A stretch of DNA of 50,709 nucleotides from Escherichia phage vojen. The position numbers and the translations under genes are program-made. Below are positions 1 through 50,709 of this stretch, piece by piece. The stretch is taken from sequence record NC_049824.1. One strand, written 5' to 3'. Under the pieces are notes generated by a model. It did no database searches, was not told the DNA's origin, and was given only the letters and a program-made list of their open reading frames with translations. How positions within the stretch are numbered: position 1 is the stretch's first letter; the number at the start of each line of letters is the position of its first letter.

Positions 1-15
1 AACAAAAAGTGCTAT
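1..15 (-). promoter_or_regulatory. Conserved intergenic element copy, truncated at window edge (same copy as 50691-50709 if circular)
   Basis: Plus strand reads AACAAAAAGTGCTAT; the minus-strand reading ATAGCAC... directly abuts the TAA stop of gene 16..282. Confidence 0.4.
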
Positions 16-282
16 TTAGTCCAGGAATTCGATTTCACGTTCTCCAGTTAACGGATCTACAAGCCAGAATCCGAGCGGTTCACCGTAAACACCGCCATAG
101 AATCCAAGCGCCGCCAGATCTTCACCTTTAACGAATGCAAGGTTTCCGCTACGGCTTACGTGAGACACGTTAACGATAACCGGAAAGGTGCGATCCTTAA
201 ACGCAGGCCGCAGGGCGTAACATCCGTTATTGAGTAAACGGGCCTTGCGCTTAACTGGAATAGGTGCATTGATTCGCGCCAT
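16..282 (-). CDS. hypothetical protein (88 aa)
   Basis: ORF with GAGGAGA RBS upstream of ATG at 282; last gene of a tightly packed minus-strand cluster. Confidence 0.6.
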   Translation of the reverse strand: MARINAPIPVKRKARLLNNGCYALRPAFKDRTFPVIVNVSHVSRSGNLAFVKGEDLAALGFYGGVYGEPLGFWLVDPLTGEREIEFLD

Positions 283-294
283 TTTTATTTCTCC

Positions 295-570
295 TCATTC
301 ATCATCTTCAAGCGGATCGTAATCATCAACCCCAAAATCAAGCGGGGCATAGTTATCAACCTCAAAGTCAATACATCTTGCCTGTTCATCACAGTTAGAT
401 GTTTCAATCAAATATTCACCGTAATGATCTGGATCATCAACCCTGGTAACAATGACGCGCGTCATGTGTCGCCCGCATCCGTAACGATCTGCAAGGTGAT
501 CTCGCTGTACTCTAAATCCGTTTTTATATGCGCGCTCAAGTGCGTTGCGTAATTCTTCGTGCTTAACCAT
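295..570 (-). CDS. hypothetical protein with acidic C-terminus (91 aa)
   Basis: Start moved to internal ATG (MVKHEEL) preceded by GGAGG; ATG overlaps stop of upstream gene; C-terminal DDYDPLEDDE tail. Confidence 0.5.
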   Translation of the reverse strand: MVKHEELRNALERAYKNGFRVQRDHLADRYGCGRHMTRVIVTRVDDPDHYGEYLIETSNCDEQARCIDFEVDNYAPLDFGVDDYDPLEDDE

Positions 571-802
571 GTTTAACGGCCTCCAGAACATCACAGGACT
601 CGTTAATGAATTTAGCCATGCGCTTATCATCACCAACAGGTATTAGCGCGTTAAACTCGCGTTTGCTACTGAATACCGTCACTTTATGAAACGATGCGAA
701 CGGCATCGACGGGAACTCTACTGTTTGCGTAAAGATCCGCAACCCCATCTTTTTGGCCCTTACCTGGGCCTCTGCAAGTTCAAAATCCACTTCGCTAATC
801 AT
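563..802 (-). CDS. hypothetical protein (79 aa)
   Basis: ORF with ATGA start/stop overlap with 799..1071. Confidence 0.5.
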   Translation of the reverse strand: MISEVDFELAEAQVRAKKMGLRIFTQTVEFPSMPFASFHKVTVFSSKREFNALIPVGDDKRMAKFINESCDVLEAVKHG

Positions 803-1071
803 TTCTTGATCTCCTCAGCGATAAACTTCAATACCTTGCGCAGAGACACTTCATCATAGATTGTCGCTGGTAGTTCTTCCTTCACTTCTTGCGGCAGGTA
901 AATATTGCCGTGCCAGGTTAAGCAATCGTAGTTGATGCGGTAAGAGCAAAGCCACTCGCAATCGTTATCCGCCTCCCAAATGCAAAGTTGCATGACGTCG
1001 CCAAAATCTTCAACAGTCAGTTCCAGACCATGACGCTTAGCAAAGTTGAAAGTGGTTTTGCTGATGTTCAT
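799..1071 (-). CDS. hypothetical protein (90 aa)
   Basis: ORF with AGGAG RBS upstream of ATG at 1071; first gene of the minus-strand cluster. Confidence 0.6.
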   Translation of the reverse strand: MNISKTTFNFAKRHGLELTVEDFGDVMQLCIWEADNDCEWLCSYRINYDCLTWHGNIYLPQEVKEELPATIYDEVSLRKVLKFIAEEIKK

Positions 1072-1134
1072 CTTACCGTCTCCTGATTGGTGTCTCGTTT
1101 CGATGCGTGTAATGTACCCGATCAGGCTGATTCA

Positions 1135-1154
1135 GTTTTAACAAAAAGTGCTAT
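1135..1154 (-). promoter_or_regulatory. Conserved 20-bp element (minus-strand reading ATAGCACTTTTTGTTAAAAC)
   Basis: Exact match to the dispersed motif; lies upstream of minus-strand gene 799..1071; TACATT -10-like hexamer about 18 bp further on. Confidence 0.55.
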
Positions 1155-1440
1155 TTATCAACTGGCGATTATTCCATCTATTCCATTAATCAGGAATAAC
1201 AGGAATAACTCATTCGAGATCACATGGATTGTGAGATCTTGAGTTTGATCAATTTTAATCAGGTGATTAACTTTTTGTGTGGAGGGGATAGAGAAACTCG
1301 GTCCTCTTGCATCCTTTCCGGCAATCCTGGAGGGCGCAACTGTTGTCTTCTGTTATCGCTGTTATGCGTGTTATTCCGGCGTGGAATCGCATAACAAAAA
1401 ATAACAAGAAAAATCCATATAACATACTAAAAAATAAGGA

Positions 1441-1580
1441 TTATTTATTTATATGTATCTATAAATTATTATCTGTTATGTGTGTTATGTGGTTATATTG
1501 ATACCTGGTGTGTTTTTGGTGGTTGTGTGTGGTTGTGTATTGGTTGGTGTGTATATATGTGGGCGGGGGCGTATCCGCGC
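1441..1580. repeat. GT-rich low-complexity element, copy A
   Basis: AT-rich tract followed by (TG)n-like runs (ggttgtgtgtggttgtgt...) and a GC clamp; similar in order and sequence to 30921-31045. Confidence 0.5.
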
Positions 1581-1690
1581 ATTTTTAGATAACACGCAAA
1601 AACAACATTGATTTATAAGAAAAAAAACGAGAATCTTGTTATTTTCTGAAAAGATAACATCGGAAAACCGCCAGTAACAATAAAAAACAG

Positions 1691-1720
1691 TTGACACACC
1701 AGGTGACGGTAAATGATAAT
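1691..1720 (+). promoter_or_regulatory. Sigma70-like promoter for the plus-strand early block
   Basis: TTGACA (1691-1696), 18-bp spacer, GATAAT (1715-1720), about 30 bp upstream of the first early gene. Confidence 0.55.
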
Positions 1721-1751
1721 GCAGTCACTGAGTCACGAGGAGGTATAAAGC

Positions 1752-2222
1752 ATGAGTGAATCTGTATTTGCAAATGAGCTTCGCAAGGTTGCGATTGCGC
1801 TCGCGTCTGGATTGCACGAATCGATCCAGATACCTGAAAGATGGGTAAGGCAGCACCTGGAGGGCAAGAAGTCAGCCAGCAATGCTGGATCATATATCCG
1901 TCAGATTATGGGGCGCGTTCCAGAAGTGGCGGAGAAGGGGAGAGTTTCAGTCTCAAAGAAACCTTACGGCCCTGATAGCGAATATTTCGGAGAAAATTAC
2001 TTTGATGTGGCGATTGTTAGTGCGCCGAATCGCAGGGTATACAACAAGGCCGCGCTTGAGAAGGCTGTAGCGAAAGCAAAACGCCAGGTTGCTGAGTCGA
2101 TGCTTAAAGTCTCACCAAACCTAGCGAACTACTCGCCAGATGAATATGAAACACTTGCTAAGGCGATCGCAGACTTTCACGCGATCATTAAAGAAACATA
2201 TCTTAACAATGAGGAGCAATAA
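1752..2222 (+). CDS. hypothetical early protein (156 aa)
   Basis: ORF with GAGGAGG RBS; first gene after the promoter. Confidence 0.65.
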   Translation: MSESVFANELRKVAIALASGLHESIQIPERWVRQHLEGKKSASNAGSYIRQIMGRVPEVAEKGRVSVSKKPYGPDSEYFGENYFDVAIVSAPNRRVYNKAALEKAVAKAKRQVAESMLKVSPNLANYSPDEYETLAKAIADFHAIIKETYLNNEEQ

Positions 2223-2471
2223 ATGAGCAAACTTACTCTTGATGAACTGATGGAAAAAATTGATGAAGTTGGCTTTAACAAACTGGTTGATTTCCATTTG
2301 ACCGCATGTGAAATCACCGCGCAGGAGTTTAGCGACATGCTATCTGATGCGAGCGAGATTTACACAAGCCTATGCGGAAGAGAAATCAAAGTCATTGAAA
2401 TTGAAATGCCTGGAGATCCGGTATTTGCAAGGCTTGCGGCTGCATTCGATGAGGAGAATGTTGGACTCTGA
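2223..2471 (+). CDS. small acidic protein (82 aa)
   Basis: ORF with GAGGAG RBS; strongly D/E-rich with few basic residues. Confidence 0.6.
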   Translation: MSKLTLDELMEKIDEVGFNKLVDFHLTACEITAQEFSDMLSDASEIYTSLCGREIKVIEIEMPGDPVFARLAAAFDEENVGL

Positions 2472-2477
2472 GCGGAA

Positions 2478-2497
2478 ATAGCACTTTTTGTTAAAAC
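2478..2497 (+). promoter_or_regulatory. Conserved 20-bp element ATAGCACTTTTTGTTAAAAC
   Basis: Exact motif; followed by inverted repeat CCAGG...CCTGG and CATAAT at an 18-bp gap. Confidence 0.55.
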
Positions 2498-2553
2498 GCC
2501 AGGTGCGAATCCTGGCATAATAGCCTCATCGAAACGAGATTGAGGAAAACAAA

Positions 2554-2739
2554 ATGGCACGTCGCATCACCAAAGACCTTAAAGTTCTGAACAAAGAAAA
2601 CGTAGTTAAAATCCTGGTTATCTGGGGATACAACGAAGAAGCAGCAAAGCAGAAGGTAGAAGCAGGTTATGAGCTGGCTGTAAAAGCAATGCCAAACGAC
2701 GACGCAAAAGGTATTGCAAACTATGTAGCTTTCTTTTAA
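2554..2739 (+). CDS. hypothetical protein (61 aa)
   Basis: ORF with GAGGAAAA RBS. Confidence 0.5.
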   Translation: MARRITKDLKVLNKENVVKILVIWGYNEEAAKQKVEAGYELAVKAMPNDDAKGIANYVAFF

Positions 2740-2754
2740 TTATCAGGTGAATAA

Positions 2755-2940
2755 ATGAAAACGAAATTAGTCCATAAATCAGAAATCAAGATCGGCGATA
2801 CTGTGATTCACAACGGTGAGCTTAGAACTGTTGGCAAAGAGTCAATAAGCCACGATGAATTTATGGGGATCTTGTTGTTCGGTGACTCTTATCGTCTTGG
2901 TTATAAAATGGTTGAGCTTGTGGAAGAGGTAAAATTCTAA
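2755..2940 (+). CDS. hypothetical protein (61 aa)
   Basis: ORF; its TAA stop abuts the next motif copy. Confidence 0.5.
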   Translation: MKTKLVHKSEIKIGDTVIHNGELRTVGKESISHDEFMGILLFGDSYRLGYKMVELVEEVKF

Positions 2941-2960
2941 ATAGCACTTTTTGTTAAAAC
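2941..2960 (+). promoter_or_regulatory. Conserved 20-bp element ATAGCACTTTTTGTTAAAAC
   Basis: Exact motif directly after the stop codon; AATAAT at an 18-bp gap. Confidence 0.55.
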
Positions 2961-3038
2961 TCAAAAACGATAACCAGGAATAATAAATCACATAGGGCGG
3001 CACGGCGTCGCCCGCAAAACCAATCAGGAGAAATCACC

Positions 3039-3971
3039 ATGTTAAAACTTGCTGACATTAAATTCCCGATCACCTTCGAATCTCGCGGCGTTGGTCATTT
3101 CATGTTTACCGACGAGAATACATGCACTAAGTTTAACGAATACGGAAGTCCAAACGCTTCAACAATGGAGATTGAACACTTCATTGAAGCGCACAATAAA
3201 CACTACAACTCACTTCGCGACTACGGCTATGCAATGCCAGGATACACCTGTTTTCACTACAAGCCATATAAAGGCCAGGTGTTACCAATGCGCGCACAGG
3301 ACATTGCGAGCGCTGCGACTTATGCGCGGGCAATTCACGCGCCAGAGAATGCAGAGCCACTAGTAAAAATGCACGCCTGCGACTACAAAAAATTGTGGTG
3401 CTTAAGCGTGGATAACATCAAGTATCCGATCGTATTCCGCACGGTTGGTAACTCAACGATTCGCTATACGTCACCAGACAACGGCGTTTATAGCGATGGT
3501 CAGAAATCAGAGTTGAAAGTTGATTTCTTTGTCAACGCTCATAACAAATTCAATCCACACAATGAAGAAGATAAGGTGTACTACGTGGAAGACATTACAA
3601 AACACTTGTTTGGAGAAACACCATTCGGCGGCGGAAAGACGTCAATTCAAGAAATCATTGGCGAGGAGATCCACAAGGCAGCCGTTGAAATGAAAGCGCC
3701 TGGAGGCTGGCGTATTGATAAGAGCGCCTTTGCCAATCAAGAAATCGTAACGCAGGGCGCCATTGAAGATATGCCAGTTGCCGCCACACTAAAAGGCGTT
3801 CAGCTTGATGATGGTATGTGGTTTGAAGTAACGGCAAAGCCAAAGACGATCGAGATTCATGATGATGTTGTTATTCTTCTGCTTCATTACGGTAGCGCAA
3901 AAAACCGTACCGTTGCGGGTGAGATTAGCATCAAGCGCGGAACGATGGTTAAGTGGAAGGTTAAGGTGTAA
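3039..3971 (+). CDS. hypothetical early protein (310 aa)
   Basis: Long ORF with AGGAGA RBS; no motif I can recognise. Confidence 0.65.
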   Translation: MLKLADIKFPITFESRGVGHFMFTDENTCTKFNEYGSPNASTMEIEHFIEAHNKHYNSLRDYGYAMPGYTCFHYKPYKGQVLPMRAQDIASAATYARAIHAPENAEPLVKMHACDYKKLWCLSVDNIKYPIVFRTVGNSTIRYTSPDNGVYSDGQKSELKVDFFVNAHNKFNPHNEEDKVYYVEDITKHLFGETPFGGGKTSIQEIIGEEIHKAAVEMKAPGGWRIDKSAFANQEIVTQGAIEDMPVAATLKGVQLDDGMWFEVTAKPKTIEIHDDVVILLLHYGSAKNRTVAGEISIKRGTMVKWKVKV

Positions 3972-3991
3972 ATAGCACTAATTGTTAAAAC
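3972..3991 (+). promoter_or_regulatory. Conserved element, variant ATAGCACTAATTGTTAAAAC
   Basis: Variant motif; TATAAT (4009-4014) sits inside a GGCC...GGCC dyad at a 17-bp gap. Confidence 0.5.
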
Positions 3992-4044
3992 TCAAATGTG
4001 GGGCCAAGTATAATGGCCTCACTTTCAACGAAGGAGATAAAACG

Positions 4045-4275
4045 ATGTACATTAACAAGAAGATGAAATGCATTTCCGTTAACTATGGTTGCTCTGGCAT
4101 GTTCAAGCCTGGCGAAATCTATATGGCGCAAAAGTTGAAATCATCAACCGGATCTTTTTACGTGAGAAATAGTAAGGGGCATCGCATGTTCCTGAACGGT
4201 GGTGAAGGCACTAAGGTTATGGCACACGCTATGGTAATTGCTGAATTTGAAGAGGTGAAAGATGGAAACAAATAA
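4045..4275 (+). CDS. hypothetical protein (76 aa)
   Basis: Start moved from the ORF-track TTG at 3982 (inside the motif) to ATG with AAGGAG RBS. Confidence 0.5.
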   Translation: MYINKKMKCISVNYGCSGMFKPGEIYMAQKLKSSTGSFYVRNSKGHRMFLNGGEGTKVMAHAMVIAEFEEVKDGNK

Positions 4276-4483
4276 GCGCGTTAAGCACAAGTTTATTGAT
4301 AATCATGGCGACGCGATTGATGTATACAAGTTCGGCGATCGAGTGTTTATTGATGGAACGTTTGAAGGTGGTCGCAGGCCGGATTTTAGGTCGATACTCA
4401 CCGTTGACCAGGTGCGCAAGCTGGCTGATAAGTTAAATGATCTGGCAGATGAAATCGAATACAAGCAAATCCATTTTAATTGA
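4262..4483 (+). CDS. hypothetical protein (73 aa)
   Basis: ORF overlapping the upstream gene end. Confidence 0.5.
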   Translation: METNKRVKHKFIDNHGDAIDVYKFGDRVFIDGTFEGGRRPDFRSILTVDQVRKLADKLNDLADEIEYKQIHFN

Positions 4484-5034
4484 TAGTTTTGATAATGAAA
4501 AAATACGAATTTGAACTTTGGGGAAGCAAATACCATTTTTCCACGAGCAAGCCGATTGTTGTAGTTGACCTTGACGGCACGTTATCCGATGGAACGCATC
4601 GCTTGCACCTGCTGCCGACAGAAGATTTGCACCTTACAGAAAGCTGGTCTGAGTTCAATAAGGCGGCTGTTGGAGATTCGCCGATTAAGAGCACGGTTGC
4701 AGTGGTTAACGGATTGTGGATGTCAGGATTTGCAATCGTTATCCTGACAGGGCGCAGCGATGAGGTGATGGCTGACACCTGCGACTGGTTAAATTATAAC
4801 GGCATCAAGTACGACGCGTTAATCATGCGCCGCAAGGAAGATAATCGAAAAGACACGATCATCAAAGAGGAAGTCTTGCGAGCTATCGGACTGGAAAACA
4901 TTGTGTGCGCTTTTGATGATTCGCCGAACGTGGTTAAGCACTTCCGCAGCCTGGGAATCACAACCTATCAGGTCACGGAATACGACAAGCCACATAATCA
5001 TATCAAATCGCATGGCGTGGAGGAATTGAAATGA
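4480..5034 (+). CDS. HAD-superfamily phosphatase (polynucleotide 3'-phosphatase / nucleotidase-like)
   Basis: VVVDLDGTL motif (HAD motif I, DxDGT) near the N-terminus; later Asp-rich motifs. Confidence 0.6.
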   Translation: MIVLIMKKYEFELWGSKYHFSTSKPIVVVDLDGTLSDGTHRLHLLPTEDLHLTESWSEFNKAAVGDSPIKSTVAVVNGLWMSGFAIVILTGRSDEVMADTCDWLNYNGIKYDALIMRRKEDNRKDTIIKEEVLRAIGLENIVCAFDDSPNVVKHFRSLGITTYQVTEYDKPHNHIKSHGVEELK

Positions 5035-5192
5035 CCTGGTTACTTTTAATCTTTGTCACAAGTTACAATTCCGCCGCTATTGAATCGCAAGAGTTCCACG
5101 GCGAATCAAGATGCCAGGAAGCACGAAAACAAGTTGTTCTCCACATGTCAGATAGTGGGAAAGATGTAACAGCGCTATGCGTTCGTAAATAG
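5031..5192 (+). CDS. small hypothetical protein with hydrophobic N-terminus (53 aa)
   Basis: ATGA overlap with the upstream stop; GGAGGAA RBS; TAG stop lies inside the next motif copy. Confidence 0.3.
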   Translation: MTWLLLIFVTSYNSAAIESQEFHGESRCQEARKQVVLHMSDSGKDVTALCVRK

Positions 5193-5208
5193 CACTTTTT
5201 GCAAAAAC
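5189..5208 (+). promoter_or_regulatory. Conserved element, variant ATAGCACTTTTTGCAAAAAC
   Basis: Variant motif; TATAGT at an 18-bp gap inside a GGGCTT...AAGCCC dyad. Confidence 0.5.
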
Positions 5209-5263
5209 ACATTATCGGGCTTGCGGTATAGTAAGCCCATCGACAACAAGCGAGGATTAAATC

Positions 5264-5527
5264 ATGGTTAATAAAGTTGAGTTTTTCAAAGCGGTGGACG
5301 TTATTGATGGTGCGCCTATCTTCTTTGCTATCCATTCTATTGACGGCGAGGATATTGGGTACAATGTTATCCGTCGAGATGGAATCTCAAAACTTAGCGA
5401 TCTTGTGAGTGTTATTGTGGCAAACGGAAAATGTGTATGGCACGATTCGCCACGAGAGCCGCGCCGCCGCGACATGCAAAATCCAGTTCTGCTTTACACG
5501 CTGGTAATTGAAGGAGTCAACAAATGA
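5264..5527 (+). CDS. hypothetical protein (87 aa)
   Basis: ORF with GAGGA RBS. Confidence 0.55.
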   Translation: MVNKVEFFKAVDVIDGAPIFFAIHSIDGEDIGYNVIRRDGISKLSDLVSVIVANGKCVWHDSPREPRRRDMQNPVLLYTLVIEGVNK

Positions 5528-5709
5528 TTTGGTTACTTGTATTTTTAGTGGTTTTCTTTTATATTTCAGGCTTATTCATCTTCCGCGCGCTGGTGAAAAC
5601 ATGCGATTGCACGGATAAAGATCAGCCTCTTGTTCTGATGTTCTGGTTTGTGTGGTTTTGGGTGGCGCTTTACCAGATTGTACGGGATGAAAGCGGCTTT
5701 AAGTGGTGA
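5524..5709 (+). CDS. small membrane protein (61 aa, two hydrophobic segments)
   Basis: ATGA overlap with upstream gene; hydrophobic stretches LLVFLVVFFYISGLFIF and LVLMFWFVWFWVALY. Confidence 0.5.
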   Translation: MIWLLVFLVVFFYISGLFIFRALVKTCDCTDKDQPLVLMFWFVWFWVALYQIVRDESGFKW

Positions 5710-5903
5710 TTCTTACTATAGCGCATTCATGCAGTGCGCTATGTTTAGATAACAACATGAGATCATGAAGATGCGAAACTTCGAAAAAATCGTATCCAAA
5801 AAGAAGCGATACAGCTACCACGAGCACCAAGAGATGAATCAACGCTATCGCAATAAGCGCCAGCGCAAAGGTAAACATTTCAGTAAACATGGAGAAAATC
5901 AAT

Positions 5904-6494
5904 ATGAAACGCGACATTATCATCCTTAACGGACCGCCAGGGGTTGGCAAAGGCACGCTTGCAGCATACTTAACGGGCCATCGTTACGCAGCCGTTAAAG
6001 CGTCGTTTAAACAGCCTATGTTTGATATTGCATTCTCCATGCTTGGCGTTTACCGATATGACGAATTCATTGATCTGTATAACGACCTCGAGCAGAAAGA
6101 AAAGCCTCAAGCAATCTTGCAAGGCAAGTCGCCTCGCCAGTTCATGATCTGGATTAGCGAAGAAGTTATGAAGCCAGCTTTTGGCGAGCAATATTTCGGA
6201 AATCGCATGGTTGAGCAAGTACACGAGATGTACAGAGATTTAGCTGTTGTAATTAGTGACGGCAGATTCCCTGAAGAAATCAAGCCGCTAGTTAAGGCAG
6301 GCCATGAAGTGCACATTTGCCGACTGCATCGCGAAGGCTTCACGTTTGATGGTGATTCACGAAACTATATTGACCTGAGCGGATACCATCACCGCGTAAA
6401 ACATTACGACTTCACAATGATTGATGGCGATCCAGAAAAGACTGTTGACGAGATCATCAAAACGGTCCAGTGGAAACACATTAAGATCAAATAG
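5904..6494 (+). CDS. P-loop nucleotide/polynucleotide kinase
   Basis: GPPGVGKGT Walker A close to the start; start moved to ATG with GGAG RBS; TAG stop lies inside the next motif copy. Confidence 0.55.
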   Translation: MKRDIIILNGPPGVGKGTLAAYLTGHRYAAVKASFKQPMFDIAFSMLGVYRYDEFIDLYNDLEQKEKPQAILQGKSPRQFMIWISEEVMKPAFGEQYFGNRMVEQVHEMYRDLAVVISDGRFPEEIKPLVKAGHEVHICRLHREGFTFDGDSRNYIDLSGYHHRVKHYDFTMIDGDPEKTVDEIIKTVQWKHIKIK

Positions 6495-6510
6495 CACGAA
6501 TTGCTAAAAG
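6491..6510 (+). promoter_or_regulatory. Conserved element, variant ATAGCACGAATTGCTAAAAG
   Basis: Variant motif overlapping the kinase stop; TATAAT (6529-6534) at an 18-bp gap after an imperfect dyad. Confidence 0.45.
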
Positions 6511-6564
6511 CGGGGCGCAATGCCTCGCTATAATGCAAACACCAATCAAAGAGAGGACTTGAAC

Positions 6565-6969
6565 ATGTTAGAGCTTAACGACATTCGCGTAGGCACAAAA
6601 TTTCGCGTAACCTGGGTATATGATGAGCGATGCGGCATTCGTAAAGGTGAGATTGTAACTGCTTCCGATCGCTATATCGGATCGTTAAAAGAGTTTAACC
6701 GACCACGCATCAAGAATGGCTATATCATTACTCGGCGACTTGGCTTTGATCATTATTGCGTAGTGGCAACTCAAGGCGTTTTGATTGAGCTTAAGCGAAT
6801 CAGCGATCATCGCGGATGCCATGTTAAGACAATGAAAACACCATTTCAGCGAGCGCGATACGATGCGCGACGTATGCGCCGACTTGCGCGTAATGCGATC
6901 AAGTTCAAAAAGCCTGATAATGTTCTTTACGGCATGTACAAGGGGATTGCGCGAAATGCTGGGAAATAA
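6565..6969 (+). CDS. hypothetical protein (134 aa)
   Basis: Start moved to ATG with AGAGAGGA RBS, downstream of the -10-like hexamer. Confidence 0.5.
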   Translation: MLELNDIRVGTKFRVTWVYDERCGIRKGEIVTASDRYIGSLKEFNRPRIKNGYIITRRLGFDHYCVVATQGVLIELKRISDHRGCHVKTMKTPFQRARYDARRMRRLARNAIKFKKPDNVLYGMYKGIARNAGK

Positions 6970-7068
6970 CAACAACGCAACAAATCCAAAGCCGCCATTT
7001 GATTTTCATGAAATCATGATTGTGTTATTCTTGATTCTCTTAGTTATTTATTCAGTGAGGGCCGCACT

Positions 7069-7332
7069 ATGGTTTTTAACGCATTAAAACGAATCTTTAA
7101 ACCTGAATACCGGATCGTTGCTTGCACAGAATGCAAGATTTATTACCTGCAACGCCGCCGCGTTATTAGTGGCGATTGGGAATATCTGACGGATGATGCT
7201 TTCGGCTTTTGGGCTATGGAGTTCAATAGCTACAGTGAAGCGCGTGAGTACGCTAAAAAGTTGCACAAGTTCCGACCTTACAAGCTGCGTTTGCTGGTTG
7301 TTAAAAAATGCGATGTGTGGGATCACGTATGA
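7069..7332 (+). CDS. hypothetical protein (87 aa)
   Basis: ORF with GAGGG RBS. Confidence 0.5.
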   Translation: MVFNALKRIFKPEYRIVACTECKIYYLQRRRVISGDWEYLTDDAFGFWAMEFNSYSEAREYAKKLHKFRPYKLRLLVVKKCDVWDHV

Positions 7333-7508
7333 AAAGAGTAATTATCATTTTTATTGCCCTTATCGCTGGTTGCTACCTGGCTTATAATTATAGCGGCATT
7401 GTTGAGTCAATCGGCGGGTTGATTATCTTCATGGCTGGCGGGTATGCTGGCTATTGTGATGGATTCGAAAACGGAAAGCGTTACATGCTGACCGGAAAAA
7501 AGAAGTAA
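7329..7508 (+). CDS. small membrane protein / possible lipoprotein (59 aa)
   Basis: ATGA overlap with upstream stop; N-terminal hydrophobic segment with lipobox-like LIAGC. Confidence 0.4.
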   Translation: MKRVIIIFIALIAGCYLAYNYSGIVESIGGLIIFMAGGYAGYCDGFENGKRYMLTGKKK

Positions 7509-7551
7509 TGTTAACCGCGCCGCTTAGGTGGCGCTAAAAGGAGGAAACAAA

Positions 7552-7839
7552 ATGGCTAAAAGCAATCGTAAAATGTTGATTAACGCATTCGAAAAGGCAG
7601 CGCTTGAGCGTGGTTGGAATGACTCATTTCACACGGCAAACTGTATCCGACGTTACGGATTCAAGAATTGCCGATCCTGGGCGCGTCAAATGGCTTCATG
7701 GTATGATCTTGATGCGCATTACCTTGATATGGATTGCGCTCTGGTTGAAATGATTGAGCAGGCAGCATTAGAGGATCGACCATTAACGCAATCTGATTTT
7801 GACGATTTTGTGCGCGATGAAATCTATTACATGAGCTAA
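7552..7839 (+). CDS. hypothetical protein (95 aa)
   Basis: Start moved to ATG with AAGGAGG RBS; TAA stop abuts the next motif copy. Confidence 0.55.
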   Translation: MAKSNRKMLINAFEKAALERGWNDSFHTANCIRRYGFKNCRSWARQMASWYDLDAHYLDMDCALVEMIEQAALEDRPLTQSDFDDFVRDEIYYMS

Positions 7840-7858
7840 TAGCACTTTTTGTTAAAAC
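7839..7858 (+). promoter_or_regulatory. Conserved 20-bp element ATAGCACTTTTTGTTAAAAC
   Basis: Exact motif sharing a base with the upstream TAA; TAAAGT-like hexamer at an 18-bp gap. Confidence 0.5.
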
Positions 7859-7914
7859 TTCCGCGAGGGCATTTGTTAAAGTGTCCTCATTGAAGCGAAA
7901 CAGAGGAAATCAAA

Positions 7915-8127
7915 ATGAAAATTCGAATCACCAGGGTTGACATTGACCGCAACGACGGAAGCATTACCCTTGAGCAATGCGGGTTCAAAGTTGGTGACAT
8001 TGTAGAGGTTGACGGATTCTTTCGCGATGGCTCTTACTGCGTGTTAGCAATCCGCAACACAGAAGAAATTCGAATCGGTGATAACATCGGCGTAAATCAT
8101 GACGAATGCGAGGTAGTAGAAGAATGA
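7915..8127 (+). CDS. hypothetical protein (70 aa)
   Basis: ORF with AGAGGAAA RBS. Confidence 0.55.
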   Translation: MKIRITRVDIDRNDGSITLEQCGFKVGDIVEVDGFFRDGSYCVLAIRNTEEIRIGDNIGVNHDECEVVEE

Positions 8128-8375
8128 TCACGATTAACCTTTCAGAAGAACAAGCAAAGAAACTCCTGCATGCTGTAGGTTCTCGTGCACTTTGCGGATC
8201 AACTGATGAAATGATGATTGATCATGATGTTGCAAGAGAGCTTTTTACTCAGCTTGAGCAAAAATTCTCACCACGTCCGACTGACGCGGCAGAAACTGCA
8301 AAATGGCTTGCTGAGAATGGATACACGGCTTTAAAAGTTCACAACTGGAAGCGAAAGCGCAAAAAAGACTGTTGA
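8124..8375 (+). CDS. hypothetical protein (83 aa)
   Basis: Start moved to ATG overlapping the upstream stop. Confidence 0.45.
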   Translation: MITINLSEEQAKKLLHAVGSRALCGSTDEMMIDHDVARELFTQLEQKFSPRPTDAAETAKWLAENGYTALKVHNWKRKRKKDC

Positions 8376-8429
8376 TCGTGTATCTGGTGTTGTTTCTCGC
8401 TGCATTATGGTTGATGTGGAGAAATTAAA

Positions 8430-8741
8430 ATGATTTATATTCACACTTACGGGATCGGGAAATTTGCCAACAAGCAGATCCGAAATATTTACGACACGCT
8501 AGACGATGCGAAAGCACAGCAACGCGTTTTGGGTGGTGTAATTCAGGCTTTTGAGTTAGTGGAAGACATAGAGCGCCGAGAGCATTTGAAAGAGATTATT
8601 GTTGATGAAATTTCATCACTAATCGACGACATGACAAATCACGGGCCTGGTTCTCCGTGGGAAGAAGCCGGATCGACGGAGTGGGATTGCGCTAAAGTTG
8701 CAACGCTTAACAACTTTCGTGAGTTGCTCGACGATTTTTAA
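8430..8741 (+). CDS. acidic hypothetical protein (103 aa)
   Basis: ORF with GGAGA RBS; D/E-rich composition. Confidence 0.55.
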   Translation: MIYIHTYGIGKFANKQIRNIYDTLDDAKAQQRVLGGVIQAFELVEDIERREHLKEIIVDEISSLIDDMTNHGPGSPWEEAGSTEWDCAKVATLNNFRELLDDF

Positions 8742-8750
8742 TTAAAATTG

Positions 8751-8797
8751 AATGCCTCACACAGCGAACAGGGCGCATTTTGACGAGGCATTTTTTA
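8751..8797 (+). terminator. Putative intrinsic terminator (long-loop hairpin + T-run)
   Basis: ATGCCTC...GAGGCAT inverted repeat followed by TTTTTT. Confidence 0.35.
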
Positions 8798-8811
8798 GGT
8801 AAGGTGATTTA

Positions 8812-8940
8812 ATGGATAACTACATAAAACCGTCGCAGTGGCGCGCACAGATGCAAGAGCAAGCATTAGAGCGCGGCGACACTGAAACGGCAATGCACTA
8901 TTTCGAAATGTACAACTTGTGGAAGGATAGGGGTCTGTAA
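8812..8940 (+). CDS. small hypothetical protein (42 aa)
   Basis: Short ORF with AGGTGA RBS; stop overlaps the next start. Confidence 0.3.
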   Translation: MDNYIKPSQWRAQMQEQALERGDTETAMHYFEMYNLWKDRGL

Positions 8941-9170
8941 TGTTTGGAATGAACGAAGCACAATTCAACGCTGCAAAACGCCAGGCTAAGAAGTGCGGCG
9001 AGGCAATGAAGGCGGATGTTGAAAAGCGAGGGAAGTATGTTGATGAAGTCATGAAGGGCATTATTGCCGAACATTATCAGCCAGTTGCGCCAATGCTGAC
9101 AATTACCCAATTCATCTGGTTGTGTGGTTATCTTCGTGGGAGGTGGGGAAACGCATTTGACCGCGAATGA
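8940..9170 (+). CDS. hypothetical protein (76 aa)
   Basis: ORF with TAATG overlap to the upstream small ORF. Confidence 0.5.
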   Translation: MFGMNEAQFNAAKRQAKKCGEAMKADVEKRGKYVDEVMKGIIAEHYQPVAPMLTITQFIWLCGYLRGRWGNAFDRE

Positions 9171-9305
9171 TTGACAACGATTTCCTGATTGGTTAGCATA
9201 TTCAGCGTTTACATAAGAGCGGCATTAGTGCCGAACGGGTGGCGCGGTTGCCACGCAACAACGGCGATATGCAGGTTTTTACCGTAAGACGTATCGCCTT
9301 TTTTT
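9171..9305 (+). ncRNA. Candidate small RNA unit (promoter-like hexamers, structured ~100 nt, terminator)
   Basis: TTGACA, 17-bp spacer, TAGCAT; no ORF; local stems (GTGGC...GCCAC); GGCGATA...TATCGCC hairpin followed by TTTTTTT. Confidence 0.3.
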
Positions 9306-9317
9306 ATAGGTGAATAT

Positions 9318-9551
9318 ATGGAAAAGTACAAATTAACTTTCATGTTTGACAGTATGGTGATGAATCCATTAAATGGTTACGCTTGCAATAGCTTTTCTGT
9401 TACCGTGAATGAGGATGAAATTGATGATGATGGTAAATTTATTCGAATAGGTGATTACATTTATCCTATTCACAATATCAATTGCATCAAGCGCGAGATT
9501 GTTAAAGATGAAGTACAAAGTAAAGCTGACAATCAGACGAATGGGGCGTAA
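9318..9551 (+). CDS. hypothetical protein in AT-rich cassette (77 aa)
   Basis: ORF with AGGTGA RBS; visibly more AT-rich than flanking genes. Confidence 0.5.
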   Translation: MEKYKLTFMFDSMVMNPLNGYACNSFSVTVNEDEIDDDGKFIRIGDYIYPIHNINCIKREIVKDEVQSKADNQTNGA

Positions 9552-9689
9552 TTGCCAGTCATGTAGGCAGGATTTTGAATGCGAGATTTCAGCGCAAAAT
9601 CCTGTTGACGCGATTCAATGTGCTAAAGTTATATCAGGTGCAGATCCAGAGACGCATCAATTTTCAATCAATTTTGTAAGGGAAGTATC

Positions 9690-9923
9690 ATGTTAAACTT
9701 AATTTCTGCTTTTGTTATTGGTTTTGTTCTTGCTGTGATTATTCTGCTTATCGCGTCGGAAAAGATTTGCAAATTTCTTGCTAAGAACGGGAAGTTTGCA
9801 AGCGCGACATGGAATAACAAGATGCAGCGATGGGATGTGCGCGGTCACTATCTGACGATCGGTAGCAAAATCCATCAGCATCTGAAGAATCAAGAAGATG
9901 AAAAAGTAAAATACAAGTGTTGA
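9690..9923 (+). CDS. small membrane protein (77 aa, N-terminal TM helix)
   Basis: N-terminal hydrophobic segment ISAFVIGFVLAVIILLIA; AT-rich. Confidence 0.5.
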   Translation: MLNLISAFVIGFVLAVIILLIASEKICKFLAKNGKFASATWNNKMQRWDVRGHYLTIGSKIHQHLKNQEDEKVKYKC

Positions 9924-9930
9924 ACAACTA

Positions 9931-9955
9931 CCCGCCAAATGGCGGGTTTTTTATT
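9931..9955 (+). terminator. Rho-independent terminator
   Basis: CCCGCC-AAAT-GGCGGG hairpin followed by TTTTTTATT. Confidence 0.8.
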
Positions 9956-10003
9956 GCCTGCAATTTGTCTATAATGATGCTTTGTTATAAAGGAGGGCGC
10001 ATT

Positions 10004-10525
10004 ATGGCTAAAAACGTTGAGCCAGCAGTAAAGGCTTGCAATTTTAAAAAACTATATAATAAGCAATATGGCGATATAGCAAAAATGACAAAGGCGCACA
10101 AGTACACGCCTGAGCAGGTATTTGATCTGGCTGTTCGTTACTTTACTTGGGCTGAGGAAAACCATATACAGGCTGCGGAAACGGCATCCTTTCAGGGTGA
10201 CGTGTACGAAAGCAAGATTCACAAGCCGCGCGTGTTCACCTTAAACGGATTCCGATTATTCGCTGGCCTTTCTGCTTCCGTACTTGAAAAATGGCGACGT
10301 GAGCCAGGATTCAGCGAGGTTATGGACTTTATCGACGGCGTTGTTTACGAGCAAAAATTCCAGCTTGCCGCAAACAATATTGTTAACGCCGGATTCATTG
10401 GTAAGGAGATCGGCATTGAAAAGCCAGCCACCGTTACCATTGAGAATAACACAAGCGCCAGCGTTGACGCTGTAACGGCGGAGGAAGTCAAAGAGGCGGT
10501 AATTGACATTCTGGAGAAGATATAA
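10004..10525 (+). CDS. putative terminase small subunit
   Basis: Position immediately upstream of the large terminase with TAATG overlap; AAGGAGGG RBS; TATAAT at 9970-9975 upstream. Confidence 0.5.
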   Translation: MAKNVEPAVKACNFKKLYNKQYGDIAKMTKAHKYTPEQVFDLAVRYFTWAEENHIQAAETASFQGDVYESKIHKPRVFTLNGFRLFAGLSASVLEKWRREPGFSEVMDFIDGVVYEQKFQLAANNIVNAGFIGKEIGIEKPATVTIENNTSASVDAVTAEEVKEAVIDILEKI

Positions 10526-12093
10526 TGCTGATTTGGGAAGACTTAACAGCGGCGCAAAAACGCGCCGTTAAGGAAATGAGCGAATATTCATTCGAAAAGA
10601 TGATCCGCATTTGGTTTCAACTTCTCCAGGGGCAAAGGTTCTTAGGAAACTGGCATTTCAGTTACCTATGCAGCGAAGTTGAAAAAATCATCAAAGGCGA
10701 GTCACAGAATGTAATTTTCAACATAACGCCAGGTAGTGGTAAAACAGAGATATTCTCGATCCATATGTCACCTTATGCGTCATTGAAAAGTAAGAAGGTG
10801 AGAAATCTTAATTTGTCGTTTAGTGATGGCCTTGTCCAGCAGAACAGCAACCGCATCAAAGAGATTATTGGTTCTCCAGAATGGCAGGAGTTATGGCCTG
10901 GAAAGCTGGCAAAGGCGAGCGCAAAGGATTTGATTGTAACCGATGGCGGCAAGGTTAAATTGCAAGTTAACTCGCGTTCTATCGGTGGTCAGGTTACTGG
11001 TCTGCGTGGCGGCTACATGGACGATGGATTTACTGGTATGCTGGTTCTTGACGATCCAGACAAGCCGGATGACATGCTTTCTAAGGTGAAGCGCGAAGCC
11101 GGACACATGCGCCTAAAGAACACGGTGCGATCGCGTCGAATGAAAGACACTACGCCAATTGTGATGGTTCAGCAACGTCTACACGTCAATGATTCAACAT
11201 GGTTCATGACAAACGGCGGCATGGGCGGCATCCAGTTTAAGGTGGTCAGTATTCCGGCGCTCGTTACTAAGGAATATCGCGAAACGCTTCCTGATTGGTT
11301 AAAGCCTGAGTTTGATCGCGATGTTTTGTCCAGTAAGCCAGTGATGATTGATGGCGTTGCTCATTATTCATTCTGGCCTGCTAAGGAAAGCGCGGAGGAA
11401 TTACTTGCACTTCGCAATGCTGATCCTTACACGTTCGCTAGTCAGTATCAGCAACAGCCTGTTGCGCTTGGCGGTAACGTGTTTAAAACAGAGTGGTTTC
11501 AGTATTACGGCAGCAGCGAGAAATGCACGCTACCAAAACCGGATCGCTTTGAATATACATTTATCACGGTTGATACCGCACAGAAAACAGGGGAGCTTAA
11601 CGACTACTCCGTGATCTGTTATTGGGGGATGTATAAAGATCGCGTTTACTTCATTGATGGTGTTCGCGGAAAATGGGAAGCACCAGACCTTGAGACTAAT
11701 TTTGTTGCGTTCGTTAATCAGTGCTGGAAGCGCAATAAAGAATGCGGAACGTTGCGAAGGATTCATGTTGAAGATAAGTCATCTGGCACTGGCTTGATTC
11801 AGAGCGCAGCGAAAAAAATCATGATCAAGATTAATCCCGTTCAGCGAGATAAAGATAAGGTTACGCGAGCAATGGACGCAGCGCCAGTAATGCGCGCCGG
11901 ACGCGTAGCACTTCCAGAATCGCATCCTATGCTGGCTGAGATACTAGCTGAAGTTGCGGCGTTCACATTCGATGATTCGCATCCTAATGATGATATTGTT
12001 GATAACATCATTGATGCGGTTAACATTGAAATGAACATGGCAGATGATCCGGTTGGAAGAATGAAAAAATTGGCAGGTTTGCGGAACAAATAG
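10525..12093 (+). CDS. terL: terminase large subunit
   Basis: Walker A-like PGSGKTE, Walker B-like LVLDDPD, C-terminal nuclease-like region, 522 aa, followed by portal. Confidence 0.85.
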   Translation: MLIWEDLTAAQKRAVKEMSEYSFEKMIRIWFQLLQGQRFLGNWHFSYLCSEVEKIIKGESQNVIFNITPGSGKTEIFSIHMSPYASLKSKKVRNLNLSFSDGLVQQNSNRIKEIIGSPEWQELWPGKLAKASAKDLIVTDGGKVKLQVNSRSIGGQVTGLRGGYMDDGFTGMLVLDDPDKPDDMLSKVKREAGHMRLKNTVRSRRMKDTTPIVMVQQRLHVNDSTWFMTNGGMGGIQFKVVSIPALVTKEYRETLPDWLKPEFDRDVLSSKPVMIDGVAHYSFWPAKESAEELLALRNADPYTFASQYQQQPVALGGNVFKTEWFQYYGSSEKCTLPKPDRFEYTFITVDTAQKTGELNDYSVICYWGMYKDRVYFIDGVRGKWEAPDLETNFVAFVNQCWKRNKECGTLRRIHVEDKSSGTGLIQSAAKKIMIKINPVQRDKDKVTRAMDAAPVMRAGRVALPESHPMLAEILAEVAAFTFDDSHPNDDIVDNIIDAVNIEMNMADDPVGRMKKLAGLRNK

Positions 12094-12109
12094 CACGAAT
12101 CGACAAACC
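12090..12109 (+). promoter_or_regulatory. Degenerate copy of the conserved element (ATAGCACGAATCGACAAACC)
   Basis: Overlaps the terL TAG stop; TATAAT follows after only 4 bp, so geometry differs from canonical copies. Confidence 0.3.
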
Positions 12110-12122
12110 AATATATAATCAA

Positions 12123-12148
12123 AGGCTGGTTAATCCAGCCTTTTTTAT
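12123..12148 (+). terminator. Rho-independent terminator
   Basis: AGGCTGG-TTAAT-CCAGCCT hairpin followed by TTTTTTATT. Confidence 0.8.
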
Positions 12149-12161
12149 TGGAGGAAAGATA

Positions 12162-13442
12162 ATGAGTAAATCACGAATCGTTAAGGCCGATGGCTATAAC
12201 GAGATCTTTAAAGGCGAGAATTGCAAATCGCGAGTAGAGCAACCATTCTACATGCAATCAATGCCATACAAGACGCTTGCTGACTTTTACGAAAAAGATG
12301 GCCTGGCAAAAAGGGTTATTGACGTAGTACCAGAGGAAATGGTTTCCCCTGGCTTTACGGTTGACGGCGTGGCAGACGAGGCAGCATTCCGTTCTTTGTG
12401 GGATGAGAAGCGATTGAATGCAAAAATTATTGATGCGCTTTGCTGGTCGCGTTTGTTTGGTGGATCTGCAATCATTGCTCTTGTTCAGGATGGGCGAGCG
12501 CTCAAATCACCTGTAAAGCCTGGTGCCATGTTGGAGGATGTGCGAGTTTACGATCGCTATCAGATTCGCGTTGAAGCGCGCGAAACTAATCCCCGCAAGG
12601 TTCGCTATGGTGAGCCAGTGCTTTACACTGTAACGCCAGGCGGAGACTTGCCGGAATACCAGGTACACTACACGCGCGTTTGCATTATCGACGGTGAGCG
12701 GATACCTAACGCAAAGCGACGCAGCAATGATGGCTGGGGTGAGTCAGTTCTTAACAAGCGGCTTGTTGAGGCTATTGTTGATTATAACTATTGTGAAACA
12801 TTGGCAACGCAATTATTGCGGCGGAAGCAACAGGCGGTATGGAAGGCTAAAGGACTCGCTGACTTGTGCGATGATGAGGAAGGTGTTAGCGCGGCACGCC
12901 TGAGACTTGCGCAGGTTGACGACGAGGGCGGCGTAGGCAAGGCCATTGGTATTGATGCTGAGGATGAGGAATATGATGTTCTTAACTCTGACATTAGCGG
13001 AGTTGATTCTTTTCTGGAAAAGAAAATGGATCGCATAGTTTCCCTTTCAGGTATTCATGAAATCATCCTGAAAAATAAAAACGTTGGCGGCGTTAGCGCA
13101 AGCCAAAACACGGCGCTTGAAACATTCTATAAGCTGATTGAACGAAAACGCGTTGAGGATTACAAGCCTATCCTTGAATTTCTATTGCCGTTCATCATTA
13201 GTGAGCAGGAGTGGAGCATTGAGTTTTCACCTTTGAGTGTGCCTAGCGATAAAGATCAGGCTGAAATTCTGAATAAGAATATCGACTCAATCAGCAAGGC
13301 TATTGATGGTCAGTTACTTGATGTTGAAGAAGCGCGCGACACGTTGCGAGCAATCGCCCCAAGCGTTAAACTAAAGGACACTAATAAAATCAAGCTGCCG
13401 GAGCCAACGGAGCCGGAGCCAGGCACGCAGGGGAATGAGTAA
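12162..13442 (+). CDS. portal protein
   Basis: 426-aa ORF directly downstream of terL and upstream of the head-morphogenesis gene; GGAGGAAAG RBS. Confidence 0.7.
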   Translation: MSKSRIVKADGYNEIFKGENCKSRVEQPFYMQSMPYKTLADFYEKDGLAKRVIDVVPEEMVSPGFTVDGVADEAAFRSLWDEKRLNAKIIDALCWSRLFGGSAIIALVQDGRALKSPVKPGAMLEDVRVYDRYQIRVEARETNPRKVRYGEPVLYTVTPGGDLPEYQVHYTRVCIIDGERIPNAKRRSNDGWGESVLNKRLVEAIVDYNYCETLATQLLRRKQQAVWKAKGLADLCDDEEGVSAARLRLAQVDDEGGVGKAIGIDAEDEEYDVLNSDISGVDSFLEKKMDRIVSLSGIHEIILKNKNVGGVSASQNTALETFYKLIERKRVEDYKPILEFLLPFIISEQEWSIEFSPLSVPSDKDQAEILNKNIDSISKAIDGQLLDVEEARDTLRAIAPSVKLKDTNKIKLPEPTEPEPGTQGNE

Positions 13443-14206
13443 TGAAAGTGAAAGGCGTTGTTAAACAATGGCGCTTTCCTGAAGCAAGCGAGCGGCAATT
13501 TAGCCGCTCAATTCAGGAGGCAATTAGAGATCTTGTTGTTCTCATGCGCAAGCGAACAAAAGCGATGAAGTTTGACGCAACAGATAATGAGATCAACAGC
13601 GCAGAAGATGAAATTAACAGCCTGGCAACTGACCTTATAGCTGGCATTGTTTCCACTCTTCCTGCAATCGCGTTGACCATTTATAAATTCAATGCGAAGC
13701 AGTTTATCAATGTTGCCAAGTCAACAGGCGGAAAGGATAACACGGCGGTAATTGTTTTGATCGCGATTGGCGCTAACGCTAACGAGGAGTGGTATCATAC
13801 GCTTTACGGTCAATGGCACGGCCTTACAGAATCATCGCTAAGGAAGCTATTCACAAATATTGTGTCTGACTGGTCAACAAACATTCGCAATGCAAACTTT
13901 CGCGGAAGCAATGATAAACAGGTTAATGATCTTGCAGAAAAGAGATTTGCTGTTTATAGCTCTTGGGGTAAAACGAGATCAGAAAACATTATCGGAGCGT
14001 GGAATAGTCGCCTGATGCGCCAGCGCCTTTATGATGCTAAGGTAACTCATTATTTCTGGCATGGGATGTTAGATGATAGAGAGCGATTGCAGCATGTATT
14101 ATGGGAAGGTAAAAGAATAGCGCTTGATGCAATTCATGATTTCCCTGGTGAGCCGTGGGGTTGCCGTTGCTGGGCGATTCCAGATTGGAATAATAAAGGA
14201 GAGTAA
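13442..14206 (+). CDS. head morphogenesis protein (Mu F / SPP1 gp7-like)
   Basis: Position after portal; C-terminal region with conserved Cys pair (GCRCW). Confidence 0.6.
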   Translation: MKVKGVVKQWRFPEASERQFSRSIQEAIRDLVVLMRKRTKAMKFDATDNEINSAEDEINSLATDLIAGIVSTLPAIALTIYKFNAKQFINVAKSTGGKDNTAVIVLIAIGANANEEWYHTLYGQWHGLTESSLRKLFTNIVSDWSTNIRNANFRGSNDKQVNDLAEKRFAVYSSWGKTRSENIIGAWNSRLMRQRLYDAKVTHYFWHGMLDDRERLQHVLWEGKRIALDAIHDFPGEPWGCRCWAIPDWNNKGE

Positions 14207-14209
14207 TTA

Positions 14210-15322
14210 ATGAAGGCAAAACAAAGATTTGATAGCGTCCAGGTTAAGGCGCATTTTGATGATAATGGATTTTTAGTGGATCGCCCAATTGTGGCGCGAA
14301 TTGGTTTGCAGGAGTACCGCACACCGTATGGAATCAGACGAGAGTTCCGACCAGCGTCAGAGGTATTTAAGGCTGATTCGCTTGCTACGTTCGCAGGCAA
14401 GCCGATCACTATCGGTCACGTCACGGTAACGCCAGACAATGCGGATCAGGTTGTTGTTGGTTCATGCGCTGGCGCTGGTGTTCCAAATGGTATTGGCGTT
14501 GAAGTTCCGTTAAGCATTTACTCAAAGCGAGCAATTGAGAGCGCAAAAAAGAAAGACACGGCGGAAATTTCAGTTGGTTACACATCGGTTGATATTGACA
14601 AGCCAGGCTGGGGTAATAATAAAACCGGAGATTACTTGTTTGAGGAAGACCTAAATGAAGACTGGAAGCCTGATTCTCCTGATTGGGTTAAATTTGACGC
14701 CATTCAGACGAATATCCGCGTTAATCACATTGCACTTGTCTTTCGTGGTCGTGCTGGCATTGCCAAATTAAATCTTGATAGTGAACAGGATTTTCCGTAT
14801 AGTGACGAGGTTCTAAATGACAAAGGAGATGAGGAAATGACAGTAAAAATTAAACTTGATGGCGCGGTAGAATTTGATGTTCCAAAGGCCGTTGCAGATC
14901 ACATCGAGGCGCTAAAGGCTGATGCAAAAGCTGCAACCGAAAAAGCTGATGGCCTTGAGGCCGAGCGCGACGCCCTGAAAACTAAAGTTGATGGCATTCC
15001 TGCGCAGATTGCAGAAGCTGTTAAGAAGGCAAAGACTGACGCAGAAGAACATGCCAAGCTGGTTGCAGATGCAACTGAAATTGGCATCAAGTGTGACGGC
15101 TTGGACGCTAAAGCGATCAAGGTTGCTTACGTCAAAGAAGTCACTGGCGCTGATATTTCAGAAAAAGCCGATGCATATATTGAAACAGCTTTTGACCTTG
15201 CGAAGCAGTCTGATAAAATGGCGGCGCAGCGTAAATCTGTTAAGGGCTATTCTTTCGGGTCTGGCAAGAGTGAAAAAACCGACTCCCTTGATCCGACTGC
15301 GCGTTTGAAAAAACTTAAATAA
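14210..15322 (+). CDS. putative prohead protease / scaffolding protein
   Basis: 370 aa; Ala/Lys/Glu-rich coiled-coil-like C-terminal half; sits between head-morphogenesis and capsid genes. Confidence 0.5.
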   Translation: MKAKQRFDSVQVKAHFDDNGFLVDRPIVARIGLQEYRTPYGIRREFRPASEVFKADSLATFAGKPITIGHVTVTPDNADQVVVGSCAGAGVPNGIGVEVPLSIYSKRAIESAKKKDTAEISVGYTSVDIDKPGWGNNKTGDYLFEEDLNEDWKPDSPDWVKFDAIQTNIRVNHIALVFRGRAGIAKLNLDSEQDFPYSDEVLNDKGDEEMTVKIKLDGAVEFDVPKAVADHIEALKADAKAATEKADGLEAERDALKTKVDGIPAQIAEAVKKAKTDAEEHAKLVADATEIGIKCDGLDAKAIKVAYVKEVTGADISEKADAYIETAFDLAKQSDKMAAQRKSVKGYSFGSGKSEKTDSLDPTARLKKLK

Positions 15323-15334
15323 GGAGAAATAAAC

Positions 15335-15847
15335 ATGGCTACAATTGGAGCAAGTTATTTTGCTGTAATGTCTCGTGCGTTACCTGGTCAGGTTTCTGAC
15401 ACTTCAGCTTATAATATTGATGGCGCTTGTGTTCTTGAGAATGCAGCAGGCAATCAGAATAAGCCTGTTTTTGTTGGTGTGGCTGTCCAGCATGGCGGCG
15501 TTGATGCTATGGGCAATAAGCTAATTAAGCCGATGGCGGCAAGCGGCAAGGCTTACGGCGTTGCAATTCGATCTCACTTCCAGACAACTTCGGCTGACGG
15601 TCGAATGATTTATGAATCTGGCGGCGGAATCAACGTAATGACTGAAGGGCGTGTTTGGATGTTGGCTAAAGACGCCGCCGCGCCAGCGTTCGGCACTACA
15701 ATCAAACTTTCTGAGGATGGTCAGGTTGATACCGGGTCTGGCACTATCGAAACAAACTGGATCGCGACTGGTGATTTCACCAAGTTTCAAGACTTGAAGC
15801 TGGTAGAGGTTCAGGTGCAAAAAGTTCCTGCAGTTTCAGCAGTTTAA
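15335..15847 (+). CDS. putative head decoration / structural protein (paralog 1)
   Basis: 170 aa; shares motifs with the next ORF (INVMTEGRVWMLAK vs VNVVSRGSVWCLTS); followed by a strong terminator. Confidence 0.45.
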   Translation: MATIGASYFAVMSRALPGQVSDTSAYNIDGACVLENAAGNQNKPVFVGVAVQHGGVDAMGNKLIKPMAASGKAYGVAIRSHFQTTSADGRMIYESGGGINVMTEGRVWMLAKDAAAPAFGTTIKLSEDGQVDTGSGTIETNWIATGDFTKFQDLKLVEVQVQKVPAVSAV

Positions 15848-15854
15848 TAAATAT

Positions 15855-15878
15855 GGCGCTCACTGAGCGCCTTTTTTA
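15855..15878 (+). terminator. Rho-independent terminator
   Basis: GGCGCTC-ACT-GAGCGCC hairpin followed by TTTTTTAT. Confidence 0.8.
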
Positions 15879-15893
15879 TATTTGGAGTTTCTC

Positions 15894-16328
15894 ATGAGTG
15901 ATTATTCAGTCATTGTTGGCGTTGAGTCGCCAGGGTGCATGGTCGATTCTTCAATAATGGTGATTAACGGATCTTTCGTGTGCGGAGATGAATTTATTGC
16001 GCCAGGTAAGATTGTGCGACTATCACATACAACAAATGGATACAAAATAGCCAGTATTAATGGGGGTCTTGTTATTGGCGTGGCAGTAAGGCCGCCGGAC
16101 TCGTGCATATATGAGGAGGGTGATCCAGTTAATGTGGTTAGTAGAGGTAGTGTGTGGTGCTTAACTTCTGAGAGCGAAGCGCCAGAATATGGAGATAAAG
16201 TATTTGTAACGCAAGATGGAGATGCGGCATACAGTGAAGGCGACTTGCTGATTGGTTGGATCTTTACTGGCGAACATGTAAAGGTTGATCATGATTCATA
16301 TATTGTCGGGGTAAGCATTAACGCATAA
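15894..16328 (+). CDS. putative structural protein (paralog 2)
   Basis: Start moved to ATG with GGAG RBS; paralogous to 15335..15847. Confidence 0.45.
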   Translation: MSDYSVIVGVESPGCMVDSSIMVINGSFVCGDEFIAPGKIVRLSHTTNGYKIASINGGLVIGVAVRPPDSCIYEEGDPVNVVSRGSVWCLTSESEAPEYGDKVFVTQDGDAAYSEGDLLIGWIFTGEHVKVDHDSYIVGVSINA

Positions 16329-16345
16329 CACAAAATTATGTTGCA

Positions 16346-16365
16346 CGTTTAACAAAAAATGCTAT
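16346..16365 (-). promoter_or_regulatory. Conserved element, inverted relative to the downstream plus-strand gene
   Basis: Plus strand reads TTTAACAAAAAATGCTAT; orientation is opposite to the canonical arrangement. Confidence 0.4.
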
Positions 16366-16411
16366 CATTGGGGCGTTACATACTAACAGCCTTTATATAT
16401 GGAGGAAGAAA

Positions 16412-17386
16412 ATGGAAAAAGAAAAATTTGATCAGCTAGATGCGGATATTGTTTCTAGCTATCTGGCTACTCGCGGCGTTAAAGGTGATGCGTCCGATAT
16501 GGGTATCTGGACGGCGCAAGAGCTTCACAAGATCCGCTCAACTGCTTACGAGAAAGAGTATCCGGCAGGTTCTGCGCTTCGTGTGTTCCCTGTAACTAAT
16601 GAGCTTTCTGATACTGATAAAACTTTTGAATACCAGATGTTTGATAAGGTTGGTTACGCAAAAATTATTGCTGATTACACCGACGACCTGCCGACCGTTG
16701 ACGCGCTGATGTCCAGCGAATTCGGTAAAGTGTTCCGCTTGGGTAACGCGTTCTTGATCTCAATTGACGAAATCAAGGCTGGTCAGCGCACTGGTAAGAG
16801 CCTTTCCACTCGCAAGGCAAACGCAGCGCAAAACGCTCATGATCAGGAAGTTAACCGCCTGGTGTTTAAGGGTTCAAAGCCGCATAAGATTCTTTCGGTG
16901 TTTGAACATCCTAACCTGACAAAGATCGTGTCTTCTGGCTGGTTAAGTGCTGATGAAAACACTAAGTTCCCGCAGTCAGCATCTGATGAACTGGAAAAGG
17001 CTATTGAAACCATTCAGACCATCACCAATGGTCAGCACCGCGCAACCAATATCCTGATTCCGCCGTCTATGCGCAAGGTTCTTTCCGTTCGAATGGAAAA
17101 CACCACTGAAAGTTATCTGGAATACTTCCAGAAACAAAACAGCGGAATCACCATCGACTCAATCGCAGAGCTTGAGGATATTGATGGCACTGGAACGAAA
17201 GGTTGTCTGGTATATGAGAAAGACCCAATGAATATGTCTATCGAAATTCCAGAAGCATTCAACATGCTTCCGGCGCAACCAAAAGATCTGCATTTCAAAG
17301 TTCCGTGCACTTCAAAATGTACTGGCCTGACGATTTACCGTCCGTTTACGCTAGTGCTTATTACTGGCTTGAAAAAATCAGGTTAA
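16412..17386 (+). CDS. major capsid protein
   Basis: 324-aa ORF with strong RBS, followed by a strong terminator; position in the head module. Confidence 0.65.
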   Translation: MEKEKFDQLDADIVSSYLATRGVKGDASDMGIWTAQELHKIRSTAYEKEYPAGSALRVFPVTNELSDTDKTFEYQMFDKVGYAKIIADYTDDLPTVDALMSSEFGKVFRLGNAFLISIDEIKAGQRTGKSLSTRKANAAQNAHDQEVNRLVFKGSKPHKILSVFEHPNLTKIVSSGWLSADENTKFPQSASDELEKAIETIQTITNGQHRATNILIPPSMRKVLSVRMENTTESYLEYFQKQNSGITIDSIAELEDIDGTGTKGCLVYEKDPMNMSIEIPEAFNMLPAQPKDLHFKVPCTSKCTGLTIYRPFTLVLITGLKKSG

Positions 17387-17398
17387 TCGTATAACATT

Positions 17399-17428
17399 GG
17401 GGAATCCTTAACTGGATTCCCTTTTTTA
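17399..17428 (+). terminator. Rho-independent terminator
   Basis: GGGGAATCC-TTAACT-GGATTCCC hairpin followed by TTTTTTATT. Confidence 0.85.
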
Positions 17429-17442
17429 TTGGAGGTTATGAA

Positions 17443-17715
17443 ATGGCTAAAGAAAAAACTGTAACGCTAAAGGTTTCCGGCGTATGCCTTATCATTGTTG
17501 ATGGTGAGCATTATCATCCAGGCAAAGAGTTTGACGTAGAAGAATCAAAGTTGAAAACAAGCGCGTTTGAATATCTAATTGCAAAAGGCGATCTGGAGGT
17601 TAAAGATAACTCCGCATTGAACGAAGAAATCAAACAGAGCGCAGCAAGCAAACGTAAAAAAGACCCGCGAGAGGGTAAGAGCAAGGCCGAACTCGAAGAC
17701 GGCGGCATCTATTAA
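17443..17715 (+). CDS. hypothetical structural protein (90 aa)
   Basis: ORF with GGAGG RBS downstream of the capsid gene. Confidence 0.5.
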   Translation: MAKEKTVTLKVSGVCLIIVDGEHYHPGKEFDVEESKLKTSAFEYLIAKGDLEVKDNSALNEEIKQSAASKRKKDPREGKSKAELEDGGIY

Positions 17716-17762
17716 TAAAGAGGGCGCTATAAGCGCCCTTTGTCATATCTGGAGGAAATAAA

Positions 17763-18179
17763 ATGGTTGATGAATTTTTCACTGACGCAGAAATCACGCA
17801 GCAAATCGTGAAATTGGCGCCACCGATGAAGCAGATTGATCCAGATTTAATGGCGGCATGGATTGATCTTGCAAAGGAATTTGTTTGCAAGAAGCGGTTT
17901 AAAGAATCATATCCCAAAGCGGTTGCTCTTTATACGTTGCACCTTATGACGCTTGACGGAGCAATGAAGCAAGAAGGGGAAAGCGTAGAGAGTTACTCGC
18001 GGCGCGTGGCGTCATTTTCCCTGACTGGTGAATTTAGCCAGACTTTTGATCGAGTGTCAGGCGACTATGGCGGAAAAGAGATCAGGCAAACTCCGTGGGG
18101 TAAAATGTATGAAACGTTAAATCGCAAAAAAGGCGGCGGATTTGGCCTTGTGACTGGATTTAGGAGACGTTGCAAATGA
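17763..18179 (+). CDS. putative head-tail connector / adaptor
   Basis: Position and size in the neck region; GGAGGAAA RBS. Confidence 0.4.
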
Positions 18180-18547
18180 ACTATAACGAGATCGCAAGAA
18201 TGGCAACTGAAGGAATAAACTTCTTCAGTGATGGCAACGGTGAGTTTAAGTGCATAACGCAGCGAGGAAGCGTTGAAATCGTCGGAGGTGAAGAAGTAGA
18301 AAAGCCAGAGATTAGCGTAATGATTAAAGGTTTAATTCGATCCCCAAAATTACGCGAGGTTGACGGCGAGGCAATACGAGTAACCGATAAGTTGGGAGTT
18401 TTTAACAATAAAGTTGAAATTAAGAACGGGTATCATATTGATGTTGATGGTGAATTATATGTTGTAGTTGAAGCAAGACCAATCAGACAAACCAATGTCA
18501 CTGTTGCTTATCGGCCTATTTTGAGAAGGATTTCCGTACATGGCTAA
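18176..18547 (+). CDS. putative head closure / neck protein
   Basis: ATGA overlap with upstream gene; GGAGA RBS. Confidence 0.4.
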
Positions 18548-18983
18548 AAACTACACGATAAGGGAATTTCACGGCAACATTGATGCGTGGATAAATGCCG
18601 TTGATAGTGGACTAAAAGATTGCGTGGAGTTGTTCGCCGAAAAAGTACACACAGATTTGGTTAAGCGTTCTCCGGTAGATACTGGTCGTTACCGTGCAAA
18701 CTGGCAGGTAACAGCAAACAAGCCGCCATTGTATGCGCTTAATCAGTACGATAAGCACGGAGACAAAACTATCGCGGAAGGTAAGCGAGCCATATACGCA
18801 ATGTTACGAGGTGGCGGCGCAGTAAGGGCCATTTATTTTTCAAATATGCTTATTTACGCTAACGCGCTTGAGTACGGTCATTCAAAACAAGCGCCAGCGG
18901 GTGTACTTGGGATTGTCGCGGTTAAGTTGAGATCTTATATGGCTGAAGCAATAAAAGAGTCGAGGGCTAAAAATGCACTATGA
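18540..18983 (+). CDS. putative neck protein (HK97 gp10-like)
   Basis: Contains TGRYRANWQ-like segment; overlapping start. Confidence 0.4.
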   Translation: MAKNYTIREFHGNIDAWINAVDSGLKDCVELFAEKVHTDLVKRSPVDTGRYRANWQVTANKPPLYALNQYDKHGDKTIAEGKRAIYAMLRGGGAVRAIYFSNMLIYANALEYGHSKQAPAGVLGIVAVKLRSYMAEAIKESRAKNAL

Positions 18984-19371
18984 ATTAATGCTATCGGCGC
19001 GTAAGGCGCTGGCGACTGAATACGAAAGCAGATTCAAGATCGCTTATGAAAACGTAGAGTTTACGCCACCTGGTGACGGTTCTCCGTGGTTGAAGTTTGA
19101 CTATGCCGAAGTTGATACAGAATACTTGTCATTGGATCGAAAATGCGTTTCCTATATCGGAATGATTCAGGTTGGCATTGTGTTTCCACCAGGTTACGGA
19201 ACTGACAGGCCGCGCGTTCTCGCTAAAGAGATTGCGCAATTCTTTTACGATGGTAAAATGTTGGAGCATGGTTATATATATGAGGGTGCAAGAGTTCACA
19301 AGCCGCTCAAGAGTGAAAGCGGATGGCTTCTCCCAATAAGATTTTATGTTCGAATTGAAACAAAGGAGTAA
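18973..19371 (+). CDS. putative tail terminator / completion protein
   Basis: 132-aa ORF immediately upstream of the major tail protein gene. Confidence 0.4.
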   Translation: MHYELMLSARKALATEYESRFKIAYENVEFTPPGDGSPWLKFDYAEVDTEYLSLDRKCVSYIGMIQVGIVFPPGYGTDRPRVLAKEIAQFFYDGKMLEHGYIYEGARVHKPLKSESGWLLPIRFYVRIETKE

Positions 19372-19376
19372 AAATT

Positions 19377-20039
19377 ATGCATTTACCAAATGGATCGCAA
19401 ATTTTCGTTGAGAGCAATCGCGGAGACGCTATTGAAGCAACGGCAGTATCAAACGCTAAAGATCCTGTATTCACCGTTGCATCTGGCGGCACTGCGTACA
19501 AGAAAGGTGATTATGTGATCATCACTGCGTCTTCTTGGGGCAAGCTGATTGATCGTGTTATGCGTGTAAAGGCTAACGGTGAAGAAACAAGCGTGACTCT
19601 TGAAGGTGTAGATACTACTGATCAGAACGTTTTTCCGTCTGGCGGTACTGCATCTTTTGCCAAAATTGATGCATGGACTGAGATCCCTTGCGTTCAAGAT
19701 TTGTCGCAGGACGGCGGCGAACAGCAATACTACACTTATCAGTGTTTGGCAGACGATCAGGAACAGCAGTTACCTACCTATAAGAGCGCCGTTTCTCTTA
19801 CCTACACTTTTGCGCACGAATACGATAACGCGATCTATCCGTTACTTCGTGCAGCAGATGAATCCGGCGCTGTAACGGCGCTTCGTATGTATGTACCAAA
19901 AGCAAAAGAGATGCGTTGCTGGGCTGGTGTACTTTCATTTAACGAGATCCCACAAACGACCGTTAACGAAATGGAAACCGTTTCCCTGTCTGTATCCCTG
20001 AAAGGTCGATTCACCTTCCTACCTTCTCAAGTAGCATAA
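19377..20039 (+). CDS. major tail protein
   Basis: 220-aa ORF upstream of the G/GT chaperones and tape measure, followed by a strong terminator. Confidence 0.65.
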   Translation: MHLPNGSQIFVESNRGDAIEATAVSNAKDPVFTVASGGTAYKKGDYVIITASSWGKLIDRVMRVKANGEETSVTLEGVDTTDQNVFPSGGTASFAKIDAWTEIPCVQDLSQDGGEQQYYTYQCLADDQEQQLPTYKSAVSLTYTFAHEYDNAIYPLLRAADESGAVTALRMYVPKAKEMRCWAGVLSFNEIPQTTVNEMETVSLSVSLKGRFTFLPSQVA

Positions 20040-20045
20040 TCACAA

Positions 20046-20067
20046 GGGGCGTTGCGCCCCTTTTTTT
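20046..20067 (+). terminator. Rho-independent terminator
   Basis: GGGGCG-TTG-CGCCCC hairpin followed by TTTTTTT. Confidence 0.85.
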
Positions 20068-20106
20068 GTTACTGTACAATCAAGCTACACGATTCATAAT
20101 CAATTC

Positions 20107-20125
20107 TTTTAACAAAAAGTGCTAT
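20107..20125 (-). promoter_or_regulatory. Conserved element, inverted relative to the downstream plus-strand gene
   Basis: Plus strand reads TTTTAACAAAAAGTGCTAT immediately before the RBS of the tail chaperone gene. Confidence 0.45.
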
Positions 20126-20138
20126 CAAGGAGAAAGAA

Positions 20139-20456
20139 ATGTCAAAAATGAAATTGACGATTGGGCCGCTTCCTGACTTTAAATTACCAGTGAAATTTGC
20201 AATTCCTAACGGAGAAGATCAAACAATTATCTTCACAGTTCGCCACCGCAAAACAAGTGAGATTCACGAGCGCTACACGTCAGATACTCCAATGAGCGAT
20301 GTTGAAATGATCACCTTCCTTGCTTCCGGTTGGAATCTTGATGATGAATTTAACGAAGAAAATATTAAACAGCTTCTTGATTACTACCCAGCGACAGCAA
20401 TCGGATTAACTAGCGCATACATGAAAGCGCTTGCGGGGCAGCGAGTAAAAAACTAA
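20139..20456 (+). CDS. tail assembly chaperone (gpG-like)
   Basis: 105-aa ORF between major tail and tape measure; ends at slippery A_AAA_AAC. Confidence 0.6.
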   Translation: MSKMKLTIGPLPDFKLPVKFAIPNGEDQTIIFTVRHRKTSEIHERYTSDTPMSDVEMITFLASGWNLDDEFNEENIKQLLDYYPATAIGLTSAYMKALAGQRVKN

Positions 20457-20767
20457 AAAGGGCGGTTTACCTGTTTTATCAGAAACCGCCGACAGATGCA
20501 GAGCTTGAGGCCGTTGGCCTTACAAGGGCAGACTATGAAGGAGAAGATCCGCCAGAGGTTATATTTGATGAAAGCATGATGCAATCATGGGATATATTTT
20601 GCGCAATGCAAACGCAATGGAGATGTTCTGGCGGTGGCGCTTACGGATTTGATTATAATGTCTTGCCTATGCTTTTTGAGATTTACAAGGTTGAGGATCG
20701 CGAGATGGCGCTAAACGACTTGCGAATCATGGAGCAAAAAGCACTTGAAATGATGCATTCAAAATAA
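20139..20767 (+). CDS. tail assembly chaperone GT fusion via programmed -1 frameshift
   Basis: Slippery heptamer AAAAAAC at 20447-20453; the -1 frame is open through to the 20576..20767 ORF. Confidence 0.5.
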
Positions 20768-20789
20768 GCGCCTACGGGCGCTTTTTTAT
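20767..20789 (+). terminator. Rho-independent terminator
   Basis: AGCGCC-TACG-GGCGCT hairpin followed by TTTTTTATT. Confidence 0.75.
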
Positions 20790-20806
20790 TACCTGGAGGA
20801 TTAATA

Positions 20807-23479
20807 ATGTCAGAACAATACGCAGGCTTGACGCTTGGGGTTGACGTTTCTCAACTCAACAATGCTGTAAAGTCTTTGCAGCAATTCAAGAAGGCAAACG
20901 ACGACGCAAAGGGAAGCGTTGAGAGTTTTGTTGATTCAGAGGTTGTTGCAAGACAAAGAGCCAAACAACTTGCTGAGGAATTGGCAAAGCAGAAGCAAGA
21001 ATTTAAAGCAATTCAGTCGGCAATAGATCCGACAGCAAGCAAAATGGATAAGTTGCGCCAGGCTGCGACACAGCTTGATGCGCTTTGGAAAAAAGGAATT
21101 GTTCCTGATGACACATTCTTTGAGTTAGGATCAATTCTTGAGACGCAGCAAAATAAACTGATCGCAACTAAAAAGGCGCTAACTGAAGAAGGCCGCGCGG
21201 CTCTTGAGGAAGCAAAAAATAAGGCAAGAGCAGAGGCTGAGGCAAGAAAGTTCATTGCGGCATTGCAGGCGCAAGCTGACGCAGCGGAAAAAACAAAGTC
21301 AGAGCTTGTCGAAATGAGAGCCGCACAACTTGGAGTTAGTGCAGAGGCCGCGCCATTTATTGCAAAAATGAAGGAGCAGGAAAAACAAGCCTCAAAACTT
21401 GGCGTTTCTATGGGGCAGTACAAGCAAGCAATGGCGCAATTGCCAATGCAGATCACTGACGTTGTTACTTCTCTTGCTTCAGGAATGCCAGTATGGATGA
21501 TCGCAATCCAGCAGGGCGGGCAAATCAAGGACTCATTCGGCGGTGTTGCTAATACGTTTAAAGCGCTAATGACATTTGTCACGCCTTTAAGTGTAGGGAT
21601 GACGGCGCTGACTGGTGCTCTTGGTTATGCTGCATATAATGCATACAAAGCAAATGCACAACTGAAGGAGATCACAAAAACCGTTCAGGAGGCAACTGGT
21701 CTTTCAGGTGAGTTTGCAGAGCGGATCGCAACTGGAATCCAGGCGCTATCTGACAAGACAGGTGAGAGCGCCGATAATCTGGCAAAGGCATACATAAGCA
21801 CTAAGGATGGAGCAACCGAGGCCATACAAAAACTCGTCGATGTTGGGTTTACCTATGACGAAGCAAAGGTAAAGGTAAACGAATACAAGAATGCATCAAG
21901 TTTTGTAAGTCTCAACAATGAGATTGCTGATCACAAAAACAAGGTTCTTGAGCTTGGCGATTCGTGGTATGAAGTCTTAAAAGCGAAGAATGATTATGCT
22001 TCACCGTCCGGCGGGCTGTTGGGGAAAGAGCTTGGTTATGTAAATCCTATGCTGCAATTTGCGAAGAACACCTATGAGGATATAGGAAAGATTGTAAAAG
22101 ATGCGAATAAGGATATGGCGGAACGAGCAGCACGCATCGACAGAGAAAACCTTTCCTTAAACAGAGTTCGAGCGGCGCAAGAGGCTTTAAACAAAGCCAT
22201 AGAGGATCAGAAGAACGTAGCAAGGACAGCAGACGAAGAGTTGAAAAAGCGCGCGGCTGAGAACGTGGAGTTCAGGCGAAAAGAGCTTGAAGAGGCGAAG
22301 AAGGCGCAGCAGCAAAAGGAAAAAGTTGGTGGAGTTGTAAAAGCACCAACAGAGCAGCTTGATAAGGAGCTATATGTTCTCAAGGCGCAACTTGAAACGC
22401 TGAAAGAGCACCGAACTGTAAATGATGTTATTTCACGCCAGAGGCAATCTTTGTGGAGCATTGAAAAGCAGATCCAGATCCTGGAGGAAGCGCAAAGCAA
22501 ACGCAAGCTGACAAAGGCTGAACAGGCGTTACTAAACGAGCAAAAAGCAGTTATTGCTATGGCAAAAGAAAAGGCCGAGATAGGCGATCAGATTGTTTTG
22601 CAACAAAGAAAGAACAAGCAATACCAGGAAGGGCTTAAATTCATTCAGCAAACATCAGATGCTATTGACGCTATGAACTTGCGACAGTCTGGAGCTACAG
22701 ATCTGCAAATCCAGCGAGAGCTTGAGTTGAAGAAGTTGCGAACTGATTATGTTGCTGGCGGCGGTAGTATCGACGATGAAATTTATCAGCAGATGGAAGC
22801 AAAGCTGAAAGAGTATTACGCAACTGAGGATCAACTTAGAAATAACTGGATTGCAGGAGCAAAAAACGCATGGGAGGTTTACGGACAAGATGCAATGGAT
22901 ATGTACGGCAACGTGCAAGATATTGCAAGCGAGGCGCTCAACGGTCTAACCAACCAAATGGCTACATTCCTTGCAACAGGCAAGGCAAACTTTAAGAGCT
23001 TCGCAACGTCAATCATCCAAATGATTATCCAGATGATCACGAAGATGGTTATCTTTAATGCCATATCTGGTGCGATTGGAGGTGACACTTGGACGATTGG
23101 AAGCCTTCTTAAAAATGTTGGATTTGCAACTGGTGGATACACTGGCGACGGCGGGAAGTATGAGCCAGCAGGTGTTGTTCATAAAGGCGAGTTTGTCATG
23201 ACGAAGGAGGCCACGAAGCGGATCGGAGTTGGAAACCTTTACAAAATGATGCGCGGTTATGCAAATGGCGGCGTTGTTGGCGGCACTTCATACACTGGCG
23301 GCGGCGTTTCATCAGGAGCAACAAACCTTAATATTGGTGGGATTAGCGTTGATATTAACAACGGAAACGATCCGAAGGGGTTAGAGACTGGCGTAAAAAT
23401 GATTTTCACTGATATGATTAAGCGTTCCTGTACGCAGGGTGGGGAAGTTTACGAATTTGTTATGTCTAAGCGGGGGTGA
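20807..23479 (+). CDS. tail tape measure protein
   Basis: 890 aa; extended Ala/Lys/Glu/Gln-rich coiled-coil-like sequence; hydrophobic and Gly-rich C-terminal region. Confidence 0.85.
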
Positions 23480-23535
23480 TAGTGAAACTTGAGCAATTCA
23501 AATGGTGCACGCAAACGCAAGGAGGCGGAGGCACT

Positions 23536-23832
23536 ATGACCACATCAAATAACGACAGGGAAATCTCATTTGGTAATGGTTACACGCAGGTTGCTTCAGG
23601 AGGGTTTAACACGGTACGCAGGGAGTTTTCCATTGTCTATGTTGGCAAGGATTACAGAGACGTTGTTGACTTCCTGAATGGACACAGGCTGAAGCCGTTT
23701 TTATGGTTTATGCCTGACGGTCAACCTGGTCTATTCAGGGTAAAATCTGGTAGCGTTGGATTAACTCCAATATCAGCAACCGTTCAGGAAGTGAAAGCAA
23801 CATTTACTGAGCAATTTACATCAATGCAATAA
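23536..23832 (+). CDS. minor tail protein (lambda gpM-like)
   Basis: Start moved to ATG with GGAGG RBS; ~98 aa, first gene after tape measure. Confidence 0.55.
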   Translation: MTTSNNDREISFGNGYTQVASGGFNTVRREFSIVYVGKDYRDVVDFLNGHRLKPFLWFMPDGQPGLFRVKSGSVGLTPISATVQEVKATFTEQFTSMQ

Positions 23833-23835
23833 TTC

Positions 23836-23860
23836 AAGCCGCCTTTGTGCGGCTTTTTTA
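23836..23860 (+). terminator. Rho-independent terminator
   Basis: AAGCCGC-CTTTGT-GCGGCTT hairpin followed by TTTTTTATT. Confidence 0.75.
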
Positions 23861-23893
23861 TTGATGATACAATGCACGAAAGGAGGTGCAATT

Positions 23894-24655
23894 ATGGCTA
23901 ATGAAACAACAGGTCGCGCGGATCTTGAAAATTGTCTGCAAAGCCTTTACCCTGGCGAGATTATCACGCTAATTGAAATTGACGGCACAAAGTTTGGCGC
24001 AAACATTTACCGCATACACAATGAGAACATCTCATACACTGCGGAAGAATTATTGCAGGCGCGAGAAACTGGAGTTCTTCCGCCTAAAGAGATTACATTC
24101 CGTGGTGAGGTTTACGGCGCGCGCCCGTTCGGAATATCTGGAATCAACTTCACAAGCAACGGAAAGGCTGATAAGCCACAATTGATACTATCAAACCTTG
24201 ACAGCCAGGTGAGCGCGATGATTCGCAACTTTAACGGCATGATGCAAGCTAAGGTTACAATCTGGATTACGCCAGCGGAATTAATGGGGAAAGATGGCAG
24301 CATTAAAGATGGAGCTTCAAGAAAGCTGGTTTACTACATTGAGCGCCCAAGCCATTACAATAGAATGATGGCGAAATTTGACCTGACATCGCCTTATGAT
24401 ATGGATGGAATAATGATTCCTCCGCGAATAACTCAAAGCGTTTGTTATTGGGCGCAGCGTGGATGGTATCGCAGCGGAAAAGGTTGCGGATACAATGGAT
24501 CGCGAATGTTTGACAAAGACAATAATCCTGTGACAGATCCATCTCAAGACTTTTGCGCAGGAACTGTAACAGCGTGCAAACTTCGTTTTGGTGCAGATCA
24601 GCAGCTTGATTTTGGCGGTGCACCAGTAGCAAGCCTGTTAAGGAGAAATCAGTGA
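23894..24655 (+). CDS. minor tail protein (lambda gpL-like)
   Basis: Start at ATG with AGGAGG RBS; four C-terminal cysteines as in gpL-type proteins. Confidence 0.6.
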   Translation: MANETTGRADLENCLQSLYPGEIITLIEIDGTKFGANIYRIHNENISYTAEELLQARETGVLPPKEITFRGEVYGARPFGISGINFTSNGKADKPQLILSNLDSQVSAMIRNFNGMMQAKVTIWITPAELMGKDGSIKDGASRKLVYYIERPSHYNRMMAKFDLTSPYDMDGIMIPPRITQSVCYWAQRGWYRSGKGCGYNGSRMFDKDNNPVTDPSQDFCAGTVTACKLRFGADQQLDFGGAPVASLLRRNQ

Positions 24656-25386
24656 TGATTAGTGCAAAAATAAAACTTGAAATAATGCAGCACGTAAAAG
24701 ATGAATACCCGCGCGAGGCGTGCGGTGTTATCACTCAAAAATCACGCGTGCAAAAATACCACCGCATAACCAACGTGCATGATGATCCTGAAAACCATTT
24801 TGAGATGGACGCAATTGAATACGTTGAGGCGTGTGAAAGTGGCGAGCTTATTGCTGTTGTGCATAGCCACACTGGAGACGGGGCAAGTACAATTCCAAGC
24901 GCCCATGATACATGCATGTGTGATGAAATGGGTGTTTCATGGGTTATTGTGTCATGGCCCGAAGGTGATATGAGAATCATTGAGCCTGAATCTCGTCCTC
25001 TGATTGGTCGCCCGTGGTCGCTTGGGGCGTATGATTGCTGGGGGCTTATTATGGCATGGCACAAGCAACATGGCGTTATCCTGAATGATTTCAGGAAACC
25101 ATATGAATGGTGGAAGCCTGAGCACGGCGAAAATCTTTACCAGGAAAATTATCTGAAAGAGGGGTTTGTTGAAACAGGAGAGCCGCCAAAACCTGGTGAT
25201 ATGGTTATCTTTCAGCTTTCCGCGCCAGTGTGGAATCATGCAGGCATTTATCTTGGCAACAATCAATTGCTTCATCATGCCTTTGGTAAGTTGTCAAGGG
25301 TTGATTTGTATTCTGGATGGTATCAGGAACATGCAAAAATGGTTTGTAGACATAAGGATCTGAAATATGACTTTGAAGGTAATTAA
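24652..25386 (+). CDS. tail assembly protein K-like (JAMM/MPN + NlpC/P60-like)
   Basis: HSHTGDGASTIPSAHD JAMM-like motif; conserved Cys and His downstream; position after gpL. Confidence 0.7.
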   Translation: MMISAKIKLEIMQHVKDEYPREACGVITQKSRVQKYHRITNVHDDPENHFEMDAIEYVEACESGELIAVVHSHTGDGASTIPSAHDTCMCDEMGVSWVIVSWPEGDMRIIEPESRPLIGRPWSLGAYDCWGLIMAWHKQHGVILNDFRKPYEWWKPEHGENLYQENYLKEGFVETGEPPKPGDMVIFQLSAPVWNHAGIYLGNNQLLHHAFGKLSRVDLYSGWYQEHAKMVCRHKDLKYDFEGN

Positions 25387-25963
25387 ATTATCTGGATCTT
25401 TAGGCCGAAGATTTGGAGTATTTCATAAGCTTGCTGTTGATTCATACCCAGAAGCAATACGCGCACTATCTTCGCAGGTGGAAGGATTCAAGGACTACAT
25501 GCAAAGCGAAGTAGGATCGCGAATGCGTTATGCTGTATTTGTTGACGGTAATAATGTAGGACAGCACGATGAAAAAGCGTGGCAATGCGCAAAGGAAGTG
25601 AGGATTATTCCAATCCCAACAGGTTCAAAGTCTGGCGGGTTGTTTCAGGTTGTTCTTGGCGCGGTTATTATGGCGACTGCATTTTTCACTGGCGGCTCCT
25701 CACTTGCTTTGATGGGCGCTTTTGCATCGTCTGCTTTCATGATGGGGGGTGCTATGGTGCTTGGCGGCGTAATGCAAATGATTTCACCGCAGCAAGGCGG
25801 ATCAAGATTGTCCTCACAGTCAGCAGAAAACAAGCCGTCTTATGCTTTCGGTGGCGCTGTTAACACAACGGCAGCAGGATACCCAATACCATTGCCATAT
25901 GGTCAAAGGACCGTAGGCGGAGCTATCTGGTCGGCTGGCAGCTATGCAGAGGATAAGGCTTAA
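25367..25963 (+). CDS. tail assembly protein I-like
   Basis: Overlaps gpK end; Gly/Ala-rich hydrophobic C-terminal half; position before gpJ. Confidence 0.6.
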   Translation: MTLKVIKLSGSLGRRFGVFHKLAVDSYPEAIRALSSQVEGFKDYMQSEVGSRMRYAVFVDGNNVGQHDEKAWQCAKEVRIIPIPTGSKSGGLFQVVLGAVIMATAFFTGGSSLALMGAFASSAFMMGGAMVLGGVMQMISPQQGGSRLSSQSAENKPSYAFGGAVNTTAAGYPIPLPYGQRTVGGAIWSAGSYAEDKA

Positions 25964-25970
25964 TATAAAA

Positions 25971-26000
25971 GAGTCGCGCGTTGCGCGGCTTTTTTTTTGC
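25971..26000 (+). terminator. Rho-independent terminator
   Basis: GC-rich hairpin (GTCGCGCG...GCGCGGC) followed by nine T. Confidence 0.7.
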
Positions 26001-26043
26001 CCGTATAATTCAACAAATCAAATAGCACAAAAGGTGAAAAAGC

Positions 26044-29000
26044 ATGGCTGAAAATATGATAACGGGAAGTAAGGGCGGATCATCAAAACCTTATGTTCCG
26101 AAAGAGATGGAAGATAACCTGATCTCAATCAACAAAATCAAAATCCTTCTTGCCGTTTCCGATGGTGAGTGCGATCCAGATTTTACACTTCGCGATCTGT
26201 ATCTTGATGATGTTCCGGTAATTGCAGACGACGGAACTATTAACTACCAGGGTGTGAAAGCTGAATTTCGACCTGGAACGCAGACGCAAGATTACATCCA
26301 GGGGTTTACTGACACATCAAGCGAAGTGACGCTGGCGCGTGACATTACGACGACAAATCCTTATGTAATTTCCGTAACCAACAAAACATTATCGGCCATC
26401 AGAATCAAAATGCTAATGCCAACAGGCATTAAGCAAGAGGACAACGGCGATCTTGTCGGCGTTAAGGTTACTTATGCTGTTGATATGGCTGTTGACGGAG
26501 ACTCTTACAAAGAAGTATTGCGAGACACTATCGAAGGTAAAACGCGGTCAGGTTACGACAGGAGCCGAAGGATTGACCTTCCGGAATTTAATGATCGCGT
26601 ATTACTTAGGGTTAGAAGGGTTACGGCAGACAGCGCATCTTCTCGTGTTACTGATCTGATTAAGCTACAAAGTTACGCTGAGGTTATTGATGCAAAATTC
26701 CGTTATCCTCTGACTGGTCTTGTATACGTTGAATTTGACAGTGAGTTGTTCCCTAACCAGATCCCTAACATTTCAATCAAGAAGAAATGGAAGTTGATTA
26801 ATGTTCCGAGCAATTACGATCCGGTAATGCGAGAGTATCACGGTTCATGGGACGGTACGTTCAAGAAAGCGTGGTCGAACAATCCGGCTTGGGTACTTTA
26901 TGACATTATCACAAACCAGCGATACGGATTAGATCAGAGAGAACTTGGTGTACAGGTTGACAAATGGAGTCTTTACGAAGCTGCGCAATACTGCGATCAG
27001 AAAGTGCCTGACGGAAAAGGCGGTACAGAGCCGCGTTATCTATGCGACGTTGTGATTCAAAGCCAGATTGAGGCTTATCAGCTTATTCGTGATATTTGCT
27101 CAATCTTCCGAGGCATGAGCTTTTGGAATGGCGAGAGCTTGTCAATCGTCATTGATAAGCCGCGCGATCCGTCGTACATCTTCACCAATGACAACGTTGT
27201 TGATGGTGATTTTCAGTACACAACAGCAAGCGAAAAGAGCATGTACACGCAGTGCAACGTGACGTTCGACGACGAACAAAACATGTATCAACAGGACGTA
27301 GAGGGCGTATTCGACACCGAGGCAGCATTGCGCTTTGGATACAATCCTACAAGCATAACCGCGATCGGATGTACACGCAGGAGTGAGGCTAATCGGCGCG
27401 GTCGATGGATACTAAAAACCAACTTGCGCAGCACTACGGTAAACTTTGCTACTGGACTGGAAGGCATGATCCCATCAATAGGTGATGTGATTGCTATTGC
27501 TGACAATTTTCACAGCAGTAACCTTAAATTAAACCTATCAGGGCGCGTGATGGAAGTTTCCGGCTTGCAGGTGTTCGCTCCGTTTAAGATTGACGCGCGA
27601 CCAGGTGATTTCATTATCATCAACAAGCCGGACGGAAAGCCAGTTAAGCGCACAATCTCAAAAGTAAGCGGTGACGGAAAAACTATTGAACTAAACATTG
27701 GGTTTGGGTTTGAAGTTAAACCTGACACGGTTTTTGCAATCGACCGCACTGATATTGCATTGCAGCAATACGTTGTAACGAGTATCGGCAAAGGTGATGA
27801 TGATGATGAGTTTACATACTCCATCACGGCTGTTGAATATGATCCTAACAAATACGACGAGATTGATTACGGAGTAAACATTGACGACAGACCAACTTCA
27901 ATTGTCCAGCCTGACACAATGGCAGCGCCTGAAAATGTGCAAATATCCTCATACTCGCGAATTGTCCAGGGTGCAAGCGTTGAAACAATGGTTGTGTCGT
28001 GGGATAAAGTACCTTACGCATCGCTGTATGAAATGCAATGGCGAAAAGGTGATGGCAACTGGCTGAATACACCACAGACCGCAAACAAAGAAATTGAGGT
28101 TGAAGGTATTTATTCAGGAAACTACCAAGTAAGGGTCAGATCTGTTTCTGCTTCCGGTTCCACGTCGCCGTGGTCAAGAATTGTGACAGCATCACTGACT
28201 GGTAAGGTGGGAGAGCCAGGCGCGCCAGTTAACTTAACTGCATCCGACAATGAGGTTTTTGGCATTCGTGTAAAATGGGGCATGCCTGAAGGGAGTGGAG
28301 ACACTGCATACATTGAGCTTCATCAGTCGCCAGATGGAACAGCGGAAAACTCAAGCCTATTAACGCTGATCCCATATCCACAATATGAATACTGGCACGG
28401 GACGCTTCCGGCTGGTCATGTTGTATGGTATAGAATCCGAAGTGTTGACAGAATCGGCAACGTTTCCGGCTGGACTGATTTTGTTAGAGGCATGGCTTCA
28501 GATGATGTTGAGGCTGTTTTAGGAGATATTCTTGATAAGATTTTTGATACCGAAGCAGGAAAGGATCTGAAAGAGAACGCCATTGATAGCGCAAACAAAA
28601 TCAAGGATCAGGCACAAAGCATCATTCAAAACGCATTGGCGAATGATACAGACGTTAGGATTATGAGGAAGGAGAACGGAAAACGCAAAGCCGAGTTTAG
28701 ACAATCAATCCAATTGATCGCAAGTGAAACTGAAGCGCGCGTTACCGCAATGACGCAACTTAAGGCTGAATTTGACGAGGAAATAACTAGCGAAGTAACG
28801 AGACTCGATCAGGCAATTGCAACAGAATCGGAAACGCGAGCAACAGCCATTGAGGAATTGAAATCACAGATTGGTGATGATATTCAGGGGCAATTAACGC
28901 GGGTTGAGGAAGCGATTTCAAACGAAACAGAGGCGCGCGTTTCGGCTGATACAGCACTAACAGCGAAGTTTGGAGATGTTGAATCGGCGCTTACTGAAAA

Positions 29001-29469
29001 ACTTGATTCATGGGCTGGCGTTAATGGAGTTGGCGCACAGTACGCAATGAAACTTGGATTGACATACAACGGGCAGAAGTACAGCGCCGGAATGGTCATG
29101 CAGCTATCAAACAGCGCTCAAGGGTTGATTTCACAAATCCTTTTTGATGCTGGAAGATTTGCGATCATGACGAGTTCTACCGGAGGGTCGTATACATTGC
29201 CTTTTGTGGTCGAAAACAACCAAGTTTTCATTAACAGCCTGTTAGTGAAAAATGGTTCAATCACCAATGCGATGATCGGTAACTTCATCCAATCAAACAA
29301 TTACGTTTGGAATCAAACAGGATGGAGGCTGGATAAAAACGGCACGTTTGAAAATTATGGCTCTACTCCTGGAGAGGGAGCCATGAAAATGACAAACGAA
29401 ACGATCAGCGTTAGGGATGCAAACGGCGTTTTGCGTGTTCAGATTGGTAGGCTGACTGGTACGTGGTAA
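26044..29469 (+). CDS. central tail fibre / host specificity protein (lambda gpJ-like)
   Basis: 1141 aa; position after gpI; coiled-coil-like stretch near the C-terminus. Confidence 0.85.
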   Translation: MAENMITGSKGGSSKPYVPKEMEDNLISINKIKILLAVSDGECDPDFTLRDLYLDDVPVIADDGTINYQGVKAEFRPGTQTQDYIQGFTDTSSEVTLARDITTTNPYVISVTNKTLSAIRIKMLMPTGIKQEDNGDLVGVKVTYAVDMAVDGDSYKEVLRDTIEGKTRSGYDRSRRIDLPEFNDRVLLRVRRVTADSASSRVTDLIKLQSYAEVIDAKFRYPLTGLVYVEFDSELFPNQIPNISIKKKWKLINVPSNYDPVMREYHGSWDGTFKKAWSNNPAWVLYDIITNQRYGLDQRELGVQVDKWSLYEAAQYCDQKVPDGKGGTEPRYLCDVVIQSQIEAYQLIRDICSIFRGMSFWNGESLSIVIDKPRDPSYIFTNDNVVDGDFQYTTASEKSMYTQCNVTFDDEQNMYQQDVEGVFDTEAALRFGYNPTSITAIGCTRRSEANRRGRWILKTNLRSTTVNFATGLEGMIPSIGDVIAIADNFHSSNLKLNLSGRVMEVSGLQVFAPFKIDARPGDFIIINKPDGKPVKRTISKVSGDGKTIELNIGFGFEVKPDTVFAIDRTDIALQQYVVTSIGKGDDDDEFTYSITAVEYDPNKYDEIDYGVNIDDRPTSIVQPDTMAAPENVQISSYSRIVQGASVETMVVSWDKVPYASLYEMQWRKGDGNWLNTPQTANKEIEVEGIYSGNYQVRVRSVSASGSTSPWSRIVTASLTGKVGEPGAPVNLTASDNEVFGIRVKWGMPEGSGDTAYIELHQSPDGTAENSSLLTLIPYPQYEYWHGTLPAGHVVWYRIRSVDRIGNVSGWTDFVRGMASDDVEAVLGDILDKIFDTEAGKDLKENAIDSANKIKDQAQSIIQNALANDTDVRIMRKENGKRKAEFRQSIQLIASETEARVTAMTQLKAEFDEEITSEVTRLDQAIATESETRATAIEELKSQIGDDIQGQLTRVEEAISNETEARVSADTALTAKFGDVESALTEKLDSWAGVNGVGAQYAMKLGLTYNGQKYSAGMVMQLSNSAQGLISQILFDAGRFAIMTSSTGGSYTLPFVVENNQVFINSLLVKNGSITNAMIGNFIQSNNYVWNQTGWRLDKNGTFENYGSTPGEGAMKMTNETISVRDANGVLRVQIGRLTGTW

Positions 29470-29476
29470 AATAAAA

Positions 29477-29500
29477 GCGGGGCATTTGCCCCGCATTTAT
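29477..29500 (+). terminator. Putative terminator
   Basis: GCGGGGC-ATTT-GCCCCGC hairpin followed by ATTTAT (weak T-run). Confidence 0.5.
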
Positions 29501-29512
29501 GGAGGTTTAATA

Positions 29513-29818
29513 ATGGCTGAATATGGTGTTTCAACGTGGGATGCTAACGGAAAATATAATAACTACGGGATTAAGCCAGTTTCCGTTGTTGGTGTCATCA
29601 GTCTTGCCGCTGGTCAGACAAGCGGATCGTGGAGCTTTAGCATTCCAAGTGGTTTTAAGGTTGGGTATGTTGTTTCACTTGATGAAGGCGCTAGAGGAGT
29701 TGGAAGGGAAATAGTGGCATCTGGAAATACAATAAGAATTAGTCCTACATCGTCAGTTGGTCCAAATAGGTATTCTTCTTCAAAGTGCGAGTTAGTTGTT
29801 TTTCTTGAGAGGGCTTAA
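29513..29818 (+). CDS. putative tail-fibre-associated protein (101 aa)
   Basis: GGAGG RBS; starts MAEYG like the next gene; AT-rich. Confidence 0.45.
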   Translation: MAEYGVSTWDANGKYNNYGIKPVSVVGVISLAAGQTSGSWSFSIPSGFKVGYVVSLDEGARGVGREIVASGNTIRISPTSSVGPNRYSSSKCELVVFLERA

Positions 29819-29819
29819 A

Positions 29820-30461
29820 ATGGCTGAATATGGAGCAATGTTATCTTTATCAAATGGGAATCCATTTATCACACCAAAATCAACGCCATTTTGCTTATAT
29901 GGCAAGTACACTTATTCATCTTCTGGCAATTCTGCCTATCATAGCGCAAGCGCAAATATACCATTAAATCAATCTTATCCATGTATGGCATTTATAAAAA
30001 CAACAAACACACAGCAGCCAACTGCATTAATAGCTTACAGGAATGGTGGCAACATTTATGTAAACGGAGGCAATCCATACGGGCAATCATTTACAATGAC
30101 TGTTTATATATTTGCCATATTCCCTCAAACTCTGCCAAAATATGGCATGGCTATATGGGATGCAAGCGGCAAGTTGGTTTTAACTAATGAAAGCAGGGTG
30201 CTAACAGACCTTGTGACAATTGGTGCTCATGGTTCTTCAGGGGGAACTAATATAGATCAGACATTATCTGGTTCTTATGCCGTTTGCCCATCAAGGCTTG
30301 GTGCTGTTATAGGTATGGGTGCGTCTGACATATATACATCATGCAGGTATGATGGTTCAAGCACAAGGATAGGTGCGGCAAGGACAACTCCAGGAACAGG
30401 TTCTATAACAAATAACGGAAACTCAATAATTGCCATCAAGACTGATATTTACGACCAATAA
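29820..30461 (+). CDS. putative tail-fibre-associated / receptor-recognition accessory protein (213 aa)
   Basis: Starts MAEYG; internal YGMAIWDASGKL resembles the N-terminus of the upstream gene; Gly/Ser/Thr-rich; AT-rich. Confidence 0.45.
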   Translation: MAEYGAMLSLSNGNPFITPKSTPFCLYGKYTYSSSGNSAYHSASANIPLNQSYPCMAFIKTTNTQQPTALIAYRNGGNIYVNGGNPYGQSFTMTVYIFAIFPQTLPKYGMAIWDASGKLVLTNESRVLTDLVTIGAHGSSGGTNIDQTLSGSYAVCPSRLGAVIGMGASDIYTSCRYDGSSTRIGAARTTPGTGSITNNGNSIIAIKTDIYDQ

Positions 30462-30465
30462 AAAG

Positions 30466-30492
30466 GGGCTTTCGCCCCTTTATTTTTATTTA
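30466..30492. terminator. Bidirectional intrinsic terminator
   Basis: GGGGC-TTTC-GCCCC hairpin flanked by A-run upstream and T-run downstream, between convergent genes. Confidence 0.8.
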
Positions 30493-30717
30493 CAGACTGC
30501 AATCAGCGTTTTTAAAGTTGTCAATGTTTACCCACTGAAAATTAAACGGATAGCCAGCCTTAACAAGAGTGCGGTCGCCAACTCGTTTTACTCCGAAAAT
30601 AGCAACTGAATACTGCATTCCGCTATTTTCATAAATAGCCGTGCATTCACGTTTAGGCATATTTGCGCACCCAGTCAGGGTTACGGTGGCAATCAAAGCG
30701 GCGATAAATTTTTTCAT
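30490..30717 (-). CDS. small outer-membrane lipoprotein, candidate superinfection-exclusion protein (Cor/Llp-like)
   Basis: Signal peptide with lipobox LTGC; mature ~58 aa with two Cys; GGAGA RBS; sits beside the host-range genes on the opposite strand. Confidence 0.5.
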   Translation of the reverse strand: MKKFIAALIATVTLTGCANMPKRECTAIYENSGMQYSVAIFGVKRVGDRTLVKAGYPFNFQWVNIDNFKNADCSL

Positions 30718-30771
30718 CTTGGTGTCTCCTTAGTTGTTGTTGGTTGCAACTATACACGATCTTGCGGTGTG

Positions 30772-30791
30772 CGTTTAGCAAAAAGTGCTAT
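30772..30791 (-). promoter_or_regulatory. Conserved element, variant (minus-strand reading ATAGCACTTTTTGCTAAACG)
   Basis: Variant motif upstream of the lipoprotein gene with TATAGT at a ~17-bp gap. Confidence 0.5.
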
Positions 30792-30920
30792 TCTTGTTCT
30801 TTTGTTATTCGGTGTTCTTAAATCTGCGGAGGCTTAAATTTAGCTCAAAATGTGAGCAACAATAGAGCGCTATACATACAGATAAATATATATACATACA
30901 TACAAATCAATAAGTTAGTA

Positions 30921-31045
30921 GTATATATATTTATATTTGTTCTTTATTGTTATCTATGTTTTGTGTGATTTTGTGTGTCTGGTGTTTTTTATGTGATTAT
31001 GTATGTGTCAGTGGTTGTGTGTGTCTATATATCTATATCCGGCGC
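30921..31045. repeat. GT-rich low-complexity element, copy B
   Basis: AT-rich tract, then ttgtgtgattttgtgtgtctggtgtttttt...gtggttgtgtgtgtc, then CCGGCGC clamp; parallels 1441-1580. Confidence 0.5.
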
Positions 31046-31161
31046 AAATGTAGGAACAAGAGAACAAAAAGACAACGCGGATATTTATCAATAACTTACA
31101 TGTAAGTTTTGTTATCTAGGTTGGTGAGAACGTTGTTAGAACAGAAAAAACAAAATAACTA

Positions 31162-31189
31162 TTGACTAAACGCATCAAATAGCTACAAT
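31162..31189 (+). promoter_or_regulatory. Sigma70-like promoter for the recombination operon
   Basis: TTGACT (31162-31167), 16-bp spacer, TACAAT (31184-31189), ~30 bp upstream of the exonuclease gene. Confidence 0.5.
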
Positions 31190-31218
31190 GCAGACATACC
31201 AACCAATGAGGGCAAATC

Positions 31219-32280
31219 ATGAATAAGTTTATGGCGTACACCAGCGAAGAAATGAGCAATGAGCTTTATCACGATCCAGAAGCGTGGACGGCTGATTATG
31301 TTAGCGGCTCAAGCCTGGCAGAGATTTACAGCACATGCCCGGCAGCGTGGAAGTTCAAGCCGCGTGACGATAAGAGCAAGGCGCTAGTTTTCGGTACGCA
31401 GTCGCATACCAACTTTGAAAGCAAGGAGCTTTTCGAAAAAACATATCGCCGTGCGCCATCGCCAGAAGACTTTAAGGATCTGATAACTAGTCAAACTGCG
31501 CTTGCCGCAAAACTGAAATCATTTGGCCTGAAAGGTACAACCGGAAAGACTTATCCAGACCTTATCAAAATGTTGGTTGACTGCGGAGAAGACCTTAACG
31601 TCATGTGGTTAATCGACATGATCGCAGAAAGTCAGGCCAGGGCAGATGGGGTTCAGTTAATCGAAGCTAAAGATTACGATGCGTGCGTGGCAATGCGCCA
31701 GGTTCTGGAATCAATACCGGAACATAACGCATGTATGAATAGCAAGACGGCACAACGTGAATTATCGTTGTTCGGTGAAATTAACGGCGTAAAAGTCAAA
31801 GTGCGATGCGATCACGTTGACGTAACAAAGAACGTCACCGCAACGCTGATTGATGGTTACGATGAAAAAGGTCAGCCGATTTGCCGCGATATTATTTATC
31901 CAGAGGCCATTGTGATCACAGACTACAAAACTACAATGAGCGCGAATCCGGCTGAGTTTATGCGCCTGGCTTACAATCACGGCTATTATTTGAAAATGGC
32001 GTTGCAATGTGATTTATTCAGAAAAGCGTATCCAGAAGAAAAGCGACCTATAGTTGTGCGACTGTTAGCGCAAGAGAAGAAAGAGCCTTATTTGCCGTTG
32101 GCTTTCCGCATGAATAGCGAGCAATTGAAGATCGGGCGCATTCAGTACATGAGCGTAATTAACCAGTTTGCCATGTGCCAGCAACATGACGTTTGGCCTT
32201 CGTATTCAAACGGCGAGCCGGAGGTTTGCCTTGATACTCCTGATTGGGTGCGACGCCAGTTTAAGCAATATCTTATTTAA
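31219..32280 (+). CDS. putative recombination exonuclease (PD-(D/E)xK family)
   Basis: Candidate catalytic segments CDHVD and ITDYKT; directly upstream of Erf and SSB. Confidence 0.55.
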   Translation: MNKFMAYTSEEMSNELYHDPEAWTADYVSGSSLAEIYSTCPAAWKFKPRDDKSKALVFGTQSHTNFESKELFEKTYRRAPSPEDFKDLITSQTALAAKLKSFGLKGTTGKTYPDLIKMLVDCGEDLNVMWLIDMIAESQARADGVQLIEAKDYDACVAMRQVLESIPEHNACMNSKTAQRELSLFGEINGVKVKVRCDHVDVTKNVTATLIDGYDEKGQPICRDIIYPEAIVITDYKTTMSANPAEFMRLAYNHGYYLKMALQCDLFRKAYPEEKRPIVVRLLAQEKKEPYLPLAFRMNSEQLKIGRIQYMSVINQFAMCQQHDVWPSYSNGEPEVCLDTPDWVRRQFKQYLI

Positions 32281-32361
32281 ACAGCACAAATAGCTAAACA
32301 AATGAAAAATGCGGTGTTATAATTCACCGCATAAGTTAACAACAAGAGTAAGGAAATAAAC

Positions 32362-32640
32362 ATGGAAAACAAACAAGTGTCAGAGGTAGTAGTTCATATT
32401 AATAATTTTGCAACTGGCATGGCTATGTTGCTTCGTGACTTTGTTGCGCCGCTTGATCCAACAGCAGGCGCAGAAGAAATGGAGTACATCAGAAAAGTAA
32501 TTGATGCAGTCGATAACGTCGTGCTCATTGCAACAATGAGAGAAGAAAACGAGGAAGCAATTAAGGCGGTAAAAGAAAGTTCTGATCGCATGATGGAAAA
32601 TCTGATTAAATTACACACCAAAGAAGAAACAAAACATTAA
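32362..32640 (+). CDS. hypothetical protein (92 aa)
   Basis: ORF with AAGGAAA RBS between exonuclease and Erf genes. Confidence 0.5.
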   Translation: MENKQVSEVVVHINNFATGMAMLLRDFVAPLDPTAGAEEMEYIRKVIDAVDNVVLIATMREENEEAIKAVKESSDRMMENLIKLHTKEETKH

Positions 32641-32685
32641 CAGCAATAAGGCGGCGAAAGCCGCCATTAATTACGGGAATTAATC

Positions 32686-33342
32686 ATGAAACTATCAGAG
32701 CAATTCGACAAGGTTTTACCAGCACTGCACAAGGCGCGCAGTTTGTTTGTAAAGGTTAAGAAGGATAAACAAAATACACACTTAAAAAACCGTTACGCTA
32801 CACTTGATTCCGTTCTTGATGCAATCACTCCAGCATTGAATGATAACGAGCTAATGTTGATGCAGGATATGATTGAAAGCGAGCAACCCAACCGCATCAA
32901 AGTTGAAACAACAGTTCTGCATGTTTCCGGTCAGTGGGTGAAATTCTATGCTGAATTACCAATAGTTAAAAACGATCCTCAAGGTGTAGGATCTGCATTT
33001 ACATACGCGCGTCGTTATGCAGCCGCCGCAGCATTTGGCTTAAGCCAGGCAGACGATGACGCACAGATTGCCGTTAAATCTGCAAACGACTGGAAGCGTG
33101 ACATTGAGAAATGCGAAAGCGTAAACGAATTGCAAGAAGTGCTTAAATCAGCATGGAAGGCAAGCGATCCGGCAAGCAAGCAGGTAATTAAAGAGCATTA
33201 CGAGAAGCGCAAGGCAGAGCTTGAGATCGGCAAAGCACGAGGATTTAATCCAGCGCAACCAAAGCAAAATCTTGCATCGCCAGAAGTTGACACAAAAAAC
33301 GACGAGCAAGTAAAATCGCAAAGTATCACTGATTTTGAATGA
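32686..33342 (+). CDS. erf: Erf-family single-strand annealing protein
   Basis: N-terminal [18 protein letters not shown] and central [23 protein letters not shown] match the Erf family signature as recalled for P22 Erf. Confidence 0.7.
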
Positions 33343-33385
33343 TTGACAGGGGCGATTGCGCCCCTTTTTTACAGGAGAATAAAAC

Positions 33386-33838
33386 ATGCATATTATTACT
33401 GGTGAGATCCGAAAAGAGCCGCGAGTAAAGCAAATGCCTAACGGCAGCACACTTTATGTGGTTGAACTTTCAGAGCGATACAAAGATAAAGATGGAAACT
33501 GGCAATATACAAACTACAGTTTCTTTTTTAATGCTAAAACAGAAGGTCTTAAGGGTTGGTATGATGAGGCGTTCCAGGTTGGCAAGGTTATTTCTGTATC
33601 TTGCGACACGCTGCGCATTGAAACGCGTGAATATAACGGAAAGATGTATTCAAGTTTAATGCCAGGAGGATTTGCAAATCTTATCTTCAGTCAGCGCGGG
33701 GAAAGCCAGCAACAATATCAGCAGCGAACGCAAGGAGGATGGGGCCAACCACAACAACAGAATCAACCGCAACAACAGCAACAGCCAAGACAAAGCAATC
33801 AACCTCCTATGGACTTTGACGACGACATTCCTTTCTGA
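33386..33838 (+). CDS. ssb: single-stranded DNA-binding protein
   Basis: Gln/Pro-rich linker and acidic C-terminal tail DFDDDIPF typical of SSB. Confidence 0.8.
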   Translation: MHIITGEIRKEPRVKQMPNGSTLYVVELSERYKDKDGNWQYTNYSFFFNAKTEGLKGWYDEAFQVGKVISVSCDTLRIETREYNGKMYSSLMPGGFANLIFSQRGESQQQYQQRTQGGWGQPQQQNQPQQQQQPRQSNQPPMDFDDDIPF

Positions 33839-33842
33839 TCAA

Positions 33843-33866
33843 CAAGGGGGCATTACGCCCCTTTTT
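33843..33866 (+). terminator. Putative terminator after ssb
   Basis: GGGGG...CCCC hairpin followed by TTTTT. Confidence 0.5.
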
Positions 33867-34110
33867 CACTTTCAGCCATCCCAAGAACGGCAATAACCTT
33901 AACAGCAATTCGCTTTGCAAGTTCGGTTTGATGAGCGTTAAGTTTTCCAGTGGTCATTATTGACAACATTCCGGTCATACTTCCAAGCCCGTTAAAATCT
34001 GACATTGCCGATTTCATGATTGATATTGGTGAGTGACCTTCATCAGCTATTGTATGCGCTCTCTCTGACAGGTCTTTAACTACCTGATCTATTCCTTCAC
34101 TTTTCGTCAT
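33853..34110 (-). CDS. hypothetical protein (85 aa)
   Basis: ORF on minus strand; last gene of the minus-strand tail-fibre block. Confidence 0.45.
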   Translation of the reverse strand: MTKSEGIDQVVKDLSERAHTIADEGHSPISIMKSAMSDFNGLGSMTGMLSIMTTGKLNAHQTELAKRIAVKVIAVLGMAESEKGA

Positions 34111-34588
34111 TTTCTTTTCCTTCAGGAGTTGATTGCTGTTCTGGCATTACAGGCCACGGGCTAATTGATTCCCTTTCTGCTACTGGTTTTTCAGGTTCAA
34201 TACCTAAAAACTTTCCTACAAACTCACCAACAAAATTTGAACTATCGCTTACATAAACATGCATTCTGTCAAGATCTGCAACTGTAACGCTGTTTGGTGC
34301 GATCATAATTCGCTGTTGGTGAAAACCGATATACATCACATTTGCCGGACGCTCAATAGTTCCCATATTTGGCGCAATTACACCCATTATCCAACAATAA
34401 TGAATATTGCCATCAAGCGGCTCACATCCGGCGTTAAGCCAGTTTACTTTCTGGTGTGGGAATGCCATTGATGAATCAGTAGCATCACGCCGCAACGACC
34501 ATTTAACGCCGCCAATCTCAATGATTTGTTTCGGCCTCATTCCGTTGAATTGAGTCACGCCAGCGCCATTTTGATTAATGTTTTGCAT
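34097..34588 (-). CDS. hypothetical protein (163 aa)
   Basis: ORF on minus strand downstream of the tail-fibre genes. Confidence 0.5.
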   Translation of the reverse strand: MQNINQNGAGVTQFNGMRPKQIIEIGGVKWSLRRDATDSSMAFPHQKVNWLNAGCEPLDGNIHYCWIMGVIAPNMGTIERPANVMYIGFHQQRIMIAPNSVTVADLDRMHVYVSDSSNFVGEFVGKFLGIEPEKPVAERESISPWPVMPEQQSTPEGKENDEK

Positions 34589-34602
34589 ATCGGTTTACCT
34601 TG

Positions 34603-34926
34603 TTACATTGATTTCATTTTACGCAATGCGCAGATACAAGCGGCAGCAAGATCGGTTAATTCTTTCTCAATGCCATGATGCGAGCCATCTACCTTTTCTG
34701 TCATTAGCTCTTTGTATTCCATTTCTACAATCGACATTAAGCCGCCTGGCTTGTCAATGTGCGCGTCCCAGGTTTTAGGATAGTGCTTAGTTCTTTCCAT
34801 AACACTTCCCATAACTGAATCATGTTTGCTATCTCGCTCATAATCATCATCATGATCATCACTCCCGATTGAAACTCGCGGCAAATGAATGCGCGGTATT
34901 TTATAGCCAGCATAACGGATCTTCAT
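34603..34926 (-). CDS. hypothetical protein (107 aa)
   Basis: ORF on minus strand. Confidence 0.45.
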   Translation of the reverse strand: MKIRYAGYKIPRIHLPRVSIGSDDHDDDYERDSKHDSVMGSVMERTKHYPKTWDAHIDKPGGLMSIVEMEYKELMTEKVDGSHHGIEKELTDLAAACICALRKMKSM

Positions 34927-34975
34927 TATCTCGCCCTCTTGATGAAAAGCGCCCCGAAAGGCGCTTGATTTATTA

Positions 34976-35677
34976 TTAGCCGCAGCAGCCAGTAGGCGGA
35001 GTCTGCGGAGTAGGCAACTTGAAGTTTACCAATTGCTCTACCTGGTTGATTTTGCAATTCAGTGCGGCGGTCTGGTTTGCCTGAGATAGAGCAAAACGCG
35101 CTTCCTGCAATTGAGCTTTCATATCGCAAATCAAAACAGCCTGAGAATCAGCGAACTGTTGACGAATCAGATCTCGCGTTGCGTTACCTTGTCGCTCAAT
35201 GTTCAAGTTAGTCTCGCAGCAGCATCTCTCCGCTGCAATCTGTGCCTGATAGGAACGCTCAAGAGCATTAACATCAGCAGCATTAATCGCAGCAACTGTC
35301 TGGTTAGTACCGTTAACAATCGCGGTATTCAGTCCGGCGAAACCTTGCACCGATGCAAGCAGGTTTTGCGTATTCTGGCTGGTAATGCCGTTAAATGTTG
35401 ATGCGGCGGAGCGCTCAACGGCAAGGTTTGTGGAGTTTTGGCCTTGCAGAGTTTGCAGTCCCAGGTTGTTTACGCCTGTCTGGATGTTATTAATACCATC
35501 AAGAACAGCGTTAGCACCGACAGCAACAGCCGCACCATCACCACCATAACCACCACGACCATTAAAGCCGTTACCAAACCATGACCCAATCAGGCCGCCA
35601 ACAGCACCACCAAGACCAGCCGCGCCAGCTTCGCCACCAAAACCACCACCAGTAGGGAGTAAAGTCATATCTGACAT
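34976..35677 (-). CDS. glycine-rich protein with cysteine clusters (233 aa)
   Basis: N-terminal ~50 aa Gly-rich; Asn/Gln/Thr-rich middle; CCCETN and terminal TGCCG; GAGGA RBS. Confidence 0.55.
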   Translation of the reverse strand: MSDMTLLPTGGGFGGEAGAAGLGGAVGGLIGSWFGNGFNGRGGYGGDGAAVAVGANAVLDGINNIQTGVNNLGLQTLQGQNSTNLAVERSAASTFNGITSQNTQNLLASVQGFAGLNTAIVNGTNQTVAAINAADVNALERSYQAQIAAERCCCETNLNIERQGNATRDLIRQQFADSQAVLICDMKAQLQEARFALSQANQTAALNCKINQVEQLVNFKLPTPQTPPTGCCG

Positions 35678-35811
35678 AGTAAATTCCTCTTTGACGTTAA
35701 AAAAACAAAAAAAGTTTGCAACATTTATGTTACGACAAAGAGTATGCGCCTAACTGTCAGGAATAGATATAAAACATTTGTCAACGATATGTAAGCAACT
35801 GGCATAAAGAC

Positions 35812-35838
35812 GAAAAAAAGCGCAGCCGGAGCCGCGCT
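35812..35838 (-). terminator. Rho-independent terminator after the tail-fibre gene
   Basis: Minus-strand AGCGC-loop-GCGCT hairpin followed by TTTTTTT. Confidence 0.7.
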
Positions 35839-35854
35839 TGAGTTAAAAAGATTG

Positions 35855-37870
35855 TTATTTATTGAGCAGTGCAGCAACAGCCGCCTTTAATTCGTCTATC
35901 TCCTTTTGCTGTTTTTCGATCATTCCTCCCATGTAAACCATAGCGCAAGCCATATCAGTTAGCATAACGTTGCTATCAAGCGCTAAGGTATCATCCTTTC
36001 TGTCAGTTTCAATCTGGCGATCAATGTATTCCTCGCCATTTTCATCAACCCCGATCACATCTTCAAATACTGGCGAGCCTGGGACAAGTTTCACGTATTG
36101 CGGATCGATTTTTAACAGGTCTTGAGCTATCAGGCCAAAACGCTGGATATCAGATCCATTGTATTTAAACATGGTTGGCAACCATTGCATCACGCGATCA
36201 TAGCTTTCCTTTCCGTCCGTGTACTGAATATCGTGCTTTAAATCACGATCAGATGTTGGGTTTTTTGCAAAGTCATAGTTTCCACCCCACGGATCATTAC
36301 CCCAAGAATAAATGTCACCAGACTTACCAAAATTATATGCGCGATGATAACGACCATCACCTAACATGTGAATAGCAACCTGAGGCCAATCGGTAGTGCC
36401 GTCTGAAATAATACCTAAAGACGTTCTCATATAGTAACCACCGTCAGACTGAGAGCCACCTGACACTATCGGGGACCAGCCGCTGTTATTTTTATTAACG
36501 GTGTCAGCCCAAAACGGAGTTAACCTGTTATCTGCATCGGCGTCCCAGCCACCCATATAGCAACGACCCATAAAACCACGCGGCGATCTTATATACCCGC
36601 TAGCCTGAGTGTCATTCGGCTCAGGTATGAAGTTAAAAACGACACCGGAGTATCCTGGTTTATTTGGACTAATGTATAGCTGGGCATTATTTAGATCCGT
36701 TCCTTCGCCCCTGACTGCTCCGAACTGCCAGTATCCATCGTACCAATTCCCTTGCAATAGGTTTACCCACCCACCTGGAGAGGAGTCGCCACCGATGTTC
36801 GTCAGATATATGCGTTTATCACCACCAACATCAGTTTTACAGCCGACAATGTGAGTTTGCGGCACTAGAATATCGCCGTCTGTAGCCGTAATGCTCTTAA
36901 ATTGAACGTCTTGCGCATTTCCAAGCCCAAGATTATTACGAGCACCTGCGGCATCAGTTGCCCCAGTCCCACCAGTCGCAATTTCAAATGGCTTGGTGTC
37001 AGATCCGTCACCTTTCTGATAAACTAGTAATCCGTCATCTCTGATAACCAGCCTATAAGATCCTGTTGGCGAGTAAATAAGCGTATGTGCACCAAGGGTA
37101 TCAAAAGGACCGATTCGCATGTTTTGACGAGCAATTTCTATGTTAGATAGATCTGAAAGGTTCGCATCTTTTCTAAGAAGATTTTCAGCATCAAGGCTTT
37201 TAGCAAATTCTTCGGCCTCATTGCGCGCCATAACAGCGCCGTTTTTTGCAGTTTCAGCGGCGTTATTTGCAGATTGAGCGCCAGTCATGTATTGCTGGGC
37301 TGAATCCCTTGCTGAAATAGCTTCGTTTTTCAGATTAGAAACATCACCCTTTATCTGATTCATTTCTGAAACAGCCTGATCTTTAGTTTGGTTTACAGCT
37401 AAAACACCTTGATCGCGTGCGGAATTAACTTCCGTTATCGCAGAATCTTTAATCTGTTGCGTTTGCGCCTTGATTGCGTTAGTGTCTGCTTTAACCTGAT
37501 TAGCCAGATCTTGCAACTGTTTTAGGTCAAAGTTTTTGAAAAATTCAATAGCTTCCTCGATCTGAGTTTCTTTGCTTTGATAGTAACGCAGCGTTTCCGC
37601 TACATCTTGCGCCAGGCCATCAACAGTGATTGAGTCATGCAGCAAAATAATGTAGTTGCTTCGCCCAATTTCAGCGCCGCCAGTTGTGATGGCGCGGATT
37701 TGTGTATCGCTGATAACTTCACTGATCACAGCCGCTTGAAATGGTGCATCAATGAAAAAGATTGTTGCACCAGGGCGAATGAGCGCTAGTTGCTCTCGCC
37801 ATTTCGTGTCGTATCCAGTGATATAACCCTGAGCGTCCATTGACGCTTGTCCGGTTCTGTAAATTGCCAT
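35855..37870 (-). CDS. tail fibre protein with C-terminal intramolecular chaperone (peptidase S74-like) domain
   Basis: Start moved to ATG with GGGAGA RBS; coiled-coil-like middle; C-terminal [11 protein letters not shown] segment resembling auto-cleaving chaperone domains. Confidence 0.7.
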
Positions 37871-37928
37871 GCGCTTTCTCCCATGTTGCATGTTAATGTC
37901 AATGAAGATAATAGCATTCGTTAAGGCC

Positions 37929-37951
37929 AAAAAAAACCCCGCAATGCGGGG
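37929..37951 (-). terminator. Rho-independent terminator after the primase gene
   Basis: Minus-strand CCCCGC-ATT-GCGGGG hairpin followed by TTTTTTTT. Confidence 0.8.
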
Positions 37952-37968
37952 TAAAGTAGCAGTGACAT

Positions 37969-38901
37969 TTAGAGAAGTGATTCAGGCTTGTAAACCTTCC
38001 TCTCTATCCCTTGCCTGTAATTATCATGAATCGGCATCATAATTTCAAGTCCTCTTTCCTCAGCAGCAATGATCGCGTCACGGTCTGTACTCTTACAGAC
38101 AACTCGCATTCTTCTGTTGCCTTTATACCTGTAAGCTACAATCTCAATGTTAGTTGCATCAAAGCAGGCCCAAACCTCTTGACCAGTTGCAAGGTGAATA
38201 TGTTGCGCATCAATCCAGTCAACGCAAAGATAGATCGTCTTATCTGTGCTTCCTGTTCTCACAATCGACCCGCGCGTGTAGTCCTTTGCGAGAAAAGACT
38301 TATTACCTTCTTCATCAATGAAAAGCACATTGCACATTTCATCATCAATTTCATCTGAATGTACCAGGTAACATGGGAGCGCGTGAATGTATCGACCATC
38401 TTTAACGCCGCATTCATAATAACCATCTTCAGGCGGATATATCCCTTCATATGTACTTAACGGGGTGCGATCAAATTTTAGTGTTTTCGACATAACTCGC
38501 TCGCAGCATTCATGGCTTGCCTGCTTCCCAAACGAATAACCAGAATCACGAGATACTCGCTTATTTGCCTTGATCCTATAGTCCTGCGGAACTTTTCCAA
38601 GAAAGCGGCCCAAAATATTGATCACTTCGCTGTAAGGTTCTCCGGTTAGCTTCATGATCCAACCAATTCCAGTATCGTTGCCGCACACGTTGCAGATAGC
38701 GCCGCCATCGCCTTTTTTATCGCCAAGTTTATCCGTCCATCTGAAGCGATCCTTTCCGCCGCAGTGGGGGCAAGATTGATGCTTGCCGTTAAAAACTTCA
38801 TTTGGAAGACCGCAAATACTTTGTAGCGCCTCACGCCACAATCCTTGCATATATGGGAGAACATCTTCTTTTTGATAAACCATAAAGTTTTCGTTATTCA
38901 T
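37969..38901 (-). CDS. DNA primase (zinc-binding domain type)
   Basis: [12 protein letters not shown]...CNVCG zinc-finger arrangement; start moved to ATG with GAGGTG RBS. Confidence 0.55.
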
Positions 38902-38956
38902 ATACACCTCAAACAAAAAAGCCTGACAGATGATAACATCATGCCAGGCATTGTTT

Positions 38957-39430
38957 TTAGCAATTAGTGCTTTCAGGTTTATACAGGAATCCGCCAGGTT
39001 CATAATCTGACATTCTTACCACTCGCAACATTTCACGCTTATCACATCTCTTTGTGAGCGGTTTTCCATTGGAATCAAATCGCAGATCTGGACGGCAGAA
39101 TGAAGCGCGATAGCCTTGACAGCCATACTTTTTGTAATCGTTATGCACCTTTTGAGCGCCAGCGGCTGAAATCATACCGCGAACGCGCCACTGATTTACA
39201 GTTTGCTGGCTAACGTTAAGACGCTTTGCCATTGCTGACACGCTGCCGTAATACTCAATAAGAATGTCAAGCCGTGCTTTTAGTCCGGCGCGCACTTCAT
39301 CTTTTAAAACATAGTATCCTGTAGGGCGCTTGCGCTTTTTCTTATCTTTACCCCGTCGAGTTCCGTTATTGCCATTGATTGTGCGTTTGTCAATCTTACC
39401 AGTTGATACTGCGATTCGCTGTTCTTTCAT
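38957..39430 (-). CDS. putative DNA-binding regulator (basic N-terminus, HTH-like segment)
   Basis: KDKKKRKRP basic stretch; LNVSQQTVNQWR HTH-like segment; GGAGA RBS; start abuts a conserved element in the divergent region. Confidence 0.5.
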   Translation of the reverse strand: MKEQRIAVSTGKIDKRTINGNNGTRRGKDKKKRKRPTGYYVLKDEVRAGLKARLDILIEYYGSVSAMAKRLNVSQQTVNQWRVRGMISAAGAQKVHNDYKKYGCQGYRASFCRPDLRFDSNGKPLTKRCDKREMLRVVRMSDYEPGGFLYKPESTNC

Positions 39431-39444
39431 TATTCATTCTCCAA

Positions 39445-39464
39445 TAGCATTTTTTGTTAAACGA
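39445..39464 (+). promoter_or_regulatory. Conserved element, variant ATAGCATTTTTTGTTAAACG
   Basis: In the divergent region between the HTH gene and helicase; TATTAT at a ~16-bp gap. Confidence 0.5.
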
Positions 39465-39519
39465 TGATTTAATGATTGTGTATTATACACGCCAAATGGC
39501 ATTACTCAAAGGTTTTAGA

Positions 39520-41565
39520 ATGATTCCAAACATTGAAAAGCAAATATCAGCACTTGGTGAAGCGGTAATTAAATCCATTCAGGAGCGATTCACTGTTGGC
39601 GAGATTGTGCCTTACCCTTACCAGTGCGTTGCATACGCTGAGATCGCAAAGCGTATGAAAAATTATGAGCATCCATTCTTTGTTAAAGCGTCCGTATCGG
39701 CTGGCAAAACATTGATGTTTGCAATGGTTGCTCACCAGTGCCGGAAAATGGGCTTGAAAATGATGGTACTTGCTCGCCAGGCTGAGATTGTGGATCAGGA
39801 TTCTGAAGAGATAACAAATCTTGGTGTGCCGAACTCCATCTATTGTGCAGGACTGAAGACAAAAAGCGCATACTTTCCGATCGTTGTTGGTTCTGAGGGA
39901 ACTGTAGTTAATGGACTGTTTAAAGCGCTTGGCGACTATGTTCCGCACGTTATCGGGATCGACGAGTGTCACCAGGTGGATTGGGAAGACCTTGCCGACG
40001 CAATAGAGAAAGACGAGTCATTTTTACAAATGACAACTAAGAAAGGCGAAAAAGTACCAAATCCAGATTATGACATAACAAAGGGAAGCAGGAACAGAAA
40101 TACAGAGTTCCTGATTGGTGAGGATGGCTTGCCAATGGAGGGAACAGGCCGCACACAATACACTGTCATTATCATGGAAATGATGCGCCGCTGCCGGAAA
40201 ACATATGGTCATGAACTGCGCATATTTGGCATGACTGGATCGGAGTTTCGCGGCGTAGTCCCGATCCTGGTGGAAGACAAAAAACAGAAAGGATTCTGGC
40301 GTGAACAGGTTACTAATATTGACACCAACTACCTGATCAAATTCGGTTCTGTTGTGCCAACAAATTTTGGCGACGTTGGCGATCTAGGGTATGACCTTTC
40401 AGAGTTTGAGGCATCCAGTGAGGATGGCGTTGCAGACTTTGACGCTAAAACGCTTCGCAGGATGGAACAAAAAATTCATGAAGAAGCGACCATGACAAAG
40501 CGCATCATGGCGAAAGTTCACGAGATCTGTAAAAACCGCAACGGCGTACTTGTGACATGTGCAGGAGAAAGGCATTGCAAAGAGGCAGCGGCAGCGTTGC
40601 CACCTGGAACGACTTACAGGATAATTACTGGTAAGACTGGCGACAATCAGCGCAAGGAGTGGTTAAGGGAAGCATACGAAGGGAAAGTAAAATACATCTT
40701 CCAGGTTCAGGCGCTAACAACTGGCGTTAACGTGCCGTTTTGGGATACGTCGGTTATATTGCGTAAGATTGGATCTCTTACGTTGCTGATTCAGCTTTTA
40801 GGACGCGGAATGCGACTTCTTAAGAAATGGCATAAGGAGCAAGGCTTCAAGAAAGATGATCACCTGGTTATGGATTTTTCAGGAACGATGGACGAGTTAG
40901 GTGAGCTTTATTTTGATCCGATACTTGAACAGGCGCAGCATCAGAAGCGATTCAGGAACGGTAAAGATCCGAAGCCTTGTCCTGTTTGTGGAACTCTTAA
41001 CAGCTATTATGCTCGTCGTTGTATGCACGTAGACGAAAACGGCAACAGATGCGAGTGGTTCTTTAAATTCAGGACATGTGATGATCAGATTGACCCACGC
41101 ACTAAAAAGATTATTCAGCGCGGCTGTGGAACTAAAAATGATATTGCGGCCAGGGTATGCAGACATTGCGACATGTCATTGATTGACCCTAACGAGAAGT
41201 TAAGCGGAAAGCACTACACAAAAAACGACTGGTTTCAGGTGCAATCTTTCTCGGTTGACATGACGAAAAACCAGAAAGGGATAATATTTAATTATGAGCT
41301 TTCCGATGGCATAGACACTTTCAGAGCGCGTGAAATATTTTTCCCTGAATCAGAAAGCCAAATTTGTCGCGCAAAATGGAGAAATGTTGCTCTTAAGCAC
41401 ATACCGGATCGCCGTATTGCTGGCATGGTGGCGAGCTATCGTAATGCACGTAAAATCATGCAATATGTGAATCACATCATGCCGCCATCGCGTGTTACTC
41501 ACAGAAAGACTAGCAAGAGTGAAGATAATTTGTACAAGAAGGACTTTAATTATGGCAATGACTGA
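39520..41565 (+). CDS. SF2 DNA helicase with C-terminal zinc-ribbon motifs
   Basis: Walker A SAGKT; DExH-like GIDECHQ; C-terminal CPVCG...RRC and CGTKN...CRHC; start moved from in-motif TTG to ATG. Confidence 0.65.
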   Translation: MIPNIEKQISALGEAVIKSIQERFTVGEIVPYPYQCVAYAEIAKRMKNYEHPFFVKASVSAGKTLMFAMVAHQCRKMGLKMMVLARQAEIVDQDSEEITNLGVPNSIYCAGLKTKSAYFPIVVGSEGTVVNGLFKALGDYVPHVIGIDECHQVDWEDLADAIEKDESFLQMTTKKGEKVPNPDYDITKGSRNRNTEFLIGEDGLPMEGTGRTQYTVIIMEMMRRCRKTYGHELRIFGMTGSEFRGVVPILVEDKKQKGFWREQVTNIDTNYLIKFGSVVPTNFGDVGDLGYDLSEFEASSEDGVADFDAKTLRRMEQKIHEEATMTKRIMAKVHEICKNRNGVLVTCAGERHCKEAAAALPPGTTYRIITGKTGDNQRKEWLREAYEGKVKYIFQVQALTTGVNVPFWDTSVILRKIGSLTLLIQLLGRGMRLLKKWHKEQGFKKDDHLVMDFSGTMDELGELYFDPILEQAQHQKRFRNGKDPKPCPVCGTLNSYYARRCMHVDENGNRCEWFFKFRTCDDQIDPRTKKIIQRGCGTKNDIAARVCRHCDMSLIDPNEKLSGKHYTKNDWFQVQSFSVDMTKNQKGIIFNYELSDGIDTFRAREIFFPESESQICRAKWRNVALKHIPDRRIAGMVASYRNARKIMQYVNHIMPPSRVTHRKTSKSEDNLYKKDFNYGND

Positions 41566-41983
41566 TAAAGGCGATTATCTGGAGTTTTACGAAAGAGATC
41601 CGACGGATACGCTAAAAGAGGAATCTCACCAGATCGGGGCGTTTCAATGGTTAACTTATGCTCATCCTGAATTTCTTGCCTGGCATACTAAAAATGAGGG
41701 CGACAAGGGGATCGCCACCGCAATGATGGATCAGCAAGCAGGACTCGTTAAGGGCGTAAGTGATTTTATCATCCTGATTGGATTGAAAGGCCGCTACCCT
41801 TTCGCGGCTATTGAGATGAAACGCGTCAATAAGTCTGGCAAGGGTAAGTCTTCACCAGTCAGCAAGGATCAAAAAGCCTTCTTGCGTCGTGTGCGTGAGC
41901 TTGGCGGATTCGCTGCCGTAACATACGGATATAAGCAATTCATGATCGCGGTAGAATACATGATAAATAGCACTTTTTGTTAA
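41552..41983 (+). CDS. VRR-NUC-like nuclease
   Basis: C-terminal segment with SDFIIL...AIEMKR consistent with a PD-(D/E)xK/VRR-NUC core; last five codons encoded by the next motif copy. Confidence 0.5.
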   Translation: MAMTDKGDYLEFYERDPTDTLKEESHQIGAFQWLTYAHPEFLAWHTKNEGDKGIATAMMDQQAGLVKGVSDFIILIGLKGRYPFAAIEMKRVNKSGKGKSSPVSKDQKAFLRRVRELGGFAAVTYGYKQFMIAVEYMINSTFC

Positions 41984-41986
41984 AAC
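41967..41986 (+). promoter_or_regulatory. Conserved 20-bp element ATAGCACTTTTTGTTAAAAC
   Basis: Exact motif followed by GGCGC...GCGCC dyad and CATAAT at an 18-bp gap. Confidence 0.55.
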
Positions 41987-42044
41987 AGGCGCGAAGGATT
42001 GCGCCATAATAACACCAGTTCAACAAGCAACAGGTAATTAAGAA

Positions 42045-42746
42045 ATGAGTAAAGAAACTGAAGTGACATTTGAACAAATAGAAAGAGAAACATTCATTGG
42101 CAATGCTCTTGCTACTGGAGGCCATTACCAGGCTGTTAAACCAAATCAATATTATAAAGTCACTGGCAACCGCTATAACGGCAGCAATACGCCGGACGTT
42201 GTGCGCGATTTGTGGTCTACGCCGTATGAGCTTGTCGCATGGATGGAAAGCGAATACGGTGATTATGACATCGACGCGGCGGCAAGCAAAGAAAATGCTG
42301 TATGTGAAAAATTCTACAGCAAGGAAACAAATTGTTTAAAGCGTTGGTGGGGTAGTAATAAGCATATATGGCTGAATCCACCGTACAGCAATATTACGCC
42401 ATTTGTTAAGAAGGCGATTGAGCAAATGGAGCACGGAAACCAGATCGACATGCTTTTACCTTGCGACACGTCAACAGGATGGTTTTATGAGGCGCAACAG
42501 CACGCAGCGGAAATAATCTGGATCACTGGAGAAGTTTACCAGGAGGACGGAACAGAATATTCCCGCACCGGACGCCTGGCGTTCACTTCAGCGCTTACAG
42601 GTAAACCAGTGCAGGGTAACAATAAAGGAAGCGTTATTTTCATCATGCGCGAACTTAAAGAAGGTGAGCAGCAGAAAACGCGATACGTTAAAATCAGCGA
42701 CATTTGCCCTTCGGTGGCAGACCGTCGCGCACGGAAACGGAGCTAA
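42045..42746 (+). CDS. dam: DNA N6-adenine methyltransferase (phage Dam-like)
   Basis: NPPY catalytic motif (LNPPYS) in a 233-aa protein. Confidence 0.7.
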   Translation: MSKETEVTFEQIERETFIGNALATGGHYQAVKPNQYYKVTGNRYNGSNTPDVVRDLWSTPYELVAWMESEYGDYDIDAAASKENAVCEKFYSKETNCLKRWWGSNKHIWLNPPYSNITPFVKKAIEQMEHGNQIDMLLPCDTSTGWFYEAQQHAAEIIWITGEVYQEDGTEYSRTGRLAFTSALTGKPVQGNNKGSVIFIMRELKEGEQQKTRYVKISDICPSVADRRARKRS

Positions 42747-42750
42747 AACA

Positions 42751-42990
42751 ATGCAGAAAGAAAGAAGCGTTTATTTAAATGAAACTGGCGAATGGTTGTT
42801 ATTTCGCGCTATGGTTTGCGAGGCGCTTGATAAAAACGATTTCATAAAACCGCTATTAGGTTGCGATCCGTGGGAGTTTACAAGCGCTCTTGACATGAGC
42901 TTTGAGGAAACAAGAAAACTACCACTTGAAAAATGGCATGAGCAGATCGGTAAAGACTTGCAAGAGTTTTACGAATCCGCGTCAAAATAG
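42751..42990 (+). CDS. hypothetical protein (79 aa)
   Basis: Start moved to ATG with GGAG RBS; TAG stop lies inside the next motif copy. Confidence 0.45.
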   Translation: MQKERSVYLNETGEWLLFRAMVCEALDKNDFIKPLLGCDPWEFTSALDMSFEETRKLPLEKWHEQIGKDLQEFYESASK

Positions 42991-43006
42991 CACTTTTTGT
43001 TAAAAC
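42987..43006 (+). promoter_or_regulatory. Conserved 20-bp element ATAGCACTTTTTGTTAAAAC
   Basis: Exact motif followed by GCCCGG...CGGGC dyad and CATAAT at an 18-bp gap. Confidence 0.55.
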
Positions 43007-43063
43007 GCCCGGCCTTGTGTCGGGCATAATTATTTCAACGAAACAAACATGAGGAAATAAAAA

Positions 43064-43243
43064 TGGTAGTATACAGCAAGAAAGCATTTGACCAGGCGCA
43101 ACAAACAGCACGCGAGGCGGTAAAAGGTGGAACGAAAAACAATATGCAGCTTGATTGGGGAGCGGCAATGATTCTGCTTCGCGTTGCATATGGTCACTAC
43201 CCATTAGGATTTGCGGAGGCATATTATAAGCATGAAGGTTGAA
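43064..43243 (+). CDS. small hypothetical protein (59 aa)
   Basis: ORF below the track cutoff with GAGGAAA RBS downstream of a motif copy. Confidence 0.35.
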
Positions 43244-43474
43244 CAAGGAAGGCAGGCCGTATGGGATCACGCAAAGGAATGCGGGATCGCAGAAGACATA
43301 GCCAGGATAGCGAAATATTTTGATATTGCTGACATAAGCATTATCAGCGGCGACAAAATGACATTTCTCAATGAGCGACCGCGCAAGATGCATCGCGTAC
43401 CAGCAATACCAACAAAGATTGATTTCAAAGAGGCTATGGCGAAAATTCGCGAGCCGCGCAAATACTACAAATGA
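43232..43474 (+). CDS. hypothetical protein (80 aa)
   Basis: ORF with GGAGG upstream. Confidence 0.45.
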   Translation: MKVEQGRQAVWDHAKECGIAEDIARIAKYFDIADISIISGDKMTFLNERPRKMHRVPAIPTKIDFKEAMAKIREPRKYYK

Positions 43475-43572
43475 GGATTATTATCATGTGGCGTTTGTTA
43501 CTTTTGCCCTTACCTGTTATGATGGCGATCTCTATTGTATATGTTGTCATAATGAGATAAGGAGAATTTTTG

Positions 43573-44688
43573 ATGAAGCAAATCAAAATCACAGATGAAC
43601 AATTTATCAATGAGCGCAAGCAGGGAAAGACATATAAGCAGATCGCTAATGAGTATGGTATGAACGTTCGCAGCATTGAGCGACGCGCGGCACGATTAGC
43701 AAAGCAAGGTAAAGTTACAACCATCGGATCACCTGGTTTTGGTGTTACTGGAGAATCAAAGCTAATTGATAAAGATGGCAATGTGGTTATGACATGGATT
43801 AAGACAAGTAAGGACCGCGAACAGTTAGAAGCATTAATGCAGGCCGCTATGGATGCATTTAGCGAAGAAGTTCCTCGACTTGATCCACAGCCAGAATCAC
43901 AAAAGGATTATAGCGAGACGTTATCACTGTATCCGATCTTTGACATGCACTTGGGAGCAATGGCGCATAAGCATGAATGCGGCGAGAATTGGGATACAGC
44001 AACAGCAGAGCGCGTAATGAATAATTTCATTGATTATTCCATCCAGTGCGCGCCGGATAGTGAAAAGGCTGTTTTACTGATTGGTGGTGACATGCTTCAC
44101 AGCGACGGACTGGAGGCGGTGACACCTGCAAGCGGTCACGTATTGGATCAAGATAGTCGATATGCAAAACTTGTTTATGTTGCCATCCGGTCAGTGCGTC
44201 GAGCAATTACAAAGCTGTTATCAAAACACAAAAACGTCGAGATTCAGATCATTGAAGGCAACCACGACCAAAGCGGCATGATCTGGTTGCGCGCAGCAAT
44301 GGCGGCAGCATATGAGAATGAGCCGCGAGTGCATGTTGATGTTTCTCCGCGAGTAGTTCATCACACACAGTATGGCAAAACATTCCTGGCATACCATCAC
44401 GGGCACACTATCCGCAAGCCTGAAACATTGCTCATGATGTGCGCGGCAGACTGGCGCGAAGACTTCGGCAATTCAAAAATGATGTATGCTCACGTAGGGC
44501 ATTGGCATCATCAAACAGTAACCGAAACAAGCCTGGGAATTGTTGAAGTGCATAGCACTATGGCGGCAAAAGATGCATATGCGGCGCGCGGTGGATGGCG
44601 TTCTCGCCGCCGTGCGGCTGTTATTGTTTATGATAAAGAATACGGAGAAGTGGGGCGATTTATGCATTATCCAGAAATGGCTGGTTGA
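43573..44688 (+). CDS. metallophosphoesterase with N-terminal HTH-like segment
   Basis: Calcineurin-like motifs DMH, GGDMLH, GNHD and HWHH; N-terminal TYKQIANEYGMNVRSIERRAARL; AAGGAG RBS. Confidence 0.55.
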   Translation: MKQIKITDEQFINERKQGKTYKQIANEYGMNVRSIERRAARLAKQGKVTTIGSPGFGVTGESKLIDKDGNVVMTWIKTSKDREQLEALMQAAMDAFSEEVPRLDPQPESQKDYSETLSLYPIFDMHLGAMAHKHECGENWDTATAERVMNNFIDYSIQCAPDSEKAVLLIGGDMLHSDGLEAVTPASGHVLDQDSRYAKLVYVAIRSVRRAITKLLSKHKNVEIQIIEGNHDQSGMIWLRAAMAAAYENEPRVHVDVSPRVVHHTQYGKTFLAYHHGHTIRKPETLLMMCAADWREDFGNSKMMYAHVGHWHHQTVTETSLGIVEVHSTMAAKDAYAARGGWRSRRRAAVIVYDKEYGEVGRFMHYPEMAG

Positions 44689-44731
44689 ACTTTTAATCAT
44701 TAAAATATAAATATAAATCATCAATTTAATT

Positions 44732-44761
44732 GGGCGTGGCATTTTGCTTCGCCCTTTTTTT
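44732..44761 (+). terminator. Rho-independent terminator
   Basis: GGGCG...CGCCC hairpin followed by TTTTTTTATT. Confidence 0.6.
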
Positions 44762-44834
44762 ATTCCTTTTTGTGCGTTCAATGGTTAGGATACAAACAAT
44801 TAATTGTTGACTTTTATATACAGGAGATCTAATC

Positions 44835-45050
44835 ATGAAAGATTTTTTAAACGCTGCAACTTCCGGCACTGGCGGCGCGTCAATCACTGGCGCGGTAACT
44901 GGTCAAACAACTATTGCAATAGCCAGCTTCGTTTTGATGGCTGCATTTGGTATGTGGGGCGCTTATCTTCGCTGGCGTGATAGTAAGGCGCTACGTGACG
45001 CGCTTGAATGCGGTGATATTAAGAAAGCTATTGAGATCAGAGGGAAATAA
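44835..45050 (+). CDS. putative holin / pinholin (71 aa, one TM segment)
   Basis: Hydrophobic segment [20 protein letters not shown]; directly upstream of the endolysin with overlapping stop/start; AGGAG RBS. Confidence 0.55.
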
Positions 45051-45538
45051 TGAGTATAAAACAAAGAGTGACCGCTGCGGCTTTTGGTGTTGCTCTTGCC
45101 CTTACTTCTCCGCTACTGGAGGAAATAGAAGGAGTAAAACATAAGCCTTACAAAGATATTGCTGGGATATGGACGGTTTGCGCCGGAATAACTGGACCTG
45201 ACGTAATACAAGGCAAAACGTACACACAAAGAGAGTGCGATGCACTACTGGCAAAGCATATTAAGATCGCAAAGGATGAAGTTGATAAGCGTGTAAAGGT
45301 TGACATTCCTGATACAATGCGCGCAGCAATGTATTCATTCACATACAATGCTGGAACTGGAGCTTTTAGAAATTCAACCATGCTTAAGCTGATTAATAGC
45401 GGTCGTTACATGGAAGCGTGCAATCAGTTATGGCGATGGACCAAGTACACAAATCCAAAAACTGGAAAGAAAGAAACGTCTAAAGGACTGCGCAACCGCC
45501 GCGCGGTGGAATTTAAATATTGCATTAAGGATCTGTAA
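45050..45538 (+). CDS. SAR endolysin (T4-lysozyme-like)
   Basis: N-terminal weakly hydrophobic signal-anchor-release-like segment; Glu, Asp and Thr spaced as in a lysozyme catalytic triad. Confidence 0.75.
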
Positions 45539-45540
45539 TT

Positions 45541-45939
45541 ATGCGAAAGTTATCACTAATCGCGATCGCTGTTATTTTGTCTGGATGTTCAAGCGTTACG
45601 CCACTGACCGGATTAATCGGTAGTAAGCCGGAAATCACAGCACAGGCAGGAGCGGAGAACGTAAAGCAGACCGTTGGCGTTACCGCAAAGCAGGACACCA
45701 GCACAAAACAGGAAACTACAATAAAGGAATCTGCTGTTGATAAGGTGGACACTTCCAGCAAGAAGGATTTCACTACGTCAACCATTCAGGCCAATACCAT
45801 CAAGGCTGATAAAATCCAGGTCGTGCAGGGTGAGCAAAGGAAGTGGTACGATCCTATGATCTATTGCGCAGCAATTTTCATTGGTATTTTGTCAATTACT
45901 TACTTTTCCTACCGCAAAGGCAACAAAAAGGAGGCTTAA
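45541..45939 (+). CDS. unimolecular spanin (T1 gp11-like)
   Basis: Lipoprotein signal with lipobox LSGC plus a C-terminal TM helix in one 132-aa protein. Confidence 0.65.
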   Translation: MRKLSLIAIAVILSGCSSVTPLTGLIGSKPEITAQAGAENVKQTVGVTAKQDTSTKQETTIKESAVDKVDTSSKKDFTTSTIQANTIKADKIQVVQGEQRKWYDPMIYCAAIFIGILSITYFSYRKGNKKEA

Positions 45940-45955
45940 CGCCTCCTTTGTTATT
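45930..45955. terminator. Bidirectional terminator at the convergence point
   Basis: GGAGGC-TTAAC-GCCTCC hairpin with flanking A- and T-runs. Confidence 0.6.
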
Positions 45956-46071
45956 CAATTCTCTTTACAGTAACAAACAAAACGCCGTCATCATCACACA
46001 AATTATGTTCTGATATGTTAAACGCTCGCATGTCAGAATGAATGAGCGTTAACATTGCGTGCATGAAGTCT

Positions 46072-46464
46072 TCATGTGAGATTGAACTTACGGCGCAGAA
46101 CTTCAATATTTTGTCTATTAGCATTTGACGTAAACAATTCTTCATCGCTCATTTCCCCGATCCGTAAAACATCCCTTACCCATTCGTTTTGCATACCTTC
46201 CAGGCTGTAAAGTTCAAACGAGAAAGGGCGATTTGCGGATCCTTTCTTACACCAGAACTTTCCACCAACTCCATCAAGATAACCAGCGGTCATCATTCTT
46301 GCGCAAAACTCTTTTGAAACGGCAGTCGCAAACATTCTCGGCGTAAATCCTGCGGCCCTTGCGAGCCGCTCACATTCTCTATGCTGAAATATAAATTTTG
46401 CGATATGTTGACGTGTAAACCATTCGAATGACTCGCACCAGCGATACAGATCCAGAAGAAACAT
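46072..46464 (-). CDS. hypothetical protein (130 aa)
   Basis: ORF adjacent downstream of the ATPase gene on the minus strand. Confidence 0.5.
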   Translation of the reverse strand: MFLLDLYRWCESFEWFTRQHIAKFIFQHRECERLARAAGFTPRMFATAVSKEFCARMMTAGYLDGVGGKFWCKKGSANRPFSFELYSLEGMQNEWVRDVLRIGEMSDEELFTSNANRQNIEVLRRKFNLT

Positions 46465-46466
46465 AA

Positions 46467-48050
46467 TTACCCCAGCAATGTTGGATTTACGAAAACAACG
46501 CCATTAATCACACAAATATAATTTCTTTCCTCAAGCATCGGAAGCAGTTGCGTTTCCATGCGCTTCATTACGCCAGCCTGACCAACAAAAGGCTTAACTT
46601 TTCGTGCAGCCTCATATATGGCGCGCACATTCAAGATCCCCTTGTTAGCCTTACCGTGTCGAGTGATAATCTCGATTAGTTTGCCCATTTCAGCATCATC
46701 ACCAGCATAGCCAGAAGCGTTGGCGGCGCTAATGTATGTTTTGCTCAACTCGCTAAACATCAGCAGTGCTTCTTGAACGGTTTCAACTTCAATCTCTTTC
46801 GACTTCTGAGGGTATCCACCAGGATTAAACCAGTTGCGGATAGTGTGCAAAACCGAAGCAATCCTGATCACCTGCTTATCCATTTTGCCAAGAGCACCGC
46901 GCAGCATTGTATGCGAATACTTTCCGCCATCAGCAAGGTGCGGCTCCATCTCCTGACGAGCCATGTTAAGAACTCGCATTGCTGATTTGCTGATCTTAAG
47001 CTGGATGTTTGATTCACTCATGATGTTATGGATCAGCTTAAAATATTGACTTTTCAGTTCTCCATCAACAGGCTCATAAGTAGAATCACCGTTATCATCA
47101 ACAAACTTTCGACGACCTAAAAATGATTCCTCACGCACAAGCAAATAACGCTCACTCACACCGATACCGCGCGATCCTGCATCCATGATGGCATTGATTG
47201 TTTCATCCTGGGCAATCACCGCCATACAGCCAAGAGCTTTAAAACTCATATTGTTGTCAGCGTTTGCACGAGCTATAGAAACATGACCATGATCCCATGC
47301 TTTCAGCACAAGTTCGCTGTTGGTTTTACGTTCGCCATTAGCATATGTCAGACCTAAAAGGCTGTTAATACTCGTTGCCTCGTCTGAAATCACAGCAAAG
47401 TTACCCTGGCGATTGTTGATTCTTGCAAGTCCTTCCGGCGTGGTGTCGGACACAGGGAAAACAATGTCACACATCTTTTCCAGTTTTTCTTCCAGATCTT
47501 CTTTCTCTTGGTATAGCGATTCCATATCAGCACCAGATCGCTCGCTCTTCATCTCTTTTGCAAGACCTGCCAACTTTGCCTGAATCTTTTTCCGCTCCTT
47601 CTTTCGCTGATCATTAATTCTTTCCACTTCAGCAACCATAGGAGCAAGAGCCAGGCTGTTAACGGCAGATTTACCAGTTGAAGGAGGCTGGCTTGTGACA
47701 ACATAAAGAGCGGTTGGCTGATCCGTTCCGTGATACTCAACCGTGAATCGTCCAAGCATTGCAGCAGACACACAGCCGATAAAATGCATATATGCCGATG
47801 ATTCAGGGAATTGAACAGATCGAGCAATGTTGCGCGCCAACTTGCCAACAACATCAACATCATTGCCAAGAGAAATTACAGGGTAGCGATCGTTTCCGTT
47901 ATTAACATCATTAACCTCACCCCAAAAGCTGGACGATTGACGGTATCCGTTAGCCTGAATGGACACGCGCACCGGAGACAATCCTTGTGCATCAGCTAAT
48001 TCGATAATTTGTTTTGGTGTTAGTTTATTGGTTTCAAACGAAAAATTCAT
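46467..48050 (-). CDS. P-loop ATPase, putative replicative helicase / primase-associated ATPase
   Basis: Walker A QPPSTGKSA; start moved to ATG with AAGGAG RBS. Confidence 0.45.
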   Translation of the reverse strand: MNFSFETNKLTPKQIIELADAQGLSPVRVSIQANGYRQSSSFWGEVNDVNNGNDRYPVISLGNDVDVVGKLARNIARSVQFPESSAYMHFIGCVSAAMLGRFTVEYHGTDQPTALYVVTSQPPSTGKSAVNSLALAPMVAEVERINDQRKKERKKIQAKLAGLAKEMKSERSGADMESLYQEKEDLEEKLEKMCDIVFPVSDTTPEGLARINNRQGNFAVISDEATSINSLLGLTYANGERKTNSELVLKAWDHGHVSIARANADNNMSFKALGCMAVIAQDETINAIMDAGSRGIGVSERYLLVREESFLGRRKFVDDNGDSTYEPVDGELKSQYFKLIHNIMSESNIQLKISKSAMRVLNMARQEMEPHLADGGKYSHTMLRGALGKMDKQVIRIASVLHTIRNWFNPGGYPQKSKEIEVETVQEALLMFSELSKTYISAANASGYAGDDAEMGKLIEIITRHGKANKGILNVRAIYEAARKVKPFVGQAGVMKRMETQLLPMLEERNYICVINGVVFVNPTLLG

Positions 48051-48101
48051 TGATGATAACTCCTTTTTGATGCGGCAATAATACCGCACCAATGCTACCC
48101 G

Positions 48102-48121
48102 CATTTAACAAAAAATGCTAT
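48102..48121 (-). promoter_or_regulatory. Conserved element, variant (minus-strand reading ATAGCATTTTTTGTTAAATG)
   Basis: Variant motif followed by TGCGG...CCGCA dyad around TATTAT at an 18-bp gap; overlaps the TAG stop of gene 48118..48339. Confidence 0.5.
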
Positions 48122-48339
48122 TTGATCCGCTCTATGCTAACTAAGATTTTTTCTGGTTCCTTTGCACTATGGCAATGCGCGGTTACAGAATCAACAAAAT
48201 CAAAGTAAAGTGATTTGTGATATGAAAATCCAATCAGCCACCCAACCATCGTTTTCTTTATTGGCCTGACTATATCGCCAGGCCTGAAGGTTTTTGTTGC
48301 TGATTGAGTCACCTTATAGCGATATTCAGTCTTGATCAC
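48118..48339 (-). CDS. hypothetical protein (73 aa)
   Basis: ORF with ATGA overlap to the upstream gene. Confidence 0.45.
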   Translation of the reverse strand: MIKTEYRYKVTQSATKTFRPGDIVRPIKKTMVGWLIGFSYHKSLYFDFVDSVTAHCHSAKEPEKILVSIERIK

Positions 48340-48722
48340 TTATACATGGCCTCAAACAAATGACAGCCACCAGCGGAAAACCCTACTTCTTCGCGGTATA
48401 GCGTCCAGCGATCGCCAGCTTCATCAAACACATAACCAGCAACATCGCCAAGAGCGCGGCCTTGCTCAATCTGGTAGCGCTTTCCTTCTTTGAAATGCTT
48501 TTTGCAAGGGATCTTGTGATCTACAAAGGTGCATTTAATTGTTTTTGTCTTGATATGACGATAGTCAGACTCAACCGCGTTTTGCCACTTGCTACCCTTT
48601 GTAATGCTCTTTACCTGGAATTGTTCCAACTCGATCACATCATCGCTACCAGCAATTTTTTCGTATACGGTTTTATAGCGCCCGTTCATCAAAACGTTGG
48701 TTTTATTGCAGATAACTTTCAT
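48336..48722 (-). CDS. hypothetical protein (128 aa)
   Basis: ORF with GGAGA RBS downstream of a complete motif/dyad/CATAAT module. Confidence 0.55.
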   Translation of the reverse strand: MKVICNKTNVLMNGRYKTVYEKIAGSDDVIELEQFQVKSITKGSKWQNAVESDYRHIKTKTIKCTFVDHKIPCKKHFKEGKRYQIEQGRALGDVAGYVFDEAGDRWTLYREEVGFSAGGCHLFEAMYK

Positions 48723-48777
48723 CGTTTATTTCTCCTTTCGTTTCGGTGAAGTGATTATGCCAGGCTTTTACACCTGG

Positions 48778-48797
48778 CTTTTAACAAAAAGTGCTAT
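48778..48797 (-). promoter_or_regulatory. Conserved 20-bp element (minus-strand reading ATAGCACTTTTTGTTAAAAG)
   Basis: Exact motif followed by GCCAGG...CCTGGC dyad and CATAAT at an 18-bp gap, then RBS and ATG of 48336..48722. Confidence 0.55.
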
Positions 48798-49498
48798 TTT
48801 GCGTTAGCTTCAAAGACTGCGCGGGCAAAACCGCGCGGGGTGAGGGAGCGGATCATCTTTGTGCGAGATGATTTTCCGCCAGTTTTGGCCCAACCAGGAT
48901 TATCCTTCTCAGTTGGTAATATCATGTTTTTAGGTGGAACGATAAATCCGTTACCAGTCCAAAGGCATGTTTTCTTAAAGTACCGATCCCGCGCAGGAAT
49001 AATATCAGGGAAGTCGGGATGTTTATCATCTTCCGGTAAATATCCGGCGTAATCGCACGGATGGAACGTGTAATCAGGCTTACGCCATAACGTTGACAGC
49101 TTGCCTACAGGATTCTCTATCATGTAAGGAACACCGAAATAATCAGCGATATGCGCGGCTATTTTGCAAGTGTCGGCGGCCTCATTTTGGAAGTTAGGAT
49201 TTTCCATGCGCTTTTTAGCCCAATGGCGAGATCCGCTGTTTGCTAATTGTGTGCAAGGTGGGAAGGCCATAATGAAATCAGGCTTACCCCAATTTTCAAG
49301 TTTTGCGGTATATTTGAATAGATCATCAATCCACACATTAACGTAAAAAATATTATCATGGATTATGCGCACTGAGTGGTAATCTCCGTGATCAGCATCA
49401 TCGTAATTAAAGCAAATGCATTTATATCCATCATCAGCCCAATCTTTAACAGCCTTACCAGATCCATCAAACAAAGAGAAAATTAAACCTTTATACAT
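48794..49498 (-). CDS. DNA cytosine-C5 methyltransferase-like protein
   Basis: Motif I-like LFDGSGKA, PC-containing motif IV-like FPPCTQ, ENV-like MIENPVG; 234 aa is short for this family. Confidence 0.5.
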   Translation of the reverse strand: MYKGLIFSLFDGSGKAVKDWADDGYKCICFNYDDADHGDYHSVRIIHDNIFYVNVWIDDLFKYTAKLENWGKPDFIMAFPPCTQLANSGSRHWAKKRMENPNFQNEAADTCKIAAHIADYFGVPYMIENPVGKLSTLWRKPDYTFHPCDYAGYLPEDDKHPDFPDIIPARDRYFKKTCLWTGNGFIVPPKNMILPTEKDNPGWAKTGGKSSRTKMIRSLTPRGFARAVFEANAK

Positions 49499-49507
49499 TT
49501 CATCACC

Positions 49508-49732
49508 TCAAAACGGAAAGCATCGCGGGCAGTTAGGATCAAAATTGCAGCCGCAATCATTGACAATCATAGTTGGATCTGCAAATGCAGCGCCGCATTC
49601 ATGATCCATATCCATTTCACCCAGCGCATCATCAAGCGTCCTGATCTTATATGCAACTTCAAGCGCTGTCTCTTTATTTAATCCGGCATCTTCAGCCATT
49701 TGCAGGCGCTCAAAAAATCCGTCCTGACTCAT
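49508..49732 (-). CDS. small Cys-rich protein (74 aa)
   Basis: Start moved to ATG with AAGGAG RBS; C-terminal CGC...CPRC cluster. Confidence 0.45.
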   Translation of the reverse strand: MSQDGFFERLQMAEDAGLNKETALEVAYKIRTLDDALGEMDMDHECGAAFADPTMIVNDCGCNFDPNCPRCFPF

Positions 49733-49861
49733 TTCATAAACTCCTTGATAGCAAACAGAATAATAGCAAGACCAGCAGTGACAACCCAAAGACCAATAAG
49801 GCCAATCATCACTCCCAATAAAATATCAAGAAATTTCATCATTATTATCACCTTTATTTAA

Positions 49862-49886
49862 AGGGAGGCGAAAACCTCCCGTTTAT
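49862..49886. terminator. Intrinsic terminator-like hairpin
   Basis: GGGAGG-CGAAAA-CCTCCC hairpin with T-rich flanks, downstream of gene 49890..50117. Confidence 0.55.
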
Positions 49887-49889
49887 TAA

Positions 49890-50117
49890 TTAGACAGCCT
49901 TCCAGCTTTCAATGAACATGCTGTTCTCTTCAAGAAGTTTAATCAATTCTTCGCGTGTATATTTGCGGATTTTACTACCAGGATGCGAGCCAACAACAAA
50001 CACACCTTTACCGCTTGTGATTGTTAACTGGTTGATTCCGCAAGATTTATCCATTTTTACGGCGACGCGGTGATGAGCGTCAATAGTTGCCATAATGTTT
50101 AAAACTTTTGCTTTCAT
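49890..50117 (-). CDS. hypothetical protein (75 aa)
   Basis: ORF on minus strand. Confidence 0.5.
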   Translation of the reverse strand: MKAKVLNIMATIDAHHRVAVKMDKSCGINQLTITSGKGVFVVGSHPGSKIRKYTREELIKLLEENSMFIESWKAV

Positions 50118-50225
50118 TTAAATATCCTCAATTGAAATATGAATGACGTGGCGCTCTTTTTCCGTCGCCGCCGTAATGGTCATTTGCAACAGCCACCATC
50201 CAAGCGTTTTTGAAAATAAATAGCC

Positions 50226-50438
50226 TCACTTCTTATTTTTCATTTTAAATTTATGACCTGGAACACCAGCACCAATATATCCATCGTTGTATTCCATTAA
50301 ATAAAGGTGAAGGCCATTATCTGAAATTAAATGAGGATCTTCTTTTAGATTTCCCATTAGTTGGTATTCTTTTCCGCGCGTAAATTTCCAAATTGATTTA
50401 TAAGTTTCTACACATTTAAGTTTTAATTGCCTTGCCAT
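50226..50438 (-). CDS. hypothetical protein (70 aa)
   Basis: ORF on minus strand. Confidence 0.5.
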   Translation of the reverse strand: MARQLKLKCVETYKSIWKFTRGKEYQLMGNLKEDPHLISDNGLHLYLMEYNDGYIGAGVPGHKFKMKNKK

Positions 50439-50635
50439 TAGATGATCTCCATGTATGTTTCAAAGCCATTTAACTTGAACAGGCCGTTTTCACATTTGCG
50501 CACGTTCCAAGTTAGCCCTGAGTGGTACGCCTCCATATCATCAAGATCAATGGTGATTTCAACGCCTTTCTTAAATAAGCCTTTTTCGTGAGATTTGTCG
50601 CGCTTAACCACTTTAACATCAACCTGATTTTCCAT
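50438..50635 (-). CDS. hypothetical protein (65 aa)
   Basis: First ORF downstream of the motif copy at the window end. Confidence 0.5.
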   Translation of the reverse strand: MENQVDVKVVKRDKSHEKGLFKKGVEITIDLDDMEAYHSGLTWNVRKCENGLFKLNGFETYMEII

Positions 50636-50690
50636 TTTTTAATCCTCGTTCGTTGTCGATGCGCATAATATACCAATCAGAGGCGCATCG

Positions 50691-50709
50691 GTTTTAACAA
50701 AAAGTGCTA
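50691..50709 (-). promoter_or_regulatory. Conserved element, truncated at window end
   Basis: Plus strand reads GTTTTAACAAAAAGTGCTA, preceded by GATGCGC...GCGCATC dyad enclosing an ATAAT-like hexamer. Confidence 0.5.

Follow-up and report, generated by a model that had tools for sequence, protein, structure and literature searches.

A conserved small-gene unit with a structured RNA upstream of the terminase genes in Escherichia phage vojen and related Drexlerviridae

The stretch of DNA analyzed in this study (50,709 nucleotides of Escherichia phage vojen, accession number NC_049824.1), hereafter referred to as the window, originates from a Hanrivervirus-like phage of the T1 family (Drexlerviridae). 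The region between positions 9318 and 9923 belongs to the last unit of a block of small genes and is located directly 5' of terS and terL. An initial annotation had described this region as an AT-rich cassette of two genes at the early/late boundary, with a candidate small RNA upstream, a strong terminator downstream, and a possible 52-aa Cys-containing frame (start at 9541) in the middle. Both outer ORFs were confirmed, as was the placement of the unit where the small-gene block meets the packaging genes, with early and late timing being deduced from position only. The middle ORF also proved to be a real gene, but its correct start is located further upstream, extending the product to 62 aa. 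Likewise, the bracketing was found again, namely by a promoter-like site, a structured RNA, and a hairpin with U7 on the upstream side and by a terminator on the downstream side. The complete order is promoter, RNA with U7 hairpin, hypervariable slot, ORF B, ORF C, terminator, promoter-like element, and terS (Table 1). All three ORFs represent real genes under purifying selection.

Table 1. Features at the studied locus; positions refer to the whole window.
Feature	Position	Strand	Description
Predicted sigma70-type promoter	9171..9199	+	TTGACA, 17-nt spacer, TAGCAT; 10 of 12 consensus positions (consensus scan)
Core of the structured leader/small RNA	9206..9262	+	Single-stranded CGUUUACAUAAGAG segment, hairpin 1 (9220-9233), hairpin 2 (9239-9254)
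Third RNA hairpin, putative terminator/attenuator	9263..9305	+	Conserved CCGUAAG motif, then U7 (9299-9305); directly 5' of ORF A
ORF A	9318..9551	+	77 aa, acidic (pI 4.6), all-beta; lineage-restricted occupant of the variable slot
ORF B	9508..9696	+	62 aa (MKYKVKL...), mildly basic, beta-beta-alpha-beta; corresponds to T1 gp56
ORF C	9690..9923	+	77 aa, predicted bitopic membrane protein, TM at about residues 2-23, basic tail; Pfam DUF7299
Predicted strong intrinsic terminator, closing the unit	9930..9952	+	7-bp stem with 6 GC pairs, then T6
Post-terminator element, putative terS/late-unit promoter	9953..9975	+	TTGCCTGCAATTTGTCTATAAT; outside the cassette, marks the boundary

The predicted promoter and the 76-aa gene preceding it overlap at the stop codon of the latter. 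Its -35 hexamer was invariant across the Hanriverviruses, and a TTGAC-type -35 together with a -10 element was detected at an equal distance 5' of the RNA at 35 of 43 loci across subfamilies. The adjoining RNA showed compensatory double changes in 8 of its 10 base pairs (RNAalifold, eight sequences from five genera). For 25 distinct RNA sequences, 91% of the cells were paired, compared to 65% in shuffles and between 22% and 44% in slid controls; in the set with controls, 9 of 10 pairs featured covariation, with the alignment (A8) being fitted to the covariance model. Application of covariance model R1 revealed one copy of the RNA per genome, 5' of ORF B, at 44 of 44 loci, comprising 11 of 11 reference loci and 33 of 33 IMG/VR loci, the latter being picked by conserved ORF B peptide patterns and not as a random sample of the family. 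Homology of the RNA reaches as far as T1.

No Rfam family reached its gathering score within the window, and the segment 9171-9310 yielded no match even at E<=10. Since ARAGORN also detected no tRNA in the window, the interpretation of the RNA as a tRNA or tRNA remnant was ruled out. Genuine tRNAs adjoin the RNA in the phages LF82-40 and DTL. The literature searched contained no ncRNA of the T1 family, and the RNA, being absent from both Rfam and this literature, is previously undescribed. The third hairpin (-15.2 kcal/mol, z-score -3.8) was nearly invariant among the Hanriverviruses, and a 17-nt insertion in JLBYU41 sits in its loop. A Klebsiella phage features an equivalent hairpin with a U-rich tail directly 5' of ORF B, and the RNA of T1 is devoid of the U-run. 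In the single-sequence MFE fold, the 5' single-stranded segment paired with the CCGUAAG region; this pairing was not adopted, as T1 and XT34, inspected by eye, do not appear to retain the complementarity.

ORF A starts 12 nt past the U7 run, and its last 14 codons overlap ORF B (44 nt). Its pN/pS ratio was 0.15. The gene was found in approximately 100 phage records belonging to two genera only (Hanriver- and Warwickviruses), is frameshifted in phage aalborv, and is missing from 21 otherwise approximately 95%-identical relatives of the CampE6 lineage, in which the RNA terminator is directly followed by ORF B. An exhaustive HMMER search among 1.84 billion representatives recovered just two small proteins related to ORF A; further matches corresponded to short repeat motifs in giant proteins and were judged to be compositional noise. 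No protein family was assigned. Depending on the genus, the slot between the RNA and ORF B is occupied by ORF A, by a gp57-type family, by a family of 72-90 aa, by tRNA-Ser or tRNA-Arg, or by nothing, the last also applying to Klebsiella-type phages. As judged from these comparisons, ORF A appears to be a dispensable lineage-specific accessory gene inserted between the RNA terminator and ORF B, and the previously proposed accessory character of the genes applies to this ORF only. The promoter at 9171, the RNA, and both terminators stay conserved where ORF A is absent; they therefore belong to the conserved unit and not to the inserted gene. Regarding its role, an inhibitor protein aimed at the host or a competitor is the most likely assignment, made with low confidence.

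ORF B was assigned to start at 9508, and not at 9541, based on the profile alignment, the N-terminus of its relatives, and the substitution pattern in the overlap. When just the 51-aa version was used, the alignment to phrog_2919 began at profile position 12 (residues 12-62 to profile positions 12-60 of 60, E 1.8e-23), whereas the full 62-aa protein aligned end to end with 23 homologs. In relatives devoid of ORF A, the MKYKVKL... N-terminus directly follows the ribosome-binding site, and within the 44-nt overlap, pN/pS was 0.14 in the B frame compared to 1.41 in the A frame. ORF B thus represents a full-length member of phrog_2919, which is an unannotated family. It was present in 797 phage records and at 44 of the 44 loci examined, and no homolog was found in bacterial or archaeal genomes and prophages (genome contigs). 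For T1 gp56, the annotated start is an internal ATG (47 aa), and several GenBank records contain no annotation of ORF B.

Throughout the Drexlerviridae, ORF B retains the invariant motif MG-x-x-C-x-S-C-x-Q-x-F-E ... H-x-F. A four-Cys zinc ribbon was ruled out because invariance throughout the family is restricted to C16, C19, and H50. ORF B is probably a soluble, cytoplasmic protein in which the Cys-x-x-Cys turn and the conserved His may form a metal site. In addition, the segment G-M/R-x-C-x-S-C-x-x-x-[IF]-E, preceded by a beta strand, locally recalls the HMA domain (PF00403) of copper ATPases and chaperones. However, the Pfam score was below the gathering threshold and the topology deviates from beta-alpha-beta-beta-alpha-beta with GMxCxxC in the beta1-alpha1 loop, so that ORF B was rejected as an HMA domain and the resemblance is a mere hint of metal binding by the CxxC loop. 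AF2 models of the ORFs were confident or moderately confident, and the best fold matches of ORF B included, with moderate similarity, the RNA-binding protein eL20/LX, while PurS, which is not RNA-binding, scored equally. Identity to the N-terminal domain of eL20/LX and to PurS ranged between 12% and 27%, with no detectable sequence homology, and the CxxC turn is found in neither of them. Since the fold is small, common, and a promiscuous matcher, it points only weakly to RNA binding. No earlier description of the fold, the invariant motif, or the RNA linkage of ORF B was found.

ORF C overlaps ORF B by 7 nt (ATGTTAA) and is translationally coupled to it. The N-terminal TM helix and basic tail noted in the initial annotation were confirmed, with a Kyte-Doolittle maximum of 3.16 at residues 4-22 and a tail (pI 9.75, +7) that carries W...W-x-V-R-G-x-Y and a C-terminal VKY motif. 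According to the positive-inside rule, an N-out/C-in topology is predicted. The protein matched DUF7299 (PF23973) with 106.7 bits against a cutoff of 27 (E 6.4e-31, model positions 1-76 of 77), and every other allele tested was also assigned to this family (between 73 and 101 bits), including end-to-end matches for the divergent alleles from pSf-1/SFP17, tonijn, and a Klebsiella phage. T1 gp55 achieved 24.6 bits (E 2.7e-5) and is a probable sub-threshold member. DUF7299, corresponding to phrog_5976, is a family without a described function; new for it are the fixed place 3' of ORF B and 5' of the pre-terS terminator, the TM helix with basic tail, the C-terminal [VI]KY, and the inclusion of T1 gp55. 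ORF C was found in 200 phage records, and a TM protein is encoded 3' of ORF B at 43 of 44 loci, the exception being DTL (Braunvirinae). A tblastn search of ORF C against the window retrieved only ORF C itself, and its assignment as a holin or Cor paralog was ruled out, given that neither similarity nor a paralog was found in the window.

The terminator closing the unit (-13.8 kcal/mol, z-score -4.3) is invariant in the Hanriverviruses, and T1, tonijn, XT34, DTL, and a Klebsiella phage carry an equivalent one 3' of the B/C pair. In most relatives, the element downstream of it is of the extended -10 type TGGTATAAT, and the window carries TGTCTATAAT, an imperfect extended -10. A T-run followed by TAWAAT within 32 nt was detected at 42 of 43 loci, 30 of the 43 also featuring TGn 5' of the hexamer. 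A TLS-type 21-nt direct repeat 3' of the terminator was rejected, the corresponding string in the window being unique.

Synteny of the unit was observed in T1, Tlsvirus, Warwickvirus, Webervirus-like phages, Nouzillyvirus, Braunvirinae, and LF82-40. ORF B and ORF C were located at one locus in every Drexlerviridae lineage sampled, including gp56/gp55 of T1, with approximately 40-50% protein identity and retained motifs across subfamilies. Probably, therefore, positions 9318-9923 make up the coding portion of a self-contained, compact transcription unit that is mostly old and fixed in the T1 family. Within this arrangement, the allele combinations A-B1-C1, A-B2-C1, A-B2-C2, and noA-B3-C1 were distinguished. 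Between alleles, dS was saturated and dN/dS ranged between 0.3 and 0.6. ORF B and ORF C exist as ancient, deeply diverged alleles that recombined independently between otherwise approximately 95%-identical genomes. Their independent assortment, together with the absence of ORF C from DTL, argues against an obligate B-C complex. Moreover, the Hanrivervirus RNA is nearly invariant while the ORF B alleles differ by 35-45%, and thus no RNA-protein co-variation is visible.

With respect to function, none of the three proteins matched any defence family in PADLOC-DB at E<=1, and Pfam, PHROGs, NCBIfam, and PADLOC together returned only unannotated families and no functional assignment. Functional data on these genes or on gene essentiality in Drexlerviridae were not found in the literature. 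Furthermore, both an exclusion gene, Cor, and a lysis cassette are encoded separately in this phage. As the leading reading, which is put forward tentatively, ORF B could be a small regulator that binds its own co-conserved leader RNA, either for autoregulation/attenuation or as a terminator-read-through switch, and ORF C its usually co-expressed, separable, membrane-tethered partner or effector. The host RNA polymerase probably initiates at the 9171-9199 promoter without phage factors, and most transcripts would end at the U7 hairpin, freeing a short RNA; read-through would lead to an A-B-C mRNA ending at 9952. ORF C is probably an inner-membrane protein whose basic domain of approximately 50 aa faces the cytoplasm and which is held by its TM anchor. 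However, the linkage between the RNA and ORF B could simply mean that the RNA is the 5' UTR of the operon. About equally likely as this regulatory function, and equally tentative, is that ORF B and ORF C serve as host-interaction effectors in takeover, exclusion, or counter-defence, the RNA being merely a 5' leader.

A more specific version of the regulatory reading appears rather doubtful. In this case, promoter, RNA, and ORF B, which occur together throughout the T1 family, would form an unrecognised ribonucleoprotein regulatory device. Using an eL20/LX-like fold and a CxxC...His metal site, ORF B would bind both covarying hairpins of its leader, control terminator read-through, and thereby set the early-to-late switch in phages that depend on the host RNA polymerase alone and have a terminator-rich late region, and the gap between RNA and ORF B would also act as a protected landing pad for accessory genes and tRNAs.

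Lambda PL-nutL-N, HK022 put, and lambda PR'-6S-tR' represent antitermination layouts. The locus resembles them in its order: conserved RNA hairpins come immediately after a promoter, next is the gene for a small basic protein, and terminators and a long terminator-rich late region on the same strand complete it. By analogy, an N/nut- or put-like switch was considered, in which the RNA, with ORF B as its RNA-binding cofactor, would make RNA polymerase starting at 9171 terminator-resistant through 9305, 9952, and the numerous terminators in the structural and packaging genes. The unit would be the early-to-late switch of T1-like phages, with ORFs A to C heading the late transcript. The family-wide order of promoter, two hairpins, terminator, small basic protein gene, terminator, and late genes on one strand is consistent with such a mechanism, as are the RNA-binding eL20/LX among the best fold matches of ORF B and the strong late-region terminators at 12122, 15855, 17400, 20766, and 33349, which directly precede a ribosome-binding site and ATG and after which no promoter is recognisable. 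In the same direction, the re-annotation of TLS lists just three sigma70-like promoters and 21 terminators (PMC11447400). However, the TGGTATAAT-type promoter-like element lies between the 9952 terminator and terS at 42 of 43 loci, and terS thus need not rely on read-through. ORF B features neither an arginine-rich motif nor similarity to N, Q, or p7, and the T1 RNA is devoid of the U-run terminator. Taken against the lambda N and Q systems, the likeness is one of layout only: there is no sequence or fold similarity and no boxA/boxB consensus, and a separate promoter-like element precedes terS. We therefore regard antitermination at this locus as rather unlikely.

Morons are autonomous accessory units of the HK97/HK022 type, and the proposal that the whole region 9318-9923 is an acquired AT-rich moron for superinfection exclusion, defence, or counter-defence draws on several shared properties. 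A promoter and a terminator enclose the unit, which sits between conserved genes, close relatives differ in whether they carry ORF A, the products are small and one is membrane-anchored, and the alleles of ORF B and ORF C diverge sharply within conserved flanks, as is typical of arms-race loci. The reported AT-richness was also found again, although it is modest: the GC content of 37.5%, compared to 44.1% for the whole window, falls into the 2nd percentile among 606-bp windows, and three other regions of the window have an even lower GC content. Per gene, values of 34.2% (ORF A, 5th percentile of 85 ORFs), 39.7% (ORF B), and 38.9% (ORF C) were obtained. At the third codon position, however, ORF A (14th percentile) and ORF C (61st percentile) were unremarkable and ORF B was lowish (7th percentile). 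The deficit resides mainly at codon position 2, which points to amino-acid composition, more than to codon usage, as its chief source; it seems to result mostly from the TM helix and from segments rich in Lys, Asn, Ile, and Asp and not from foreign codon usage. Relative to their surroundings, ORF B and ORF C of relatives are neither consistently AT-poor nor AT-rich.

The distribution of the genes also argues against a single horizontally acquired cassette. Presence/absence varies among close relatives for ORF A, whereas ORF B (44 of 44 loci) and ORF C (43 of 44) occupy the same locus in all lineages sampled, T1 included, which the initial annotation itself had named as the finding that would count against its proposal. 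Both are under purifying selection, and their allele divergence is ancient, as indicated by the saturated dS, and does not reflect recent acquisition. In contrast to morons, ORF B and ORF C are ancestral and not inserted, and the codon-level composition does not appear foreign. Only for ORF A are the two flanking genes direct neighbours in related phages. ORF A lacks a dedicated promoter and terminator, considering its distance of 12 nt from U7 and its overlap with ORF B, and the phage is virulent, which leaves no prophage expression. Together with the persistence of promoter, RNA, and terminators without ORF A, the lack of a PADLOC match, and the separate Cor gene, these results make the moron interpretation of the whole region improbable, and a moron origin of ORF B and ORF C is already refuted.

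In lambda, the lysis genes occupy an analogous position just 5' of the terminase genes, and ORF C, which is small, has one TM segment and a charged tail. A function in lysis control, with ORF C as holin, antiholin, or lysis-timing protein and ORF B as its cytoplasmic regulator, is nevertheless very unlikely. A complete holin-endolysin-spanin cassette is located elsewhere (G29-2 gp68-70; holin at 44835-45047 of the window), and ORF C has no similarity to that holin and no paralog in the window. Moreover, its conserved domain is predicted to be cytoplasmic, unlike that of periplasm-sensing antiholins such as T4 RI, and the Braunvirinae phage DTL is devoid of ORF C. Finally, that at least one of the three ORFs is a chance frame in an AT-rich intergenic region beside an sRNA is hardly credible: the frames are short (62-77 aa), ORF B lacks annotation in several records, and ORF A has no family, but selection on all three, the HMM family matches of ORF B and ORF C, cross-subfamily conservation of approximately 40-50% with motifs, and the AF2 models speak against it.

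T1 belongs to the original set of Delbruck phages, and coliphages and Klebsiella phages of the Drexlerviridae rank among those most often isolated, therapy candidates included. What had been flagged as a foreign cassette is really a family-wide unit that combines a covarying structured RNA, a small protein conserved throughout, and its membrane-anchored partner. For the annotation of these phages, the results imply corrections to the start of T1 gp56, to ORFs called across the RNA, and to records in which ORF B is missing, and the slot holding ORF A, gp57-type genes, or tRNAs represents a natural insertion site that could serve phage engineering. Should the module consist only of a 5' UTR and two effectors, the result would be an ordinary one, and the annotation would still be useful. 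In phages using the host RNA polymerase alone, the unit at the packaging-gene junction is a concrete candidate for regulation or host interaction.

The segment at 9318-9923 is the final coding stretch ahead of terS, the gene just downstream of the unit's terminator, in a T1-like siphovirus (window of 50.7 kb) of the Drexlerviridae/Tempevirinae whose nearest genomes belong to Hanrivervirus. Phage aaroes is 96% identical to window positions 8700-10600, megablast-level matches comprise 64 phage records, and G29-2 is collinear with the gene order of the window, in which approximately 24 small plus-strand genes precede terS, terL, and the genes for portal, head, and tail. Other parts of the window contain the lysis cassette as well as the Cor exclusion gene. 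Taken together, the data speak for a single transcription unit at this locus that is shared across the family and consists of a promoter, a structured RNA, a cargo slot (the stretch between RNA and ORF B), ORF B, usually ORF C, and a terminator; most lineages also have an attenuator or terminator within the RNA. The initial annotation had proposed a single acquired AT-rich moron; comparison of presence and absence among relatives agrees with accessory status for ORF A, which some close relatives lack, but not for ORFs B and C, which are conserved at the same locus. The candidate sRNA described as an upstream bracket corresponds to a structured RNA that belongs to the unit itself.

Coordinates and composition of the features discussed
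Feature	Genome	Position	Details
Promoter-like site	window	within 9171-9317	TTGACA, 17 nt, TAGCAT
RNA core, hairpins 1 and 2	window	9206-9262	
RNA third hairpin (terminator)	window	9263-9305	-15.2 kcal/mol, then U7
ORF A	window	9318-9551	77 aa
ORF B	window	9508-9696	62 aa
ORF C	window	9690-9923	77 aa
Unit terminator	window	9930-9952	7-bp GC-rich stem, -13.8 kcal/mol, T6
Post-terminator string	window	9953-9975	TGTCTATAAT
terS	window	10004-10525	phrog_606/GP3_package match
Strong intrinsic terminators	window	12122-12142, 15855-15871, 17400-17421, 20766-20783, 33349-33364	structural and recombination regions
Regions of lower GC	window	~30350-31450, ~49730-50700, ~1020-1800	
Cor superinfection-exclusion gene	window	30493-30717, minus strand	
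Small ORF	window	1364-1501	25% GC
Small ORF	window	50226-50438	31% GC, GC3 21%
gp56	T1	7939-8082	47 aa as annotated
gp84	Klebsiella K50	2352-2501	49 aa
ORF26	DTL	1120-1380	
Homing endonuclease gene	XT34 (Nouzillyvirus)	311-811	
Slot empty	CampE6, Klebsiella-type phages		54-72 nt, third hairpin and ribosome-binding site only
Slot, ORF A	Hanriver- and Warwickviruses		
Slot, gp57-type ORF	T1, Tlsvirus, others		52-70 aa, unrelated
Slot, 72-90-aa family	some loci		
Slot, two ORFs	TLS		
Slot, tRNA-Ser(GCT)	LF82-40	1095-1182	
Slot, tRNA-Arg(TCT)	DTL	1105-1182	
Alleles A-B1-C1	window, aaroes, Fulano1		
Alleles A-B2-C1	G29-2		
Alleles A-B2-C2	pSf-1, SFP17, JLBYU41		
Alleles noA-B3-C1	CampE6		

The AT-richness attributed to the segment was real but modest in the windowed GC analysis (37.5% compared to 44.1% GC for the whole window, which places it at the 2nd percentile among 606-bp windows). 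Lower values occur in three regions, one of them including the Cor gene, and the lowest 606-bp window (34.7% GC) is found near 30580; two small ORFs elsewhere deviate more strongly in composition than ORFs A-C do. Among 85 gene-like ORFs, ORFs A, B, and C (34.2%, 39.7%, and 38.9% GC) rank at the 5th, 13th, and 9th percentiles for GC and at the 14th, 7th, and 61st for GC3, respectively. Since their GC deficit is centred on codon position 2, and given the GC3 ranks of ORFs A and C, the AT-richness of these two reflects amino-acid content (TM helix; stretches rich in Ile, Asn, Lys, and Asp) and not codon usage of a foreign type. Relative to their own surroundings, the GC values of the ORF B and ORF C homologs differ in sign from genus to genus.

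By their substitution patterns and, for ORFs B and C, family matches, all three ORFs are genes. The outer two were present as initially described, including the strongly hydrophobic N-terminal helix and basic tail (pI 9.75) of ORF C, whose match to Pfam DUF7299 spans the full length (E 6.4e-31). The middle ORF is also real, but its proposed start at 9541 (52 aa) was wrong: the 51-aa version aligns with phrog_2919 only from profile position 12, ORF B of relatives without ORF A opens with the same MK[YW]KV... right after the ribosome-binding site, and pN/pS in the 44-nt A/B overlap is 0.14 (silent) in the B frame compared to 1.41 in the A frame, so that the true start is 9508 (phrog_2919 match, E 1.8e-23). 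Outside the overlap, pN/pS of ORF A is 0.15; dN/dS of ORFs B and C is 0.2-0.6. At 9507-9551, the ORF B N-terminus (MKYKVK), read in another frame, dictates the conserved ...KDEVQSK... at the C-terminus of ORF A-type proteins, and spurious similarity is therefore possible among unrelated slot proteins, e.g., P0045. Several annotation faults were noted: T1 gp56 was called from an internal ATG, giving 47 aa instead of about 60, Klebsiella K50 gp84 sits over the RNA element, DTL ORF26 is an over-extended ORF B spanning the tRNA, and ORF B is not annotated in the aaroes, G29-2, and Fulano1 records. Furthermore, the 100-aa ORF A versions (aaroes_43, G29-2 gp23, and pSf-1 gp57) begin within the RNA and cross its terminator, a frame closed in the window, whose T-run has seven rather than six Ts.

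ORF B homologs were detected in 797 phage records representing Drexlerviridae of Escherichia, Klebsiella, Shigella, Salmonella, Citrobacter, Enterobacter, and Cronobacter; the genomes of 185,579 bacterial and archaeal species contained none. In all eleven reference loci (window, CampE6, pSf-1, tonijn, Reinasaurus, Klebsiella K50 phage, T1, pSf-2, LF82-40, DTL, and XT34), ORF B is positioned shortly ahead of terS. Except in DTL, the next gene encodes a protein of 72-79 aa whose N-terminus forms a TM helix; this gene overlaps ORF B or is at most 2 nt away from it. A W/Y...W-x-[VI]-x-G core is common to these C-slot proteins, and a [VI]KY-x-x motif is usual at their C-terminus; they reach 73-107 bits on DUF7299, with T1 gp55 (24.6 bits, E 2.7e-5) slightly below the cutoff; the T1 homolog of ORF B is gp56. 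All 33 further IMG/VR loci encode such a TM protein after ORF B, and ORF A occurs in only one. ORFs B and C are thus ancestral. Hanriverviruses carry three ORF B allele classes (55-64% identity) and two ORF C classes (39%), with flanks, ORF C 3' end, and terminator near-invariant across the combinations. Saturated dS between the alleles indicates old lineages swapped by recombination, not fast in-situ divergence.

ORF A is, by its distribution, accessory, lineage-specific cargo. Homologs were found by tblastn in 100 phage records (Hanriverviruses >70% and Warwickviruses ~50% identity). It is frameshifted in aalborv and absent from 21 'Campylobacter phage' records (GenBank: Hanrivervirus, unverified), in which both flanks are ~95% identical and 140 nt replaces window 9303-9634, the upstream terminator being followed by GAGG and the ORF B start. 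These records (MG0656xx, UNVERIFIED) make up the CampE6 lineage, the one without ORF A; they share ~95% identity with this coliphage type, and their host label looks doubtful. ORF A matched no family in PHROGs, Pfam, PADLOC, or NCBIfam, and among 1.84 billion representative proteins, a profile search yielded only two small full-length relatives, the other matches being repeat-motif noise. The AF2 model (pLDDT 78) predicts a small acidic beta-barrel with uninformative structural neighbours. Being small, acidic, dispensable, and narrowly distributed, ORF A would most plausibly encode a host- or competitor-directed inhibitor. A 69-aa ORF in TLS may be a remote relative (hhalign E 6.5e-4, probability 28%); the gp57-type slot ORFs were ruled out as such. 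Within the family, the 76-aa (phrog_303) gene and ORF B are between 147 and 891 nt apart, marking the whole neighbourhood as an insertion hotspot; in XT34, a homing endonuclease gene lies between the 76-aa-gene homolog and the RNA.

The 147-nt spacer at 9171-9317 comprises the promoter-like site, the conserved RNA, and the terminator hairpin. It is near-invariant in Hanriverviruses and more conserved than the adjoining genes, was found by blastn in 128 records, and is alignable to the 165-nt gp58-gp57 spacer of T1. From eight sequences representing five genera, RNAalifold predicted two hairpins, in which 8/10 pairs show compensatory double changes. A covariance model built from these sequences matched 11/11 reference and 33/33 IMG/VR loci, exactly once in each genome, always on the same strand as ORF B and 55-470 nt ahead of it, and recovered three non-training loci (LF82-40, E 1e-11; Klebsiella K50, E 3e-7; DTL, E 4e-4). 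For 25 distinct sequences in an alignment fitted to the model, 91% of cells were paired; shuffles gave 65% and slid controls 22-44%. Double changes were present in 9/10 pairs. The third hairpin bears a conserved CCGUAAG motif, and a -35/-10 pair is located at constant distance upstream of the RNA in 35/43 loci. Neither an Rfam family nor a tRNA match was found, nor any report in the literature; the RNA at 9171-9305 probably represents a new phage RNA family meriting its own report.

The proposed downstream terminator was confirmed. In 42/43 loci, a T-run after the B/C pair is followed within 32 nt by TAWAAT, extended to TGnTAWAAT in 30/43, suggesting that the terS unit probably has its own promoter. 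Directly after the terminator, the window carries a TTATGCCTGCAAT-n-TGGTATAAT type string with one additional base; equivalents in the Klebsiella K50 phage, T1, LF82-40, DTL, and XT34 make it look like an extended -10 promoter common to subfamilies. At five strong terminators of the structural and recombination regions, a ribosome-binding site and a start codon come next, and no promoter is recognisable in between, which implies substantial read-through in late transcription.

The near-consensus promoter of the unit would fire with host RNA polymerase alone. As the U7 hairpin lies 12 nt ahead of ORF A, or directly ahead of ORF B if the slot is empty, protein expression would need read-through, and the short RNA would be the default product. 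Our leading guess, a tentative one, is an RNA-directed regulatory role in leader autoregulation or terminator read-through, favoured by the strict cis linkage of RNA and ORF B and by an RNA-binding-like fold; read-through by RNA and ORF B would be comparable to lambda N/nut. The terminator-dense, promoter-poor late region (PMC11447400) makes such a switch attractive, whereas strict dependence of terS on it is made less likely by the conserved promoter-like element that precedes this gene. About equally likely, ORFs B and C could be effectors in host takeover, exclusion, or counter-defence, which is compatible with the mosaic alleles, but gained no direct support from the PADLOC search. A role in lysis is unlikely, the phage's lysis cassette being located elsewhere.

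The proteins belong to catalogued, uncharacterised families (DUF7299, phrog_2919) and are nothing new by themselves; what appears to be previously undescribed is the RNA with its covariation, the fact that it is universally linked to ORF B, and the existence of a cargo slot within a unit that is itself conserved. The unit can be viewed as a small operon under the control of its leader, with a slot for accessory genes, and if the RNA-protein switch, which we consider improbable, were true, the finding would gain in interest.

Follow-up and report, generated by a model that had tools for sequence, protein, structure and literature searches.

A probable two-component cement system in the head of the T1-like Escherichia phage vojen, with a second subunit reduced to its cement domain

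Two adjacent genes in the head module of Escherichia phage vojen (sequence record NC_049824.1; all 50,709 nucleotides of it were analysed and are referred to as the window) most probably supply a T1-like siphophage head with its two cement (decoration) proteins. The first, ORF1 (170 aa, 15335..15847, + strand), is to judge by its sequence the ortholog of phage T1 gp49 and would be the majority subunit that builds the trimers. The second, ORF2 (144 aa, 15894..16328, + strand), is homologous to the cement domain that makes up the N-terminal part of T1 gp48 and of gp29 of the T1-like phage FCWL1. We put the probability of this reading as a whole, in which T1-like cement trimers are combined with read-through expression of the second gene, at roughly 0.8. 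Structures of a two-component cement system have already been solved for T1 and FCWL1 (2025), and current understanding is not overturned by our finding; what the window contributes is a second subunit that consists of a bare cement domain.

The window was assigned to Hanrivervirus (Drexlerviridae, subfamily Tempevirinae) and represents a T1-like siphophage, the region 14000-17500 being 98.1% identical to Salmonella phage slyngel and 96–98% identical to many E. coli phages. The head module is ordered large terminase, portal, Mu-F-like head morphogenesis protein, DUF2213 protease, ORF1, ORF2 and major capsid protein (MCP), followed by a DUF7444 protein and then connector genes. Directly upstream of ORF1 lies the gene for a prohead maturation protease (14210..15322, + strand; Pfam DUF2213, E = 5e-27; phrog_530 head maturation protease, E = 1e-110), whose C-terminal part is a coiled coil resembling a scaffold; the counterpart of this gene is labelled prohead protease in the KarlJaspers and phiE31-2 records. 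The MCP gene (16412..17386, + strand) encodes an HK97-type protein of 324 aa (Pfam Major_capside, E = 1.4e-53; phrog_264 major head protein, E = 3e-99). A preliminary description of this DNA had placed the pair, with correct coordinates (15335-16328), between scaffold and capsid genes; the capsid side stands, while the upstream gene is better described as that of a prohead protease, perhaps ending in a scaffold-like tail, than as a simple scaffold gene. ORF1 begins with ATG downstream of the ribosome-binding site AAGGAG. For ORF2 a mechanical ORF call chose the TTG at 15882 (148 aa), but annotated relatives use the ATG at 15894 (144 aa), which has a GGAG ribosome-binding site 7 nt upstream. 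The spacing from the ORF1 stop codon to the ORF2 start codon is 52 nt, and 83 non-coding bases separate the ORF2 stop from the MCP start. Rfam and tRNA scans of the whole window gave no matches.

Two observations concern the neighbouring genes. Residues 27–33 of the window MCP are ASDMGIW, which is the N-terminus of the mature TLS major capsid protein as determined by Edman degradation (PMC11447400); this suggests that the window MCP has a short N-terminal propeptide that is cleaved after Asp26. Directly 3' of the MCP gene is the gene for a DUF7444 / phrog_2716 protein of 90 aa (17443-17715), flanked on both sides by terminator-like hairpins, of which the first, with a T-run (17399..17427, + strand), has annotated equivalents in G29-2, Stevie and T1 and the second lies at 17721-17739. 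The DUF7444 gene occupies the same position in every Drexlerviridae locus examined, although the phiE31-2 record misnames its product 'major capsid protein', and it may encode another small head-associated protein.

ORF1 and ORF2 align by BLASTP with 51 bits and 31% identity across 93 residues, and the associated E-value of 1e-13 places their similarity far beyond chance. Both match the Pfam families PF22758 Phage_cement (91 bits for ORF1, 58.1 bits for ORF2) and PF23982 XM1_gp53_minor_capsid (65.5 and 96.4 bits, respectively), for which the curated gathering cutoffs are 27 bits, and both belong to phrog_1989. The preliminary description had noticed a shared order of motifs in the two products, attributed it to duplication and divergence, and named a pairwise alignment as the check. 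The motifs it quoted (INVMTEGRVWMLAK in ORF1 with VNVVSRGSVWCLTS in ORF2, and IKLSEDGQVD with VFVTQDGDAA) are present and fall in register in that alignment, which together with the common Pfam and PHROG families bears out its proposal. One further comparison of the two copies was rejected as an argument: support for heterotrimers had been sought in a greater likeness of the paralogs over their C-terminal half, which trimerises, than over their N-terminal half, which binds the capsid, and this was dropped because the difference is weak in the window pair (32% identity in the C-terminal half, 22% in the N-terminal) and reversed in T1 (36% and 50%).

Comparison with solved structures places both products among the cement proteins. 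Against PDB sequences, residues 1-162 of ORF1 match the 158-aa 'decoration protein / cement protein II' of entries 9KMG, 9KMH and 9KZJ with E = 1.6e-46, and ORF1 also matches the 255-aa 'decoration protein gp29 / BIG2 domain-containing protein' with E of about 1e-18; ORF2 matches FCWL1/T1 cement chains with E = 3.9e-11, 3.4e-9 and 4e-9. Entry 9KZJ is the T1 capsid, and 9KMG and 9KMH come from FCWL1, whose decoration-protein structures were reportedly described by Cai et al. in 2025 (Structure 33:663). In a comparison with the translated T1 record, ORF1 shares 53% identity with gp49 along its entire length; for ORF2, identity is 34% with the N-terminal domain of gp48 and about 28–33% with either T1 protein. 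An AF2 model of a single ORF2 chain, built from a 59-sequence alignment obtained by profile search, reached pLDDT 83 and pTM 0.79 (a run on a shallow alignment of 14 sequences gave pLDDT 50 and was discarded). The best Foldseek matches of this model in the PDB are FCWL1/T1 cement chains (TM 0.74–0.78, probability 1.0), with the lowest RMSD, 2.5 Å at TM 0.78, to the gp48-type chains 9kmh_ak and 9kzj_H. Next come the cement proteins of XM1, Pam3, Borrelia BB1 and HFTV1 (TM 0.58–0.64 for XM1, Pam3 and BB1), with phi29 gp8.5, Sf11 and TW1 lower in the list. The beta-rich, beta-tulip-like cement fold is thus assigned to ORF2 by its AF2 model and to ORF1 through its identity to the solved T1 gp49, and both genes lie in the head module beside the MCP gene, as expected of cement genes. 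The idea in the preliminary description that the products could be decoration or cement proteins therefore gains support from the matches of both to T1/FCWL1 cement chains and from the superposition of the ORF2 model on them.

The role of the pair can be framed by analogy with T1, in which cryo-EM resolved a T=7 head with 415 copies of MCP gp47 and with trimers on the icosahedral three-fold and quasi-three-fold axes: 80 consist of gp49 alone and 60 combine one gp48 with two gp49 (PMC11945409). Both decoration proteins have the beta-tulip fold; the N-terminus of gp49 is embedded in the shell while gp48 is attached at the outer surface only, and gp48 residues 154-255 form a flexible C-terminal domain that protrudes and is a proposed adsorption aid (PMC11945409). 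The virion totals are 360 gp49 and 60 gp48. A figure legend gives the heterotrimers as 2/6 of the trimers around a hexon (PMC11945409), and since there are 60 such sites we infer that they are penton-adjacent. The earlier suggestion of a capsid-associated pair with distinct roles agrees well with this division between homotrimers and 1 gp48 : 2 gp49 heterotrimers.

Transferred to the window, the T1 arrangement would have ORF1 trimers clamp the three-fold and quasi-three-fold capsomer junctions of a T=7 shell after capsid expansion, with the MCP as their binding platform and the ORF1 N-terminal arm extending into the shell. One ORF2 would take the place of an ORF1 subunit at the minority of sites, giving 1:2 heterotrimers; both this state and the presence of ORF2 in the virion are extrapolated from proteins about 33% identical to it. 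Since ORF2 has no adhesin-like Ig domain, it would act purely as a site-specific structural adapter. Our literature search found neither virion proteomics nor a structure for any Ig-less second paralog, and no usable virion proteomics for Hanrivervirus or Tempevirinae; the TLS paper assigned an 18.5-kDa SDS-PAGE band to the first paralog, tentatively.

It is conceivable, though unlikely, that ORF2 is a virion cement protein that sits elsewhere, for example at five portal-vertex sites only or in homotrimers of its own, and does not enter penton-adjacent 1:2 heterotrimers. The gp48-type chain of FCWL1 is found in the PDB table only in the portal-vertex composite, with 5 chains, and at about 28–33% identity to either T1 protein the partner or site specificity of ORF2 could have shifted. 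However, the icosahedral reconstruction of T1 has one gp48 per asymmetric unit, and has it in heterotrimers (9kzj_H), which favours the T1-like placement. The two structural studies deserve a comment of their own: because the 255-aa gp29 chains are listed only in 9KMH, whereas the T1 entry 9KZJ contains one gp48 chain per icosahedral asymmetric unit, site occupancy of the second cement protein may differ between studies of near-identical phages.

The non-coding DNA around ORF2 bears on how much of it is made. Between the two genes is a Rho-independent terminator (15855..15877, + strand; GGCGCTC-ACT-GAGCGCC then TTTTTT), with a 7-bp stem at 15855-15871 that includes 6 GC pairs; the 46-nt segment 15840-15885, terminator included, folds at -14.8 kcal/mol (z = -4.1 against dinucleotide shuffles). 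A terminator after cement gene I is annotated in the G29-2, Stevie and T1 records, and when intergenic regions were compared across eleven loci from seven Drexlerviridae lineages, a GC-rich hairpin and T-run were found 3' of cement gene I in every one. The stem sequences vary between lineages (GGCGCTC, GGGGACTATC, GGCACTCT, GGCCGGA, GGCTCC) while the hairpin is kept, which argues for selection on its structure. Every locus compared also has, between cement gene II and the MCP gene, a near-invariant TTGCAC/TTGACG-N16-TGcTATCAT, represented in the window by the promoter-like motif TTGCAC-N16-(TGc)TATCAT (16341..16368, + strand). This putative promoter, recognised by reading the sequence, combines an extended -10 with a weak -35 (3/6), and a stricter scan for consensus sigma-70 promoters gave no hit here; the T1 record has an annotated promoter at the corresponding position. 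In its re-annotated GenBank form that record runs decoration protein, terminator, IgG-domain decoration protein, promoter, terminator, MCP. In phages with a single cement gene, the terminator (annotated in Sin4) and a promoter-like sequence found by eye lie together between the cement and MCP genes.

Because ORF2 sits between the terminator after ORF1 and the promoter-like motif, it would lie in a transcriptional shadow and be made only from terminator read-through, the promoter-like element then restarting transcription for the capsid gene; a subunit ratio of about 6:1 could in this way be set largely by transcription. The conserved terminator and motif fit low expression of the second paralog, and read-through expression of ORF2 would in turn fit the minority status of the second subunit in T1 (360 gp49, 60 gp48). 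The terminator after the first gene had already been recognised in the preliminary description and is real, but it informs less on high expression of that gene, the reading given there, than on a drop in transcription towards the second.

A second hairpin lies directly 3' of the promoter-like motif and just upstream of the MCP ribosome-binding site (window 16341-16392 for motif and hairpin). It is terminator-like with a T-run in T1, tunus and K50 and weak in the window (-6.8 kcal/mol, z = -1.0). A promoter followed immediately by a terminator-like hairpin is an odd arrangement, and the hairpin could be a 5' stabilising stem-loop or an attenuator.

What sets ORF2 apart is the Ig-like domain that it lacks and its T1 counterpart has, a difference overlooked in the preliminary description. 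ORF2 has no Big_2 Pfam match, no linker and no residues past the cement domain, whereas its closest Ig-bearing relatives are 239-269 aa long. Second genes of 255-269 aa with an Ig domain are found in Tunavirus (T1, SH2), Warwickvirus (tunus), Changchunvirus (PaulSarasin) and the K50-like Klebsiella phage, and of 239 aa in the Henuseptimavirus-like sequences P0023, P0034 and P0036. Those of Hanrivervirus, P0022 and Tlsvirus Stevie (146 aa) are 143-146 aa long and have no Ig domain, and in the second paralog of P0043 the domain is truncated. Braunvirinae (ACG-M12) and Webervirus (Sin4) have a single cement gene only; the order protease, cement I, cement II, MCP is kept in Tunavirus, Warwickvirus, Changchunvirus, Henuseptimavirus, Tlsvirus, the K50-like Klebsiella phage and Hanrivervirus.

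A bootstrapped neighbour-joining tree built from the cement domains pairs the Ig-less Hanrivervirus/P0022 proteins with the Ig-bearing Henuseptimavirus clade as sister groups (93%) and nests both within a 100%-supported clade of Ig-bearing proteins, outside which the Ig-less Stevie protein falls. This topology indicates that the Ig domain has been lost at least twice in the family. The same tree gives a bootstrap of 60 on the question of whether T1 gp48 and the second paralogs of Tempevirinae go back to one duplication; that they have the Ig domain and the synteny in common favours a single origin. In T1, the N-domain of gp48 is 43% identical to gp49 (50% in the N-terminal half) and 26–34% identical to the Tempevirinae second paralogs, even though the Ig domains of gp48 and of those paralogs are clear homologs. 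This points to gene conversion acting between the two neighbouring copies in Tunavirus, or to evolution at very unequal rates. Another irregular case is Escherichia phage IsaakIselin (MZ501077.1, locus 2501-3300), in which the second paralog is broken in two, into a 165-aa ORF with the end '...APFDES*' and, continuing in another frame, an Ig domain that looks intact (QPNNKPFTLKVNVYPDYATDKTG...); an annotated ORF of 71 aa is a spurious overlap, and unbroken counterparts of 239 aa are those of P0023, P0034 and P0036. The split may be a frameshift mutation or a sequencing error, or conceivably reflects programmed frameshifting.

Such variation raises the possibility that ORF2 is a decaying remnant, functionless since the loss of its Ig-like domain and absent from virions. 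The second-paralog locus is evolutionarily labile, since the Ig domain is absent in ORF2, frameshifted in the IsaakIselin record and truncated in P0043, and ORF2 is moreover preceded by a terminator. We nevertheless consider decay very improbable. The 144-aa ORF is intact in all of the Hanrivervirus genomes examined (6/6), with dN/dS of 0.10–0.19 for pairs with dS of 0.25–0.6; for comparison, values in the same genomes are 0.02–0.11 for the MCP and 0.06–0.56 for ORF1, where 14 of the 15 pairs are at or below 0.35 and the value of 0.56 belongs to the least divergent pair, with just 14 substitutions. Ten family-invariant residues are retained in ORF2 (P13, G14, D18, G62, Y73, G85, W88, G109, W122, G126), the protein is confidently predicted to adopt the cement fold, and an independent Ig-less lineage, Tlsvirus Stevie (146 aa), also retains the gene. 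Because ORF2 is always intact, has low dN/dS and keeps the invariant residues, the gene is on this comparative evidence under purifying selection and not decaying. Least probable of all is a non-structural role for ORF2 in assembly, as a chaperone or placeholder bound transiently at procapsid three-fold sites until displaced by ORF1: its low inferred expression and its N-terminus, which lacks the ORF1-type arm, is 4 residues shorter, divergent and of low pLDDT, would suit such a role, but the T1 and FCWL1 homologs are modelled in mature virions and our data show no sign of a transient role.

Purifying selection together with recurrent loss of the Ig domain appears consistent with a structural role for the cement domain, to which Ig is a dispensable add-on. 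We therefore advance, as a tentative proposal that may well prove wrong, that the conserved job of the gp48-type subunit is to adapt cement trimers to penton- or portal-adjacent quasi-three-fold sites rather than to provide Ig-mediated adhesion, that the Ig domain is optional and has been shed at least twice (in the Hanrivervirus lineage and in Tlsvirus), and that stoichiometry is hard-wired by the gap between terminator and promoter. The Ig-less variant offers a natural control with which the structural role of the second subunit can be separated from the adhesion role proposed for the Ig domain, and ORF2 is a potential site for phage display or engineering whose copy number would be low and defined. 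Cement proteins are obvious contributors to the environmental stability for which T1-like phages are notorious.

The identification also enables correct annotation of two genes whose products are named 'hypothetical protein', 'putative zonula occludens toxin', 'scaffolding protein' or 'major capsid protein' in most Hanrivervirus records. The label 'putative zonula occludens toxin' is attached to the ORF1 homolog in slyngel, egaa, herni, grams, aaroes and haarsle, and in many GenBank/RefSeq records, with record notes that point to Salmonella phage 36. Other ORF1 homologs are called 'HtjA' or 'major capsid protein', ORF2 homologs are called 'scaffolding protein', and the Ig-less ORF2 homolog of phiE31-2 is labelled 'BIG2 domain-containing protein'. 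These varied labels are propagated misannotations. A different problem affects MG065680.1 and about 19 further records titled 'UNVERIFIED: Campylobacter phage A113/A118/A119/A121/A131' with C. jejuni as host, which are Hanrivervirus genomes with cement proteins 86–96% identical to those of E. coli phages; most likely the host label is wrong, or the sequences derive from T1-like contaminants.

Among known systems, the closest to the window is that of T1, a member of the same family with the same order of protease, cement I, terminator, cement II, promoter and MCP. As in T1, two neighbouring paralogous cement genes lie between protease and MCP with the majority subunit first, and a terminator between them and a candidate promoter before the MCP gene are read in the sequence; as in both T1 and FCWL1, the N-terminal arm is longer and conserved in the first paralog and shorter and divergent in the second. 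The difference lies in the second subunit: T1 gp48 and FCWL1 gp29 are proteins of 255 aa with a proline-rich linker and a protruding C-terminal Big2/Ig-like domain, whereas ORF2, at 144 aa, has the cement domain only and belongs with the Tempevirinae second paralogs (motif MSDYS..PGC.VDS), which form a clade separate from T1 gp48. XM1 gp53 (7KMX), gp6 of the cyanophage Pam3 (8HDT), gp24 of the Pseudomonas phage E217 and the cement proteins of Sin4 and ACG-M12 share the fold, the Pfam families and a gene position directly upstream of the MCP gene, but each of these phages has one cement protein that forms homotrimers only, in contrast to the two diverged copies of the window; in the Vibrio myophage XM1, trimers of the single gp53, after which PF23982 is named, occupy three-fold and quasi-three-fold axes. 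More distant are Lambda gpD and TW1 gp56, single-gene homotrimers with a beta-tulip fold that clamp the three-fold sites of T=7 HK97-fold capsids, and to which the authors of the T1 and XM1 studies considered their own folds analogous. ORF1 and ORF2 have no detectable sequence similarity to either protein, and between TW1 and the ORF2 model the structural match is weak (Foldseek E = 0.27, TM 0.62).

Follow-up and report, generated by a model that had tools for sequence, protein, structure and literature searches.

The genome of Escherichia phage vojen (NC_049824.1) carries a repeat, aaATAGCACnnnTTGnTAAAA, that fits the marbox, the asymmetric 20-bp binding site of MarA, SoxS, and Rob. We consider it somewhat better than an even bet that its forward copies form class II promoters while two reversed copies, ahead of the major capsid and tail-chaperone genes, restrain late promoters, and this was the best joint explanation of the repeat. 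Most likely, both reversed copies act through the same factor that activates the other promoters. The sequences show the marbox match, the geometry, and the conservation; which protein binds, the sign of its effect, and its timing we infer. In this model, one activator would turn on ~15 promoters and simultaneously hold down two late ones, and the late genes would be released once the activator became limiting, e.g., because replicating phage DNA titrates it away or because unstable MarA/SoxS decay. The repeat is the same element as the 21-nt direct repeats of phage TLS, which were published with their function left open (PMC11447400), and the model gives a testable answer to what this unexplained element does.

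The window, i.e., the whole stretch of 50,709 nt that was analyzed, is a T1-like phage (Drexlerviridae, Hanrivervirus-like), and gene identities were taken from its 97% DNA identity to the annotated Salmonella phage slyngel. It holds 17 copies of the repeat, 15 of them oriented with the downstream gene and two opposite to it (Table 1). A scan with the 20-bp motif returned 12 matches at ≤3 mismatches, far above the 0.21 expected by chance. The published 15-nt core consensus, 5'-gcannwwntgnnaaa-3' (PMC12052159), matched exactly at 19 positions versus 1.77 expected; 17 of these were true copies and two were chance intragenic matches. The same 15-mer occurred 18 times in slyngel, 20 in T1, 14 in Rtp, 19 in TLS, and 15 in the Klebsiella Webervirus cp45, where 0.3-0.7 matches would be expected. 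All 15 forward copies read ATAGCAC...TAAAA along the direction of the gene that follows and are succeeded by a -10-like hexamer and, ~55-80 nt beyond it, by the SD/start. Many phage copies also have a terminator hairpin within the spacer. In TLS, 18 intergenic copies lie ~76 nt upstream of start codons (PMC11447400).

Table 1. Marbox copies and associated promoter and terminator features in the window
Feature	Position	Strand	Remarks
Forward cores	1137, 30774, 38956, 48104, 48780, 50693	-	
Forward cores	2481, 2944, 3975, 5192, 6494, 7842, 39447, 41970, 42990	+	
Representative forward core	2481..2495	+	Layout: marbox, 20 nt, CATAAT, UTR, gene
P_MCP -35, TTGCAC	16341..16346	+	TTGnnn at 16-nt spacing in 33/33 distinct relatives
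Reversed marbox core, GCATTTTTTGTTAAA	16348..16362	-	Exact match to published 15-mer; fills P_MCP spacer, supplies TGn
P_MCP -10, TATCAT after TGc (extended -10)	16363..16368	+	TAnnnT in 33/33 distinct relatives, 5 hexamer types
Terminator-like hairpin and U-run directly 3' of P_MCP -10	16370..16393	+	Predicted start ~16375 inside 5' arm
Intrinsic terminator of major tail gene	20044..20062	+	From terminator scan; loop and 3' arm carry P_chap -35, TTGCGC, 20052-20057
P_chap -10, TACAAT (sense sigma70; chaperone and tail genes)	20075..20080	+	Present in every lineage
Antisense -10, TAGCTT	20082..20087	-	20 nt after reversed core; TAnnnT in 20/21 distinct relatives
Reversed marbox core, GCACTTTTTGTTAAA	20108..20122	-	~+21 to +35 of sense transcript; forward for antisense unit
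Dual-use marbox	39447..39461	+	Forward class II for helicase promoter, -10 TATTAT at 39481-39486

An initial annotation had described the copies before the capsid and chaperone genes as the two exceptions to an otherwise strict orientation rule. Both inversions are real, and so is the rule, since each of the other 15 copies points with a downstream gene. The dual-use copy is at the same time reversed for the divergent HTH-regulator gene (38957-39430, minus strand), where it lies in the 5' UTR and abuts the SD, downstream of a minus-strand sigma70 promoter, TTGAGT(39509-39504)-16-TATAAT(39487-39482). Since this copy is reversed for the regulator gene, there are three reversed-before-a-gene cases rather than two. 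TLS lists the equivalent promoter P57 and repeat DR11 (PMC11447400).

The motif agrees with 10/10 and 16-17/17 marbox consensus positions (20-mer consensus with 17 specified positions, quoted in PMC2453137), and 9 of 200,000 random 27-mers reached at least 16/17. The marbox centre of the forward copies, at ~-40, falls inside the class II window of -36 to -55 (PMC12052159). In E. coli micF, 20 nt separate the end of the marbox core from the -10 TAGAAT, as compared with 19-20 nt in the phage forward copies, and the 20-mers are alike (micF, ACAGCACTGAATGTCAAAAC; phage, ATAGCACTTTTTGTTAAAAC). As in the phage, the forward marbox of micF and of other class II Mar/Sox/Rob promoters (lpxC P2, lpxL P1, and rfaY P1) overlaps the -35 position, with no real -35 hexamer and a good -10. 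However, cellular marboxes are notoriously degenerate, whereas the phage has 15-20 near-consensus copies in a 50-kb virulent genome, as its main promoter class. The 15 forward copies, at the place of the -35 and 18-20 nt upstream of the -10-like hexamer, would be promoters of the Mar/Sox/Rob class II type and would drive early, replication, and accessory genes.

Such sites would be bound by a monomer of the enterobacterial AraC-family proteins MarA, SoxS, or Rob (RamA in Klebsiella), and the sequence points to these host proteins as the probable binders. No MarA-like protein encoded by the phage was detected by tblastn (all E at least 0.29 for a MarA query), and a check of 20 ORFs without a known function found no AraC-type HTH. 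In unstressed cells, little MarA and SoxS is present and Rob is largely inactive. T1-like phages grow well in the laboratory despite this, which counts against the model, as does the fact that many small phage proteins lacking a known fold could still supply the true binder. Literature searches turned up no T1-like phage with published data on binding, TSSs, or expression.

An alternative, which we regard as possible but rather unlikely, is that the motif is bound by a phage factor and that the reversed copies are its operators, one of them autoregulatory in the 5' UTR of the regulator gene. The factor could be the conserved 157-aa HTH protein or an unknown small protein; most early ORFs are without a recognisable fold. 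No transcription factor other than the HTH protein was predicted (PHROG 2856, E=3e-78; Cro/YdaS-like HTH); this protein is conserved among T1, Rtp, TLS, and cp45, and transcription of its gene passes through a reversed motif copy. However, Cro-like single-HTH proteins bind as dimers to dyad-symmetric sites, whereas the motif is an asymmetric 20-bp site. Moreover, the recognition helix varies (QQTVNQW, NQTVQGW, PQAVEEW, LKTVWGW, and IQVVQQW), also among T1, Rtp, TLS, and cp45, whereas the motif stays the same in four subfamilies. A phage binder would also make the 16-17/17 marbox match and the micF-identical spacing a coincidence, and abundant host Rob would be expected on such sites anyway. 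The stoperators of mycobacteriophage L5 offer a parallel in that they too are asymmetric repeats, and the chaperone and regulator copies likewise lie within transcribed 5' UTRs. L5 stoperators, however, need a temperate-phage repressor and act within transcription units; neither a repressor nor an integrase was evident in the phage genome, and since 15/17 copies lie at a fixed distance upstream of a -10, the phage copies are promoter elements.

The capsid copy lies in CGTTTAACAAAAAATGCTATCATT (16346-16369, + strand), and the capsid ATG, at 16412, follows 43 nt later. The copy makes up the 16-bp spacer of a sense sigma70 promoter, TTGCAC-16-TATCAT (P_MCP), and also provides its TGn; a simple consensus scan of the window missed this promoter (8/12 overall; the -35 is 3/6 versus TTGACA). 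Among relatives the -35 takes the forms TTGCAC, TTGAAC, TTGACG, TTGACC, TTGCTG, and TTGCGC, and the -10 is TATCAT, TATATT, TATTAT, or TATTCT, with a 1-nt-insertion variant that still has TATCAT. The proposal that the inverted copies read as extended -10 elements in the sense direction thus held for the capsid copy. Its marbox core spans ~-27 to -13 of the promoter and adjoins the -10; it runs backward, so that its ATAGCA end overlaps the TGn and the -10, and a bound protein would sit between the -35 and the -10. The exact backward 15-mer was found at the homologous place in 42 of 74 related loci. In most Klebsiella Weberviruses the marbox has decayed at critical positions and is evidently dispensable, while the -35 and -10 persist, and the Rtp capsid promoter (TTGCGT-16-TATAAT) has a spacer unrelated to the marbox. 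Promoter function in itself does not dictate the spacer sequence.

The hairpin that follows the -10 folds at -6.8 kcal/mol in the window, -11.6 in TLS, and -12.6 in T1, is lost (-0.4) when the RNA begins at 16374, and has stems that covary among relatives. In TLS, it is annotated as terminator T35, and the repeat preceding it, DR7 (15044..15024, negative strand), is the capsid copy (PMC11447400). On this reading, P_MCP is a strong sigma70 promoter, conserved among relatives, and the terminator it overlaps shields it from transcription arriving from upstream.

By analogy with E. coli rob and pbpG, the capsid copy most likely represses P_MCP. The capsid site resembles those of rob, pbpG, purA, and hdeA, at which the sigma70 core promoter contains a marbox and is repressed. 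At pbpG the marbox overlaps the spacer, and MarA/SoxS act as repressors; rob is likewise repressed by MarA/SoxS, and its core, AGCAAAAAATGCTATTAT, is identical at 16 of 18 positions to AACAAAAAATGCTATCAT of the window, although the phage capsid site is a full-consensus marbox and the AAA half of the rob site is poor. The exact marbox position and orientation at rob, purA, and hdeA were reportedly described by Schneiders and Levy in 2004 and 2006. The sign at P_MCP could instead be positive, since MarA bound in the core promoter of the sigma28-dependent flgBP2 (-16 to -30) activates by distorting base pairing at -11 (PMC12781870). We think it doubtful that a MarA-like protein opens P_MCP in this way and co-activates the capsid gene. 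The geometry would permit it, the marbox lying in the spacer and directly abutting the -10 as at flgBP2; in addition, the 16-bp spacer is suboptimal, the -35 is weak in the window, and in Rtp the tail genes have a marbox promoter of the forward, activating kind. However, the flgBP2 mechanism offsets a sigma28 melting defect, whereas P_MCP is of the sigma70 type with TGn and a good -10 and needs no such help, and relatives have a near-consensus -35 (TTGACG, TTGACC). The known sigma70 promoters with a marbox in the spacer, pbpG and reportedly rob, are repressed.

Repression at the capsid gene would have a counterpart of different design at the chaperone gene. Here the copy lies in CTTTTAACAAAAAGTGCTATCAAG (20106-20129, + strand) and abuts the SD (20129-20132; ATG at 20139). 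In the sense direction it gives hexamers such as TATCAA, TATAAG, TATCGG, TATTTA, and TATCAC, with TAnnnT in 0/20 relatives; a sense -35 was likewise found in 0/20, and the extended -10 proposed for this copy was not borne out. The sense promoter is instead P_chap, a family-wide sigma70 promoter overlapping the major-tail terminator. The TTGC in the terminator loop is kept despite variable stems, always 17 nt from the -10, which is TACAAT, TAAAAT, TAGAAT, TAATAT, or CATAAT across lineages, including those in which the motif is absent.

Back-to-back with P_chap, the chaperone copy is a complete class II unit that is predicted to fire antisense. The antisense -10 retains TAnnnT in 13 of 14 hexamer types, with column information of 2.0, 1.7, 0.5, 0.4, 0.4, and 2.0 bits, and it has the spacing of the forward promoters. 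The suggestion of antisense RNA therefore gained sequence support at this copy, and not at the capsid copy, where an antisense TAnnnT was present in 2/35 relatives. The conserved TA of the antisense -10 may in part be a consequence of the sense start site (T-1/A+1). The copy appears to be a class II cassette inserted backwards between the P_chap -10 and the SD. With the activator present, RNA polymerase would be drawn to the antisense promoter, whose -10 is 1 nt from the sense -10, so that its footprint would cover P_chap; antisense transcription into the major-tail terminator and gene would compete or interfere with sense late transcription. There is a precedent at lpxC, where a marbox overlaps one core promoter while activating another (PMC12052159).

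The cassette (marbox, spacer, and antisense -10, ~35-40 nt) is present or absent between close relatives and is missing in TLS, Weberviruses, and many other lineages, so that the copy is dispensable. This raises the possibility, to our minds a slim one, that it is a functionless evolutionary by-product, left by a mobile promoter cassette that inserted in reverse into a tolerant 5' UTR. Rtp carries the cassette at this locus in forward orientation, behind the major tail gene, where it would serve the chaperone genes. Marbox promoters are thus not confined to early genes, and the temporal model does not hold throughout. However, where the reversed cassette is present, the exact 15-mer and the key positions of the antisense -10 are kept while the bases between vary, and it reaches as far as T1, with 56% chaperone identity. 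The PeSL elements of T4, reportedly described by Arbiol et al. in 2010 as mobile promoter-stem-loop cassettes, are likewise repeated promoter-hairpin modules between genes, but they differ in sequence and involve no host-activator site; presence and absence among close relatives suggest mobility for the phage cassette.

The TLS paper states that all repeats lie along transcription and suggests a stoperator, enhancer, or UP element; it mentions neither marboxes nor the inversion of DR7 (PMC11447400). The initial annotation did not identify the motif as a marbox. It is very improbable that both reversed copies are sense extended -10s or an orientation-independent enhancer or UP-like element read by RNA polymerase: the capsid TGcTATCAT is truly an extended -10, and forward copies of this AT-rich motif occupy ~-52 to -32, but the chaperone copy has neither a TAnnnT nor a -35 in the sense direction and abuts the SD. 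Compared in register with the UP consensus reportedly defined by Estrem et al. in 1998, forward copies matched at only 3-7 of 14 positions. Orientation-independent action is likewise not supported, given the rigid placement of the forward copies relative to the -10 and the differing placement of the reversed ones, in a spacer and at ~+21 to +35. The invariant GCAC, like the rigid spacing, points to an oriented, sequence-specific protein.

Window positions 16000-21000 were 97% identical to Salmonella phage slyngel, the Escherichia phages PGN590, aaroes, and G29-2, and Shigella phage pSf-1. These relatives are T1-like siphoviruses (Drexlerviridae, Tempevirinae, Hanrivervirus) from a family whose hosts are all Enterobacteriaceae. 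The repeated element of vojen has the form ATAGCAC(TTT/GAA/TAA)TTG(T/C)TAAAA(C/A). At three or fewer mismatches, TTAACAAAAANTGCTATCA was observed 12 times in the window against 0.21 expected, and weaker extra copies were retrieved with a weight matrix. Fifteen copies read ATAGCAC...TAAAA toward their downstream gene, while the two that precede the capsid and chaperone genes, at 16348-16362 and 20108-20122, face the other way; both the inversion and the sequences at these sites were as given in the initial annotation.

Comparison with known regulatory sites identified the element as a marbox, the E. coli binding site of MarA, SoxS, and Rob. The ChIP-derived consensus of the Grainger laboratory, 5'-gcannwwntgnnaaa-3', is non-palindromic and oriented (PMC12052159), and each of the 17 true copies, the two reversed ones among them, fits this core at 10/10 specified positions. 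The window contains 19 exact core matches, 17 of them ATAGCA-type and 2 intragenic, versus 1.77 expected; matches numbered 18 in slyngel, 20 in T1, 14 in Rtp, 19 in TLS, and 15 in the Klebsiella Webervirus cp45, where 0.3-0.7 were expected. Against the asymmetric 20-bp consensus A(notG)RGCACRWWNNRYYAAA(notG)N (Martin & Rosner 2002, quoted in PMC2453137), copies of the GAA class scored 17/17, those of the TTT and TAA classes and the chaperone copy 16/17, and the capsid copy 15/17, while only 9 of 200,000 random 27-mers reached a score of at least 16 at any offset or orientation. Known E. coli sites conform to this pattern: the mar marbox in forward orientation is ATGCCACGTTTTGCTAAATC and that of micF is ACAGCACTGAATGTCAAAAC. 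By sequence and geometry, the phage motif is a marbox, and we infer that MarA, SoxS, Rob, or RamA, the Klebsiella counterpart, would bind it.

Each of the 15 forward copies is followed, 19-20 nt past the 15-nt core, by a -10-like hexamer (TAnnnT in 10, CATAAT in 4, and AATAAT in 1) and, ~55-80 nt past the core, by a Shine-Dalgarno sequence (SD) and start codon. When the start was predicted 7 nt after the -10 hexamer, the cores of these copies, and of an antisense unit at 20122->20082, fell at about -47 to -33. This is the placement of class II promoters, in which a forward marbox covers the -35 position with its center at -36 to -55 (PMC12052159). The distances match that of micF, a classical class II promoter, where the core lies 20 nt from the -10 TAGAAT and the annotated 5' end is 7 nt past that hexamer. 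The forward copies are therefore class II-type promoters as judged from both their sequence and their geometry. Two other roles were considered and rejected. An RNA-level role was set aside because each forward copy precedes its own start, and the transcript of the capsid promoter does not include the capsid copy. As UP elements, nine forward copies fit only 3-7 of the 14 specified positions when the UP consensus NNAAAWWTWTTTTNNNAAANNN was placed in register at -59 to -38.

The surroundings of these promoters showed further regularities (see the table for coordinates). In several forward promoters, the 20 nt that separate the marbox from the -10 contain GC-rich hairpins of -11 to -14.5 kcal/mol, and in TLS a hairpin of this kind carries the terminator annotation T62. 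It appears that terminators are nested with promoters in a systematic way, also at 16370-16393 and 20044-20062, so that the modules would each be insulated and restarted. The 5' UTRs after many forward promoters share cCCTCAtCGAAACGA...GAGGA, where the SD could base-pair with CCUC close to the predicted 5' end; T1, TLS, Rtp, and cp45 have this box too. Genome-wide, the 11-mer box CATCGAAACGA was not enriched (22 matches versus 17.6 expected).

Coordinates of annotated genes and predicted elements (gene assignments based on the slyngel annotation)
Feature	Position	Strand	Detail
Major head protein gene	16412-17386		
Major tail protein gene	19377-20039		
First tail-assembly chaperone gene	20139-20456		TfmS/gpG-like
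"Transcriptional regulator" gene	38957-39430	-	
Hairpin and U-run, capsid locus	16370-16393		directly after the P_MCP -10
Sense -35, chaperone locus	20052-20057		TTGCGC; terminator loop and 3' arm
Sense -10, chaperone locus	20075-20080		TACAAT; 17 nt after the -35
Regulator promoter	39509-39482	-	TTGAGT-16-TATAAT; near-consensus sigma70; P57 in TLS
Spacer hairpins	2496-2515, 6509-6528, 41985-42004, 43005-43024		differing, internally complementary stems
Shared 5'-UTR box	1095-1105(-), 2527-2537(+), 7888-7898(+), 43036-43046(+), 48738-48748(-)		

Reverse marboxes are known from class I promoters, where they lie upstream of the -35 with centers at -56 to -85 (PMC12052159); that of mar is 16 nt upstream of its -35. 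This geometry could be dismissed for both reversed copies, whose centers are at about -20 (capsid) and +28 (chaperone) from the sense starts, and a class I start 56-85 nt downstream of either would lie within coding sequence. The initial annotation had likened the sense strand of both copies to an extended -10. To evaluate the capsid copy, we compared 77 loci around capsid-gene homologues with 53-99% protein identity. The reversed copy sits at the same place in all carrier loci down to ~55% identity, and the exact backward core occurs in 42/74 loci. In the alignment, an A-tract is followed by the -35 hexamer, a spacer of 16 nt, TGn, and the -10, which is the layout of a canonical sigma70 promoter; this is the predicted promoter of the major capsid gene (P_MCP). 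In all 33 distinct sequences the -35 was TTGnnn (TTGCAC, TTGAAC, TTGACG, TTGACC, TTGCTG, or TTGCGC) and the -10 was TAnnnT (TATCAT, TATATT, TATTAT, or TATTCT), and TATCAT was intact even in two sequences with a 1-nt insertion (TGCTTATCAT). The -10 hexamer ends ~30 nt before the SD. In vojen, the marbox core lies between TTGCAC (16341-16346) and TATCAT (16363-16368), a sigma70 -35 and -10, and constitutes exactly the spacer, and its ATAGCA end contributes TGn as well as the initial bases of the -10. The capsid copy is thus the spacer of a conserved predicted sense promoter, and the extended -10 reading, with TGn, TAnnnT, and TTGnnn in 33/33, holds at this site. An antisense promoter was rejected here, since TAnnnT at the class II distance was found in just 2 of 35 sequences; the conserved TA in that register belongs to the stop codon of the upstream gene.

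Rtp has TTGCGT-16-TATAAT at the capsid promoter with an unrelated spacer, and most Weberviruses retain TTGACG/C...TATTCT with 1-3 changes at critical marbox positions. Since the promoter elements persist in these phages, P_MCP as such is predicted not to need the marbox sequence of its spacer. One Webervirus subgroup retains the exact capsid marbox. We also checked whether loss of the capsid marbox co-varies with the forward copies, and cp45 has kept 14 of the latter although its capsid marbox has decayed.

The hairpin that follows P_MCP folds with -6.8 kcal/mol in the window, -11.6 in TLS, and -12.6 in T1, and is the annotated terminator T35 of TLS. The predicted P_MCP start, ~16375, lies inside its 5' arm, and RNA beginning there does not fold (-0.4). 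Therefore, read-through from upstream should stop at the hairpin while P_MCP transcripts escape it, and capsid expression would depend on P_MCP itself. At pbpG, a marbox over the spacer causes repression (PMC12052159). The E. coli rob promoter is likewise repressed, by MarA and SoxS, and its core AGCAAAAAATGCTATTAT (K-12, 4635360-4635380, minus strand) is identical to the window's capsid core AACAAAAAATGCTATCAT at 16 of 18 positions. The marbox of rob, which Schneiders and Levy are said to have described in 2006, reportedly lies backward between the -35 and -10. The likeness of the rob and capsid cores exceeds what the marbox consensus demands.

At the chaperone copy, the extended -10 reading did not hold. 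Among 20 relatives, neither TAnnnT nor a -35 was found in any (0/20 each), and the hexamer adjoins the SD; the hexamers after TGC were TATCAA, TATAAG, TATCGG, TATTTA, TATCAC, TATTCA, TATTAG, and TATTAC. A predicted sense sigma70 promoter lies upstream of the copy, interlaced with the major-tail terminator (20044-20062), whose loop keeps TTGC while the stems differ. This promoter was found in every lineage, including those without the motif (TLS, Weberviruses, and others). Another sense promoter proposed by scanning, TGTACA-16-CATAAT (20073-20100), was not conserved in relatives. In the antisense direction, the chaperone copy forms a complete class II unit, with TAGCTT (20087->20082) 20 nt past the core. 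In this pre-specified register, the antisense -10 was TAnnnT in 20/21 distinct relatives and 13/14 hexamer types, with per-column information of 2.0, 1.7, 0.5, 0.4, 0.4, and 2.0 bits. The earlier proposal that the reversed copies could drive antisense RNAs, which failed at the capsid copy, has sequence support at this one, which is predicted to be an antisense class II-type promoter adjoining a conserved sense promoter. The two -10 hexamers are 1 nt apart, with predicted starts at ~20087 (rightward) and ~20075 (leftward) and ~12 nt between them; the promoters are therefore back-to-back, and RNA polymerase bound at one must overlap the footprint of the other. Antisense transcription would first meet the terminator hairpin, which in this direction is followed only by a weak U-tract (UUGUGAUUAU), and beyond it the 3' end of the major tail gene. 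The ~35-40-nt cassette is a clean presence/absence polymorphism among close relatives (e.g., L033 versus L028) and is missing in TLS, while in Rtp (L080, 16265-16385) it stands forward at the same locus, preceding rtp34 and the chaperone genes. This suggests that promoter cassettes move or flip as units. In all, forward marbox-type promoters occur within the structural module of Rtp at 6314, 8423, and 16301 (L080): one precedes an HNH gene, one precedes a gene for a virion protein, and one follows the major tail gene. Across the family, the motif is therefore not limited to early regions.

The sole predicted transcription factor of the phage is a 157-aa protein with a single Cro/YdaS-like helix-turn-helix (HTH), a basic N-terminus, and a Cys-rich C-terminus. 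Proteins with a single Cro-like HTH normally bind symmetric operators. The recognition helix of this regulator differs among T1, Rtp, TLS, cp45, and vojen, while the motif is invariant over these four subfamilies and over Escherichia, Salmonella, and Klebsiella hosts. A tblastn search of the window with an approximate MarA query returned no homologue (E at least 0.29), and in 20 ORFs without an assigned function, Pfam scans revealed no AraC-type HTH. Since no MarA- or AraC-type protein was found, the regulator is Cro-like, and its helix varies while the motif does not, a conserved host protein is favored as the probable binder. Small phage proteins of unknown function remain candidates as well, and we consider a phage-encoded factor improbable. 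Transcription of the regulator gene from its promoter passes through the marbox at 39447-39461, which is forward for the helicase gene that its promoter drives, and reversed for the divergent regulator gene, in whose 5' UTR it adjoins the SD. The -10 elements of the two promoters overlap with a 1-nt offset. This locus is back-to-back like the chaperone locus, but here both promoters serve genes, and it may be an autoregulatory or competitive switch.

On balance, we lean narrowly toward a mechanism that combines binding of host regulators, repression of P_MCP, antisense diversion at the chaperone locus, and late release. MarA, SoxS, Rob, or RamA would occupy the phage marboxes, and protein on the capsid marbox would repress P_MCP, as at pbpG and rob. 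Occupancy of the chaperone marbox would divert RNA polymerase to the antisense promoter, with a fall in sense initiation, and late genes would be released once the activator becomes limiting. Alternatively, the capsid copy may activate P_MCP, by analogy with the sigma28 promoter flgBP2, which MarA activates from -16 to -30 by unpairing -11 (PMC12781870); because of this precedent, the sign of regulation at P_MCP is one of two main uncertainties, the identity of the binder being the other. A broader reading, which we put forward tentatively and rate below the repression and diversion mechanism, is that Drexlerviridae transcribe mostly via host MarA, SoxS, Rob, or RamA, and that the reversed marboxes are a timer or environmental sensor. 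With 14-20 consensus marboxes per genome, the reversed ones at the capsid and tail-chaperone promoters would time the late genes, which would fire upon titration of the activator by replicating phage DNA or upon its decay after host shut-off. If so, bile salts, salicylate, or oxidative stress would affect the timing of infection. That such a timer is universal is made less likely by the forward cassette in the tail module of Rtp and by lineages that can dispense with one or the other reversed copy.

The repeat itself is already in print. The 2024 re-annotation of TLS reported 21 copies of aaATAGCACnnnTTGnTAAAA, 18 of them intergenic, noted similar repeats in T1, Rtp, and Rogue1, suggested stoperators, enhancer sites, or UP-like elements, and posed the function as an open question, while just three sigma70-like promoters were found in the genome (PMC11447400). 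Its Table S1 also gives the strand of DR7 (15044..15024, "neg"), which lies in a plus-strand gene block directly before T35 and equates to the capsid copy; the inversion is not discussed there. Within the searchable literature, no account was found of the inversion, of two different architectures, or of the motif being a marbox. Our literature searches found no papers linking marboxes to phages, T1-like ones included, and no transcriptomes, expression data, or start-site maps for T1-like phages. The elements fit known kinds, namely the class II marbox promoter and the marbox inside a core promoter, and the setting, a virulent phage family, is new. The marbox reading would give ~15 transcription units in each genome a promoter, and the candidate proteins it points to can be purchased or purified. 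It would also explain the orientation and its exceptions by E. coli rules, in which a forward marbox at -35 activates and one in the core promoter represses, and the two reversed copies would mark where capsid and tail expression are terminator-insulated and separately controlled. In this way, an explicitly posed question about the repeat becomes accessible to simple experiments. Confirmation would mean that a virulent phage family depends on the antibiotic- and stress-response regulon of its host, which would be a new kind of dependence. It could matter for treating multidrug-resistant, mar/ram-derepressed Enterobacteriaceae with phages, for how phages behave in the bile-rich gut, and for designing phage promoters that respond to Rob/MarA.

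Some of the core matches deserve separate mention. Those inside genes, at 8289-8303(+) and 19650-19664(+), fit the 15-nt pattern exactly, lack the ATA prefix, -10, and SD, and are attributed to chance, since ~1.8 such matches are expected. At the right end of the window, only 3 nt separate the boundary from an exact core at 50693-50707(-), which TATATT follows at a distance of 20 nt; the part upstream of this core is truncated, and the window boundary therefore falls inside a promoter region.

Follow-up and report, generated by a model that had tools for sequence, protein, structure and literature searches.

Do two related non-coding stretches of a T1-like phage genome serve replication, transcription or nothing at all? 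T1 is one of the classical Delbrück phages. No replication origin has been identified in T1-like phages (PMC11447400, PMC7718038), and on T1 origin mapping, T1-like transcriptomes or the repeats described below, our literature search retrieved only the genome papers of TLS and SU57. A genome-reduction paper (PMC9825161) was set aside since it concerns a Skatevirus, not a T1-like phage. The window analyzed here is the whole 50,709-nt sequence of Escherichia phage vojen (NC_049824.1), a T1-like coliphage of the genus Hanrivervirus (Drexlerviridae). A first-pass annotation had singled out a GT-rich element present as two diverged copies, each upstream of a strong rightward promoter, and had suggested a shared regulatory or replication-associated function, with a duplication remnant as the alternative.

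Two related copies of a 400-bp non-coding module

The proposed similarity between the two copies, hereafter A and B, was borne out. The local alignment of 1380-1700 with 30800-31200 scores 70, more than any shuffled counterpart: dinucleotide shuffles yield 22.6 +/- 3.1 (maximum 36) and shuffles within 25-bp blocks, which keep local composition, 29.4 +/- 5.9 (maximum 51), with 0 of 500 reaching 70 in either case. By blastn, A and B share 69% identity across 157 bp (1407-1558 and 30880-31030, respectively). No third copy was found by blastn or nhmmer, and a PWM cluster scan, which is circular, placed only A and B at its top ranks.

While the parallel had been drawn between 1441-1580 and 30921-31045, where it is indeed present, its true extent is about 400 bp. 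The full unit is non-coding and runs from about 30795 to 31190 in copy B and from about 1340 to 1720 in copy A, and the two are the longest ORF-free stretches of the window. Moreover, the module is dominated by arrays of TGTTAT/ATAACA-type repeats, which had been overlooked. These short repeat arrays are disposed around the most easily melted DNA of the genome, with an early promoter just downstream. In order, converging TGTTAT/TGTTCT hexamer arrays are followed by a GC box, an AT-rich block, a GT-skewed spacer, a TATATAT block with a second GC box, inverted arrays, an IHF-consensus site and a sigma70 promoter. Both copies are transcription-free islands: the bordering promoters face outward, and a promoter scan found none reading into the element.

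Copy B is bordered on the left by a leftward 21-nt repeat of the TLS type (ATAGCACTTTTTGCTAAAC, 30771-30792, minus strand), found by repeat scan and invariant in 13 Hanrivervirus sequences. Together with a -10-like TATAGT (30749-30754 in plus-strand coordinates), a leftward promoter candidate, this repeat presumably forms the promoter of a cor-like lipoprotein gene (30490-30717, minus strand), the product of which has a lipoprotein signal. Array 1 (30795-30818, plus strand) consists of direct TGTTCT (30795), TGTTAT (30803) and TGTTCT (30813) units, spaced by 8 and 10 bp, and its TTTTGTT and TGTTC columns are invariant in 19 Tempevirinae sequences. It is followed by GC box 1 (TCTGCGGAGGCTTAAATTTAGC, 30823-30844), the counterpart of GC box 2, in which CTGCGGAG and TAAATTTAG are conserved, and then by the AT-rich block (30871-30970, pi 0.049), which is the least stable 100-bp duplex segment of the window (z = 5.19). 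Within this block, a perfect 14-nt inverted repeat (30882-30895 and 30921-30934) encloses an IHF-consensus site, AATCAATAAGTTA (30905-30917).

Array 2 (30938-30962, plus strand, pi 0.064) is composed of TGTTCT (30938), TGTTAT (30948) and TGTTTT (30957), with spacings of 10 and 9 bp. Next come the GT-skewed spacer (30963-31023, plus strand), which is the originally described GT-rich element and has a G+T fraction of 0.87, the TATATAT block (31024-31038, pi 0.029) and GC box 2 (CCGGCGCAAAT, 31039-31049, pi 0.071). The GGCG(C/T)AAA motif of this second box recurs throughout Tempevirinae, with the related GCGCAT in T1 and CCGCGGAAA in Rtp. Array 3 (31053-31076, minus strand, pi 0.044) is inverted, with GGAACA (31053), AGAACA (31061) and GACAAC (31071), and a second IHF-consensus site (TATCAATAACTTA, 31086-31098) overlaps a perfect palindrome. 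The promoter-proximal pair, a forward TGTTAT (31110) and the inverted AGAACAGAAAAAACAAAATAAC (31138-31159), forms an imperfect inverted repeat (31110-31160) that is the most conserved segment of B (pi 0.017); its inverted part can also be read as an A-rich, UP-element-like tract touching the -35 hexamer. The sigma70-type promoter of recE-erf-ssb (31162-31189, plus strand) lies where it had been placed, with TTGACT (31162-31167), a 16-nt spacer and TACAAT (31184-31189), and matches 10 of 12 hexamer positions; recE starts at 31219. This promoter is conserved in all 44 family loci and corresponds to P51 of TLS, one of only three sigma70-like promoters reported for that phage (PMC11447400).

Copy A (1340-1720, plus strand) shows the same order of parts. 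Three forward TGTTAT units (1352, 1361, 1370) are separated by the first GC box (TCCGGCGTGG) from three inverted ATAACA units (1392, 1401, 1419). The AT-rich block (1398-1497) is the second least stable segment (z = 4.97) and contains two forward TGTTAT units (1474, 1483). The GT tract (around 1505-1555, G+T 0.92), a TATATAT block and GC clamp with CCGCGCATTT (1552-1582), inverted arrays (around 1589-1606), a forward/inverted pair (1637; 1654-1689) and a promoter with TTGACA, an 18-nt spacer and GATAAT (1691-1720, plus strand) complete the copy. On its left, the repeat scan again places a leftward 21-nt repeat (about 1136-1156, minus strand). The distance of 100-150 bp to the promoter noted earlier is accurate for both copies, with 136 bp in A and 139 bp in B between the end of the GT tract and the -35 hexamer.

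The arrays flank the two stability minima of the genome

The AT blocks stand well apart from the rest of the genome, the next least stable 100-bp segment having a z of only 3.03. In T1, TLS and Rtp as in this phage, the two least stable 100-bp segments genome-wide are those at the positions of A and B (z 4.3-5.9). The repeats are concentrated as well: 14 of the 60 TGTTAT/ATAACA copies in the genome fall within 747 bp, a 16-fold enrichment, where the shuffle maximum for any hexamer is 8. The arrays are oriented and have a spacing of 8-10 bp. In T1, TLS and Rtp, the enrichment of exact hexamers falls short of clear significance (P 0.16, 0.37 and 0.04, respectively).

As for sites of host proteins, the window contains 7 matches to the IHF consensus WATCAANNNNTTR, where 4.45 +/- 1.78 are expected. 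B has two of these (30905 and 31086) and this phage's copy A none; copy A of KarlJaspers has one. An exact DnaA box (TTATNCACA) is absent from the whole window, and one site with 1 mismatch lies within A or B. CRP-, ArcA- and LexA-like readings of the motifs were dropped by eye, the spacing or half-sites being unfitting. A sigma70-like site at 9171 is free of arrays.

The GT tract drifts and the palindrome is at chance level

The weight initially put on the GT tract and the palindrome found no support. The two tracts are the most G+T-skewed 60-bp windows genome-wide (0.92 at 1510 and 0.87 at 30963; next 0.78). Within the genus, however, pi in the tract is 0.099, versus 0.125 at recE third codon positions, our neutral proxy, which corresponds to near-neutral drift, and the flanking arrays, AT block and TATATA/GC box are 2-7 times more conserved. 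Strong GT skew is limited to Tempevirinae, where composition is kept while the sequence drifts. The perfect 16-bp palindrome AACTTACATGTAAGTT was confirmed at 31093-31108, but the window holds 2 such palindromes, against 0.80 +/- 0.87 in shuffles, which is not beyond chance, and it is perfect only in this phage and SFP17. Of the palindrome, only the left half plus center (CTTACATGT) shows no variation within the genus, as does TATTTATCAAT in the same segment; the left half overlaps the IHF-consensus site. The right arm is variable and is not conserved outside the genus.

Both copies are retained across the family and co-evolve

Both A and B persist in this phage and in T1, TLS, Rtp and KarlJaspers. 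Whole genomes, which were examined from three subfamilies (Tempevirinae, Tunavirinae and Braunvirinae), have the parts in the same order. Copy B was also seen in others among the 44 recE loci, and the module is recorded in all four Drexlerviridae subfamilies sampled. The element is not missing from close relatives that keep the promoters: KarlJaspers has no BLAST-detectable A, yet the same architecture is found there in an A that has diverged in sequence. Conservation of the arrays, the AT block and the GC box exceeds that of synonymous sites. That the copies are related, and that each precedes a strong rightward promoter, stands, and retention across relatives supports a shared function in cis. 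Moreover, A is significantly similar to the B of its own genome in every genome tested, and in T1 and Rtp it best matches its own B (in Rtp with a score of 141 and z 44, versus 25-36 for most cross-clade pairs). A and B therefore co-evolve within each genome, which offers a clean example, from a virulent phage, of cis elements evolving in concert. The repeat unit itself varies by lineage, being TGTTAT/TGTTCT here, TGTTCAC/GTGAACA in TLS-like phages, and GTAACA and GATTAACAC in T1. Lineage-specific units, together with A matching its own B, suggest that one phage-encoded protein binds both copies, that gene conversion acts between them, or both.

These observations bear on the alternative that the module has no function of its own, whether it represents a decaying duplication, part of a small gene or the template of a structured RNA. 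The low identity of A and B (just 69%), the near-neutral drift of the GT tract and the small ORFs annotated inside B in some GenBank records would fit, whereas maintenance of both copies and of part order in three subfamilies, with several segments evolving well under the synonymous rate, would not; we regard this alternative as highly improbable. A duplication remnant in particular is rejected because both copies are retained, because A resembles its own B, and because, in 43 of 44 family loci, the stability minimum or AT block holds its position relative to recE, at 270-345 bp upstream. The 52-aa ORF at 30947-31105, annotated as a small protein in some records, was dropped since +1 and -2 indels break it in close relatives. 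A structured RNA was likewise dropped: the GT tract with its flanks folds no better than shuffles in A and B on both strands (z 0.35, -0.13, 1.11 and -1.75), and the whole window has no Rfam match at gathering threshold. That no promoter reads into the element is a further point against the alternative as a whole.

Packaging is the next alternative, with the arrays as terminase small-subunit sites of a pac region and B as a secondary pac. The pac site of phage P1, in which a central region containing an IHF-type site has hexamer arrays to its left and right, resembles the module. Copy A is near a mapped pac end: in the T1 record, where a terminal repeat_region is annotated at 1-2800, it is found 100-130 bp rightward of position 1, the TLS record opens ~100 bp to the left of its copy A with an AGATTT motif assigned to pac (PMC11447400), and several other records begin or end near copy A. 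However, the mapped ends fall outside the arrays, in a separate GATC-rich stretch (window 1215-1270), and the hexamers here, unlike those of P1, lack GATC. B is 29 kb away, has one GATC site and nothing like the mapped ends near it, is unrelated to packaging positions, and follows recE in its location rather than the terminase genes. A second pac site is also at odds with the single submolar pac fragment of TLS (PMC11447400). Consequently, we give a packaging role very little credence.

Promoter control may account for some features of the module

The module adjoins promoters, and a passive architecture might suffice, in which curved AT-rich DNA and UP-like A tracts boost two strong early promoters, perhaps with host nucleoid proteins, no phage-specific binder being involved. 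The A-rich tract adjoining the -35 hexamer, T and A runs phased at 8-10 bp and the IHF-consensus sites are in keeping with this, and UP-like enhancers have been suggested by the TLS authors for other T1-family repeats (PMC11447400). Conservation nevertheless reaches 400 bp upstream, well past the range of UP elements or curvature. Moreover, phages with differing repeat units all infect E. coli; lineage-specific units in phages sharing a host, with A tracking its own B, argue for phage-encoded specificity and make a passive architecture improbable.

The main rival to an origin is active transcriptional control. The arrays would be operators or enhancer-like sites for a phage regulator, for example a Cro-like HTH protein, that activates or shuts off the promoters of A and B, with IHF looping the distal arrays onto RNA polymerase and AT-rich, curved DNA serving as an upstream activating sequence. 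Each element lies directly upstream of one of very few consensus sigma70 promoters (TLS has only three), no segment is more conserved than the array beside the -35 hexamer, the distal and proximal arrays have an IHF-consensus site between them, and an HTH "transcriptional regulator" is conserved in the family. The co-evolution of A and B is equally compatible with a shared regulator. Several features fit less well. The third sigma70 promoter, that of the HTH-primase operon (near 39500), has no arrays, and the module core lies 110-400 bp upstream of the -35 hexamer, which is far for a bacterial operator. A regulator needs operators, but not a fixed order of AT block, skewed spacer, TATATA and GC box, nor does it need the two stability minima of the genome, as seen in four phages. 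Finally, both the HTH protein and the 21-nt repeat are conserved family-wide, unlike the lineage-variable arrays, so the HTH protein pairs more naturally with that repeat. On these grounds, we consider transcriptional control possible and on balance unlikely. If it were true, the module would control two of the early promoters of host type, of which there are roughly three, and this matters for the engineering of T1-like therapeutic phages.

A candidate replication origin

The replication proteins of the phage, namely a DUF3987 helicase, a P4-alpha-like primase, SSB, RecE and Erf, form a self-contained set of the mobile-element type, which needs an origin. Three of the window's proteins are candidate trans-acting factors. 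The DUF3987 helicase (527 aa, 46470-48050, minus strand) has no match in a PDB sequence search, while a fold search predicts an MCM-like AAA+ fold with a C-terminal winged helix (residues about 450-527). Helicase activity has been demonstrated for a homologous family member (PMC11724360). A Cro/P22-like HTH protein (38957-39430, minus strand) is encoded in translational overlap with the primase (37969-39003, minus strand), which shares homology with residues 26-262 of P4 alpha, its primase domain (E 1.6e-11).

Judged from its sequence, the module is the best candidate yet for a T1-like origin, a purely transcriptional control role being possible too. That B is a replication origin, or half of a two-site origin analogous to P4 ori and crr, served by the helicase and primase, is a reading to which we assign slightly less than an even chance. 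The converging short repeats flanking stability minima are suggestive, since this anatomy is typical of initiator-helicase origins. We infer protein binding, melting and any replication function from the DNA sequence. More specifically, and only tentatively, A and B may form a T1-family two-site origin that is recognized by DUF3987 (SF6, MCM-like) through a lineage-variable winged helix, fired by divergent early transcription and kept matched by recombination. In the mechanism proposed for the main reading, a phage-encoded, lineage-specific DNA-binding protein would first occupy the converging TGTTAT/TGTTCT (GnnAACA) arrays. The best candidate for this binder is the DUF3987 helicase, via its C-terminal winged helix, and the alternative is the Cro-like HTH protein encoded with the primase. 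IHF would then bend the DNA at its two consensus sites, and divergent transcription from the leftward 21-nt-repeat promoter and the strong rightward sigma70 promoter would make the promoter-free island that they enclose negatively supercoiled. The AT-rich block, where the duplex is least stable genome-wide, could then melt, and the GT/CA-skewed spacer beside it would supply single strands free of structure, from which the helicase and the P4-alpha-like primase begin synthesis. If the more specific reading is true, it would give the first origin defined in Drexlerviridae and the first mode of origin recognition for DUF3987 helicases.

A number of points weigh against an origin. All the sequence features are equally to be expected of a large regulatory region for two early promoters, and the most conserved array touches the -35 hexamer and looks like an UP element. 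MCM C-terminal winged helices are not known to recognize specific sequences, and non-coding phage DNA is usually AT-rich anyway. The GT tract, which had prompted the finding, is poorly conserved. T1 also relies strongly on recombination to replicate, so that a defined origin could be of little importance to it. What was a vague "GT-rich repeat" is now a module of ~400 bp with coordinates, a parts list and candidate binding proteins, which makes the origin question directly testable.

Resemblance to known origins

The closest parallel is the satellite phage P4, in which ori and crr, two replication regions acting in cis to which the alpha primase-helicase binds, are likewise separated non-coding elements with one short repeat in converging arrays of 8-11-bp spacing beside AT-rich DNA. 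In the P4 record, ori and crr are both annotated with one 8-bp repeat, TGTTCACC, whose converging arrays have a spacing of 9-11 bp. Its core recurs in TLS-type relatives as (G)TGTTCAC/GTGAACA; when TGTTCACC, the TGTTAT/TGTTCT of the window and the TLS-type unit are compared, the AACA core alone is common to all. The homology of the primases adds to the likeness. At the DNA level, neither A nor B is homologous to either of these P4 regions: of 40 local alignments compared with shuffles, the best has a z of 3.7 and most are below 2. The systems differ in that P4 alpha has an SF3 helicase and a C-terminal DNA-binding domain, neither of which has a homologue among the proteins of the window, whereas the helicase here is DUF3987/MCM-like (hhalign against P4 alpha, probability 0.3%). 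Moreover, 29 kb separate the copies in this phage, an early promoter is coupled to each of them, and a replication role here would be by analogy.

The core origins of SV40/polyoma and papillomaviruses and the SaPI ori share with the module inverted penta- or hexanucleotide repeats, an easily melted AT tract, a palindrome, a divergent promoter setting and, as initiator, an AAA+ hexameric helicase. They differ in helicase family and host and are unrelated in sequence, and the element here is much longer and occurs twice per genome. The origins of pSC101, R6K gamma and lambda also combine repeat arrays, an IHF-consensus site and an adjoining unwinding element with strand asymmetry. By contrast, there are no DnaA boxes here, the units are 6-9 bp rather than iterons of 17-22 bp, and the element is not within or beside an initiator gene. 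Lambda-type iterons were sought by the TLS authors, who reported none (PMC11447400).

Finally, the arrays are distinct from the 21-nt direct repeat of TLS and T1, aaATAGCACnnnTTGnTAAAA (PMC11447400). They have no match to this consensus, lack its ATAGCAC half, and are clustered in both orientations instead of standing singly upstream of genes; genuine copies were found at the left borders only (30791 and 1154, both on the minus strand). The two are nonetheless found in the same phage family, with one leftward copy of the 21-nt repeat bordering A and B on the left, and have the TTGTTA pentamer-plus in common.

A conserved two-copy module in vojen

The element upstream of recE (B, around 30795-31190) and its counterpart near the left end of the sequence (A, around 1340-1720) both have megablast matches of 90-96% identity in T1-like coliphages from the genus Hanrivervirus (Drexlerviridae, Tempevirinae), among them SFP17, pSf-1, damhaus and haarsle. 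Region B is also 93-94% identical in 18 UNVERIFIED MG0656xx "Campylobacter phage" records (e.g., L058), whose host attribution looks doubtful. The two elements are the longest stretches of the window without an ORF. B has a cor-like lipoprotein gene (30490-30717, minus strand) on one side and the recE/exonuclease VIII-erf-ssb operon, starting at 31219, on the other, and A separates the leftward early operon from the first of the rightward early genes (at 1752). Since each is bordered on its left by the 21-nt repeat of TLS (PMC11447400) in leftward orientation, both form promoter-free islands between outward-facing promoters.

All feature coordinates in the first-pass annotation were confirmed, and the resemblance it reported between A and B is genuine: their alignment score of 70 was reached by none of 500 shuffles in either control (22.6 ± 3.1 for dinucleotide shuffles and 29.4 ± 5.9 for 25-bp block shuffles, 500 each). 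Using blastn, the two share 69% identity across 157 bp, with no third copy in the window. Inspection of both elements together with 44 sequences upstream of recE from the family reveals that this similarity is a portion of a ~400-bp module, with its parts in fixed order. Three direct hexamers (TGTTCT/TGTTAT, 8-10 bp spacing) are followed by a GC box, inverted hexamers (clear in A, weak in B), an AT-rich block, two or three further direct hexamers, a GT-skewed spacer, TATATAT with a second GC box (CCGGCGCAAAT in B, CCGCGCATTT in A), and inverted hexamers. Copy B next has an IHF-consensus site that overlaps the palindrome. Both copies then have a pair of hexamers, one forward and one inverted, with an A-rich portion touching the -35 hexamer, and a sigma70 promoter, which in B is the previously noticed TTGACT and TACAAT with a 16-nt spacer. 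The 747 bp of the module pair hold 14 of the 60 genome copies of TGTTAT/ATAACA, against a maximum of 8 for any hexamer in shuffles. The IHF consensus WATCAANNNNTTR has seven matches in the window, two of them in B, where a perfect 14-nt inverted repeat in the AT block surrounds an IHF-consensus site.

By nearest-neighbour energies, no 100-bp segment of the window is less stable than the AT block of B (30871-30970, z 5.19); that of A comes second (1398-1497, z 4.97), and the next segment has a z of 3.03. The two least stable segments of T1 (Tunavirinae), TLS (Tempevirinae) and Rtp (Braunvirinae) likewise lie at positions homologous to A and B, and the stability minimum has its centre 270-345 bp upstream of recE in 43 of 44 loci. 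The exception, Shigella phage 2019SD1 (L045/H103), is flagged UNVERIFIED_ASMBLY; there, region B is in two pieces over 392 bp and recE is annotated with an upstream extension.

Constraint within the module

Among 60-bp windows across the genome, the GT-rich tracts of A and B rank first and second in G+T skew, and strong skew is restricted to Tempevirinae. The first-pass emphasis on the tract fared less well, since it is little constrained in sequence. Across 13 Hanrivervirus sequences its π is 0.099, compared with 0.125 at recE third codon positions, our neutral proxy, and only the spacer at 31119-31137 is higher (0.222). Diversity is lowest in the promoter-proximal array (0.017), followed by the TATATA block (0.029), the promoter (0.038), array 3 (0.044), the AT block (0.049), array 2 (0.064), GC box 2 (0.071) and the palindrome (0.072). 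Set beside these values, it seems highly improbable that A and B are a gene or an RNA, or have no function.

The palindrome (31093-31108) is perfect over 16 bp, as first described, but is not significant by itself because the window contains two such palindromes where 0.8 are expected; the other, TGATGAAATTTCATCA (8603-8618), lies in or beside a small early gene. It is perfect only in vojen and SFP17, with CTTACATGT as its invariant portion, and Tempevirinae-wide it is reduced to its left half, AACTTAC, within a ATCAnnnnCTTA motif.

Some records annotate a 52-aa ORF in B, which is excluded by +1 and -2 indels. Small ORFs annotated there include SFP17_027 (1305-1460 of record L054) and Fulano1 gp26 (1303-1428 of L056), and one bears the name "putative exodeoxyribonuclease VIII"; judging from frameshifting indels in relatives, they are spurious calls.

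Co-evolution of A and B

Both copies are present in T1, TLS, Rtp and KarlJaspers. KarlJaspers A, which has no BLAST match when vojen A is the query, shows the vojen architecture, GT tract and IHF-type site included. In a 5 x 5 matrix, A is significantly similar to B of the same genome in all five cases (z 6.7-43.7), and in T1 and Rtp it resembles its own B far more than the B of other clades. The AT-rich cores of Rtp A (200-300) and B (28090-28170) are nearly identical (score 141, z 44), which suggests recent gene conversion between them. The repeat unit differs by lineage, although E. coli is the host of all compared phages: TGTTAT/TGTTCT in vojen, TGTTCAC/GTGAACA in TLS-like phages, GTAACA and GATTAACAC in T1, and GTAAC in Rtp. 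This pattern points to a binding specificity that is phage-encoded and shared, to gene conversion between the copies, or to both, and speaks against a host factor acting on the arrays. It also speaks against a decaying duplication, the alternative offered in the first-pass annotation.

Promoters, 21-nt repeats and packaging

TLS has only three reported sigma70-like promoters (PMC11447400): P01, the counterpart of the one at A; P51 (recE), the counterpart of the one at B; and P57, that of the HTH-primase operon. In vojen this third promoter (TTGAGT, 16-nt spacer, TATAAT; ~39485-39513, minus strand) has no hexamer arrays. The main alternative to an origin, that A and B are a long-range control region of the two early promoters, is plausible, though somewhat less likely than an origin; passive promoter architecture we regard as improbable. 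The HTH-primase promoter is back-to-back with the 21-nt-repeat promoter of an SNF2-like helicase (39440-39490, plus strand).

The TLS-type repeat ATAGCACnnnTTGnTAAAA has eleven copies in the window (plus strand: 2478, 2941, 3972, 6491, 7839, 41967 and 42987; minus strand: 48797, 30791, 20125 and 1154), each with a -10-like cATAAT ~22 nt downstream and often a GC-rich hairpin as spacer. Judging from this arrangement, the repeats, whose function the TLS paper lists as an open question (PMC11447400), appear to mark a phage-specific class of promoters that have an upstream activator site; a plausible partner would be the conserved Cro-like HTH protein.

Packaging adjoins A. Position 1 of the T1 record, which has a terminal repeat_region annotated at 1-2800, falls 100-130 bp left of copy A within a GATC-rich stretch, and the TLS record starts at a comparable distance, at a motif its authors assigned to pac (PMC11447400); the vojen equivalent is 1215-1270. 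Since these starts lie left of copy A, packaging is not the function shared by A and B, and an accessory packaging site is a very remote prospect. Vojen has a GATC cluster at 1160-1300 (sites 1218, 1235 and 1247), similar to T1 and TLS at the homologous position, and a Dam methylase gene (42045-42746), which by analogy with P1 hints at methylation control of pac cleavage.

A possible replication origin

No origin could be found in T1-like phages according to the TLS and SU57 papers (PMC11447400, PMC7718038). The vojen primase (37969-39003) shares homology with alpha, the P4 primase-helicase, over residues 26-262 of the latter, and a gene for a Cro/P22-like HTH protein lies immediately upstream, overlapping the primase start. 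The DUF3987 "DNA helicase" (46470-48050, minus strand) has a confident AlphaFold model (pLDDT 89) that, among PDB structures, best matches MCM2-7 and archaeal MCM subunits. It is predicted to end in a winged helix (residues ~450-527) that has diverged more than the AAA+ core. Helicase activity has been shown for a DUF3987 protein, which works with a mobile-element primase (PMC11724360). The window contains no exact DnaA boxes. Vojen thus has a self-contained initiation set needing a cognate origin.

We tentatively favor, at a little under an even chance, A and B as an origin-like module in two co-evolving copies. The arrays would be bound, IHF would bend the DNA, divergent transcription would supply supercoiling, the AT block would melt, and helicase and primase would load onto the structure-free skewed spacer. 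Such an origin could also control the promoters. The module allows direct tests of where the origin of the T1 family lies.

In P4, the same 8-bp repeat TGTTCACC is annotated in both cis replication regions, ori and crr, in converging arrays with 9-11 bp spacing. A and B share this design and the AACA core (TGTTCAC too for TLS-like phages), but their alignments with ori and crr are not significant, and neither the helicase nor the DNA-binding domain of alpha has a homologue in vojen. The likeness being of design and not homology, the element may be said to work like ori/crr without belonging to that family and, by analogy, like other initiator-helicase origins.

Follow-up and report, generated by a model that had tools for sequence, protein, structure and literature searches.

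Phage P22 is a temperate phage in which erf is expressed from the PL operon, and it modifies the RecBCD of its host through Abc2. P22 Erf is presumed to circularise the phage genome, which is terminally redundant (cited in PMC13017515). A protein that resembles P22 Erf has been characterised in phage SECphi27, i.e., Gp77, which is essential for the phage, forms a 24-mer ring and adjoins a putative SSB (Zhang et al., Nature 2026, PMC13017515); this protein was termed a 'putative' recombinase, and S31R is among the changes in it that allow escape from RAZR (PMC13017515). In the T1-like phage Stevie, the mutants that escape Retron-Vpa2 map to exo and to an ERF-domain gene, described as being 'in the same operon', and this finding parallels the one made with lambda exo and beta: in both phages, mutations in the exonuclease and in the annealing protein evade the same retron (10.1101/2025.10.22.683967).

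Here we describe a locus of this kind in Escherichia phage vojen (Drexlerviridae, Hanrivervirus). The window analysed is a stretch of 50,709 nt (NC_049824.1) that appears to be the complete genome. Between positions 31219 and 33838 it carries four open reading frames, all of them on the plus strand, that encode an exonuclease (Exo, 353 aa), a 92-residue protein (Orf92), an Erf-family protein (218 aa) and an SSB (150 aa); this is the four-gene layout given in the original prediction. Each of these frames is preceded by an AG-rich ribosome-binding site, and the gaps between them are of 43–81 nt. Taking all the evidence together, the region is best explained, with a high degree of probability, as the RecE-like exonuclease/Erf/SSB homologous-recombination module of the T1 family (Drexlerviridae).

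Genomic context and distribution of the module

The module was expected to lie between the tail genes and a block of minus-strand fibre genes, and this is where it is found: its neighbours are the gene for the central tail fibre J (26044–29469) and, both on the minus strand, cor and a tail-fibre gene (35855–37930). The description of this site as a mosaic junction is half right. When vojen is compared with its nearest relative, pSf-1, breakpoints are indeed observed, but they fall outside the module, at ~29303–30664 and at ~36285; moreover, exo-erf-ssb belongs to the constant backbone of the Drexlerviridae genome and remains together even where the neighbouring genes differ, as in Webervirus.

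The three genes have the same order in T1, pSf-1, CF1, Klebsiella phage K50, MartyMcPhage, N5822, SECphi27, SegesCirculi, LeonhardEuler and Opt-719, as well as in two metagenomic contigs. Since the block is present in all of the ten other Drexlerviridae examined, T1 included (the exonuclease of the one from the Rogunavirinae by record label only), and this type of Erf was found in 1052 phage records, the module is a standard T1-like recombination block that is already known, and it is annotated in hundreds of relatives. The main value of the analysis is negative: this is a textbook recombination block, and for an orthologue of its Erf protein both a cryo-EM structure and evidence that it is essential are already available. 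The sole unusual part of the module is orf92, which is small and fast-evolving.

The exonuclease, the annealing protein and the SSB

The identities of Exo, Erf and SSB can be assigned with high confidence, and from their sequences we infer the corresponding biochemical activities. The first gene of the module (31219–32280, plus strand) encodes a PD-(D/E)xK exonuclease, as had been proposed, and this enzyme is RecE-like. Its product matches the PDDEXK-like Pfam family DUF3799 (PF12684) with an E-value of 1.6e-16 and 61.3 bits, well above the cut-off of 26, and over residues 3–350 it matches PHROG 412, 'exonuclease VIII', with an E-value of 1.8e-99; 'exonuclease VIII' is also the label that the protein carries in the annotation of the relatives. 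The match to the NCBIfam model of exodeoxyribonuclease VIII (E=4e-9) is confined to the C-terminal domain, i.e., positions 758–861 of a model of 877 positions. By sequence, Exo matches the RecE structure only weakly (E=0.07); in the alignment with the nuclease domain of RecE (PDB 3H4R), its residues D224, D235 and K237 nevertheless fall on the active-site motif RPD...DVK, and the spacing of 11 residues is conserved. In RecE, we take these catalytic residues to be D748, D759 and K761.

The assignment of the third gene (32686–33342, plus strand) to the Erf family of single-strand annealing proteins also withstood the profile search, given that its product matches Pfam ERF (PF04404) over residues 14–149 with 88.9 bits (E=4.3e-25; cut-off 25) and PHROG 155 with an E-value of 4.5e-47. 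With the Erf of P22 it shares 22% identity over the N-terminal domain (residues 26–124; pairwise E=8e-6). The similarity to SECphi27 Gp77 (PDB 9Y6U/9Y9C) is much higher, with 83% identity and an E-value of 8e-117; because cryo-EM and mass photometry showed that this protein assembles into a 24-mer ring, vojen Erf is expected to form a large homo-oligomeric ring as well. Among the positions relevant to RAZR, S19 and D41 are kept, and vojen Erf has T31 where Gp77 has S31.

The last gene (33386–33838, plus strand) encodes a phage SSB, formed by an OB-fold region (residues 1–103), a disordered linker rich in glutamine and proline, and the C-terminal tip PPMDFDDDIPF. The protein matches PHROG 44 (E=2.4e-26), but it falls below the curated cut-offs of the other models, with 16.4 bits versus 26 for Pfam SSB (PF00436), over residues 3–47 only, and 26.5 versus 53.95 for TIGR00621; it is a divergent phage SSB. 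The AlphaFold2 model, made up of beta strands and one helix, has pLDDT values of 78–92 over residues 1–100 (about 90), and when it was compared with the PDB using Foldseek the best 50 matches were all SSB, SsbB or PriB, with a probability of 1.00 and a target TM-score of about 0.5–0.57. An N-terminal OB fold of the SSB type is therefore predicted. Residues 104–150, which include the Q/P-rich linker, are predicted to be disordered in the same model. The tip is the same as that of the Klebsiella and E. coli SSB, and P141, D143, F144, D145, D147, I148, P149 and F150 are invariant among 18 homologues; the canonical acidic tail ascribed to this protein is thus borne out.

Transcription of the module

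It was originally proposed that the genes are co-transcribed from one sigma70-like promoter and end at a terminator, and both of these outer elements were located. The sigma70-type promoter-like sequence P1 (31162–31189, plus strand; TTGACT-16-TACAAT) gives a scan match of 10/12, has an A-rich tract just upstream (~31140–31160), and precedes the exo start codon by ~30 nt. Its -35 box TTGACT and its -10 box TAyAAT are unchanged in nine of ten Drexlerviridae genomes, the exception being Webervirus, while the flanking sequence has diverged. Promoter-like matches are no more frequent in this region than in shuffled sequence (15 found versus 12 expected), and P1 is taken as real because of its conservation in these diverged genomes, not because of its resemblance to the consensus. 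At the other end of the module, a terminator-like hairpin of 8 bp (33844–33864) was identified, and would be common to the convergent ssb, on the plus strand, and to the minus-strand genes that follow. Read on the plus strand it has a folding energy of -12.8 kcal/mol (z=-3.7) and is followed by the U tract TTTTTCACTTT; the equivalent site in the T1 record is annotated as a bidirectional rho-independent terminator.

Co-transcription from P1 alone is nevertheless too simple a picture. Within the module, two further promoter-like elements are conserved in more than one genus, and each gene has a hairpin behind it; transcription is probably not that of one simple operon. There are probably three nested units, in which P1 would drive exo, a second element (P2) orf92 and erf, and a third one (P3) ssb; the hairpins that follow the cistrons would either terminate transcription leakily or stabilise the mRNA ends, and the shared terminator would close the block. 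The alternative is that all four genes are transcribed from P1 to the hairpin at 33844–33864, in which case the internal hairpins would stabilise or process the mRNA and the internal promoter matches would be non-functional. To this single operon we assign a rather low probability. The four co-oriented genes with short gaps, the chance frequency of promoter-like matches and the fact that the Stevie genes were called one operon by the authors of the Retron-Vpa2 study are all in its favour, but the conservation of the internal elements argues against it.

The candidate promoter P2 (32288–32332, plus strand) contains the conserved block AAATAGCTAAAC, a -35-like box, TAAACA (32295–32300), and a perfect extended -10, TGTTATAAT (32315–32323). 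The -10 is placed inside the loop of an 8-bp hairpin (32309–32332) just 3' of exo, and no second copy of TGNTATAAT exists in the 50.7-kb genome. Across 11 genomes that represent all subfamilies, neither AGCTAAA nor G.G.TATA.T varies, and the element is always directly upstream of orf92 or erf. The hairpin folds with -13.2 kcal/mol (z=-4.4) and shows compensatory changes in five of its eight pairs, with 91% of the cells paired versus 21–49% in slid controls. What is hard to accommodate in a single operon is that the bases of the extended -10 (T, G, then TATAnT) have been retained in these 11 genomes while the stem around them changes by compensation, and that in Opt-719, where an HNH gene has been inserted after exo, P2 is still found directly upstream of erf. 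The conservation of the hairpin could also reflect an RNA element instead of a promoter. An Rfam search of 30400–34200 matched nothing. A function of this hairpin as a minus-strand terminator was considered and rejected: the minus-strand T run is present in vojen but missing in CF1 and T1.

The candidate promoter P3 (33287–33316, plus strand; TTGACA-18-TAAAAT) is embedded in the final codons of erf, ahead of ssb, and is the best consensus match in the region (11/12). In eight genomes, GTTGA and GTAnAATC do not change, not even at the third positions of two valine codons, whereas the 18-nt spacer and the peptide that it encodes vary. The retention of these synonymous positions speaks against the single operon; however, the conservation of P3 could partly reflect that of the Erf C-terminus.

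Two other hairpins are found in the gaps of the module. The first, in the orf92-erf gap (32650–32665, plus strand), is a GC-rich structure, GGCGGC-GAAA-GCCGCC, that lacks a U tract (-14.0 kcal/mol, z=-3.4); it is present in pSf-1 and CF1, has a compensated stem in Klebsiella phage K50 and is missing in Warwickvirus. The second, in the erf-ssb gap (33348–33371, plus strand), is terminator-like, with a 7-bp stem that has six GC pairs and, after it, the run TTTTTT (-13.6 kcal/mol). This hairpin was found in all six genomes compared; vojen, Klebsiella phage K50 and MartyMcPhage have the U tract, pSf-1 has an interrupted one (TTTCTT), and T1 and CF1 have none. An intrinsic-terminator-like structure before ssb is another difficulty for a single operon in vojen. 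Its position can also be read in the opposite sense, given that it is 15–21 nt upstream of the ssb start codon and leaves no space for a promoter in between, as expected if ssb is transcribed from P1; moreover, the hairpin would also be part of the leader of any P3 transcript, which is awkward for P3 driving ssb and counts against the nested units. The arrangement in nested units is still the one that we favour, and the promoter-like elements and hairpins together give a specific prediction of the transcripts, which could be of help when exo, erf and ssb are used as a recombineering cassette.

The protein encoded between exo and erf

The gene orf92 (vojen_52; 32362–32640, plus strand) encodes an acidic protein with a pI of 4.9, and occupies the slot between exo and erf in a lineage-specific manner. 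By sequence, searches of the vojen protein against Pfam, NCBIfam and PHROGs, and sequence and profile searches of the PDB, gave only noise, as did Pfam run on each of eight members of the family; a weak PHROG match to 'antitoxin' had an E-value of 0.0014. The AlphaFold2 model shows three helices with moderate confidence (pLDDT 68), and Foldseek searches of the PDB and BFVD gave nothing at E<0.1 except its own family. In an exhaustive profile search of 1.84 billion proteins, the family comprises 26 representative clusters, of which 24 are of 36–109 aa, some of them truncated, and the others are matches due to chance or to repeats. The matches to a 293-aa protein with repeats that look of the FG-GAP type and to two proteins of more than 4000 aa were judged to be repeat-driven chance. 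The Orf92 family is small and found only in phages.

In many records the protein carries the label of PHROG 11265, tape measure protein. This identity was rejected, as Orf92 has only 92 residues and is encoded within the recombination module; the true tape measure corresponds to an ORF of 890 aa (20807–23479; PHROG 24, E=1e-193) with no significant similarity to Orf92. The name 'tail length tape measure protein' is an annotation error that has spread from record to record and should be removed.

In every member whose context was checked, down to ~30% identity, orf92 is located between exo and erf, and its product is 31–35% identical where Exo, Erf and SSB are 56–87% identical. The content of this junction is variable: it is empty in T1 and Webervirus, occupied by an HNH endonuclease gene in Opt-719, and by orf92 in the Tempevirinae. 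The gene is missing from T1, LeonhardEuler and Webervirus, all of which have the exo-erf-ssb module, so the core machinery does not need it. We regard orf92 as an addition of the Tempevirinae type, placed downstream of P2 and outside the core machinery.

The original prediction suggested for this position a nuclease inhibitor or an accessory factor, a suggestion for which no positive evidence was obtained. A homologue of Gam was not detected in the module by Pfam and PDB searches, and the only candidate for a RecBCD inhibitor like Gam or Abc2, Orf92 itself, is unlike Abc1, Abc2 or any entry of Pfam, the PDB or BFVD. Homology to the P22 proteins Abc1 and Abc2 was discarded, as neither sequence nor profile similarity was detected and the hhalign probability was 0.2%. 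A broader version of this idea is that Orf92 is a functional partner of the module and acts either as an adaptor that connects Exo with the Erf ring or, like lambda Gam or P22 Abc1/Abc2, as a nuclease modulator or RecBCD inhibitor. The constant position of the gene between exo and erf, the place downstream of P2 that it shares with erf, the small, acidic and helical character of the protein, which recalls several known inhibitor proteins, and the presence of small accessory genes (arf, abc1 and abc2) next to erf in P22 are in agreement with it. We nonetheless regard a partner of this kind as quite improbable: the lack of resemblance to Abc1/Abc2 and of a fold match in the PDB or BFVD weighs against it, as do the phages that keep exo-erf-ssb without orf92, and the synteny is weak evidence given that the whole Drexlerviridae genome is collinear.

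Somewhat less doubtful, although still on the unlikely side, is that orf92 is a moron-type passenger, e.g., a host-takeover or anti-defence gene, lodged in a permissive slot between exo and erf and with no role in the chemistry of recombination. This would fit with the variable content of the junction, with orf92 being by far the fastest-evolving gene of the block, as is typical of genes involved in host-phage conflict, and with the known ability of Erf and Exo, encoded next to it, to trigger host defences (RAZR, Avs21 and Retron-Vpa2). On the other hand, orf92 has no promoter separate from that of erf, since P2 would serve both genes; in Warwickvirus orf92 stops 3 nt before erf, which suggests coupled expression; and no homology to described anti-defence proteins was detected in the Pfam, NCBIfam, PHROG, PDB and BFVD searches.

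A more novel proposal can also be advanced, which we consider speculative and rather unlikely: Orf92 and its relatives, as small acidic helical proteins, may be a so far unrecognised, fast-evolving fourth component of the Tempevirinae module that modulates or shields the Erf ring or Exo, for instance against RAZR, Avs21 or retrons, or that inhibits a host nuclease, and that is co-expressed with erf from a conserved promoter embedded in a hairpin. Being syntenic, fast-diverging, phage-only and located beside two proteins sensed by several bacterial immune systems, orf92 is a reasonable candidate for a deletion screen.

Proposed role in recombination

The genome of T1 is terminally redundant, and by likeness to T1 the same is assumed for vojen. 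Judging from the protein families involved, the exonuclease would resect the 5' strands where the linear genome, injected or replicating, has double-strand ends, and the Erf ring would bind the exposed 3' single strands and anneal complementary sequences. Annealing through the terminal repeats could lead to circularisation of the genome or to concatemers, and broken molecules could be rescued. SSB would coat the single-stranded DNA, and its acidic tip, identical to that of the host protein, may give access to the partners that bind the SSB tail, including the annealing protein.

Comparison with known systems

As in lambda Red (exo-bet-gam) and the RecET system of the Rac prophage, the gene of a PD-(D/E)xK 5'-3' exonuclease is found in vojen beside that of a single-strand annealing protein; the two genes form part of the same co-oriented set, the arrangement of a two-component recombinase, and are presumably co-expressed. 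The vojen module differs from these systems in that its annealing protein belongs to the Erf family and not to Red-beta or RecT, and in that it encodes its own SSB. Exo also differs from RecE, given that its 353 residues match only the C-terminal nuclease domain of that protein. With the arf-erf-abc1-abc2 region of P22, the module shares an alignable N-terminal domain of Erf and the presence of small accessory genes beside erf; however, neither a dedicated exonuclease nor an SSB gene is found in the region of P22 that was examined.

The Gp75–Gp78 genes of SECphi27 show the same four-gene layout, including a homologue of Orf92 of 85 aa, and their products are 83% (Erf), 87% (SSB) and 80% (Exo) identical to those of vojen. 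In contrast, the Orf92 homologue is only 31% identical, and its gene abuts erf with no hairpin in between.

In T1 (NC_005833), orf92 is lacking and only the P2 element separates exo and erf; the erf-ssb hairpin is not followed by a U tract, and the tail-fibre gene comes directly after the module, whereas in vojen four small minus-strand ORFs are found in between. In other respects the two loci are alike. ST29 (RecE-like exonuclease VIII), ST28 (Erf-like) and ST27 have the same order and orientation as their counterparts in vojen, with identities of 63% for Exo, 52% for Erf and 60% for SSB; the module is placed after cor and before a minus-strand tail fibre gene, and it is preceded by a long non-coding region with the same -35 and -10 boxes of P1, contains the same hairpin/promoter element P2 and is followed, after ST27, by a bidirectional terminator.

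Genomic context

Phage vojen is a Hanrivervirus (Drexlerviridae, Tempevirinae) obtained from Danish wastewater (PMC7552041). In a search of phage records, bases 31100-33900 were 96.5% identical to Shigella phage pSf-1 and matched 153 records, 111 of which cover at least 80% of the query. The four plus-strand ORFs of the recombination module, i.e., exo (31219-32280), orf92 (32362-32640), erf (32686-33342) and ssb (33386-33838), lie exactly where the original prediction placed them, and all of them start with ATG and have AG-rich ribosome-binding sites. The neighbouring genes are also as described there: upstream are found the central tail fibre J gene (26044-29469), genes for two membrane proteins resembling N15 gp22/gp23 and, on the minus strand, the Cor lipoprotein gene; downstream, four short ORFs of unknown function on the minus strand precede the gene for a 691-aa tail fibre. 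These four ORFs (85, 163, 107 and 233 aa; 33853-35677) all fall in PHROGs of unknown function, and the 233-aa protein has a Gly-rich N-terminus and a C-terminal end reading ...PPTGCCG. In contrast, the tail-fibre gene directly follows ssb in T1, CF1 and Klebsiella phage K50.

Exonuclease, Erf and SSB

The exonuclease scores well over the threshold for Pfam DUF3799 (PDDEXK-like) and hits PHROG 412, 'exonuclease VIII', with E=1.8e-99. In a direct sequence comparison it resembles the RecE nuclease domain (PDB 3H4R) only weakly (E=0.07); nevertheless, the catalytic motif is present, since D224, D235 and K237 align with identical spacing onto the RecE RPD...DVK active-site residues.

Erf is recognised by the Pfam ERF profile (89 bits), can be aligned to P22 Erf across the N-terminal domain, and is 83% identical to its orthologue Gp77 from phage SECphi27 (PDB 9Y6U/9Y9C). 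Gp77 is essential for SECphi27, resembles P22 Erf in structure and assembles into a ring with 24-fold symmetry and a mass of about 600 kDa; the RAZR immune RNase assembles around it as its trigger (Zhang et al., Nature 2026, PMC13017515). Three substitutions, S31R among them, allow SECphi27 to escape RAZR (PMC13017515). Residue 31 (window 32776-32778) is Thr in vojen and Ser in Gp77, whereas S19 and D41 are the same in both. This Erf type was detected by tblastn in 1052 phage records.

The SSB is divergent and scores under the Pfam and TIGRFAM cut-offs, therefore its fold was tested. It matches PHROG 44 (E=2.4e-26), and in an AF2 model derived from 18 homologues residues 1-100 are predicted with confidence, while disorder begins at residue 104; the 50 best PDB matches of this model are all bacterial-type SSB or PriB OB folds. 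The protein ends in the eleven residues PPMDFDDDIPF, the same tip as in enterobacterial SSB, and eight of these positions do not vary across the family alignment. In view of this evidence, the three predicted identities, including the SSB with an acidic tail, are all confirmed.

The orf92 gene

The 92-aa gene between exo and erf is a genuine coding gene and is conserved, with homologues in 196 phage records. When 1.84 billion representative proteins were searched exhaustively with a profile, 26 clusters were recovered, 24 of them of 36-109 aa, some truncated. Every member whose context was inspected, including the most divergent, is located between exo and erf. On the other hand, T1, LeonhardEuler and Webervirus do not carry orf92, and only the promoter-like element P2 separates exo from erf; therefore the core machinery does not need this gene. 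In one Rogunavirinae phage, Opt-719, an HNH endonuclease occupies the exo/erf junction.

The orf92 protein is acidic (pI 4.9) and is predicted, with moderate confidence, to form three helices. No match was found in Pfam, NCBIfam, BFVD or PDB by sequence, profile or fold, and no relationship to P22 Abc1 or Abc2 was detected. Its PHROG (11265) and many RefSeq/GenBank records name it 'tail length tape measure protein', which is a propagated misannotation. No other gene of the block evolves as fast (31-35% identity in comparisons that give 56-87% for exo, Erf and SSB). A role linked to recombination, such as the inhibitor or accessory factor first suggested, has the constant position of the gene in its favour and the lack of the gene in T1, LeonhardEuler and Webervirus against it, and we regard it as improbable; that orf92 is a passenger or a host-conflict gene is a somewhat better, albeit still doubtful, proposal, with the rapid divergence in its favour.

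Transcription signals

Promoter-like matches in the region number 15, versus 12 by chance. One of them is P1 (TTGACT-16-TACAAT, 31162-31189), upstream of exo, which has an A-rich tract directly 5'; in 9 of 10 genomes both of its hexamers are preserved, while the flanks fall to about 67% column identity. Because the hexamers are conserved amid diverged flanks and the A-rich tract is present, P1 is accepted as a real promoter on sequence grounds.

Directly after the exo stop codon, P2 consists of AAATAGCTAAAC followed by an 8-bp hairpin (32309-32332), whose 5' arm and loop contain TGTTATAAT, a perfect extended -10; this nonamer occurs once in the whole genome. AGCTAAA and G.G.TATA.T are invariant in 11 genomes representing every subfamily, and the base that varies is the third-to-last of the -10 hexamer, which is among the less critical -10 positions. 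The stem covaries, with double changes in five of its eight pairs, and 91% of the stem cells are paired versus 21-49% when the partner is slid as a control. P2 always lies directly upstream of the next recombination gene, i.e., orf92 in Tempevirinae and erf in T1/Webervirus. In Escherichia phage Opt-719 the exo/erf junction has acquired the HNH endonuclease gene (1978-2433), located 5' of P2, which shows that this junction is a recurrent insertion site.

P3 (TTGACA-18-TAAAAT, 33287-33316), in the last codons of erf, is the best consensus match of the region. Its GTTGA and GTAnAATC boxes do not vary among eight genomes, even at the synonymous third positions of two valine codons, although the spacer does. 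A stable hairpin follows each cistron of the module; in vojen the erf-ssb hairpin ends in a TTTTTT tail, which T1 and CF1 lack. Our reading, from the conservation of these elements, is that the module probably forms three nested transcription units with leaky hairpins. Co-transcription from one promoter, as originally proposed, is too simple given the conserved internal elements P2 and P3, and a single operon is considered less likely.

The region between cor and exo

The cor-exo interval (window 30782-31161) holds a non-coding stretch of about 440 bp of unusual composition, in which (ATAC)n and TATATA runs are followed by T/G-rich blocks (TTGTGTGATTTTGTGTG repeated), its two halves being imperfect inverted repeats. 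The same region, with its pattern of blocks, is kept in pSf-1, MartyMcPhage, a metagenomic relative, CF1 and T1, where the counterpart measures 527 bp. No conserved ORF was evident by eye in the alignment, and no match was found in Rfam; its sequence could correspond to a replication origin or a divergent regulatory region. Upstream of cor, minus strand 30740-30798 carries TTTGCTAAACGCA-...-TATAGT. A GCTAAAC block is common to this site, P1 (GACTAAACGCA) and P2 (AGCTAAACAAA), and could be a shared promoter-proximal motif or a chance occurrence.

Distribution of the module

In T1, ST29 (exonuclease VIII), ST28 (Erf-like) and ST27 occur in the same order as in vojen; the block is flanked by cor and the minus-strand tail fibre and closes with a bidirectional terminator given in the annotation. 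The annotated start of ST28 (NC_005833, 31484) is an ATG overlapping TATAAT in the P2 hairpin loop; the ATG at 31517, preceded by AGGAGA, yields MQLSPETNEILPALF..., which can be aligned to the N-terminus of vojen Erf, so that the RefSeq annotation probably begins 11 codons too far upstream.

The arrangement is also conserved in Hanrivervirus, Tlsvirus, Warwickvirus, Henuseptimavirus, Klebsiella phage K50, Tunavirus, Webervirus, Rogunavirinae and two metagenomic contigs; Exo-Erf-SSB belongs to the backbone that the family conserves. Homologues of orf92 and/or Erf from T1-like coliphages also appear in records named Campylobacter phage A13a, A127 and A120 (87-99% identity) and Streptococcus phage MBBL140 (an orf92 match at 37% only). 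These records, all of about 47-49 kb, are probably contaminants or have a mis-assigned host.

The site of the module had been considered a mosaic junction. Compared with pSf-1, vojen has one homologous block (94.7% identity) from 30665, inside cor, to about 36285, inside the tail-fibre gene, of which only the C-terminal part is kept. Unrelated sequence replaces segment 29303-30664 in pSf-1, where an unrelated minus-strand membrane-protein gene stands in place of the N15 gp22/gp23-like genes and part of cor. Therefore, mosaic breakpoints do flank the 5.6-kb block that bears the module, but none coincides with the edges of the module itself.

Proposed mechanism and comparison with known systems

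By analogy with lambda Red, RecET and P22 Erf, the exonuclease would resect 5' strands and the Erf ring would anneal the exposed strands, by which the genome, presumably terminally redundant, could be circularised or concatemerised and breaks repaired; SSB would coat ssDNA, its tip recruiting tail-binding partners. The T1 'DNA arrest' genes 3.5 and 4 presumably correspond to these recombination functions. Two reports (10.1101/2020.04.14.041095, PMC13490951) address how SSAP function depends on the C-terminal tail of SSB.

In close relatives, ring formation and essentiality of Erf have been shown by others (PMC13017515), and exo and Erf have been genetically linked in escape from retron defence (10.1101/2025.10.22.683967). 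Given its spread and these experiments, the module is known as annotation and, increasingly, experimentally; the original observation is correct but describes an ordinary module, and what is new is limited to orf92 and the promoter-in-hairpin architecture. The T1-like phage Stevie, whose RefSeq record (Citrobacter phage, about 50 kb) contains an orf92 homologue, escapes Retron-Vpa2 through mutations in its exonuclease and ERF-domain recombinase, genes described as 'in the same operon' (10.1101/2025.10.22.683967); this route of escape parallels that of lambda exo and beta.
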